Positions 1 through 9,690 of a stretch of DNA of 9,690 nucleotides are shown here, piece by piece. Numbering within the stretch: the first letter of the stretch is position 1; every line of letters begins with the position of its first letter. Origin of the DNA: a virus (taxonomy: Duplodnaviria; Heunggongvirae; Uroviricota; Caudoviricetes). The stretch lies in the IMG/VR virus record IMGVR_UViG_2548876935_000017; one strand, written 5' to 3'. The translations under genes were made by a program, and so were the position numbers. Below the pieces are notes generated by a model, which saw only the letters and a list, made by a program, of their open reading frames with translations, made no database searches and was not told the origin of the DNA.

Positions 1-117
1 GAGGAACTGGCGCAATATAATTTGTGGCTGGATTATCTGGACGCACTGGAACTGGTTGATACCTCCAGTGCTCCAGATATTGAATGGCCTACGCCTCCGG
101 CAGTTCAGGCCAGATGA
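1..117 (+). CDS. Tail fibre assembly protein (Tfa/gpG-like), 3' end only; 5' part off-window
   Basis: Frame 1 is open from base 1 to TGA at 115-117 and encodes ...LWLDYLDALELVDTSSAPDIEWPTPPAVQAR. This is clearly paralogous to the C-terminus of the minus-strand Tfa (…AVLDYIDAVTATDTSTAPNVIWPELPEA), sharing LDY-DA, DTS-AP and WP--P. Confidence 0.6.
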   Translation, partial: EELAQYNLWLDYLDALELVDTSSAPDIEWPTPPAVQAR

Positions 118-694
118 CATTCGGCGCGGTGCTGGTATCTGTTGCCGTCACTGCGTCAATGTAATCCAGCACAGCATTAAGTCGGGTTGTTTCTGCCTGC
201 GTCAGCTTCCGCCCGGCCTGTAATTTCAGTTGAATCAGACTGATGGAAGCCATTGCAGCATCAATCAGCGACTGGCGCTGTGCTTCTGCCGCGTCTACTG
301 CGGCACTATGCTGTGCCTCAGTATCTGTCACCCATTTCTCACCATCCCATTTATCGTATGGCGTTAACGGGACGATAGTGGTTGTATTTTCAGGGTAATC
401 ACCCGGAGCTGTGATTTCTTTTGATTCTCCCGTTTCGGTGTTATAGACAACTTCACCGCGATGGTCTGGCACATATTCCCATGAGTTTAAATCTGCCGAA
501 CGGCAGATTGCATAACCAACCTTATGTGTGCCAGGAGCATCTAAACAGGAATATGCAGGGATACCGACACCCACAGCAAGATATTCAGTTGATGCAGAAA
601 TATACTCCCGTGTCTCACTGTCATAGTTATAAACGGTAATCTCTCCTGCCTTTGTGGCAATAAATTTATTATTTAAGATGGCGTTATACATCAT
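89..694 (-). CDS. Tail fibre assembly protein, alternative copy (Tfa') carried in the invertible segment
   Basis: 201-aa ORF of typical Tfa size with the conserved C-terminal WPELP motif; its start overlaps the stop of the upstream fibre ORF (ATGA at 691-694); convergent with the + strand tfa 3' end. Confidence 0.85.
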   Translation of the reverse strand: MMYNAILNNKFIATKAGEITVYNYDSETREYISASTEYLAVGVGIPAYSCLDAPGTHKVGYAICRSADLNSWEYVPDHRGEVVYNTETGESKEITAPGDYPENTTTIVPLTPYDKWDGEKWVTDTEAQHSAAVDAAEAQRQSLIDAAMASISLIQLKLQAGRKLTQAETTRLNAVLDYIDAVTATDTSTAPNVIWPELPEA

Positions 695-1269
695 GCAGCC
701 CTCACAATGTAATTAAATGAAATATTACGTGGGCGTGTCTCTGCTGCACCGACAATACTGGTACTCAACCCCGTTGCCGTTCGTTTGTTATTTTTATTTC
801 CTTCAATCAGACAGTTGTAATCATCATTACCAATTAACGAATTGGTGGCATCAATACTGTCCGGGGACAAGGCATTAGTTGTGGAACTTAAAGTCAGCAT
901 CTCGTCTGAACTTGGAAGATTTTTTAATGGTGTTTCATTGCGTGAAATACCCGCGTAAAAAAAGGACTCATGCCTGTGAGCTTCAAAAGAGTCATTCTGA
1001 AGACTTAGCAAGGCTCGCCCCGCATCCACTCCACGTCCATCATCCCAGCCACGAATAAATTCACCGCGTAAATCAGGCAATTTATTGGTCGGGTAAGCCT
1101 TTGTCAGTTCCGGGTATTCTTCAGCAGAAAAAGCCGCACCATTGCATTTCAGCCAGCCTGTTGGCGGTGTGGCTGAAGGCCATGGAACAGGCACACCAAC
1201 AGGTAATGCAGAGCCTTCTCCCAAACCAACGTTTATGAAAATGCAGAGATAACGGCTAACTGGCATCAT
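691..1269 (-). CDS. Alternative tail-fibre C-terminal (receptor-binding) segment, silent orientation. The ATG at 1269 is probably not a real start; in vivo this segment would be fused to the constant fibre N-terminus after inversion
   Basis: 192-aa ORF immediately upstream of and coupled to tfa'; sequence of tail-fibre distal-domain type (…PVPWPSATPPTGWLKCNGAAFSAEEYPELTKAYP…LPDLRGEFIRGWDDGRGVD…); lies between tfa' and the invertase gene, as S'v does in Mu/P1/e14 segments. Confidence 0.7.
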   Translation of the reverse strand: MMPVSRYLCIFINVGLGEGSALPVGVPVPWPSATPPTGWLKCNGAAFSAEEYPELTKAYPTNKLPDLRGEFIRGWDDGRGVDAGRALLSLQNDSFEAHRHESFFYAGISRNETPLKNLPSSDEMLTLSSTTNALSPDSIDATNSLIGNDDYNCLIEGNKNNKRTATGLSTSIVGAAETRPRNISFNYIVRAA

Positions 1270-1295
1270 CTCCGGTTTTTATTCAGGGGATCCAT
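1255..1295. other. Candidate invertase crossover site (hix/gix/cix-like), right-hand copy
   Basis: Position between the 5' end of the minus-strand fibre cassette and the invertase start; GGTTTTTATTCA at 1274-1285 resembles the hix half-site GGTTTTTGATAA. The other half-site is a poor match. Confidence 0.3.
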
Positions 1296-1296
1296 C

Positions 1297-1890
1297 ATGC
1301 TTATTGGCTATGTCCGCGTATCAACAAATGACCAGAACACGGAATTGCAGCGTAATGCGCTGGAGTGTGCAGGATGTGAGCTGATTTTTGAGGATAAAAT
1401 CAGCGGCACTAAGTCCGATCGACCGGGACTAAAAAAACTGCTCAGAACATTATCAGCAGGTGACACTCTGGTAGTCTGGAAGCTGGACAGGCTGGGGCGT
1501 AGTATGCGGCATCTGGTCATTCTGGTTGAGGAACTGCGCGAACGCGGTGTTAATTTTCGCAGCCTGACGGATGCCATTGATACCAGCACGCCGATGGGGC
1601 GTTTTTTCTTTCATGTGATGGGTGCCCTGGCTGAAATGGAGCGAGAACTTATTGTCGAGCGGACACGCGCCGGACTGGAAGCGGCCAGAGCCAAAGGTCG
1701 TATTGGTGGCAGACGTCCGAAACTCACCGCGAGTGAGTGGGAGCAGGCCGGGCGGTTGCTGGCTGCGGGGGAATCTCGTCAACGCGTGGCACTGATTTTT
1801 GATATTGGTCTGTCCACGCTCTATAAAAAATTTCCCTCATCAGTGACAAAGAATAAATTGTGTCATCCCTTAGCCAACCGGGACAAATAG
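1297..1890 (+). CDS. Serine recombinase DNA invertase (Hin/Gin/Pin/Cin family)
   Basis: 197-aa ORF; N-terminus MLIGYVRVSTNDQ with the catalytic Ser in GYVRVSTNDQ; internal GRIGGRRPKL and C-terminal helix-turn-helix …LSTLYKK; strong resemblance to Pin/Gin as I remember them; RBS GGGGA upstream. Confidence 0.9.
   Translation: MLIGYVRVSTNDQNTELQRNALECAGCELIFEDKISGTKSDRPGLKKLLRTLSAGDTLVVWKLDRLGRSMRHLVILVEELRERGVNFRSLTDAIDTSTPMGRFFFHVMGALAEMERELIVERTRAGLEAARAKGRIGGRRPKLTASEWEQAGRLLAAGESRQRVALIFDIGLSTLYKKFPSSVTKNKLCHPLANRDK
1380..1404. promoter_or_regulatory. Perfect 9-bp inverted repeat (GCTGATTTT-N7-AAAATCAGC) inside the invertase 5' coding region; candidate part of a Fis-dependent recombinational enhancer
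   Basis: Read directly from sequence. In Hin/Gin/Cin systems the enhancer lies within the first ~100-200 bp of the invertase gene; this repeat is 84-108 nt into the ORF. Confidence 0.25.
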
Positions 1891-1949
1891 CCTGACATCT
1901 CCGGCACAACTGAAAATACCACTCACCCATTAACCACGGAGTTAAACGG

Positions 1950-3140
1950 ATGAGTGACTATCATCACGGCGTGCAGGTGCTGGAGATTAACGACGGCACC
2001 CGCGTCATTTCCACCGTATCCACTGCCATTGTCGGCATGGTCTGCACGGCCAGCGATGCGGATGCGGAAACCTTTCCCCTCAATAAACCTGTGCTGATTA
2101 CCAATGTGCAGAGCGCAATTGCAAAGGCCGGTAAAAAAGGCACGCTGGCGGCGTCGCTGCAGGCCATCGCCGACCAGTCAAAACCGGTCACCGTTGTTGT
2201 GCGCGTGGAAGACGGCACCGGCGACGACGAGGAAACGAAACTTGCGCAGACCGTTTCCAATATCATCGGCACCACCGACGAAAACGGTCAGTACACCGGA
2301 CTGAAAGCCCTGCTGGCGGCGGAGTCAGTAACCGGTGTTAAACCGCGTATTCTCGGCGTGCCGGGACTGGACACCAAAGAGGTGGCTGTTGCACTGGCAT
2401 CAGTCTGTCAGAAGCTGCGCGCTTTCGGGTATATCAGCGCATGGGGCTGTAAAACCATTTCCGAGGTGAAAGCCTACCGCCAGAATTTCAGCCAGCGTGA
2501 GCTGATGGTCATCTGGCCGGATTTCCTCGCATGGGATACGGTCAGCAGCACCACCGCCACCGCGTATGCCACCGCCCGTGCGCTGGGGCTGCGTGCTAAA
2601 ATCGACCAGGAGCAGGGCTGGCATAAAACGTTGTCCAACGTCGGGGTAAATGGTGTTACCGGCATCAGCGCATCTGTATTCTGGGATTTGCAGGAGTCCG
2701 GCACCGATGCTGACCTGCTGAATGAGTCAGGCGTCACAACGCTGATTCGCCGTGACGGTTTCCGCTTCTGGGGTAACCGTACCTGCTCTGATGACCCGCT
2801 GTTCCTCTTTGAAAACTACACCCGCACCGCGCAGGTACTGGCCGACACGATGGCTGAGGCGCACATGTGGGCGGTGGACAAGCCCATCACCGCAACGCTG
2901 ATTCGCGACATCGTTGACGGCATCAATGCCAAATTCCGTGAGCTGAAAACAAACGGTTATATCGTGGATGCGACCTGCTGGTTCAGCGAAGAATCCAACG
3001 ATGCGGAAACCCTCAAGGCCGGAAAACTGTATATCGACTACGACTATACACCGGTGCCTCCTCTCGAAAACCTGACCCTGCGCCAGCGTATTACCGATAA
3101 ATACCTGGCAAATCTGGTCACCTCGGTTAACAGCAATTAA
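1950..3140 (+). CDS. FI: Contractile tail sheath protein (P2 gpFI-like)
   Basis: 396-aa ORF, RBS GGAG upstream; size and sequence consistent with P2 FI; followed by the tube gene. Confidence 0.9.
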   Translation: MSDYHHGVQVLEINDGTRVISTVSTAIVGMVCTASDADAETFPLNKPVLITNVQSAIAKAGKKGTLAASLQAIADQSKPVTVVVRVEDGTGDDEETKLAQTVSNIIGTTDENGQYTGLKALLAAESVTGVKPRILGVPGLDTKEVAVALASVCQKLRAFGYISAWGCKTISEVKAYRQNFSQRELMVIWPDFLAWDTVSSTTATAYATARALGLRAKIDQEQGWHKTLSNVGVNGVTGISASVFWDLQESGTDADLLNESGVTTLIRRDGFRFWGNRTCSDDPLFLFENYTRTAQVLADTMAEAHMWAVDKPITATLIRDIVDGINAKFRELKTNGYIVDATCWFSEESNDAETLKAGKLYIDYDYTPVPPLENLTLRQRITDKYLANLVTSVNSN

Positions 3141-3152
3141 GGAGCCTGACCG

Positions 3153-3671
3153 ATGGCAATGCCGCGCAAACTCAAGTTAATGAACGTCTTTCTGAACGGC
3201 TACAGCTATCAGGGCGTTGCAAAGTCCGTCACGCTGCCAAAACTGACCCGTAAACTCGAAAACTATCGCGGTGCGGGGATGAACGGCAGCGCACCGGTAG
3301 ACCTCGGCCTTGATGACGATGCGCTGTCAATGGAGTGGTCGCTCGGTGGCTTCCCGGATTCGGTTATCTGGGAGCTTTACGCCGCAACCGGTGTGGATGC
3401 CGTGCCGATTCGTTTTGCAGGCTCTTACCAGCGCGACGATACCGGCGAAACGGTGGCCGTCGAAGTGGTCATGCGTGGACGTCAGAAAGAAATCGACACC
3501 GGCGAGGGTAAACAGGGAGAAGACACTGAGTCGAAAATCTCCGTGGTCTGCACCTATTTCCGGCTGACGATGGACGGTAAGGAGCTGGTCGAAATTGACA
3601 CCATCAACATGATTGAGAAGGTGAACGGCGTCGACCGGCTGGAGCAACACCGCCGCAATATCGGCCTGTAA
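3153..3671 (+). CDS. FII: Tail tube protein (P2 gpFII-like)
   Basis: 172-aa ORF 12 bp after FI, RBS GGAGCC; P2 FII-like size and position. Confidence 0.9.
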   Translation: MAMPRKLKLMNVFLNGYSYQGVAKSVTLPKLTRKLENYRGAGMNGSAPVDLGLDDDALSMEWSLGGFPDSVIWELYAATGVDAVPIRFAGSYQRDDTGETVAVEVVMRGRQKEIDTGEGKQGEDTESKISVVCTYFRLTMDGKELVEIDTINMIEKVNGVDRLEQHRRNIGL

Positions 3672-3678
3672 TTTTCAT

Positions 3679-3699
3679 CCGGTCAGTCAGGCTGACCGG
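3679..3699 (+). other. Intergenic stem-loop (8-bp perfect stem CCGGTCAG / CTGACCGG, 5-nt loop) between FII and E, without a U-tract
   Basis: Read directly from sequence. Confidence 0.4.
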
Positions 3700-3727
3700 T
3701 TAACCCCGATTCAGAAGTGAGAAAACC

Positions 3728-4003
3728 ATGAACAAAGAAAATGTCATTATCCTGGACAATCCGGTTAAACGTGGTGAGCAGGTTATCGAACAGGTCACGC
3801 TGATGAAACCCAATGCAGGGACGCTGCGCGGTGTCAGTCTGGCTGCGGTCGCAAACTCCGAAGTCGATGCACTGATTAAAGTGCTGCCGCGCATGACGGC
3901 ACCGATGCTGACCGAGCAGGAGGTCGCCGCGCTGGAACTGCCTGACCTTGTGGCGCTGGCCGGTAAGGTGGTCGGTTTTTTGTCGCCGAACTCGGTGCAG
4001 TAA
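3728..4003 (+). CDS. E: Tail assembly chaperone gpE (P2 E-like)
   Basis: 91-aa ORF with RBS GAGAAAA upstream; position between the tube and tape-measure genes; contains the T6G slippery site near its 3' end. Confidence 0.85.
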   Translation: MNKENVIILDNPVKRGEQVIEQVTLMKPNAGTLRGVSLAAVANSEVDALIKVLPRMTAPMLTEQEVAALELPDLVALAGKVVGFLSPNSVQ

Positions 4004-4155
4004 CGTTCCCGAAAAATCTGTCGGTCGATGACCTGATGGCGGATGTGGCAGTGATATTTCACTGGCCGCCATCAGAACTGTATCCCATGAGCCTGACCGA
4101 ACTCATCACATGGCGCGAAAAGGCGCTCCGGCGAAGCGGAAACACGAATGAGTAA
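3728..4155 (+). CDS. E+E': gpE+E' frameshift fusion: -1 programmed ribosomal frameshift at the slippery heptamer 3976-3982, extension terminating at TAA 4153-4155
   Basis: In E frame the codons are GGT TTT TTG (3974-3982). The -1 frame is open from the slip site and reads …FFVAELGAVTFPKNLSVDDLMADVAVIFHWPPSELYPMSLTELITWREKALRRSGNTNE*, overlapping the start of T as in P2. Confidence 0.7.
3976..3982 (+). other. Slippery heptamer T TTT TTG for the E/E' -1 frameshift
   Basis: Read directly from sequence; same heptamer class as the P2 E/E' site. Confidence 0.7.
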
Positions 4156-6595
4156 CAATGTAAAATTACAGGTATTGCTCAGGGCTGTTGACCAGGCATC
4201 CCGCCCGTTTAAATCCATCCGCACAGCGAGTAAGTCGCTGTCGGGGGATATCCGGGAAACACAAAAATCACTACGCGAGCTGAACGGTCACGCATCCCGT
4301 ATTGAGGGATTCCGCAAGACCAGCGCACAGCTCGCCGTGACTGGTCATGCACTTGAAAAGGCACGGCAGGAGGCCGAAGCCCTTGCCACACAGTTTAAAA
4401 ACACCGAACGTCCGACCCGTGCTCAGGCGAAAGTGCTGGAATCAGCAAAGCGAGCGGCGGAAGACTTACAGGCGAAATATAACCGCCTGACGGATTCCGT
4501 TAAACGCCAGCAGCGGGAACTGGCCGCTGTGGGAATTAATACCCGCAATCTTGCACATGATGAGCAGGGGCTGAAAAACCGTATCAGTGAAACCACCGCA
4601 CAGCTTAACCGTCAGCGCGACGCACTGGCGCGTGTCAGTGCACAACAGGCAAAACTTAACGCAGTCAAACAGCGTTATCAGGCCGGAAAAGAACTGGCAG
4701 GAAATATGGCCTCAGTGGGCGCTGCCGGTGTGGGGATTGCTGCTGCGGGAACGATGGCCGGAGTTAAGCTGCTGATGCCCGGTTATGAGTTTGCGCAGAA
4801 AAACTCAGAATTGCAGGCTGTGCTCGGTGTGGCAAAAGACTCCGCCGAAATGGCCGCACTACGCAAGCAGGCGCGCCAGCTCGGTGACAATACCGCCGCC
4901 TCAGCGGATGATGCGGCCGGTGCGCAGATTATCATTGCGAAAGCGGGTGGAGATGTTGATGCCATTCAGGCGGCAACGCCGGTCACGCTGAACATGGCGC
5001 TGGCGAACCGTCGCACGATGGAAGAAAACGCCGCCCTGCTGATGGGGATGAAATCTGCCTTTCAGCTTTCAAACGATAAGGTCGCTCATATCGGGGATGT
5101 TCTCTCCATGACGATGAACAAAACCGCCGCTGATTTTGACGGCATGAGCGATGCGCTGACCTATGCCGCACCAGTGGCAAAAAATGCCGGTGTCAGCATT
5201 GAAGAAACTGCCGCAATGGTCGGGGCGCTGCATGATGCAAAAATCACAGGCTCAATGGCGGGGACGGGAAGCCGTGCCGTGTTAAGTCGCCTGCAGGCAC
5301 CGACTGGAAAAGCATGGGATGCACTCAAAGAGCTTGGCGTGAAAACCTCAGACAGTAAGGGAAACACCCGACCAGTATTTACCATTCTGAAAGAAATGCA
5401 GGCCAGCTTTGAGAAAAACCGGCTCGGTACTGCCCAGCAGGCCGAATACATGAAAACCATTTTCGGGGAGGAGGCCAGCTCAGCCGCCGCTGTGCTGATG
5501 ACTGCCGCGTCAACCGGAAAGCTGGACAAACTGACCGCTGCGTTTAAAGCCTCAGACGGGAAGACCGCAGAGCTGGTAAATATCATGCAGGACAACCTCG
5601 GCGGTGACTTTAAGGAGTTTCAGTCCGCTTATGAGGCGGTGGGGACAGACCTGTTTGACCAGCAGGAAGGCGCACTGCGTAAGCTCACGCAGACGGCCAC
5701 AAAGTATGTGTTAAAACTCGACGGCTGGATCCAGAAAAACAAATCACTGGCGTCAACCATCGGCCTCATTGTCGGTGGTGCACTGGCGCTGACTGCTGTC
5801 ATCGGTGCCATTGGCCTCGTAGCCTGGCCGGTTATCACTGGCATCAATGCCATCATCGCGGCAGCAGGCGCAATGGGGGCAATCTTCACGACGGTTGGCA
5901 GTGCTGTTATGACGGCCATCGGGGCGATTAGCTGGCCGGTTGTGGCCGTGGTGGCCGCCATTGTCGCCGGGGCGTTACTTATCCATAAATACTGGGAGCC
6001 TGTCAGCGCATTCTTTGGCGGTGTGGTGGAAGGGCTGAAAGCGGCATTTGCGCCGGTGGGAGAACTGTTCACGCCACTGAAGCCGGTGTTTGACTGGCTG
6101 GGCGAAAAGTTACAGGCCGCGTGGCAGTGGTTTAAAAACCTGATTGCCCCGGTCAAAGCCACACAGGACACCCTGAACCGTTGCCGTGACACGGGCGTCA
6201 TGTTCGGGCAGGCACTGGCTGACGCGCTGATGCTGCCGCTTAATGCGTTCAACAAACTGCGCAGCGGTATTGACTGGGTACTGGAAAAACTCGGTGTTAT
6301 CAACAAAGAGTCAGACACACTTGACCAGACCGCAGCCAGAACTCATGCCGCCACGTATGGCACCGGTGGTTATATTCCGGCGATCAGCTCTTATGCAGGC
6401 TATCAGGCTTATCAGCCGGTTACGGCACCGGCTGGCCGCTCTTATGTGGACCAGAGTAAAAACGAATATCACATCAACCTGACGGGCGGTACTGCGCCGG
6501 GAACACAGCTTGACCGCCAGTTACAGGATGCGCTCGAAAAATACGAGCGGGATAAACGTGCGCGCGCCCGTGCCAGCATGATGCATGACGGTTAA
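4148..6595 (+). CDS. T: Tail tape measure protein (P2 gpT-like)
   Basis: 815-aa ORF after E/E'; coiled-coil-like, Ala/Gln/Lys-rich N-terminal half and a long hydrophobic Gly/Ala-rich segment typical of tape measure proteins. Confidence 0.9.
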   Translation: MSNNVKLQVLLRAVDQASRPFKSIRTASKSLSGDIRETQKSLRELNGHASRIEGFRKTSAQLAVTGHALEKARQEAEALATQFKNTERPTRAQAKVLESAKRAAEDLQAKYNRLTDSVKRQQRELAAVGINTRNLAHDEQGLKNRISETTAQLNRQRDALARVSAQQAKLNAVKQRYQAGKELAGNMASVGAAGVGIAAAGTMAGVKLLMPGYEFAQKNSELQAVLGVAKDSAEMAALRKQARQLGDNTAASADDAAGAQIIIAKAGGDVDAIQAATPVTLNMALANRRTMEENAALLMGMKSAFQLSNDKVAHIGDVLSMTMNKTAADFDGMSDALTYAAPVAKNAGVSIEETAAMVGALHDAKITGSMAGTGSRAVLSRLQAPTGKAWDALKELGVKTSDSKGNTRPVFTILKEMQASFEKNRLGTAQQAEYMKTIFGEEASSAAAVLMTAASTGKLDKLTAAFKASDGKTAELVNIMQDNLGGDFKEFQSAYEAVGTDLFDQQEGALRKLTQTATKYVLKLDGWIQKNKSLASTIGLIVGGALALTAVIGAIGLVAWPVITGINAIIAAAGAMGAIFTTVGSAVMTAIGAISWPVVAVVAAIVAGALLIHKYWEPVSAFFGGVVEGLKAAFAPVGELFTPLKPVFDWLGEKLQAAWQWFKNLIAPVKATQDTLNRCRDTGVMFGQALADALMLPLNAFNKLRSGIDWVLEKLGVINKESDTLDQTAARTHAATYGTGGYIPAISSYAGYQAYQPVTAPAGRSYVDQSKNEYHINLTGGTAPGTQLDRQLQDALEKYERDKRARARASMMHDG

Positions 6596-6609
6596 GGAGG
6601 TGACGAAAA

Positions 6610-7089
6610 ATGATGCTCGCGTTAGGTATGTTTGTTTTTATGCGCCAGACGCTGCCACACCAGACCATGCAGCGTGAATCAGATTATCGCTGGCCGTCAA
6701 ATTCCCGTATCGGTAAACGGGATGCCTTTCAGTTTCTCGGTGTGGGTGAGGAAAACATGACGCTTGCCGGTGTGCTTTATCCCGAACTGACCGGCGGCAA
6801 GCTGACGATGACCACGCTCAGACTGATGGCAGAGGAAGGCCGGGCGTGGCCGTTGCTGGATGGCACCGGCATGATTTACGGCATGTATGTCATCAGCAGG
6901 GTGAGTGAAACAGGGAGTATTTTCTTTGCAGACGGCACACCCCGGAAAATTGATTTTACGCTGTCGCTCACCCGCGTTGATGAATCACTGGCCGCGCTTT
7001 ATGGCGATATCGGTAAACAGGCGGAATCGCTCATCGGTAAGGCTGGCAGTATGGCGACTAAATTCACGGGTATGACGGAGGCGGGATAA
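6610..7089 (+). CDS. U: Tail protein gpU-like
   Basis: 159-aa ORF with RBS GGAGG (6596-6600); its stop overlaps the D start (TAATG). Confidence 0.85.
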   Translation: MMLALGMFVFMRQTLPHQTMQRESDYRWPSNSRIGKRDAFQFLGVGEENMTLAGVLYPELTGGKLTMTTLRLMAEEGRAWPLLDGTGMIYGMYVISRVSETGSIFFADGTPRKIDFTLSLTRVDESLAALYGDIGKQAESLIGKAGSMATKFTGMTEAG

Positions 7090-8252
7090 TGCTGGATGCG
7101 CTGACATTTGATGCAGGCAGTACGCTGACGCCGGATTACATGCTGATGCTCGACAGCAGGGATATTACCGGCAATATCAGCGACCGTCTGATGAGCATGA
7201 CCCTGACGGATAATCGGGGCTTTGAGGCTGACCAGCTTGATATTGAACTGAACGACGCCGACGGGCAGGTCGGGCTACCGATTCGCGGCGCTGTCCTGAC
7301 GGTGTATATCGGCTGGAAAGGTTTTGCCCTGGTATGCAAAGGGAAATTTACCGTTGATGAGGTTGAACACCGGGGCGCGCCGGATGTGGTTACCATCCGC
7401 GCCCGGAGTGCAGATTTTCGCGGGACGCTCAATTCCCGCCGGGAAGGCTCCTGGCATGACACCACGCTCGGTGCGATTGTTGAGGCGATAGCCACCCGTA
7501 ACAGGCTGGAAGCCAGTGTCGCTCCGTCACTGGCCGGAATTAAAATCCCGCACATCGACCAGTCGCAGGAGTCTGATGCAAAATTCCTGACCCGCCTTGC
7601 TGAACGCAACGGCGGTGAGGTGTCGGTAAAAATGGGAAAACTGTTGTTTCTCAAAGCGGGGCAGGGGGTGACGTCAAGCGGTAAAAAAATCCCGCAGATT
7701 ACCATCACCCGCAGCGACGGCGACCGTCATCATTTTGCGATTGCTGACCGTGGAGCCTATACCGGCGTAACGGCAAAGTGGCTTCACACCAAAGACCCGA
7801 AGCCGCAAAAGCAGAAGGTAAAACTGAAACGCAAAAAGAAAGAAAAACACCTGCGCGCACTGGAGCACCCGAAAGCGAAACCAGTCACGCAGAAGAAAGC
7901 GCCAAAAGTACCGGAAGCGCGCGAAGGTGAATACATGGCCGGTGAGGCTGACAACGTTTTTGCCCTGACCACGGTATATGCCACGAAAGCACAGGCCATG
8001 CGTGCCGCTCAGGCGAAGTGGGATAAACTGCAACGGGGCGTTGCGGAGTTCTCCATCAGCCTGGCTACCGGTCGTGCAGATATTTACACGGAAACGCCGG
8101 TCAAAGTGTCAGGCTTTAAGCGTGTCATAGACGAGCAGGACTGGACAATCACTAAGGTGACACATTTTCTGAATAATAGCGGCTTCACGACGTCCCTGGA
8201 GCTTGAGGTCAGGCTTTCTGATGTGGAGTACGAAACAGAAGATTATGAGTGA
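7089..8252 (+). CDS. D: Tail/baseplate protein gpD (late control gene D family)
   Basis: 387-aa ORF translationally coupled to U; size and position match P2 D. Confidence 0.88.
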   Translation: MLDALTFDAGSTLTPDYMLMLDSRDITGNISDRLMSMTLTDNRGFEADQLDIELNDADGQVGLPIRGAVLTVYIGWKGFALVCKGKFTVDEVEHRGAPDVVTIRARSADFRGTLNSRREGSWHDTTLGAIVEAIATRNRLEASVAPSLAGIKIPHIDQSQESDAKFLTRLAERNGGEVSVKMGKLLFLKAGQGVTSSGKKIPQITITRSDGDRHHFAIADRGAYTGVTAKWLHTKDPKPQKQKVKLKRKKKEKHLRALEHPKAKPVTQKKAPKVPEAREGEYMAGEADNVFALTTVYATKAQAMRAAQAKWDKLQRGVAEFSISLATGRADIYTETPVKVSGFKRVIDEQDWTITKVTHFLNNSGFTTSLELEVRLSDVEYETEDYE

Positions 8253-8333
8253 TGTCTTTTGTTTATCTGTTTGTTTTATAAGGATAAATTAACTAAAATG
8301 GCACTATCAACAAAACCGGAAGAGGTGCTCGCG

Positions 8334-8552
8334 ATGTTTCATTGTCCTTTATGCCAGCATGCCGCACATGCGCGTACAAGCCGCTATATCACTGACACGA
8401 CAAAAGAGCGTTATCACCAGTGCCAGAACGTGAATTGCAGCGCCACGTTCATCACTTATGAGTCGGTACAGCGATACATCGTGAAGCCGGGAGAAGTCCA
8501 CGCCGTGAGGCCGCACCCGTTGCCGTCAGGGCAGCAAATTATGTGGATGTGA
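8334..8552 (+). CDS. ogr: Late transcription activator Ogr (zinc-finger)
   Basis: 72-aa product starting MFHCPLCQHAAH… with a Cys-X2-Cys…Cys-X4-Cys motif (CPLC, CQNVNC). The ORF track begins at an upstream ATG (8259); the internal ATG at 8334 gives the canonical 72-aa Ogr. Confidence 0.85.
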   Translation: MFHCPLCQHAAHARTSRYITDTTKERYHQCQNVNCSATFITYESVQRYIVKPGEVHAVRPHPLPSGQQIMWM

Positions 8553-8562
8553 TCACAAAAAT

Positions 8563-8589
8563 AGCCCCTCAGTTGAGGGGCTTATTTAT
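8563..8589. terminator. Intrinsic terminator hairpin after ogr (AGCCCCTC-AGTT-GAGGGGCT, then TATTTAT); A-run on the 5' side makes it potentially bidirectional
   Basis: Read directly from sequence. Confidence 0.6.
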
Positions 8590-8679
8590 GGTCGATGTGG
8601 ACGCTATGTGGACAGTGGTTGACATAAATCCATTTATATCATCAGGTTAGGTGCTTTTTTGTGACACCATCCCTGTCTT

Positions 8680-8706
8680 CCCCCACATGATGTGGGGGTT
8701 TTTTTT
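8680..8706 (+). terminator. Strong rho-independent terminator (CCCCCACAT-G-ATGTGGGGG followed by T8)
   Basis: Read directly from sequence; GC-rich 9-bp stem plus U-tract, 81 bp upstream of the fieF start. Confidence 0.7.
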
Positions 8707-8732
8707 ATCCTCAATTTGCCTGCTGCTTAATG

Positions 8733-8761
8733 CATTGCAGATGATTTGCTTCCGTTATACT
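8733..8761 (+). promoter_or_regulatory. Candidate sigma70 promoter for fieF (-10 TATACT at 8756-8761; weak -35-like TTGCAG at 8735-8740)
   Basis: Hexamer inspection only; spacing is suboptimal. Confidence 0.3.
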
Positions 8762-8787
8762 AGCGTCAGTTGATAGCGGGAGTATTT

Positions 8788-9690
8788 ATGAATCAATCTT
8801 ATGGACGGCTGGTCAGTCGGGCGGCGATTGCTGCGACGGCGATGGCTTCGCTGCTATTGCTGATTAAAATTTTTGCATGGTGGTATACCGGGTCGGTGAG
8901 TATTCTCGCCGCGCTGGTGGATTCGCTGGTGGATATCGGCGCGTCGTTGACGAATTTATTGGTGGTGCGATATTCCCTGCAACCTGCCGACGATAATCAC
9001 TCGTTTGGTCACGGTAAAGCTGAGTCCCTCGCGGCGCTGGCGCAAAGTATGTTTATCTCCGGTTCGGCACTATTCCTGTTTTTGACGGGTATTCAACATC
9101 TGATATCTCCAACACCGATGACAGATCCAGGCGTCGGGGTTATCGTGACAATTGTGGCGCTAATTTGTACGATTATCCTTGTCTCGTTTCAGCGTTGGGT
9201 GGTGCGGCGGACGCAAAGCCAGGCGGTGCGGGCTGATATGCTACATTACCAGTCTGATGTTATGATGAACGGCGCAATTCTGCTGGCGCTGGGGTTGTCC
9301 TGGTACGGCTGGCATCGCGCCGATGCTCTGTTTGCATTGGGAATCGGCATCTATATTTTATATAGCGCGTTACGCATGGGATATGAGGCGGTACAGTCAT
9401 TACTGGATCGCGCATTGCCTGATGAGGAACGGCAAGAAATTATTGATATCGTGACTTCCTGGCCGGGTGTTAGCGGCGCTCACGATCTTCGCACGCGGCA
9501 GTCAGGGCCGACCCGCTTTATTCAGATTCATTTGGAAATGGAAGACTCTCTGCCTTTGGTTCAGGCACATATGGTGGCGGATCAGGTAGAGCAGGCTATT
9601 TTACGGCGTTTTCCGGGATCGGATGTAATTATCCATCAGGACCCCTGTTCCGTCGTACCCAGGGAGGGTAAACGGTCTATGCTTTCATAA
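8788..9690 (+). CDS. fieF: Cation-diffusion-facilitator ferrous iron/zinc efflux transporter FieF (YiiP)
   Basis: 300-aa product from ATG 8788 ([25 protein letters not shown]…), recognised as E. coli FieF/YiiP; multiple hydrophobic helices and a C-terminal cytoplasmic domain. The ORF track's TTG start at 8770 is an upstream extension. Confidence 0.9.

Follow-up and report, generated by a model that had tools for sequence, protein, structure and literature searches.

The left end of the window (the whole 9,690-nt stretch of the virus record IMGVR_UViG_2548876935_000017) carries the 3' end of one tfa gene, a second, oppositely oriented tfa gene, a reversed fibre-tip cassette, a crossover site and the gene of a serine DNA invertase that reaches almost to the tail sheath gene FI (Table 1). 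An earlier note on this DNA had proposed that a tfa gene at the start of the window converges on a second one and that an invertase of the Hin/Gin/Pin/Cin type follows. Both proposals were borne out: Caudo_TAP was found in both tfa products, and the invertase has Resolvase and HTH_7 domains, with 86% identity to e14 PinE, 78% to P1-type Cin and 76% to Mu-type Gin. The two tfa genes overlap tail-to-tail by 29 bp, as do tfaP and tfaE in e14. FI, which opens the conserved P2 F operon, forms the right-hand anchor of the slot, and the downstream order FI-FII-E/E'-T-U-D-ogr is present together with the pF late promoter, as judged from the open reading frames, Pfam and the annotation of L001, a 97.5% identical relative. 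Taken together, positions 1–1890 very likely represent the right-hand half of a DNA-inversion switch of the Pin/Gin type, along with its recombinase gene, in a P2-like E. coli prophage.

Table 1. Features at the left end of the window
Feature	Position	Strand	Evidence
tfa, 3' end	1–117	+	frame 1, last 38 residues; Caudo_TAP 98–131/131, E=3e-11
Second tfa, tfaE-like, 201 aa	89–694	-	full-length Caudo_TAP, E=3e-31
Alternative C-terminal fibre-tip cassette, 175 codons	691–1215	-	Collar domain, E=6e-15
Crossover site, 26 bp, core AA at 1228–1229	1216–1241		match to e14 site
Serine DNA invertase, Pin/Gin/Cin/Hin group, 197 aa	1297–1890	+	Resolvase, E=3e-52; HTH_7, E=1e-12
Putative recombinational enhancer, two Fis-type 15-mers	1318–1381		G-N13-C motif, synonymous-site conservation
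P2-type late promoter region pF	1853–1949	+	Ogr-binding-site homologue at ~1853–1881
Tail sheath gene FI	1950–3140	+	Phage_sheath domains; 97% identical to P2 FI

Two fibre-tip sets in a P2-type tail module

The truncated tfa gene can be aligned with the last part of the 146-aa tfa in L001 (8680–9117) and belongs to the tip currently joined to the fibre gene H, with the start of the gene and the expressed tip lying to the left of the window. The second tfa gene, which is 90.6% identical in DNA to the tfaE region of e14 and is annotated as tfaE in relatives, is located inside the invertible segment and serves the silent fibre tip.

The adjoining open reading frame on the same strand (691–1269) carries a phage tail Collar domain, in agreement with its earlier description as a fibre C-terminal cassette; however, its functional start is the crossover site rather than the ATG at 1269, which is fortuitous because bases 1242–1269 lie outside the invertible DNA. 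The tip cassette itself, 54% identical to e14 StfE, is startless and has no promoter of its own; it stays silent unless inversion joins it to constant H. One complete set of tip and tfa, on the minus strand, and the end of the oppositely oriented tfa lie in the window, and the second set is seen complete in L001 and L004. The tip domains differ (Collar versus Gp53-like_C), which suggests that the two tips may recognise different receptors.

Comparison with canonical P2 (AF063097) confirmed that its G-FI interval holds fun(Z), on the opposite strand, in place of an invertase. Sequence likeness to P2 is high from FI onward (97% identity) and the pF promoter region is kept: P2 homology resumes at 1858–1870, which forms the module's right-hand junction, the stretch at ~1853–1881 aligns to the annotated P2 activator-binding site (17555–17583), and the last codons of the invertase gene overlap the pF region. 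On the fibre side, constant H shares 42% identity with the N-terminal region of its P2 counterpart. P2 itself encodes only one, fixed H of 669 aa and one G, and it lacks a second tip and an invertase. The invertase lies directly upstream of FI, but the earlier placement of the module in the G-FI slot is too narrow: gene G and the C-terminal part of H are replaced as well, since the left crossover site lies inside H. As this left site and the constant part of H fall to the left of the window, we infer from relatives of 95–99% identity that the switch would be complete in the window's own genome.

The crossover site and inversion in relatives

The crossover site, TTCTCCCAAACC-AA-CGTTTATGAAAA, bounds the invertible segment on the right and matches the site beside pinE in e14 of E. 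coli K-12 MG1655 at 26 of 26 positions. The window contains a single copy, 200 shuffles gave 0 chance matches, and a search of the window for a partner-type site returned only 1216–1241 again, on the opposite strand. The leftward partner anticipated in the earlier note was instead located in relatives, inside H and inverted. In L001, the site pair is the sole long inverted repeat within 4 kb, with opposite core dinucleotides (TT inside H and AA on the invertase side). This arrangement of a TT core inside H versus AA recurs in L002, L004 and L006, and every relative inspected has a partner. At the end of constant H in the window's own genome, the partner would be expected to take a form like TTCTCACATACC-TT-GGTTTGGGAGAA; the two repeats share ~12–14 bp of exact identity, and in relatives the crossover site codes for ...YL-GLGE in both cassettes. 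The homology of the window to loci with an identical invertase switches strand exactly at 1215/1216. A three-site shufflon, as in one P2-like prophage of enteropathogenic E. coli (EPEC), was considered and ruled out by the single inverted-repeat pair in 4 kb of L001.

Inverting the segment of L001 in silico produced an in-frame H of 454 aa. Among the relatives, both the 391-aa and the 454-aa forms of H are open across the site and each is annotated in nature; the 454-aa H with a Collar domain occurs naturally in L003, L005 and L007 and is annotated in SC455. Over 9,448 bp, the only difference between SC455 and SC477 is an exact 1,873-bp reverse-complement between the sites, with the flip breakpoint at the equivalent of 1216–1241. 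Further flipped pairs were found within strain series (ETEC1703/1718 versus ETEC1730, GF75/GF161 versus GF8, and 571 versus 613/774), and genomes with an identical invertase protein occur in both orientations. Near-isogenic genome comparison thus documents segment inversion for orthologous prophages, with breakpoints exactly at the sites, and supports the earlier proposal that inversion swaps one fibre-tip/tfa pair for the other, as do the in-frame fusions after the in-silico flip. Inversion in two P2-like prophages of EPEC E2348/69 has also been demonstrated by sequencing and PCR (PMC4272514).

Among the loci recovered by invertase look-up, the best matches to the window reached 99.96% to the right of the site and 98.6% to its left, in different genomes, and none of these loci matched the window at 100%; an exact look-up of the 201-aa second tfa product gave no match. 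By extension from these relatives, the segment would be expected to invert in the window's own genome as well.

Several short-read contigs (L010–L012) stop exactly at the site. In L008 (GCA_049992025.1), which encodes an identical invertase, the whole baseplate-fibre block is inverted over ~6 kb, one breakpoint falling precisely on the core of the site and the other on a weak quasi-site; this arrangement is possibly a misjoin.

The orientation differences could also stem from assembly artefacts, or from homologous recombination between the inverted repeats, rather than from the invertase. Contigs that end at the site indicate that assemblers struggle there, and the odd arrangement of L008 could be counted in the same direction, although mixed orientations within a culture would equally break contigs at this position. 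Against an artefact, both orientations are present in complete-genome RefSeq records with zero other differences over 9.4 kb, and the published inversion of P2-like prophages cited above was PCR-verified; against homologous recombination, the exact identity shared by the repeats is too short for efficient RecA recombination. We consider either origin highly improbable, and site-specific inversion by the invertase remains our preferred reading.

The invertase, its putative enhancer and a model of the switch

The invertase gene sits outside the invertible segment. Its product aligns end to end with the Gin structures 3UJ3 and 4M6F at E~1e-93 (3UJ3, E=4e-94), shares the conserved motifs VRVSTNDQ, SDRPG and KLDRLGRS with Gin, and keeps the Ser9 nucleophile (MLIGYVRVSTNDQ), whereas the match to gamma-delta resolvase is far weaker (E=4e-32). 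A role as a resolvase or an integrase was ruled out by size, by the identity to known invertases and by the lack of a res-type or att-type context. Inactivation of the invertase, which the earlier note had named as evidence that would count against a switch, is not seen: the reading frame is intact over its 197 aa with the serine nucleophile present. The identical protein was found in 152 blocks of the collection. It departs from pinE after codon ~153, and a 13-residue C-terminal extension reads into the P2 pF promoter region.

Within the 5' end of the invertase gene, two Fis-type G-N13-C 15-mers (1318–1332 and 1367–1381) have starts 49 bp apart, and the centre of the proximal candidate lies ~97 bp from the centre of the crossover site; in Hin, the enhancer-proximal distance is ~100 bp from the site (PMC3798978). 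Across nine invertase genes, synonymous-codon identity was 0.55–0.75 in codons 1–16 and 21–40, versus 0.42 overall. A de novo scan with the degenerate Fis motif is non-specific alone, because it returned many such 15-mers, several of them in pairs 47–49 bp apart; only the pair that fits the Hin geometry and the synonymous-site peaks was retained here. Colinearity with Hin and synonymous-site conservation therefore mark this stretch as a putative recombinational enhancer, and by analogy inversion may depend on Fis.

A simple promoter and terminator scan of positions 1–2000 detected no sigma-70-like promoter for the invertase, and promoter and terminator sites in this interval were no commoner than in shuffled sequence. 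The lack of a promoter-like site upstream of the invertase would fit a locus whose parts look intact but whose segment no longer inverts, the second tip and tfa being dead cargo, for instance through loss or mutation of the left site or because the invertase is unexpressed. Such a history would also be compatible with a left site that falls outside the window, and the annotation of e14 stfE as a pseudogene implies that decay of such modules occurs. Here, however, neither the invertase gene nor the cassette nor either tfa gene is interrupted, the site reproduces an active-type site perfectly, a partner is present in every relative inspected, and very recent exact flips are seen among relatives. 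We regard a locus that has ceased to invert as improbable and favour a functional switch.

In the model that we propose for this functional switch, it would lie within the tail-fibre genes of a P2-like (Peduovirus) prophage that is integrated beside fieF. The fibre gene H would provide a constant N-terminal part ending at a 26-bp crossover site, and the ~1.9-kb segment between this site and its inverted partner at 1216–1241 would contain the two sets of tip and tfa chaperone, arranged head-to-head. The invertase would bind both sites, cut at the central dinucleotide and flip the segment, probably with the assistance of host Fis on the putative enhancer that the invertase gene carries at its 5' end. 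The tip facing H would be translated in frame with its own chaperone, leaving the other set silent; in the window as sequenced, the silent position would be occupied by the Collar-domain tip. Because only the tip facing H would be expressed, a population of lysogens would release virions with two receptor specificities, and inversion would be predicted to change the host range.

A wider reading, which we judge unlikely, is that the invertase acts beyond its own 1.9-kb segment or that its C-terminal extension couples it to late tail-operon control. Given the identity of the near site with that of e14 and the ~6-kb inversion in L008, the invertases of P2-like prophages could drive larger rearrangements, either within the prophage or between the prophage and e14 or other Pin-type modules of the same chromosome. 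The conserved C-terminal extension, for its part, runs across the Ogr-binding site of pF, an overlap that could provide the coupling to late tail-operon control.

Known relatives and meaning for annotation

Invertible tail-fibre segments have been textbook knowledge since the Mu G, P1 C and e14 P segments were described, and the likeness to these architectures claimed in the earlier note stood up to comparison. In the e14 P segment (stfP-tfaP / tfaE-stfE / pinE), the annotated gene order and orientation are identical to those found here; the invertase-side site is shared along its whole length, the invertases are 86% identical, the tfa genes have ~91% DNA identity with the same 29-bp overlap, and conservation extends to the N-terminal part of the tip cassette. 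In contrast, e14 is a lambdoid remnant while the window carries a P2-type myovirus tail module, the receptor-binding tip (window 744–996) is without DNA homology to stfE, and mcrA is not downstream here. The Mu G/Gin and P1 C/Cin systems share the mechanism and the organisation, with two variable tips and their chaperones enclosed by the segment, the constant part of the fibre beyond it and an invertase (76–78% identical) just outside; they differ in their phage backbones and in crossover sites that are related but not identical, and in P1-type phages cin is on the other side of the segment.

Closer relatives lie within the P2 family itself. pro483 (KR073661), which is 95% identical over 91% of window positions 1–3200, and SEN8 (Fels-2-like) both have H, tfa, a reversed tfa', a reversed H' tip, an invertase and FI, and the same invertase-bearing P2-family layout is found in 'phage P2' of O157:H43 T22 (KC618326) and in the P2-like prophages of EPEC E2348/69. 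The differences among these invertase-bearing phages are allelic only, in the tip cassettes carried, except that three repeats and four variants occur in one EPEC P2-like prophage, against two sites only in the relatives inspected here. Invertases with inverted neighbour genes are frequent in the P2 Z/fun hotspot (bioRxiv 10.1101/2024.10.15.618418), and, of 5,426 complete E. coli genomes, 581 (~11%) have the invertase-to-FI junction. The arrangement is common and already described, neither unusual nor new.

As a discovery, the locus accordingly carries little weight, P2-family cases having been annotated in public phages, shown in EPEC and noted in the hotspot survey. Its meaning lies in how such loci are annotated and read. 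The fibre open reading frame adjoining the invertase is a silent cassette and not an independent gene, the orientation in an assembly captures one state of a mixed population, and contig breaks at the crossover site are to be expected. Host-range prediction for prophages of this kind must weigh both tips.

Genes of the window and the crossover site

ORF calls and domain matches identify the 9,690-bp window as the right arm of a P2-like prophage (see the table below), and the 97.5% identical prophage of E. coli GPEC1035 (locus L001) carries the same annotation, likewise adjoining fieF. An earlier note had read the left end as an invertase-driven tail-fibre switch made up of the end of a tail-fibre assembly (tfa) gene, a second tfa gene, a fibre ORF and an invertase; all four were recovered at the positions it gave, with a 29-bp tail-to-tail overlap of the two tfa genes. 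At the other end, the Ogr/Delta regulator sits in a mechanically called 97-aa ORF with a TTG start, ogr as annotated in the relative is shorter (219 nt, ogrK), and the prophage end with its attachment-site junction must lie within the ~220 bp separating ogr from fieF.

Features of the window, with strand and supporting match where available
Feature	Position	Strand	Match
Tail-fibre assembly protein, last 38 residues	1-117, frame 1	+	Caudo_TAP, E=3e-11
Tail-fibre assembly protein, complete, 201 aa	89-694	-	E=3e-31
ORF with phage tail Collar domain	691-1269	-	E=6e-15
Resolvase + HTH_7 protein (invertase), 197 aa	1297-1890	+	domain matches
Sheath FI	1950-3140		
Tube FII	3153-3671		
E/E' genes	between FII and T in listed order		
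Tape-measure gene T	4148-6595		
U	6610-7089		
D	7089-8252		
Ogr/Delta zinc-finger regulator	within 8259-8552		
Chromosomal fieF	8770-9690		

A 26-bp crossover site, TTCTCCCAAACC-AA-CGTTTATGAAAA, is present at 1216-1241 in a single copy, with no matches in window shuffles even at three mismatches, and it is identical at 26/26 positions to the site beside the invertase gene pinE in e14 of E. coli K-12 MG1655. Since this site falls inside the fibre ORF, the true cassette is 691-1215 on the minus strand, read 5' to 3' from the site. An ATG at 1269 is in non-inverting DNA and is fortuitous. For the same reason, the e14 counterpart stfE carries a pseudogene annotation.

A search of the window for a partner site found none. 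In L001, the sole inverted repeat of at least 16 nt in a 4-kb span pairs the window-type site with TTCTCACATACC-TT-GGTTTGGGAGAA, located at a distance of 1,873 bp within fibre gene H; this relative has the second, inverted site that the earlier note asked for. The central dinucleotides, TT and AA, therefore make the two sites inverted, as needed for inversion rather than deletion. Across the site, the two cassettes share one frame and encode ...GLGE...; when the L001 segment was inverted in silico, H changed from 391 to 454 aa, stayed open and ended in the window's Collar-domain tip. Over its N-terminal ~260 residues, P2 H shares 42% identity with the constant part of H.

Inversion among closely related genomes

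We searched 5,426 complete E. coli genomes with the native L001 sequence and its in-silico inverted form. SC455 matched the inverted form in one piece (99.0%, 100% of length), and the native form matched equally well in its sister isolates SC477 and LR778142. Direct comparison of SC455 with SC477 over 9,448 bp gave 3,840 identical positions, then 1,873 in exact reverse complement, then 3,735 identical, with 0 further differences and with the two crossover sites as the flip boundaries. Orientations were also split within three strain series (ETEC1703/1718 versus ETEC1730, GF75/GF161 versus GF8, and 571 versus 613/774). The window's invertase protein recurs with every residue identical in 152 blocks of an assembly collection; among the returned loci both orientations occur (H of 454 aa in L005 and L007, 392 aa in L006), and the strand of window homology switches exactly at 1215/1216. 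Both orientations, as the earlier note expected, occur among near-isogenic genomes with breakpoints at the sites; the analysis shows the parts of the switch and their geometry, a preserved reading frame, and flips that have happened naturally in orthologues.

Three short-read contigs encoding the identical invertase (L010, L011 and L012) end at or inside the crossover site (window 1215-1231), as mixed culture orientations, or repeats common to other Pin-type modules, would produce. The best relatives of window 1-1215 are SC455/SC477-type segments (98.6%), and that of window 1216-7890 is L009 (99.96%), a pattern in the alignments which suggests that the invertible segment may be exchanged as a module among prophages.

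Locus L008 1-5960 (GCA_049992025.1, contig ABYUJY010000007.1), also encoding the identical invertase, carries a ~6.07-kb block that is inverted relative to L006 and takes in the 3' terminus of a cargo ORF, genes V-W-J-I-H and the entire invertible segment. On the right, the break falls exactly at the crossover-site core (window 1228); on the left, it falls at a weak quasi-site (TACGCCAATAAG followed by AA, 6/12 half-site matches) near the 3' end of the 261-aa cargo ORF. This ~6-kb rearrangement reflects either inversion at a secondary site or an assembly error. The cargo upstream of baseplate gene V itself varies, being a gene annotated 'GTP pyrophosphokinase' in SC455/SC477 (L003/L004 1-362) and an AT-rich 261-aa ORF with hydrophobic stretches and no Pfam match on record in L005-L007 (1-604), and the region looks like another variable hotspot in these prophages.

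The invertase, its putative enhancer and the junction with FI

Residues 1-182 of the invertase aligned with Mu Gin crystal structures (E~1e-93), and its identity is 86% to e14 PinE, 84% to the protein of Salmonella phage SEN8 (Fels-2-like), 78% to P1-type Cin (phage D6) and 76% to Mu-type Gin. The motifs VRVSTNDQ (nucleophile), SDRPG and KLDRLGRS are kept, and neither alignment nor motifs gave any sign of an inactivating change, confirming the proposed Hin/Gin/Pin/Cin type.

Hin-type invertases require a Fis-bound enhancer, whose native distance to the near crossover site is ~100 bp (PMC3798978). Fis-type G-N13-C 15-mers occur at 1318-1332, centred ~97 bp from the crossover-site centre, and at 1367-1381. 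In a codon alignment of nine diverged invertase genes, the fraction of identical codons at conserved residues was clearly raised over the first ~40 codons (window 1297-1416; 0.64-0.75 for codons 1-16 and 0.55-0.66 for codons 21-40), with a dip to 0.33 at codons 13-24, against 0.42 for the whole gene and 0.29-0.47 for the rest of it. This synonymous-site pattern is suggestive of a DNA element of two constrained blocks within the coding sequence, presumably the enhancer.

Annotated P2 (AF063097) has the order H, G, terminator, fun(Z) on the opposite strand, pF activator-binding site and FI, with no invertase, in agreement with what had been said of canonical P2. Homology to P2 resumes at window 1858-1870, within the region aligned with the P2 activator (Ogr)-binding site; the last ~11 invertase codons and the stop (1858-1890) therefore lie in DNA of pF, the late promoter upstream of FI, whose region extends to 1949. 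This explains the 13 residues by which the protein exceeds PinE. GPEC1035 and phage pro483 share the junction, and there is no terminator-like site between the invertase and FI. Since its left site falls within H, the module takes the place of the Z/fun interval together with gene G and the C-terminal part of H; the proposed G-FI slot was correct for the Z/fun interval but too narrow as a whole.

Proposed working of the switch and its known relatives

In the lysogen, invertase at low level would synapse the two sites and cleave at the central dinucleotide, probably with the involvement of a Fis-bound enhancer, and one 180-degree subunit rotation would invert the segment. Upon induction, the tip cassette and tfa gene brought downstream of constant H would then be transcribed from the late operon, and the other tip/tfa pair would stay silent, without promoter and start codon. 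In the orientation sequenced, the Collar-domain tip is silent and the expressed tip lies to the left of the window; in relatives, the tip in the expressed position is Gp53-like_C. Inversion activity in the window's genome, Fis dependence and a change of host range are inferred.

Among known systems the e14 P segment comes nearest, sharing the near site, the invertase type and the gene order; its tfa genes are ~91% identical in DNA to the window's, and tfaP/tfaE have exactly the same tail-to-tail overlap. At the receptor-binding end of the tip, window 744-996, homology to stfE is absent at the DNA level. Phage pro483, annotated with a 'DNA invertase', aligns to 91% of window 1-3200 at 95% identity, and the same architecture is found in SEN8, 'phage P2' from O157:H43 T22, phage S164, Salmonella phage MET_P1_103_31 and a Yersinia peduovirus. 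In EPEC E2348/69, Goldberg et al. 2014 (PMC4272514) detected inversions in a pair of P2-like prophages, one with two variants and the other with four, and verified them by PCR; the iLund4u preprint (10.1101/2024.10.15.618418) describes a DNA invertase with inverted adjacent genes as frequent in the P2 Z/fun hotspot. A 601-bp invertase-FI junction probe matched 581 of the 5,426 complete E. coli genomes at ≥80% coverage. The reading of this locus as an invertase-driven fibre switch is supported, and, leaving as loose ends only the ~6-kb inversion in one genome and the overlap of the invertase ORF with the pF activator site, the architecture is one already public and already known in P2-family phages.

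Follow-up and report, generated by a model that had tools for sequence, protein, structure and literature searches.

Genes and features of the locus

The window analysed here is a 9,690-nucleotide stretch of DNA from a virus of the Caudoviricetes, and its left end carries the convergent 3′ ends of two tail-fibre assembly (tfa) genes. On the plus strand, frame 1 of positions 1-117 is free of internal stops and translates to EELAQYNLWLDYLDALELVDTSSAPDIEWPTPPAVQAR, the last 38 codons of a TfaP-like gene whose C-terminus reads …DIEWPTPPAVQAR and whose TGA stop lies at 115-117. This identification draws on the translation, on PF02413, which the 38-residue fragment itself carries on record, and on intact relatives. 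On the minus strand, an ORF at 89-694 encodes tfa′, a TfaE-like tail-fibre assembly protein of 200-201 aa that is annotated as tfaE in relatives; the 201-aa product ends in …LNAVLDYIDAVTATDTSTAPNVIWPELPEA, its final residues being …VIWPELPEA, and its TAG stop occupies 91-89. Both proteins belong to the Pfam family Caudo_TAP (PF02413, cut-off 22.1): tfa′ matches the profile with E=2.9e-31 and 108.8 bits, and the full-length plus-strand Tfa of a close relative (locus L001) with E=1.2e-32 and 113.2 bits. The initial annotation, which described two tfa paralogues lying tail to tail on opposite strands with 29 bp in common, is therefore borne out, as the two ORF translations place the antisense overlap at 89-117, with the plus-strand TGA ending at 117 and the minus-strand TAG at 89.

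Adjoining tfa′ on the minus strand is a promoterless tail-fibre 3′ cassette (691-1229), the C-terminal part of an alternative fibre protein Sv′/H′ with a Collar domain (Pfam Collar, E=6e-15). Next to it comes a 26-bp crossover site, TTCTCCCAAACC-AA-CGTTTATGAAAA (1216-1241), whose AA core is at 1228-1229. The published repeat of the e14 P segment, CCTTCTCCCAAACCAA (PMC12529663), is present at 1214-1229. A Pin/Gin-family serine DNA invertase follows on the plus strand (1297-1890; Resolvase E=2.9e-52, HTH_7 E=1.1e-12) and is annotated in relatives as a recombinase or as pinE. At 197 aa it is longer than the 184-aa PinE of K-12 (555 bp), and its C-terminal tail (…KKFPSSVTKNKLCHPLANRDK) is a different allele, since pinE-type matches stop near 1751-1757.

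The listed ORF at 691-1269 begins past the crossover core, and its first ~14 codons, MMPVSRYLCIFINV… (1230-1269, minus strand), belong to no real gene; the start at 1269 is not genuine. In relatives, PGAP likewise annotates a 'phage tail protein' CDS that starts beyond the core, there 3 bases short of this ORF start (L001 6691-7266).

Downstream of the invertase lie P2-type genes for the sheath, the tube, E/E′, the tape measure, GpU, GpD and Ogr, and then fieF. The tail assembly chaperones are represented in relatives by a pair of overlapping or adjacent genes at 3728-4003 and 4000/4036-4155. In P2, the programmed frameshift of E/E+E′ falls at the position that corresponds to 3728-4155. The final gene of the prophage encodes an Ogr/Delta zinc-finger late activator (8298-8552; Pfam E=1.6e-21), and fieF, with its Cation_efflux and ZT_dimer domains, fills 8770-9690. 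The end of the prophage and its attachment site must lie within the ~200 nt before fieF (8553-8770).

A probable invertible segment in a P2-like prophage

Judged by gene content and repeats, the overlap belongs to a tail-fibre segment of the invertible Pin type, of which the window holds the right half, within a P2-like prophage adjoining fieF. The left half is seen in relatives: in L001, the partner of the crossover site is an inverted repeat at 5317-5342, inside the fibre gene H. When L001 5329-7229 (1901 bp) is inverted in silico, H (391 aa) is replaced by an intact H′ of 454 aa, directly followed by tfa′, and the constant 5′ part of the fibre gene in this relative is seen to fuse in frame to either 3′ cassette. 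In the orientation of the window, the plus-strand tfa would belong to the aligned cassette and tfa′ with Sv′ would be silent, as we infer by analogy with other invertible segments.

A look-up of the exact protein led to one contig, AIAQ01000283.1 (GCA_000446365.2), whose end coincides with window position 1. The source contig thus stops inside the invertible segment, 88 nt before the overlap, and cuts off the 5′ part of the plus-strand gene. A break at this place is expected both for a segment present in two orientations and for a tfa sequence repeated among prophages; it is compatible with mixed orientations in the source assembly and proves nothing about them. The integrity of the plus-strand gene here rests on relatives because the contig ends where it does. 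The nearest of them occupy the same site beside fieF and align over all 9690 bases with 97.3-97.5% identity, and in them the gene is intact, with 145-146 aa (L001 5680-6117; L002 5677-6117).

These relatives also weigh heavily on an alternative account, by which the plus frame of the window is the relic of a lost partner and the overlap a fossil with no present dual coding. The position of the contig end, 88 nt upstream of the overlap, could be read in this way, and relics of a partner do exist beside the solo tfa genes of phages HK97 and mEp213. Against it, relatives of 97.5% identity possess not only the intact 145-146-aa gene but also the left crossover site and H, and what remains in the window itself, namely the Sv′ cassette, the right crossover site and the invertase, is meaningful only within a complete switch. 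A relic is thus very unlikely.

A shared C-terminal signature

The motif LDY.DA….DTS.AP.I.WP..P, which the initial annotation had noticed in both Tfa C-termini, is found in both translations and is backed by homologues. An alignment of 16 sequences yields the family signature W..Y…D…P..WP..P, in which Y, P and P never vary and W, D, P and W show conservation of 90% or more. In both Tfa proteins the signature stands at the very C-terminus and is coupled with a variable N-terminal domain, as in the rest of the family. The shared motif is, on this alignment, a conserved signature of Tfa proteins and not a product of chance.

Across pairs, the N-terminal parts of TfaP-like partners have a median identity of 40%, and their last 45 residues one of 91%. 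Tfa proteins have been described by a two-domain model in which a variable N-domain binds the fibre and the C-domain is conserved (PMC9608196), and the observed N-terminal diversity and C-terminal conservation fit it. Searching solved structures with single Tfa sequences gave no match, and a profile search recovered only Mu U (5YVQ_B), which was already part of the profile. Structure is uninformative on the Tfa tails, since the C-terminal domain of Mu U is not resolved (PMC9608196).

Anatomy of the 29-bp overlap

The overlap is built around a 28-nt dyad, TGGCCT-ACGCCT-CCGG-CAGTTC-AGGCCA (85-112), of the general form TGGCCT-N6-CCGG-N6-AGGCCA, whose outer arms are the Trp-Pro codons of the two WPxxP motifs. 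The plus-strand motif W-P-T-P-P (…DIEWPTPP) occupies 85-99 and the minus-strand motif W-P-E-L-P (…VIWPELP) 112-98. The last Pro codons, CCG at 97-99 on the plus strand and CCG at 100-98 on the minus strand, share the palindrome CCGG (97-100), because the motifs abut head-on with no spacer between them. Only these final Pro codons overlap; the remainder of each motif faces the unconserved tail that follows the motif of the partner, five codons (AVQAR) in the plus-strand gene and two (EA) in tfa′. Each stop codon falls within codons that the partner conserves: the TGA of the plus-strand gene (115-117) is opposite the Val-Ile codons that precede Trp in tfa′, and the TAG of tfa′ (89-91) is opposite the Pro-Thr codons (CCT ACG) of WPTPP.

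The codon register brings position 3 of plus-strand codons to face position 2 of minus-strand codons, and position 2 to face position 3, so that a substitution which is silent in one gene will as a rule alter an amino acid in the other. The geometry is rigid: in the second of the two surveys described below, the span from W to W is 28 nt with CCGG at its centre in all 64 of 64 measurable pairs. The CTA that marks the minus-strand stop position is kept in all four diverged lineages examined.

The junction in e14 and across enterobacterial genomes

The closest known counterpart is the P segment of e14 in E. coli K-12 (stfP-tfaP / tfaE-stfE-pinE), which has the same gene order, crossover repeat and 29-bp overlap and is reported to be inverted by PinE, PinQ and PinR (PMC12529663). 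In MG1655 the overlap is already annotated, with tfaP at 1208132-1208545 (plus) and tfaE at 1208517-1209119 (minus). The end of e14 TfaP, …WPTPPAVQAR, is identical to that in the window, as are the last seven residues of TfaE, …WPELPEA; five residues further upstream, e14 TfaE has D where the window has N. The two elements differ in their surroundings and in one allele. The window segment belongs to a complete-looking P2-like prophage with H as the constant part, whereas e14 is a defective element in which stfE is a pseudogene, and the N-terminal allele of the plus-strand Tfa in relatives of the window (145 aa in L001, 146 aa in L002) differs from that of K-12 TfaP (137 aa).

Of 5426 complete E. 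coli genomes, 2099 match a 147-nt junction probe (window 30-176) at no less than 80% coverage. Comparison of the junction across related invertible segments finds the 29-bp overlap conserved in most convergent tfa pairs: 77 of 82 in a first survey, for which loci were fetched through the invertase and through the minus-strand Tfa, and 61 of 65 in a second, fetched with a TfaP-like profile, where the other four pairs (4/65) overlap by 20 bp. A locus of Citrobacter youngae with a 4-bp overlap (L011) was left out of the intact pairs because its tfa is a 70-aa fragment. The same 29 bp are also annotated in phages vB_EcoM-606R2, SfIV and Cartapus. They recur in diverged segments of Rosenbergiella, of Pantoea stewartii and of locus L032, where the paired proteins end in …PPEQPAS/…PVAPAA, …IQPEELAI/…PAPPAE and …PPDDLAR/…PDRPVV, respectively.

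The last of these loci is on a contig labelled Vagococcus sp. WN89Y, a Gram-positive bacterium, and yet carries an enterobacterial-type invertible tfa segment; the attribution is probably due to contamination or mis-binning of the assembly.

The window thus adds one more instance of the P segment junction of the e14 type, which is already known and widespread. The arrangement had initially been called unusually compact; given the K-12 annotation, the 2099 of 5426 genomes and the pairs of both surveys, it is standard for this class of segment. The literature search returned no paper that treats the tfa overlap itself, the related finds being PMC12288877 and PMC12529663.

Constraint on both strands

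Sequence variation at the junction was followed in 52 distinct e14-type junction sequences, collected via similarity to the minus-strand gene. Within the overlap (89-117), 3 of 29 sites are variable, against 94 of 176 in the two flanks together (Fisher p=1e-5), which comprise 57 of 88 in the flank coding only on the plus strand and 37 of 88 in the flank coding only on the minus strand. The depletion is seen at the third codon positions of both genes, where 1 of 10 varies inside the overlap as opposed to 23 of 29 outside for the plus-strand gene (Fisher p=2e-4), and 1 of 10 as opposed to 16 of 29 for the minus-strand gene (Fisher p=0.024). All three variants within the overlap spare the protein whose motif is encoded at the site and are non-synonymous in the tail of the partner: 93 G>T leaves Thr unchanged on the plus strand and turns Ala into Glu on the minus strand, 103 G>A is silent for Leu on the minus strand and changes Val to Ile on the plus strand, and 104 T>C is silent for Glu on the minus strand and changes Val to Ala on the plus strand.

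The initial annotation had the shared motif constraining the overlap on both strands at once. The depletion of variation (3/29 versus 94/176) upholds the constraint as such; the two motifs, however, are not superposed, and only their last Pro codons are read on both strands. The dual constraint, as these alignments portray it, is real but narrow.

Part of the conservation could moreover reflect recombination or homogenisation rather than dual coding alone. The stretch of low variability extends ~11 nt to the left of the overlap (78-88), and because of this extension and of the sampling through one gene, homogenisation or recombination at a shared mosaic joint may add to the conservation. Mosaic boundaries cluster within ~60 nt of the overlap: database matches begin at window position 55 or 106, and the SfIV partner diverges from about position 76.

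Natural variants display the coupling of the two reading frames. The tails that follow the motif differ freely among lineages, with AVQAR, AIQAR, AAQAR, VVQAR, EVQAR, VTQAS, GEQAS, EQPAS, EELAI and DDLAR all represented. If the partner encodes WPIPP (ATT) rather than WPVPP (GTT), its counterpart has TAG in place of CAG, ends three residues earlier and overlaps by 20 bp (L218, L219, L221, L234). In the opposite direction, a Val-to-Ala replacement in the partner turns TGA into TGG at locus L116, and the other ORF gains 21 codons, giving a 92-bp overlap between the ORFs at 4515-5006 (minus) and 4004-4606 (plus). We conclude that selection acts on the motif of each gene in its own frame, the tails after the motif being probably passengers.

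Spacers, hairpins and RNA structure

The G segment of Mu and the C segment of P1 (S-U / U′-S′, with gin or cin) are likewise invertible and likewise combine convergent tfa paralogues with an adjacent serine invertase; a recombinational enhancer is annotated in P1 cin. U and U′ of Mu and P1 share with the Tfa proteins of the window the C-terminal motif (W/F)PxxP. They differ at the junction itself, where Mu U/U′ and P1 U′/U are separated by a 28-bp spacer (L004, 3004-3031; L005, 6320-6347) in place of the 29-bp overlap of the window. A segment of Pantoea varia has a similar spacer of 26 bp (L021, 3830-3855). All three spacers hold a perfect GC-rich hairpin of 8-9 bp with U-rich flanks on both strands, and those of Mu and L021 fold with z scores of −3.2 to −5.3 relative to shuffled sequences. 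They look like bidirectional terminators, a feature that is absent from the e14-type junction. Where a tfa gene is solo or of the spacer type (Mu U and U′, the L021 pair, HeidiAbel, APSE-1), a single residue follows the last Pro of its product.

A terminator-like hairpin at the equivalent place in Mu-type segments, together with the invariant register of the dyad, might suggest that the 28-nt dyad of the window is mainly a nucleic-acid signal, be it a bidirectional terminator, an RNA-stabilising hairpin or a protein-binding palindrome. The folding results speak for this at one point, as the fold of the 80-125 minus-strand RNA is somewhat more stable than that of shuffled sequences (z −2.2). 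The other strand of the same interval gives z −0.6, neither has a U run, and folds of 50-150 are not better than shuffles on either strand (z −1.1 and −1.3). A terminator scan found nothing at 85-112 and showed no convincing excess overall, with 6 sites against 3.1 expected; the nearest site is a weak 6-pair stem at L001 6121-6135 (window 121-135). Each conserved base of the dyad is explained by the Trp (TGG) and Pro (CCN) codons of motifs that are invariant in the family, no U run follows the stem, and the inner hexamers are asymmetric and differ between lineages. That the dyad serves chiefly as a signal is accordingly extremely unlikely.

On the fold z scores and the terminator scan, RNA structure or a terminator was rejected as the main explanation of the junction. 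A promoter scan of the silent strand gave 3 promoter-like sites against 4.1 expected and is uninformative.

Transcription across the junction

The overlapping 3′ ends of convergent genes invite comparison with excludons, and the K-12 tfaP-tfaE pair is in fact listed among convergent excludons on the basis of RNA-seq coverage (PMC12288877). What defines an excludon is that the transcripts overlap and repress each other, whereas the partner cassette of the window lacks a promoter and the arrangement is known from sequence. It can still be asked whether the lack of a spacer terminator is itself functional, so that late read-through would produce antisense RNA over the silent cassette, in the manner of an excludon, or would reach the invertase gene and thereby tie switching to late expression. 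The excludon listing in K-12 (PMC12288877), the lack of a convincing terminator at the junction and the co-orientation of the invertase with the late operon are consistent with this. The silent cassette, on the other hand, has neither promoter nor start of its own to silence, a weak terminator-like site precedes the invertase start (L001 7258-7277), and switches of the Mu type function with their terminator present. Functional read-through is on balance quite unlikely.

A broader proposal would make the e14/P-type junction a class distinct from that of Mu and P1, in which a CCGG-centred fusion has replaced the spacer terminator, antisense read-through continues into the invertase, and the two chaperones are coupled. 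The coupling would be evolutionary, because single substitutions create or destroy the stop of the partner. We consider this proposal unlikely as a whole. Regulatory consequences of losing the spacer terminator are conceivable, and what speaks for them is the absence of the terminator and the RNA-seq listing (PMC12288877).

Relics in lambdoid phages

Solo tfa genes of lambdoid phages preserve traces of the same junction. Gp29 of HK97 is 89% identical to the minus-strand protein and has the same …VIWPELPEA end, and gp23 of mEp213 ends in …WPTPPEVQAR, like the plus-strand protein; unlike the genes of the window, both stand without a partner gene or an invertase. Past the TAG in HK97 lie ~55-80 nt of an antisense tfaP 3′ end (L166 3089-3145; 26 residues with the overlap included, 96% identity), and past the stop in mEp213 ~10 nt of an antisense tfaE 3′ end (L169 859-868). 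These relics indicate that tfa genes were exchanged between lambdoid phages and invertible segments, here out of the latter, the breakpoint lying just outside the overlap.

A probable hinge in a host-range switch

The overlap very probably marks the middle of an invertible host-range switch of the Pin type, in which two conserved motifs abut head-on and the tails beyond them are passengers. As seen in full in L001, the segment carries two convergent cassettes, each with the C-terminal part of a fibre and its cognate Tfa, placed between 26-bp inverted crossover sites and accompanied by the invertase gene. To judge from Mu G and e14 P, expression within the late operon would be limited to whichever cassette is in line with the constant 5′ portion of the fibre gene, which lies outside the segment. 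Inversion would move both 3′ ends together and disrupt neither ORF, since the overlap lies wholly inside the segment. Each ORF reads a few codons antisense to the motif of its partner until it meets a stop there by chance (TGA at Val-Ile, TAG at Pro-Thr), so that the sequence and length of its tail are dictated by the codons of the partner, and selection on each gene's own motif would freeze the DNA of the junction.

How the junction arose can be sketched from the spacer-type segments. The ancestor may have resembled Mu and P1, with Tfa proteins ending one residue past the last Pro and a spacer of 26-28 bp holding a terminator hairpin. Removal of ~42 nt (residue, stop, spacer, stop, residue) would then bring the Pro codons into the CCGG register. 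Origin by deletion from a spacer-type ancestor is a scenario and not a demonstrated event. Once formed, the junction would be inherited as a hinge while the fibre-specific N-terminal domains of Tfa were exchanged, a course with which the N-terminal and C-terminal identities of 40% and 91% agree.

As a discovery the overlap carries little weight, for the gene pair and its 29 bp are annotated in reference E. coli and in thousands of other genomes. It is, in turn, a clean and small teaching case of antisense dual coding, in which two conserved motifs meet at a palindrome, the stop of each gene is supplied by conserved codons of the other, and natural variants display the coupling directly. The overlap has practical consequences as well. 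In the engineering of these host-range cassettes, any exchange of tfa genes or of the tips of fibres, any recoding and any Keio-type deletion of tfaP or tfaE will alter the C-terminus or the stop of the partner, and short-read assemblies tend to break at such segments. The antisense relics beside the solo tfa genes of HK97 and mEp213 record earlier exchange between lambdoid phages and invertible segments.

Follow-up and report, generated by a model that had tools for sequence, protein, structure and literature searches.

Gene content of the window and identity of the cassette

The window, the whole stretch of 9,690 nucleotides analysed here, is the late-gene end of a P2-like prophage (Peduovirus) of E. 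coli, integrated next to the chromosomal gene fieF. Most of it is occupied by tail genes that read rightward, and the cassette with which we are concerned lies at its left edge, with the fibre region on one side and the sheath gene FI on the other (Table 1). The prophage is closed by the gene for the Ogr/OgrK zinc-finger late activator. A P2-like D-ogr end is found at the same fieF-proximal position in 691 of 5426 complete E. coli genomes, a frequency that points to a common P2-family attachment site. No RNA families were found in an Rfam scan of the whole window. The P2 late-promoter dyad TGT-N12-ACA occurs once, at 8607, and nowhere near the cassette; this count is not above chance.

Table 1. 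Features of the window, with coordinates counted from its first nucleotide
Feature	Position	Strand	Description
tfa, 3' end (currently expressed copy)	1..117	+	Pfam Caudo_TAP 3e-11
tfa'	89..694	-	TfaE-like tail fibre assembly chaperone, 201 aa; Pfam Caudo_TAP 3e-31
Cassette ORF	691..1269	-	192 aa
Invertible part of cassette	691..1228	-	codons 14-192 of the ORF (179 in-segment codons)
Conserved collar	1009-1230	-	part of cassette, aa 14-87
Hypervariable distal core	745-1008	-	part of cassette, aa ~88-175
Conserved C-terminal strand			part of cassette, ETRPRNISFNYIVRAA
Crossover site	1216..1241		26-bp invertase site (pix/gix/cix type), TTCTCCCAAACC-AA-CGTTTATGAAAA; crossover dinucleotide 1228-1229
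Fixed 5' extension of ORF	1229..1269	-	two in-frame ATGs (1269-1267, 1266-1264)
Invertase gene	1297..1890	+	serine DNA invertase, Din family (Pin/Gin/Cin/Hin), 197 aa
FI	1950-3140	rightward	tail sheath
FII	3153-3671	rightward	tube
E/E'		rightward	between FII and T
T	4148-6595	rightward	tape measure
U, D		rightward	after T, before ogr
ogr	8259-8552	+	late activator
Interval before fieF	8553-8769		~220 nt
fieF	8770 to window end		chromosomal gene

To characterize the cassette, we compared its 192-aa translation with family and structure collections. It matched the Pfam Collar family (PF07484, E 6e-15, 55.3 bits with a cut-off of 24) and, weakly, the T4 short-fibre receptor-binding domain, and the PHROG 'tail collar fiber protein' was matched over the whole length (1e-73). 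The PDB entries matched were short tail fibres (9cuy, 7.5e-19, together with gp12 entries) and the tip of T4 gp37 (2XGF, E 1e-16). Fibre tips are trimers, and these structural matches at the level of sequence suffice to decide the fold class. The matches as a whole bear out the view, taken from the letters alone by the sequence-only reading, that the minus strand encodes a fibre domain here. In the 2XGF alignment residues 20-102 and 170-192 correspond to the two collar halves, the C-terminal return strand being present, and an HxH motif at residues 98-100 aligns with the HxH of gp37. In gp37 and gp12 this motif has a metal-binding role. The collar of the T4 gp37 tip and of gp12 (2XGF, 1OCY, 5IV5) is likewise built from an N-terminal stretch and the extreme C-terminal strand, but the insert between the two halves is much shorter in the cassette, at ~70–85 aa. 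The chaperones differ too: the cassette is folded by a Tfa protein (lambda gpK / Caudo_TAP), T4 fibres by gp38 or gp57. Because the chain of gp37 and gp12 runs out to the tip and then returns to the collar, the receptor-contacting residues of the cassette would probably lie within its hypervariable, AT-rich middle (aa ~88–175).

The cassette is similar to e14 StfE (~55–58% identical overall), with a near-identical collar and C-terminal strand and a divergent core; its hypervariable core is a different allele from that of e14. The S and S' tips of Mu are unrelated (blastp E > 5), and a Mu-type tip was rejected on that basis. A tblastn search of 50,697 phage records gave no whole-tip match above 60% identity, and this exact tip allele came up solely in chromosomes of E. 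coli and in IMG/VR contigs (L091, L113, L149).

The cassette is followed by its cognate chaperone gene, tfa', with which it inverts. The start of tfa' overlaps the cassette stop (ATGA), so the two are translationally coupled, and its product is 90% identical to e14 TfaE. The plus-strand tfa, whose 3' end is colinear with nt 5680–6117 of the homologous locus of E. coli GPEC1035 (L001) and with the corresponding locus of E. coli SC477 (L004), is the partner of the active tip, which lies beyond the window. The two convergent genes overlap tail to tail by 29 nt (89–117), as they do in e14 (tfaP/tfaE) and GPEC1035, and their products, encoded on opposite strands, have a similar ...(I/V)(E/I)WP..P.. 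motif at the C-terminus.

On its other side the cassette adjoins the invertase gene. The product matched Pfam Resolvase (PF00239, 3e-52) and HTH_7 (PF02796, 1e-12) and the PHROG DNA invertase family (2e-100), and the catalytic Ser9 is present in the context GYVRVSTNDQ. It is 87% identical to e14 PinE, from which it differs by a C-terminus 13 aa longer, and 80% identical to Mu Gin. Over its first 240 nt, where a Fis-dependent recombinational enhancer (sis) would be expected, the gene closely resembles pinE and gin, and pattern matching picked out one Fis-consensus-like 15-mer (gene position 71–85) common to all three; it could assign no second Fis site at the expected spacing.

Crossover sites and inversion in related prophages

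The 26-bp crossover site, TTCTCCCAAACCAACGTTTATGAAAA, occurs once in the window (0 copies expected by chance) and has exactly the sequence of the invertase-proximal site in the P segment of the E. coli K-12 element e14. According to the sequence-only reading the ATG at 1269 falls inside the crossover site. This is wrong: that ATG (1267–1269) is 25 nt outside the site and the second in-frame ATG 22 nt outside it, both in non-inverting DNA. It follows that only nt 691–1228 of the ORF can invert and that codons 1–13 belong to the fixed flank.

As no second site was found inside the window, even with up to 3 mismatches allowed, we sought the partner in homologous loci. Window positions 1–1950 are colinear with GPEC1035 at 97.5% identity and have matches of at least 80% coverage in 172 complete E. 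coli genomes. In GPEC1035 the sole long inverted repeat pairs the site with TTCTCACATACCTTGGTTTGGGAGAA (5317–5342), which lies in fibre gene H at codon 272 of 391; as an inverted repeat the two sites are 85% complementary. The left site, inverted and with the core TT/AA, is also present in E. coli SC455 (L003) and SC477, these three loci being 97–98% identical to the window. The two sites share one reading frame (..LGLGE..), and the fusion predicted when the constant part is linked to the window cassette at the central dinucleotide has an open frame.

We then built a synthetic query for the flipped junction that inversion should produce and compared it with the complete E. coli genomes. It was matched at 100% over 1001 nt in SC455 and with at least 80% coverage in 20 E. 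coli genomes. SC455 and SC477 are near-clonal sister isolates that carry the segment in opposite orientations: their flanks are 100% identical over 4342 and 3614 nt, and from one 26-bp site to the other the sequence of one isolate is exactly the reverse complement of that of its sister. The fibre gene of SC455 encodes 454 aa and is followed by tfaE on the same strand, and window residues 20–192 are identical to the C-terminus of this fibre at 173/173 positions. The other cassette, 'gp53-like', adjoins the invertase there and is presumably silent. This pair of isolates and the 454-aa fibre support the earlier proposal that inversion fuses the silent cassette to the constant fibre N-terminus. 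Both orientations were observed in relatives; the window holds the right site only, the constant N-terminus lying outside it. From relatives 97–100% identical to the window we infer that its own genome would have the left site and would form the same fusion.

The reading we favour, with a probability of roughly 0.9, is that the cassette is a spare fibre tip, flipped into fibre gene H by the adjoining invertase. The window would then contain the right half of a segment in the tail-fibre region that inverts between two states. Gene H, upstream of the window, would provide the constant, baseplate-attaching part, the N-terminal ~275 aa up to the 26-bp site, and two modules, each a tip with its Tfa, would lie tail to tail between this site and the inverted site of the window. 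Strand exchange by the invertase at the central dinucleotides would flip the ~1.9-kb segment. In the present orientation the cassette would point away from the late promoter and lack a fibre N-terminus; for these two reasons it should be absent from virions, and it is presumably silent. After inversion it would be joined in frame to the constant part and transcribed from the late operon together with tfa', and the host range would be expected to change.

Start codons in the fixed flank

The main alternative is that the ORF is an independent gene, in which the ATGs at 1264–1269 give a free receptor-binding domain of 191/192 aa without a baseplate anchor. In a lysogen such a domain could mask receptors or exclude superinfecting phages, the role proposed for e14 StfE2, and this would be compatible with the cassette role. 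We consider the alternative improbable, but it has several points in its favour. Nearly all close relatives share the in-frame ATGATG, preceded here by GGAG (1273–1270); an ATG-CCA occurs at the same position in Mu and, as a start within the fixed flank, in e14; and in the NCBI PGAP annotation the homologous ORF is a CDS with the second ATG as its start. The claim that the domain has no convincing ribosome-binding site or start of its own therefore stands only in part: in-frame ATGs and a Shine-Dalgarno-like GGAG exist and PGAP calls a CDS, but the GGAG abuts the first ATG, and its spacing of 0 and 3 nt to the two ATGs is poor.

Experimental work on e14 bears on the same point. Kirigo et al. 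2025 (PMC12529663) treat the homologous flank-initiated e14 ORFs as real, functional proteins. According to their report, plasmid-borne expression of StfE2, the ORF that runs from the flank start (the StfE start) into the StfP tip, prevents T2 adsorption, and inversion-locked cells resist T2. These results argue for a working start in the flank, but StfE itself, the equivalent of the window orientation, was 'not effective' in that study, and StfE2 was plasmid-made, the study giving no native promoter, transcript or translation start.

Further evidence against an independent gene comes from the DNA around the start codons. A scan of positions 1–2000 detected no minus-strand sigma-70-like promoter upstream of the ORF, where the DNA is the antisense of the invertase gene; the sole minus-strand match sits inside the ORF (1 observed, 1.9 expected by chance). 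The flank peptide is not conserved, being MMPVSRYLC here and MPFACYFF in e14, with another start in Mu. A stop closes the flank frame at two loci (L101, L103) whose invertases are 97–98% identical to that of the window, and many distant loci have no in-frame start. Finally, the bases that are conserved, TGGCATNAT on the plus strand, fit a -10 element of the invertase promoter, a role that would explain the conservation of the flank without a coding function.

In the fixed flank the plus strand reads TGGCATCAT (1261–1269), which is possibly the extended -10 element of the invertase promoter. We compared this region (window 1258–1296, plus strand) with two related loci (L005 4640–4685; L006 4550–4592). 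TGGCAT(C/G)AT, ~28 nt before the invertase start, is conserved at the window locus, in e14, in Mu and in more distant relatives; within the hexamer A2 and T6 alone never vary, a pattern consistent with an extended -10 element. Complementary to this element, on the minus strand, stand the 'start codons' of the silent ORF. A short hairpin and a T-run come after the element, and a scan flagged 1258–1277 as terminator-like.

A related proposal takes the flank ATG-CCA of the window locus, e14 and Mu to be a working start from which the invertase-proximal cassette is made at a low level in the lysogen. We regard this, too, as improbable. If it were true, the free, anchorless domain would mask surface receptors against superinfecting phages, and the switch would toggle the virion tip and a host-protective decoy at once.

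The least probable reading, to which we give hardly any weight, is that the cassette is a non-functional piece of a fibre gene which earlier recombination left behind at a locus no longer able to invert: the K-12 RefSeq annotation does call the e14 homologue stfE a pseudogene and some relatives (L154 and L119 among them) have truncated cassettes, but here the 179 in-segment codons are intact and 100% identical to an expressed fibre C-terminus, the chaperone gene, site and invertase are all intact, and a prophage whose invertase is identical to that of the window at 193/197 positions is found in both orientations in near-clonal isolates (SC477 and SC455).

Probable modular exchange and comparison with known switches

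To follow the composition of the cassette, we compared its GC content with that of the tail genes. The invertible part (nt 691–1228) has a GC content of 0.459, whereas 538-nt windows in the tail genes (1950–8252) are all at or above 0.528 (mean 0.558, sd 0.015). The difference is concentrated in the hypervariable core, at 0.405 (tail-gene windows set beside this figure: mean 0.558 ± 0.025, minimum 0.49), while the conserved collar is at 0.53. The cassette is thus AT-richer than the tail genes, as had been noticed at the outset.

With the invertase as query we recovered ~160 loci. Across them the fixed flank and outer half-site are conserved, whereas the sequences immediately within the site sort into discrete classes. 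At least five classes of cassette occupy the invertase-proximal position in ~80 related loci: a collar type (starting GSALPVG), an AAKR(N/D)VGTG type, a GAPAIGVPFFWP type, a gp53-like LSLAGTASG type and a TIN type. The 22 cassettes of the collar class hardly differ over aa 11–85 and the last ~15 aa, whereas over residues ~88–175, which are hypervariable, the mean fraction identical to the window is 0.18–0.37 and there are many length variants. Stretches of the cassette and of tfa also occur at ~90% nucleotide identity in unrelated phages, among them HK97, Klebsiella phages and Salmonella phages, and these matches stop at 1229–1241, within the crossover site. Together with the hypervariable, low-GC core, the matches ending at the site give good support to the suggestion that the cassette is a horizontally exchanged receptor-recognition module. 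Some silent cassettes, such as those of L154 and L119 (65 and 22 codons), are cut short by a frameshift or stop; a cassette would be expected to tolerate such decay for as long as it stays in the unexpressed position.

The locus is very probably a standard Din-family invertible tail-fibre switch of the Mu G, P1 C and e14 P design. In the Mu G (Sc with Sv/U or Sv'/U', and Gin) and P1 C (Cin) segments a constant N-terminus is likewise combined with either of two tips, each with its chaperone, between 26-bp inverted sites, with the invertase gene just outside the segment. The segments of Mu and P1 are larger, at 3 kb and 4.2 kb, compared with ~1.9 kb at the window locus. The gene order of the Mu G segment is that of the window locus, and the silent ORF of Mu likewise runs a few codons past the segment boundary, the gene finder having extended it 29 nt beyond the segment; in the Mu record the equivalent ORF is described as 'carboxyl terminal end ... 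in G(-) phage' (S'). The e14 P segment has the same gene order and orientation (stfP-tfaP-tfaE-stfE-pinE). The elements that carry them differ, however, since the cassette belongs to a complete P2-like myovirus prophage beside fieF and e14 is a defective lambdoid.

Invertible fibre switches in P2-like prophages are already known from the literature and from annotated genomes. Escherichia phage pro483 matches 85% of window positions 1–1950 at 93% identity, and this phage and the P2-like prophages of EPEC E2348/69 share the same backbone and have the invertase in the same place, flanked by the tfa genes and the sheath gene FI. In pro483 the silent cassette is another allele of the collar class, ~60–63% identical to that of the window. 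Phase variation of the e14 and P2-like prophage fibre loci was demonstrated experimentally, by sequencing and PCR, by Goldberg et al. 2014 (PMC4272514); one EPEC locus in that study has three sites and four states, whereas a locus of the window type has two sites.

The importance of the window locus beyond correct annotation is therefore small. Its ORF is best described as an alternative, exon-like C-terminal cassette of gene H, and the label of a stand-alone 'phage tail protein', which annotated genomes already give it, is unsuitable. For host-range prediction or engineering it offers a clear example of a conserved collar scaffold that carries an ~85-aa hypervariable, AT-rich core and has a dedicated chaperone.

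Draft assemblies are prone to breaking at the crossover site. Six contigs end at or inside the 26-bp site, 73–84 nt upstream of the invertase start (L009, L011, L014, L017, L023, L128); contigs ending in this way come from several draft genomes (Citrobacter, Kluyvera, Photorhabdus) and include one IMG/VR viral contig. Such breaks are the signature that would be expected if mixed orientations in the sequenced culture broke the assembly. At one further locus, in E. coli ECMA0423 (L008), where the invertase is 84% identical to that of the window, the DNA ~40–60 nt before the invertase start has a run of 17 C, and no crossover site could be recognised upstream of the gene, which may reflect loss of the site or an assembly artefact. 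Elsewhere in the prophage of SC455 and SC477, between the tail-completion and baseplate V genes, we noted an opposite-strand gene for a 359-aa 'GTP pyrophosphokinase' (RelA/SpoT-like; L003 957–2036 and L004 1–864, both minus strand). GPEC1035 is without this gene, which looks like a moron, possibly of the anti-phage toxSAS/CapRel type.

Follow-up and report, generated by a model that had tools for sequence, protein, structure and literature searches.

A perfect inverted repeat in a prophage DNA invertase gene is very probably a coding by-product just downstream of a predicted Fis-type enhancer

The invertase gene and its surroundings

We analyzed a 9,690-nucleotide stretch of tailed-phage DNA (the window; IMG/VR record IMGVR_UViG_2548876935_000017), in which positions are counted from the first letter and "nt" denotes positions within the invertase open reading frame. 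The features at the locus are as follows.

89..694, minus strand: tail-fiber assembly gene (Caudo_TAP), inside the invertible segment
691..1269, minus strand: alternative C-terminal tail-fiber segment (Collar domain), pointing away from the invertase and spanning the crossover site
1216..1241: 26-bp crossover site of the invertible tail-fiber segment, TTCTCCCAAACCAACGTTTATGAAAA
1297..1890, plus strand: DNA invertase gene of the Pin/Gin type, 197 amino acids
1950..3140: P2-type sheath gene FI, downstream of the invertase
3153..3671: P2-type tube gene FII, downstream of the invertase

The product of the open reading frame contains the Pfam domains Resolvase (E = 2.9e-52) and, at its C-terminus, HTH_7 (E = 1.1e-12), matches the Gin structures 3UJ3 (E = 3.8e-94) and 4M6F (E = 9.7e-93), and is 87% identical over 181 residues to PinE of the e14 element (E. 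coli K-12 pinE, b1158), which bears out the original prediction that it is an invertase of the Hin/Gin/Cin/Pin type. A match to the structure 1HCR, in which residues 139–187 of the query align with residues 2–50 of the chain, gives an offset of one residue relative to Hin if, as we presume, the first residue of that chain is Hin residue 139. With this offset, K46, K47, and R50 in the basic helix-B of the window invertase correspond to Hin K47, R48, and K51, and Q150, R153, and L154 in helix-1 of the DNA-binding domain to Hin Q151, R154, and L155. The residues through which the Mu Gin and Hin invertases contact Fis are conserved in the window invertase. In Hin, the residues K47, R48, K51, Q151, R154, and L155 contact the enhancer and Fis (PMC3798978).

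The 26-bp site TTCTCCCAAACCAACGTTTATGAAAA was identified by alignment with TTCCTGTAAACCGAGGTTTTGGATAA of Mu, which spans the annotated boundary of the G segment, and also with the equivalent sites of Hin-like genes. An identical 26-bp site lies at an equal distance upstream of the e14 gene. No second copy was found within the window at up to 3 mismatches, and the partner site is expected upstream of position 1. Given the type of the invertase, the neighboring tail genes, and the crossover site, the locus is probably the invertase end of an invertible tail-fiber cassette in a P2-like prophage. The e14 element is a lambdoid remnant, whereas the window cassette belongs to a cluster of P2-like tail genes, with FI downstream. 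Escherichia phage pro483, P2 isolate KC618326, and Salmonella phage MET_P1_103_31 are 93–96% identical to the window in nucleotide sequence across 1200–1900 and share its gene order, with the invertase between the tail-fiber genes and the pF promoter; the reference P2 genome (NC_001895) carries fun(Z) in the invertase slot, and the cassette therefore occupies a known variable (moron) position. Related sequences were present in 2343 of 5426 complete E. coli genomes.

Two observations concern the flanks of the gene. The interval from the crossover site to the invertase start codon holds, at 1258–1277, a terminator-like hairpin with a T-run after it (AACTGGCATCATCTCCGGTT TTTATTCAGG), of which the TGGCATCAT / TGGCATGAT part is common to e14 and Mu in the alignment. 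At the other end, the 3′ end of the invertase gene (approximately 1853–1900, with the stop codon at 1888–1890) overlaps a sequence identical to what is annotated in P2 as the activator binding site of pF, and the C-terminus, which is 13 residues longer than that of e14 Pin, reaches into this late-promoter region.

Near the start of the invertase gene lies a perfect 9-bp inverted repeat, GCTGATTTT-TGAGGAT-AAAATCAGC, whose arms are 100% complementary and separated by a 7-nt spacer. It occupies 1380–1404, or nt 84–108 of the open reading frame 1297..1890, precisely as originally described, and encodes the peptide (E)LIFEDKIS. Its parts, and a Fis-like 15-mer that extends from the spacer through the right arm, are as follows.

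1380..1388: left arm GCTGATTTT; encodes Leu29 and Ile30, preceded by the third base of Glu28 and followed by the first two of Phe31
1389..1395: spacer TGAGGAT; last base of Phe31, Glu32, and Asp33
1396..1404: right arm AAAATCAGC; Lys34, Ile35, and Ser36
1390..1404: Fis-like 15-mer GAGGATAAAATCAGC

A predicted Fis-bound enhancer upstream of the repeat

The original prediction took the palindrome as a candidate enhancer element, on the grounds that the Fis-bound enhancers of hin, gin, and cin sit in exactly this part of the gene. GenBank annotates the cin enhancers at nt 19–90 in P1 (AF234172) and nt 19–86 in P7 (AF503408), and window positions 1319–1381 align with both without gaps, so that the 5′ part of the gene is indeed where such enhancers lie; the palindrome itself, however, is downstream. 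The features of the predicted enhancer are listed below, together with the ratio of observed to expected synonymous diversity, which was normalized per amino acid and calculated over 35 representatives (<90% nucleotide identity).

1315..1386: span equivalent to the P1 cin enhancer (nt 19–90), by ungapped alignment
1319..1333: inferred proximal Fis core TATCAACAAATGACC, nt 23–37, center 1326
1367..1381: inferred distal Fis core GTGCAGGATGTGAGC, nt 71–85, center 1374
Codons 9–12: proximal Fis core; observed/expected 0.00–0.17
Codons 14–23: between the cores; observed/expected 0.97 (pooled)
Codons 25–26: distal Fis core; observed/expected 0.22–0.25

Measured on the window, the two inferred cores span 63 bp and their centers are 48 bp apart, in agreement with the 48-bp spacing of the Fis sites in Hin; a literature search returned nothing relevant on this 48-bp spacing. 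The stretch from one block to the other contains the segments AATTG and TAATG, and the center of the proximal core (1326) is ~97 bp from the center of the crossover site (1228/1229), as in the Hin-type layout. In the 65-bp Hin enhancer, which lies ~100 bp from hixL, Fis sites at the two ends enclose the A/T-rich segments ATTTA and TAATG (PMC3798978). Mu gin and Salmonella hin likewise carry their enhancers in the 5′ part of the coding sequence, ~100 bp from the neighboring crossover site, and each comprises ~65 bp in which two terminal Fis cores enclose A/T-rich segments (PMC3798978). P1 and P7 cin carry both conserved blocks at equal codons (GTATCAACAAATGA, GCGCAGGATGTGAGC) in the ungapped alignment, but cin abuts cixL by its 3′ rather than its 5′ end, which places its enhancer ~500 bp from the nearest crossover site, compared with ~97 bp in the window. 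The two blocks of e14 pinE are those of the window except that codon 27, in the distal block, is TGC instead of TGT, a synonymous change of one base.

A Fis core is a 15-bp A/T-rich sequence with G at −7 and C at +7 and usually Y-R steps at ±(3–4), and G at −8 inhibits binding (PMC4784862, PMC2018646). We scored candidate cores by these rules rather than by a numeric matrix, and the core registers given here are predicted. The distal core GTGCAGGATGTGAGC conforms throughout, with the expected G (−7) and C (+7) at its ends, the two Y-R steps, and favorable flanks. The proximal core TATCAACAAATGACC has both Y-R steps and an A/T center at 4 of 5 positions, but T at −7 and an unfavorable G at −8.

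The strongest DNA constraint in the gene falls on nt 25–36 and nt 73–81, both upstream of the palindrome, and synonymous diversity in either core is lower than in any 6-codon window elsewhere in the gene. In 72 of 75 distinct enteric-type genes, the outer positions of the distal core hold G at nt 71 (−7) and C at nt 85 (+7, window position 1381), even though the residues that these bases help to encode vary (C, S, or R at residue 24; L, R, Q, or H at residue 29). Among enterobacterial invertase genes, the DNA of both blocks hardly varies even where protein identity drops to 61%, and both are missing from non-enteric homologs (~64% identity) that encode a similar peptide. The two upstream blocks are constrained at the level of the DNA itself.

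From this constraint and from homology we infer that 1319–1381 binds Fis and acts as the enhancer. Two Fis dimers would occupy the cores at the ends of this segment, centered 48 bp apart, and the Fis-bound enhancer would, through looping of the DNA, activate invertase dimers at the crossover sites, the mechanism of the Hin, Gin, Cin, and Pin systems. The putative enhancer has nothing unusual about it and belongs to the well-studied Hin/Gin/Cin/Pin class. The palindrome lies mostly outside the segment bounded by the two inferred cores. Its first two bases, G-C at 1380–1381, form positions +6 and +7 of the inferred distal core and are its sole overlap with that core; the T-run of its left arm falls at +10 to +14, in the 3′ flank of that core; and it shares 7 nt (1380–1386) with the span equivalent to the P1 annotation, at the 3′ edge of the latter. 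The original prediction thus pointed to the right neighborhood and the wrong element.

Two further groups of relatives are of note. Approximately 27 distinct homologs at 59–65% identity (L113, L116, L118, L132–L163, and similar, among genome contigs), mostly from Betaproteobacteria, Pseudomonas, and metagenome-assembled genomes, have a similar N-terminal peptide, lack both Fis-core blocks, and carry A at both nt 71 and nt 85, which suggests that this branch may be Fis-independent or organized differently. Separately, a relative at 98% identity (L025; IMGVR_UViG_3300029467_000078) has an in-frame TGA at codon 24 of the invertase gene (GAGTGAGCAGGATGC); it is an invertase pseudogene that keeps both enhancer blocks, and a second invertase locus (L037) is present on the same contig.

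Coding constraint and conservation of the repeat

A perfect 9-bp palindrome within coding sequence had been considered unlikely to arise by chance, a judgment that proved weak when the frequency of such repeats was measured. The window contains 4 perfect inverted repeats with arms of at least 9 bp and spacers of at most 20 nt, and at least one is present in 52% of its dinucleotide shuffles. For the 594-bp gene alone, a comparable repeat occurred in 3.6% of dinucleotide shuffles and in 7.0% of synonymous-codon shuffles. We also enumerated all synonymous encodings of ELIFEDKIS, weighted by the codon usage of the window itself; given this peptide, the two arms are expected to match at a mean of 5.9 of 9 positions and a minimum of 4, with a probability of 0.03 for 9 of 9. 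The amino acids dictate 4 of the 9 pairs, namely those of Ile30 (AT) with Ile35 (AT) and of Phe31 (TT) with Lys34 (AA), and the CTN and AGY codon families dictate 2 more, those of Leu29 (CT) with Ser36 (AG). The remaining 3 pairs (nt 84/108, 87/105, and 90/102) involve third codon positions and are free to vary. Once coding constraint and the post hoc scan of 9.7 kb are counted, the palindrome is statistically unremarkable.

The encoded peptide is itself a conserved one. IFEDKISG aligns with IFTDKASG of γδ resolvase, such that D33 and S36 of the window invertase correspond to D36 and S39 of the resolvase, which are active-site residues in the resolvases. The inverted repeat would be a by-product of encoding the conserved serine-recombinase motif (E)LIFEDKIS(G), and the remaining matches would be three third-codon-position coincidences. 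In its codons, L-I-F-x-x-K-I-S comes close to pairing with itself, and those for E-D-K-I-S yield something near a loose Fis consensus; palindromes and Fis-like matches at this place in serine-recombinase genes are therefore to be expected and should not be over-read.

The original prediction named lack of conservation in related invertase genes as a refuting condition, and by that condition it fails, as the palindrome is not kept in pin, cin, gin, or Hin-like genes. The e14 pinE gene also encodes ELIFEDKISG, but its 25-mer is GCTGATTTTTGAAGACAAGATAAGC, with synonymous differences at GAA, GAC, AAG, and ATA and the right arm AAGATAAGC, and pairs at 7 of 9 positions. Complementarity of the arms falls to 5 of 9 in P1 and P7 cin (GCTAATTTT / AAGGCGAGC; residue 35 is Ala), 4 of 9 in Mu gin (ACAAATATT / AAATTAAGC), and 3–4 of 9 in Hin-like genes (CCGCATTTT / CGTATGAGC and similar), for which genes from Pantoea and from a contig labeled Vagococcus sp. 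WN89Y served as stand-ins for hin. Closer to the window, among 84 phage-borne homologs with 78–100% protein identity, only 15 have arms that match at 9 of 9 positions; the commonest variant encodes the identical peptide through GAA GAC AAG ATA and matches at 7 of 9, and relatives at 97–99% identity often have CGG (Arg29) for CTG, giving 8 of 9, with no compensating change. Across 75 distinct enteric-type sequences, drawn from phage contigs and species-level genomes, complementarity spans the range from 3 to 9.

We considered and rejected compensatory evolution of the arms. Compared with the expectation for independent columns, the pair 84/108 is complementary in 37 sequences against 34.7 (not significant), the pair 87/105 in 25 against 20.4 (a weak excess; P = 0.036 with no correction for relatedness), and the pair 90/102 in 30 against 33.4, that is, one of the three free pairs is weakly above expectation and one below it.

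Nor is the palindrome conserved beyond what the protein requires. Observed/expected synonymous diversity is 1.04 and 1.08 at codons 32 and 33 of the spacer and 0.92 and 0.87 at codons 34 and 35 of the right arm, so that codons 32–35 range from 0.87 to 1.08. In raw synonymous diversity, codons 32–36 had appeared conserved (0.43 vs. 0.63), an artifact of two-fold-degenerate codons that vanished upon normalization per amino acid. The left-arm codons 30 and 31 (ATT TTT) are mildly constrained, at 0.52 and 0.65. This would be explained by the position of the T-run in the A/T-rich flank of the distal core, as A/T-rich flanks favor Fis complexes (PMC4784862).

The palindrome, then, is perfect in the window, constrained by its coding, poorly conserved in relatives, and neutral at the synonymous sites of its spacer and right arm. 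It is very probably a by-product of coding with no DNA or RNA function of its own, the enhancer being the ~63-bp stretch directly upstream, at 1319–1381. The practical weight of this is small: a false lead is removed, and the enhancer of a prophage invertase is placed, with the same confidence, at about 1319–1381. The synonymous-site profile offers a simple means of separating a real enhancer from coding by-products of this kind.

Some observations weigh against the by-product reading, among them the weak excess at pair 87/105, the mild constraint on codons 30–31, and the loose Fis pattern of the right half; in addition, the 25-mer recurs, exactly or nearly so, in other genes. In L068 (IMGVR_UViG_3300011585_000007), at 78% protein identity, the identical 25-mer occupies nt 84–108 of the invertase gene, and the near-identical ATTTTTGAGGATAAAATCAG is found in genes of Photorhabdus, Xenorhabdus, and Sodalis. 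These occurrences could stem from a shared codon bias or from mosaic exchange affecting the 5′ end.

Other possible roles of the repeat

The right half of the palindrome resembles a Fis core closely enough that 1390–1404 could be proposed as a clade-specific third Fis site, 23 bp from the center of the distal core, which modulates enhancer geometry or invertase expression. The 15-mer GAGGATAAAATCAGC begins with G (−7) and ends with C (+7), as such a site would, has A at −3 and T at +3 flanking a center that is A/T at all 5 positions, and has acceptable bases at −8 and +8; Fis complexes are affected by A/T-rich flanks and neighboring sequence (PMC4784862). When scored by the rules used above, however, it has neither Y-R step at ±(3–4); three of its matching bases (−7, −3, and +3) are dictated by the codons for Glu, Asp, and Ile; and its +7 base is C in 56 of 75 relatives and T in the other 19. 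Codons 32–35, moreover, are synonymously neutral, and 15-mers of this class number 4 in the window against 2.9 ± 1.8 in shuffles. We judged the Fis resemblance of GAGGATAAAATCAGC to be probably imposed by coding for E-D-K-I-S, with no sign of selection. Fis might bind 1390–1404 in vitro, but a modulatory third site here is improbable. A more specific form of the proposal, that the codons GAG GAT AAA ATC AGC of the P2-like clade have made a working third Fis site at 1390–1404, is decidedly improbable as well. If it were true, a third Fis dimer beside the distal site would change how the enhancer bends or how the invertase is transcribed, and thereby tune the frequency of tail-fiber switching.

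The palindrome could instead act in the mRNA, where a hairpin with a 9-bp stem and 7-nt loop would tune invertase translation or message stability and thereby keep inversion rare. The stem is present in both the minimum-free-energy and centroid structures of 1360–1424. Its stability is nevertheless ordinary (z = −1.43), as 13 of 200 shuffles fold equally well or better; it is disrupted in most relatives, with no convincing compensation; and it begins 84 nt into the open reading frame, distant from the ribosome-binding site. We regard a regulatory hairpin as very unlikely.

That the palindrome is itself the enhancer or the core of one, as first proposed, now seems exceedingly unlikely. Its place in the 5′ part of an invertase gene and its 7-nt overlap with the P1-equivalent span speak for the proposal. 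Against it, pin, cin, gin, and Hin-like genes lack the palindrome yet have working or annotated enhancers; the strong DNA constraint lies upstream instead, at nt 25–36 and nt 73–81; and the known enhancer consists of two Fis cores at the ends of ~65 bp, not of a single 25-bp palindrome (PMC3798978). A repeat that is downstream of the predicted enhancer, overlaps its distal core by 2 bases, and shows no synonymous constraint in its spacer and right arm is poorly suited to that role.

There is scarcely any chance that the palindrome binds another dimeric protein, such as a phage regulator, or serves as a secondary invertase site: its perfect dyad symmetry and 7-nt spacer would suit such a site, but its best match to a crossover half-site is 8 of 12, within the background of 6–9, conservation fails even among relatives at 97–99% identity, and no promoter is nearby. 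Either arm was rejected as a secondary invertase half-site on that score, neither exceeding background, and none of the promoter-like or terminator-like sites coincides with 1380–1404.

In the window as a whole, perfect inverted repeats of the size counted above (arms ≥9 bp, spacers ≤20 nt) are commoner than in shuffles (4 vs. 0.78 expected, P ~0.02). Further short perfect inverted repeats lie at 490–509 and 8680–8698. A 10-bp perfect repeat with a 23-nt spacer (4033–4042 and 4066–4075) is located between the open reading frame 3728..4003 and the 815-residue open reading frame 4148..6595, and an intrinsic-terminator-like stem at 8558–8587 falls just after the open reading frame 8259..8552.

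Follow-up and report, generated by a model that had tools for sequence, protein, structure and literature searches.

Gene E of a P2-like prophage very probably carries the P2 E/E' -1 frameshift, with a candidate Shine-Dalgarno-like element upstream of the slip site

Background

The -1 frameshift in tail gene E of phage P2 was reportedly verified by Christie et al. in 2002 via fusion polypeptides, with a frequency said to be ~10%, and E' is likewise said to be essential, both products being needed for tail assembly. In the P2 genome record (NC_001895), a CDS E and a joined CDS E+E' (labelled "-1 frameshift" and sharing the gpE amino terminus) are annotated together with a misc_feature that marks the frameshift site. 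The shift takes place at TTTTTTG, so that E (91 aa) and E+E' (142 aa) are made from one start (PMC3091744), and no 3' structure has been reported either for P2 or for Burkholderia phages (PMC3091744). According to the review by Atkins et al., the P2 frameshift is 2-3 times as efficient as that of lambda G-T (PMC5009743).

The DNA analyzed here is a 9,690 nt stretch from a virus of the class Caudoviricetes (IMG/VR record IMGVR_UViG_2548876935_000017), the whole of which is referred to below as the window. A programmed -1 frameshift producing gpE+E', matching that of P2 and analogous to that of lambda G/GT, had been proposed for this stretch from its letters and open reading frames. When positions 3700-4170 were aligned with the P2 E/E' region, the two were found to be 97.5% identical in DNA (12 mismatches in 471 columns), with the heptamer and its flanks identical. 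There are 11 nucleotide differences in the 428 nt coding region, of which two are non-synonymous. The predicted 142 aa fusion is identical to that of P2 at 140 of 142 positions (the differences are I8T and N29S), and the E' extension at 57 of 57. This alignment of the extension, together with the -1 product annotated in NC_001895, bears out the match to P2 claimed in the original prediction. Because of this identity, the question of what the feature is can be regarded as settled: it is the textbook E/E' frameshift of P2, carried here by a P2-like prophage, and it is already known.

Within E', the three nucleotides that differ from P2 all occupy third codon positions in the -1 frame. One of these changes alters the E stop codon, which is TAA here and TGA in P2, and is silent in E' (GTG to GTA, both Val). 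This stop codon change is a small illustration of dual-coding constraint.

Prophage setting

The window contains the tail operon of a P2-like prophage in the order FI-FII-E-E'-T-U-D-ogr and adjoins the host gene fieF (Table 1). Pfam matches to the neighbouring ORFs indicate that the order of the P2 FETUD operon (sheath, tube, E/E', tape measure, U, D) is kept, and the synteny is fixed by the position of FII upstream of E. A megablast search with positions 3600-4300 matched 82 phage records, 81 of them over nearly the full length and mostly at 95-99% identity; these were predominantly P2 and other Peduovirus phages of Escherichia and Yersinia. Over the full 9.7 kb, the window is at most 97.5% identical to fieF-adjacent P2-like prophages in E. 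coli chromosomes.

Positions 1-1890 of the window form an invertible tail fibre segment that is not present at this place in P2. A crossover-site-like sequence of 27 nt is located at 1215-1241. In E. coli ATCC 8739, the inverted partner of this 27 nt site is found ~1.9 kb upstream, a position that would fall outside the window. At the other side of the operon, positions 8552-8770 correspond to the right end of the prophage, and similarity to P2 (the ogr terminator and the Int P-arm region) ends near 8650. The P2 attP core, AAAAAATAAGCCCGTGTAAGGGAGATT, was not found at this prophage right end (8552-8770), which points to a different attachment site just upstream of fieF.

Table 1. Coordinates of features of the E/E' locus and its surroundings in the window
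Feature	Position	Strand	Basis
Tail fibre assembly gene, invertible segment	89-694	-	
Alternative fibre C-terminus, invertible segment	691-1269	-	Collar domain
Serine recombinase, invertible segment	1297-1890		PF00239 + PF02796
FI, sheath	1950-3140		Pfam
FII, major tail tube protein gene	3153..3671	+	PF04985 Phage_tube 2.3e-60; FII in annotation of P2 and relatives
E, zero-frame gpE, 91 aa, tail assembly chaperone	3728..4003	+	ORF; PF10109 Phage_TAC_7 1.8e-11; phrog_103 2e-42
Full E+E' coding region, 142 aa predicted fusion	3728..4155	+	Length and coordinates match P2 CDS E+E'
Candidate SD-like AGGUGG (AGGTG 3966-3970, GGTGG 3967-3971)	3966..3971	+	Synonymous conservation
Slippery heptamer T_TTT_TTG	3976..3982	+	E phase; same as frameshift site marked in P2
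E' segment, -1 frame, 57 codons + TAA	3982..4155	+	PF06528 2.2e-22; phrog_1756
T, tape measure protein	4148..6595	+	PF10145 1.8e-45; T/tape measure in P2 and E. coli annotation
U	6610-7089		Pfam
D	7089-8252		Pfam
Ogr	8259-8552		Pfam
Host FieF	8770-9690		Pfam

Slip site and -1 frame

Gene E extends from the ATG at 3728 to the TAA at 4001-4003. Its codons GGT (3974), TTT (3977) and TTG (3980) place TTTTTTG in the canonical X_XXY_YYZ phase, which tandem -1 slippage requires. The -1 frame is closed upstream by a TAA at 3964-3966 and is open from 3967 to the TAA at 4153-4155; the first codon in the new frame is GTC at 3982. The claims that had been made for this stretch hold on direct reading. The T6G heptamer lies at 3976-3982 in phase with E, and its distance of seven codons from the E stop is correct if the stop is counted, as six sense codons follow the heptamer in E. 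No stop codon is found in the -1 frame just past the slip site, and the 58 codons said to be open up to 4155 consist of 57 sense codons and the TAA. This frame does overlap the start of T, by 8 nt at ATG 4148 (ATGAGTAA), and an ORF-based track does miss the fusion, as the ORF list gives only E and T.

TTTTTTG occurs three times in the window, against 2.37 copies expected, so its count alone is not above chance. The significance of this copy comes instead from its phase, its position, its conservation and the homology of the extension that follows it.

The zero-frame E stop is located 144 nt upstream of the overlap between the T start codon and the E' stop codon. Strong conservation is likewise seen at the synonymous sites of 4135-4152. 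Initiation of T may be coupled to termination by frameshifted ribosomes. A similar 8 nt overlap exists between GT and H of lambda.

Homology of the two protein parts

Both parts of the predicted fusion match Pfam families above the curated cut-offs: the E part matches a tail assembly chaperone family (PF10109) and the extension matches Phage_P2_GpE (PF06528; Table 1). The second match, at 2e-22, supplies the homology to E' proteins that the original prediction had called for. In a PHROGs search the fusion matched tail families, with phrog_1756 spanning fusion residues 82-142 and thus starting at the slip site, not at the internal Met. A comparison of the fusion with NCBIfam gave no match, and a sequence search of the PDB gave no meaningful relative.

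Conservation among related phages

A tblastn search with the fusion identified 423 phage records; in 400 of these, two matches that lie in different frames together account for at least 80% of the query. Sixteen diverse relatives (35-79% amino acid identity) were then compared, from phages of Klebsiella, Erwinia, Yersinia, Salmonella, Enterobacter, Burkholderia, Ralstonia, Pseudomonas, Shewanella, Vibrio and Mannheimia. An in-phase heptamer followed by a -1 ORF was present in all of them. In 12 of the 16 the heptamer at the homologous place is T_TTT_TTG, while the other four have different in-phase heptamers: TTTTTTC in VHML, G_GGA_AAG in Mannheimia phage PHL101, A_AAT_TTT in P88 and C_CCT_TTC in Klebsiella phage Kp4861-1. 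The PHL101 sequence is also the heptamer of lambda G/GT. In all 16 relatives, the -1 ORF encodes the motif ADIAxIFHW...WRE(K/R)A and ends at or near the start of the tape measure gene. The E stop follows the heptamer at distances of between 5 and 22 codons, which indicates that it is the slip site that is conserved and not the stop.

In the retrieved sequences, the four variant heptamers are found at positions 682-688 (PHL101), 652-658 (P88), 643-649 (Kp4861-1) and 634-640 (VHML). Among these four phages, several records leave E' unannotated.

A further 160 loci (141 of them unique) were collected from bacterial genomes and IMG/VR, and every one has an in-phase T_TTT_TTN with an E' ORF. The last base of the heptamer in the 141 unique loci is G in 126, A in 13 and C in two. 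Codon usage at the slip site was examined in 154 sequences: Gly83 is GGT in 150 of 150, Phe84 is TTT in 154 of 154 and Leu85 is TTG or TTA, never CTN. Comparable codons nearby, such as Gly79 and Phe94 (TTC in 69 sequences, TTT in 55), are freely mixed. The synonymous constraint on the GGT-TTT-TTG slip site is absolute. Overall, the arrangement is found in hundreds of phages and prophages, from the Enterobacterales to Burkholderia, Ralstonia, Pseudomonas, Shewanella and Mannheimia.

RNA structure near the slip site

A downstream hairpin or pseudoknot that might stimulate the shift was sought and rejected. Neither the 90 nt downstream of the slip site (z = -1.6) nor the slip site itself (z = -0.4) folds better than shuffled sequences, and RNAalifold returned no consensus pairs for the 60 nt downstream in 13 loci.

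A consensus scan also picked out a terminator-like hairpin at 3955-3976, with eight pairs (four of them G-U) followed by a T-run. Three pairs at its centre fail to form in 35-50% of sequences, no covariation was seen and the proportion of paired cells (80.4%) is close to that of shuffles (80.7%). This hairpin was rejected as probably due to chance.

Alternative explanations

Three other explanations of the locus were considered. The first is transcriptional slippage, in which RNA polymerase would add a U within the T6 run and so produce an mRNA for the same fusion. We consider this very unlikely, even though there is a T6 homopolymer in which an added U would be expected to give the same protein. 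The heptamers G_GGA_AAG, A_AAT_TTT and C_CCT_TTC found in relatives are heteropolymeric and fit tRNA re-pairing, not polymerase slippage. Productive slippage by RNA polymerase usually needs runs longer than six. The weak hairpin and T-run at 3955-3976 do resemble a pause or terminator signal, but the broken pairs and missing covariation described above count against such a role.

The second explanation, which is slightly less probable still, is that E' is an independent small gene that begins at ATG 4036 and encodes a 39 aa "GpE family phage tail protein". This is exactly the ORF annotated by PGAP in E. coli ATCC 8739, LR595885 and several RefSeq phages are annotated likewise, and the PF06528 match begins at its Met (Met104 of the fusion). 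An independent E' gene was rejected for the following reasons. First, ATG 4036 is the sole in-frame start and lacks an SD-like sequence (the upstream bases are gtcggtcgatgacctg). Second, the -1 frame is conserved as protein over 3982-4035, before this ATG, as judged from the alignment and from the extent of the phrog_1756 match. Third, the Met is not conserved, and relatives have V, I, A or W at this position. Fourth, the part of the -1 ORF that precedes the conserved motif contains no ATG, GTG or TTG in five relatives, and in RSA1 its sole start is a GTG located 411 nt ahead of the heptamer; as a start codon for E' is absent in several relatives, E' is not a separate gene. Finally, the literature describes E+E' as being made from the E start (PMC3091744).

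The third explanation, that the heptamer and the open frame adjoin by chance or that the gene is broken or mis-sequenced, with no function in either case, can draw on the unremarkable heptamer count and on a 57-codon open frame that is not very improbable by itself, but it is refuted by the PF06528 match of the extension and by conservation of the arrangement in hundreds of phages and prophages, which leave it a negligible probability.

Proposed mechanism and function

Based on these results, it is very probable that a programmed -1 ribosomal frameshift takes place in gene E of this P2-like prophage, and we saw no argument in the sequence against it. The data presented here are sequence readings; the occurrence of the shift, its frequency and the roles of the products as chaperones are taken to follow what the literature describes. 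Most ribosomes would read E to its TAA and produce the 91 aa chaperone gpE. A minority would slip back by one base on U_UUU_UUG, with UUU in the P site and UUG in the A site, and would then read 57 further codons in the -1 frame to give the 142 aa gpE+E'. Residue 85 would be Leu following tandem slippage, or Phe if the P-site tRNA slips before the A-site codon is decoded. The predicted fusion junction is ...GF(L/F)VAELG..., giving a peptide ...VVGFLVAELGAVTFPK or GFFV. Apparently, no 3' RNA structure would be needed.

By analogy with lambda gpG/gpGT, the N-terminal chaperone domain shared by gpE and gpE+E' may coat the tape measure protein T, while the E' domain may recruit the tail tube protein FII. 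A fixed slip rate would then set the ratio of gpE to gpE+E'. These putative chaperone roles are suggested by synteny and by family membership. The position of E/E' agrees with the analogy to lambda G/GT drawn in the original prediction: E/E', too, is located between the tail tube and tape measure genes.

Shine-Dalgarno-like element upstream of the heptamer

In what it shares with P2, the locus holds nothing biologically new. The sole further lead is a conserved SD-like AGGUG upstream of the slip site. The heptamer U_UU.U_UU.G is absent from those found to be efficient in E. coli reporters (Sharma et al. 2014, PMC4066793). A heptamer that is weak in reporters and a P2 efficiency above that of lambda leave an explanatory gap, which an SD-like element may fill.

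The lowest-entropy synonymous run of the whole E gene begins two codons before the heptamer. Lys80 is encoded by AAG in 130 of 132 sequences, whereas the other Lys codons of E are mixed or prefer AAA, and Val81 is encoded by GTG in 145 of 153. AGGTG is retained even in sequences with Gln (CAG) or Glu (GAG) in place of Lys80. The SD-like sequences listed by Sharma et al. 2014, citing Prere et al., include AGGKG and GGNGG, and the range criterion given for such sequences is 6-17 nt upstream, counted to the second base of the heptamer (PMC4066793). The spacing of AGGTG here is 6 (4 nt to the heptamer), which is the lower limit of that range.

Among 18 diverse loci from related sequences, 13 have an SD-like motif in range, compared with 9.6% of the in-frame positions taken as controls from the same genes. 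Lineages differ both in the motif and in where it lies: for example, GAGG is found at 8, GGGGG at 13-14, AGGTG at 9 and GGAG at 11. The five loci without an in-range motif are those of four phages from a group with a longer E' linker and of VHML, which has motifs at 18-21 nt. In the window, the anti-SD duplex UAAGGUGGU has a predicted energy of -8.1 kcal/mol, which ranks within the top 2.4% of the gene. In seven of the 18 loci, the best anti-SD site of the E ORF falls within the 24 nt that precede the heptamer, and in 14 loci these 24 nt contain a top-6% site.

A stronger SD-like sequence, GGAGGT (-11 kcal/mol with the anti-SD), is located at 3919-3924, ~52 nt upstream of the heptamer. Its P2 counterpart is GGAAGT, so this sequence lacks conservation and is probably of no relevance.

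The pattern of synonymous conservation around AGGUGG is suggestive, and this element may be a 5' stimulator of the shift. It would pair with 16S rRNA and pause the ribosome with UUU in the P site. A more general proposal is that the E/E' signal has two parts, the heptamer and an internal SD-like element (GAGG, GGNGG or GGAG in other lineages); we put this forward tentatively, as a possibility somewhat less probable than its converse. If true, it would identify the missing stimulator and would account for a weak heptamer that exceeds the efficiency of lambda without a 3' structure. No description of an SD stimulator for the frameshift of P2 or other tail chaperones was found in the literature searched, to which the primary P2 paper did not belong. 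A role for AGGUGG may be new, with an earlier description possible.

Annotation of the locus

PGAP splits this locus into a "phage tail assembly protein" and the 39 aa "GpE family phage tail protein" (4036-4155), and in many phage records the E and E' pieces are listed as "hypothetical protein". The Pfam model mirrors this split annotation, since PF06528 starts at Met104. Automatic pipelines and the PF06528 model thus continue to propagate it. A proper annotation would consist of a joined CDS E+E' (3728..3982 then 3982..4155) alongside E, with no 39 aa orphan.

Comparison with known systems

The candidate upstream element may be comparable to that of signals of the dnaX and IS911 type, which have an SD-like sequence upstream of an X_XXY_YYZ heptamer; here, AGGUGG is conserved at synonymous sites. 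In contrast to those signals, the element is separated from the heptamer by a short spacer of 4 nt, and there is no downstream hairpin.

As in lambda G/GT (Levin et al. 1993; Xu et al. 2004, 2013, 2014), the frameshifted pair is located between the tube and tape measure genes. The lambda shift requires no 3' structure and fixes the product ratio (PMC5009743), as is proposed here. The two systems differ in that no similarity to the lambda G/T sequences can be detected (the Pfam families here being PF10109 and PF06528), in that the heptamer is U_UUU_UUG as opposed to G_GGA_AAG and in that the tail of this phage is contractile. The wider G/GT type described by Xu, Hendrix and Duda 2004 has two overlapping ORFs with a conserved slippery link in the interval between the tube and tape measure genes, and this arrangement is found in the window. 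In that type, the slip site and frame relation are kept despite low protein identity, as they are among the 16 phages compared here (35-79%). Further hallmarks of the type are a chaperone fold, tape measure binding and absence from the virion.

The closest known system is P2 itself. Although this prophage differs from P2 in having an invertible tail fibre segment and a different attachment site, the window has the same FI-FII-E-E'-T-U-D-ogr order and the same 8 nt T overlap as the P2 genome. E and E+E' of P2 (NP_046781 and NP_046780) have the heptamer in common with this locus at the same codons, and the same lengths of 91 and 142 aa.

Follow-up and report, generated by a model that had tools for sequence, protein, structure and literature searches.

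The probable attR of a WPhi-type prophage between cpxP and fieF of Escherichia coli, with a common core inside the gene for the sRNA CpxQ

The window, i.e. the whole 9,690-nt stretch of DNA analysed here, ends with a P2-type late gene block followed by a host gene. The penultimate phage gene is gpD (late control D / tail protein; nt 7089–8252, + strand; Pfam Phage_GPD, E = 2.4e-26), which related lysogens have annotated as 'phage late control D family protein', and the last is ogr, encoding a zinc-finger late-transcription activator (nt 8334–8552, + strand; Pfam Ogr_Delta, E = 1.1e-21) and annotated as ogrK or ogr in E. coli and phage sequences. Sheath and tape measure proteins also gave Pfam matches, and the gene order of the late block is syntenic with annotated lysogens and with phage WPhi. 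The host gene is fieF (nt 8788–9690, + strand), a CDF-family cation efflux transporter (Pfam Cation_efflux, E = 8.6e-51; ZT_dimer, E = 1.5e-26) that is annotated in all matching genomes. Between the end of ogr at nt 8552 and the start of fieF at nt 8788 lies a gap of 235 bp, so that coordinates and Pfam matches agree with an earlier note on this DNA, which had named ogr as the last phage gene and placed fieF 235 bp beyond it.

At the left end of the window, a serine recombinase of the Hin/Gin/Cin type (Resolvase + HTH_7; nt 1297–1890, + strand) adjoins a tail-fibre tip gene (nt 691–1269) and a tail-fibre assembly gene (nt 89–694), both on the minus strand. The whole of nt 89–1890 looks like an invertible host-range cassette, the second recombination site of which would lie to the left of the window. 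To our knowledge the P2 reference phage has no such invertible cassette. When the window (9.7 kb) was compared with complete E. coli genomes the best match was 97.5%, while the host part of the window (fieF and the intergenic DNA of the host) is about 100% E. coli. No counterpart of the prophage, a mosaic variant, is found among complete E. coli assemblies.

Phage and host DNA in the gap were separated by comparison with other genomes. In a megablast search of 5,426 complete E. coli genomes with window nt 8253–8900 as the query, ogr and fieF were contiguous in 690. Alignments to prophage-free E. coli genomes begin at query position 411 (nt 8663 of the window), those to genomes with ogrK elsewhere in the chromosome (e.g. 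the K-12 remnant) end at query position 390 (nt 8642), and phage genomes (fiAA91-ss, L-413C, P24B2, R18C and others) align up to nt 8709 and no further. A four-way alignment of the empty site of strain GS04 (L001), the prophage ends of H9Ecoli (L002), the attP of WPhi (L003) and the window defined a common core of 47 bp, GACACCATCCCTGTCTTCCCCCACATGATGTGGGGGTTTTTTTTATC, at nt 8663–8709 (+ strand), the flanks of which diverge from the very next base on either side. The empty site (attB of GS04) reads …TTTTCCTTGCCATA|core|CTCAATTTGCC… and the WPhi attP reads …GGTGCTTTTTTGT|core|AATCACTTACAT…, the attL of H9Ecoli has the host left flank, the core and the phage right flank, and the window has the phage left flank, the core and the host right flank, which is the P-O-B' order of an attR. 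This pattern is repeated in five more lysogens (L006–L010, of which L006 is GPEC1035), i.e. in six together with H9Ecoli. The core is identical in the empty site of GS04 and in the attP of WPhi, L-413C and FSL SP-004, and in the attL and attR copies of lysogens it is either identical or one base off: the attR of H9Ecoli carries the host C at core position 28, and GPEC1035 and MB06172 show single-base run-length differences.

It is very probable (at about 0.93) that the interval is the attR of a P2-like (Peduovirus) prophage with the integration specificity of WPhi, inserted in the cpxP–fieF intergenic region of E. coli. The junction is an ordinary, already known right-hand prophage end at the published WPhi attB. 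The attR of a P2-type prophage was also what the earlier note had proposed, and the flanks are indeed the P arm of WPhi on the left and the B' arm of the empty site on the right. Aligning the interval with a prophage-free locus, the comparison the earlier note had suggested for finding the junction, places both junction and core at nt 8663–8709 and divides the stretch that it had regarded as host DNA (nt 8590–8787): nt 8590–8662 are absent from prophage-free loci and belong to the phage, while everything from nt 8663 onward is present there and matches the host. The last part, nt 8710–8787 (+ strand), is the host B' arm, native upstream DNA of fieF that is identical to the prophage-free locus and unaltered by the insertion. 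The window holds neither attL nor an integrase gene, and all that is said here of the opposite end of the prophage is drawn from related genomes; since attL lies outside the window, the state of cpxP and CpxQ in the source strain is read from these relatives. In six related lysogens the core occurs twice, with cpxP next to attL. The host gene across the prophage from fieF, which the earlier note had supposed to be cpxP, is cpxP in every related lysogen examined. The integrase encoded next to the attL of H9Ecoli shares 98% identity with WPhi Int and 52% with P2 Int.

The first feature after ogr is a hairpin (hairpin 1; nt 8563–8589, + strand) with a stem at nt 8563–8582 and a T-rich tail reaching nt 8589. 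It has 8 pairs, 6 of them G–C, and a folding energy of −18 kcal/mol (z = −3.35). Within 700 bp a terminator scan gave three terminator-like sites, where shuffled sequences gave an expectation of 0.5, and both hairpins of the gap lie at the coordinates given in the earlier note. In the alignment with P2, hairpin 1 falls, column by column, on the feature annotated as 'rho-independent terminator for ogr transcript and F operon', the U-tract being interrupted in the window (TTATTTAT) where P2 has TTTTTT. Hairpin 1 recurs in the ogrK remnant of K-12, elsewhere in the chromosome. In the P2 record the ogr terminator (24265–24288) corresponds to hairpin 1, while the core (24356–24383) falls in a gap opposite the window; between hairpin 1 and the 27-nt P2 attP core there is neither homology nor positional equivalence. 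Given the alignment to the P2 ogr terminator, hairpin 1 belongs to the phage and is an intrinsic terminator, that of ogr and the late operon F, not an att core.

From hairpin 1 to the core runs the P arm of attR (nt 8590–8662), phage DNA that is missing from prophage-free cpxP–fieF loci. Its core-adjacent part (nt 8633–8662) is identical to the WPhi attP and the remainder is near-identical, with a T/C difference at nt 8624; between ogr and the core the window and WPhi also differ by one base in the tail of the ogr terminator. Homology to P2 ends near nt 8642, beyond which the window follows WPhi. Two direct TGTGGAC repeats (nt 8596–8602 and 8607–8613, + strand) are predicted arm-type integrase sites. 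They align with the 'Int, P arm' protein_bind feature of P2 and match the arm-type consensus of the P2 integrase group, tgTGGaCa (PMC3448106); the motif occurs three times in the window against 1.2 expected, and the copies at 8596/8607 are the sole adjacent pair. Between these repeats and the core is an IHF-like site, TATCATCAGGTTA (nt 8637–8649, + strand), which agrees with the IHF consensus WATCARNNNNTTR at 12 of 13 positions and forms part of a segment (nt 8625–8658) that aligns with the IHF protein_bind feature of P2. The consensus match is unspecific (26 matches in the window), so the call, and with it any predicted IHF binding, is based mainly on position. Together, the annotated terminator, Int arm site and IHF site of P2 align to nt 8563–8658 of the window. 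A promoter scan of nt 8200–8900 gave no + strand site in the stretch from ogr to the core. At nt 8620–8625 there is a perfect −35 hexamer, TTGACA, where WPhi and H9Ecoli have TTGATA; it was rejected as a promoter, as there is no usable −10 at a spacing of 16–18 nt, and is probably meaningless. Small ORFs (26–40 aa) across the junction were dismissed as purely mechanical.

The core itself consists of nt 15–58 of the sRNA CpxQ followed by ATC. Within it lies the second hairpin (hairpin 2; nt 8680–8706, + strand), the rho-independent terminator of cpxP/CpxQ, with a stem at nt 8680–8698 and a T8 tract at nt 8699–8706; the 47-nt core folds at −16.5 kcal/mol (z = −2.65). Except for the loop allele in K-12, hairpin 2 is identical to the annotated cpxQ 3' end, which bears out the earlier suggestion that it is the terminator of the host gene upstream of fieF. 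In the RefSeq annotation of K-12 MG1655 the ncRNA cpxQ (b4716) occupies 4106330–4106387 (58 nt) and is made up of TTTTCCTTGCCATA (14 nt) and core nt 1–44. This extent agrees with the published size of 58 nt and with the published seed, in which U7 and C11 pair with nhaB and cfa (PMC6755755, PMC10250213). The insertion lies inside the CpxQ region, as the earlier note had considered possible.

Whether the insertion damages CpxQ can be judged at the other prophage end. CpxQ lies behind cpxP at attL in all six lysogens, as the exact 58-nt sequence in five and one base short in a G run in GPEC1035. The attP carries the identical nt 15–58, attL consequently carries a full CpxQ, and the sRNA remains linked to the cpxP promoter, contrary to what the earlier note had envisaged. 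The complete 58-nt sequence is also present in a record derived from S. Typhi, STYP1. In GPEC1035 both att copies (L006 nt 8386–8442 and 38475–38521) have GGGG instead of GGGGG in the descending stem of the terminator, either through a homopolymer sequencing error or through a real deletion in both copies.

At attR the situation is different. A full 58-nt CpxQ with its 5' seed (UUUUCCUUGCCAUA…) found no match in the window at up to 3 errors. The window carries CpxQ nt 15–58 only (nt 8663–8706), the 14-nt 5' seed being absent, and this piece sits behind ogr and the phage P arm rather than in a cpxP 3' UTR. The terminator hairpin with its U-tail, the Hfq-binding 3' module, is retained. The attR copy is thus a 3' gene fragment and not a cpxQ gene. 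In a search of Rfam no family named CpxQ was matched, and the sole notable match was Hrs1 ('Hfq-regulated sRNA 1', RF02628), which matches the reverse complement of CpxQ below its gathering score of 56.4: at 44.5 bits for an intact copy (GS04, L001 nt 1472–1544, minus strand) and at 31.8 bits for the truncated copy of the window (nt 8640–8706, minus strand). When reversed, the Hrs1 consensus resembles a CpxQ homologue (UUUaCCUUGCCA…CCCUGUCU…terminator), and Hrs1 may be CpxQ modelled on the wrong strand.

One base of the hairpin 2 loop, nt 8690 (core position 28, CpxQ nt 42, + strand; also L014 nt 671), is polymorphic and could be typed in many genomes. The window, GS04 and all phage attP sequences read (WPhi, L-413C, FSL SP-004) have A; K-12 has C, as do about 20% of empty sites, the other 80% or so having A. 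The possibility that the C in the attR of H9Ecoli is a phage or Salmonella-derived variant was rejected; phage attPs and the attL of STYP1 carry A and K-12 carries C, so C is the host allele. Alleles were counted with lysogen-only queries (E ≤ 1e-15) as exact matches, which excludes 124 attL and 211 attR copies with other mismatches. For attL (loop to P' arm) 421 genomes matched, with 297 exact A and 0 exact C, while for attR (P arm to loop) 790 genomes matched, with 425 exact A and 154 exact C. Empty sites, estimated from identity bands, number approximately 3,700 with A and 896 with C. In M217 and 4/2-1 attL has A while attR of the same genome has C. The nominal Fisher p for attL versus attR alleles is 8e-32 but overstates the evidence, since the genomes are clonally related; the real argument is the 0/297 pattern.

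Position 28 thus travels with the right-hand flank: its allele comes from the phage at attL and from the host at attR. This puts the crossover to the left of position 28. Judged by these alleles, strand exchange must take place inside nt 8663–8689, the left 27 bp of the core, so that a natural SNP brackets the crossover to 27 bp without experiment. A candidate for the overlap within this interval is CCATCCC (nt 8668–8674). In attB the sequence here is AGACA-CCATCCC-TGTCT, a 5-bp inverted repeat with a 7-bp spacer, and an inverted repeat around a short spacer is the geometry expected of core-type sites flanking an overlap. With the crossover to the left of nt 8690, the cpxP/CpxQ terminator of a lysogen is phage-derived and the terminator on the fieF side is the host's original. 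The physical separation that the earlier note had pictured is still partly correct: the host's own terminator does remain on the fieF side, and cpxP is now served by a copy that the phage supplies. It follows for a C-type host that, once it is lysogenised, the loop base of its functional CpxQ becomes the phage A.

These observations suggest the following course of events. Strands would be exchanged within the left 27 bp of the core by a tyrosine integrase, which in related lysogens shares 98% identity with WPhi Int, and, as the phage carries its own identical 44-nt 3' segment of CpxQ, the sRNA is rebuilt rather than disrupted. At attL, cpxP keeps a complete CpxQ composed of the host 5' seed and a phage-derived terminator; in the source strain the predicted order is cpxP, 58-nt CpxQ, ATC, AAT(T/C)ACTTACAT…, int. 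At attR, the host's original terminator stays in front of fieF, where it may insulate that gene from phage late transcription, and a seedless, promoterless 3' fragment of CpxQ is left. Indirect support for Int-dependent recombination at the core may be seen in the fixed segregation of alleles across hundreds of lysogens.

Other arrangements were considered. In the layout of the earlier note hairpin 1 is the att core, host DNA extends from about nt 8590 onward, and CpxQ is cut from the cpxP promoter. Such a layout has some appeal in that hairpin 1 is a strong terminator-like hairpin straight after the last phage gene, and the att core of P2 itself can be considered terminator-like because the P2 ogr remnant of K-12 abuts the 3' end of cyaR. 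However, the P arm continues to nt 8662, and the stretch that would have to be host (nt 8590–8662) is missing from empty sites and is almost the same as the WPhi attP. The hairpin matches the annotated ogr terminator of P2 and not the P2 core, it occurs at the unrelated ogrK locus of K-12, and the full CpxQ is still found at attL. The alignments have already refuted this layout, and we give it practically no credence. A crossover in or to the right of the hairpin 2 loop, with the terminator palindrome (CCCCCACAT/ATGTGGGGG) providing the inverted core-type integrase sites, is scarcely more credible and very improbable. No inverted repeat of the core is longer than the terminator stem, and tyrosine recombinases require inverted sites around the overlap; yet the halves of the stem are only 1–3 nt apart, too short for a typical overlap of 6–8 bp, and nt 8690 shows the phage allele in 297 of 297 typed attL copies and host-like frequencies at attR. 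If cleavage occurred inside the stem to the left of nt 8690, this alternative would merge with the preferred reading, in which strands are exchanged in the left 27 bp of the core.

A separate question is whether the attR fragment is silent. Read-through of the weak ogr terminator could end at the CpxQ terminator and yield an Hfq-binding RNA with a phage 5' end (…GCUUUUUUGU), acting as a decoy or as an sRNA of altered specificity. The fragment does retain the full terminator and U8 tract, i.e. the Hfq-binding module; the interrupted U-tract of the ogr terminator would favour read-through when compared with the unbroken tract of P2; and a U-rich stretch precedes the core, as it does at the native CpxQ 5' end. 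On the other hand, there is no + strand promoter-like site between ogr and the core, the sequence of the P arm is already accounted for by Int and IHF sites, and the seed used in experiments (U7, C11) is absent from the attR copy. We regard an active attR copy as unlikely and prefer the reading of a seedless, promoterless remnant. Equally doubtful is the wider proposal that lysogens express the attP-borne 44-nt CpxQ module and that P2-group integrases systematically target the terminators of Hfq-dependent sRNAs (CyaR, CpxQ). Were it true, the seedless second copy that every lysogen has behind ogr would give rise, in lysogens or upon induction, to a chimeric CpxQ-like RNA with a 5' end set by the phage. 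Such an RNA could titrate Hfq or direct the regulation of envelope stress to other targets, and the choice of sites by P2-group integrases (CyaR in P2, CpxQ in WPhi) would parallel the targeting of tRNA genes by the 186 group.

The insertion is common. Among the 5,426 complete E. coli genomes the attL configuration is present in 792–820 and the attR configuration in 690–790, i.e. approximately 13–15% carry it. The spacing between attL and attR is short in some genomes, about 1.9 kb in ECCWS199 (NZ_CP032237.1, nt 4512373–4514334) and about 20 kb in several others; closely placed attL and attR were also seen in SCEC020007, W60 and AR_0162. This suggests internally deleted prophage remnants that have kept both att sites, and such remnants may explain why the attL counts (792–820) exceed the count of ogr–fieF attR junctions (690).

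The locus is no novelty as an integration site. The WPhi attB is reportedly described by Karlsson et al. (2006). The site in E. coli W is listed as 'cpxP-fieF: Wphi1 (P2)' (PMC3032704), and WPhi and L-413C have been given one common core at MG1655 position 4104392 (PMC3448106). An O157:H7 strain has a 31-kb prophage between cpxP and fieF (PMC7609406), and a 31.7-kb insertion between fieF and cpxP has been described in Salmonella Infantis (bioRxiv 10.64898/2026.03.17.712176). A review of CpxQ stresses the exceptional conservation of the region and is silent on phage integration (PMC9438474). A literature search combining CpxQ with prophage, P2-like and integrase gave no paper linking the att site to CpxQ. 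Strong conservation is a usual reason for sequences to serve as att sites.

As routine prophage anatomy at a published site, the junction has little weight as a discovery. It has practical consequences nonetheless. For annotation pipelines and for readers, the prophage boundary belongs inside cpxQ (nt 8663–8709) and not at the ogr terminator. The CpxQ of the Cpx envelope-stress response is a host/phage chimera, with a terminator supplied by the phage, in about one of every seven complete E. coli genomes, and this chimera, together with the seedless fragment in front of fieF, could confuse sRNA mapping, probe design and the assignment of RNA-seq reads.

Among known systems the closest is WPhi (Peduovirus Wphi), which has the identical core and core-adjacent flank, an otherwise near-identical P arm, and the same chromosomal site (PMC3032704, PMC3448106); Yersinia phage L-413C and the prophage Wphi1 of E. 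coli W have the core of WPhi. The window prophage differs from WPhi in being a mosaic relative that carries a serine invertase as well as an alternative tail-fibre cassette. P2 has the same architecture (ogr, terminator, Int arm repeats, IHF site, core, Cox sites, P' arm, int) and is homologous to the window from ogr to about nt 8642, but its core is shorter and different (27 nt against 47 bp), its integrase is just 52% identical and its host locus differs. The P2 site, too, adjoins an Hfq-dependent sRNA, CyaR/RyeE, at its 3' end: in K-12, cyaR lies directly after the ogrK remnant on the opposite strand (Rfam CyaR_RyeE, 100.7 bits), and the P2 site is listed as 'cyaR RNA' (PMC3032704). Temperate phages and islands that integrate at the 3' ends of tRNA or tmRNA genes (e.g. 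phage 186, HP1, Fels-2/SopEPhi) likewise carry a core that duplicates the 3' part of a highly conserved small RNA gene, and integration of the tRNA type rebuilds the gene at one junction and leaves a 3' fragment at the other (PMC3448106). Here, in contrast, the target is a regulatory sRNA derived from a 3' UTR, together with its terminator, rather than a tRNA, and the integrase belongs to the P2 arm-site group and not to that of 186. [quoted passage not shown]
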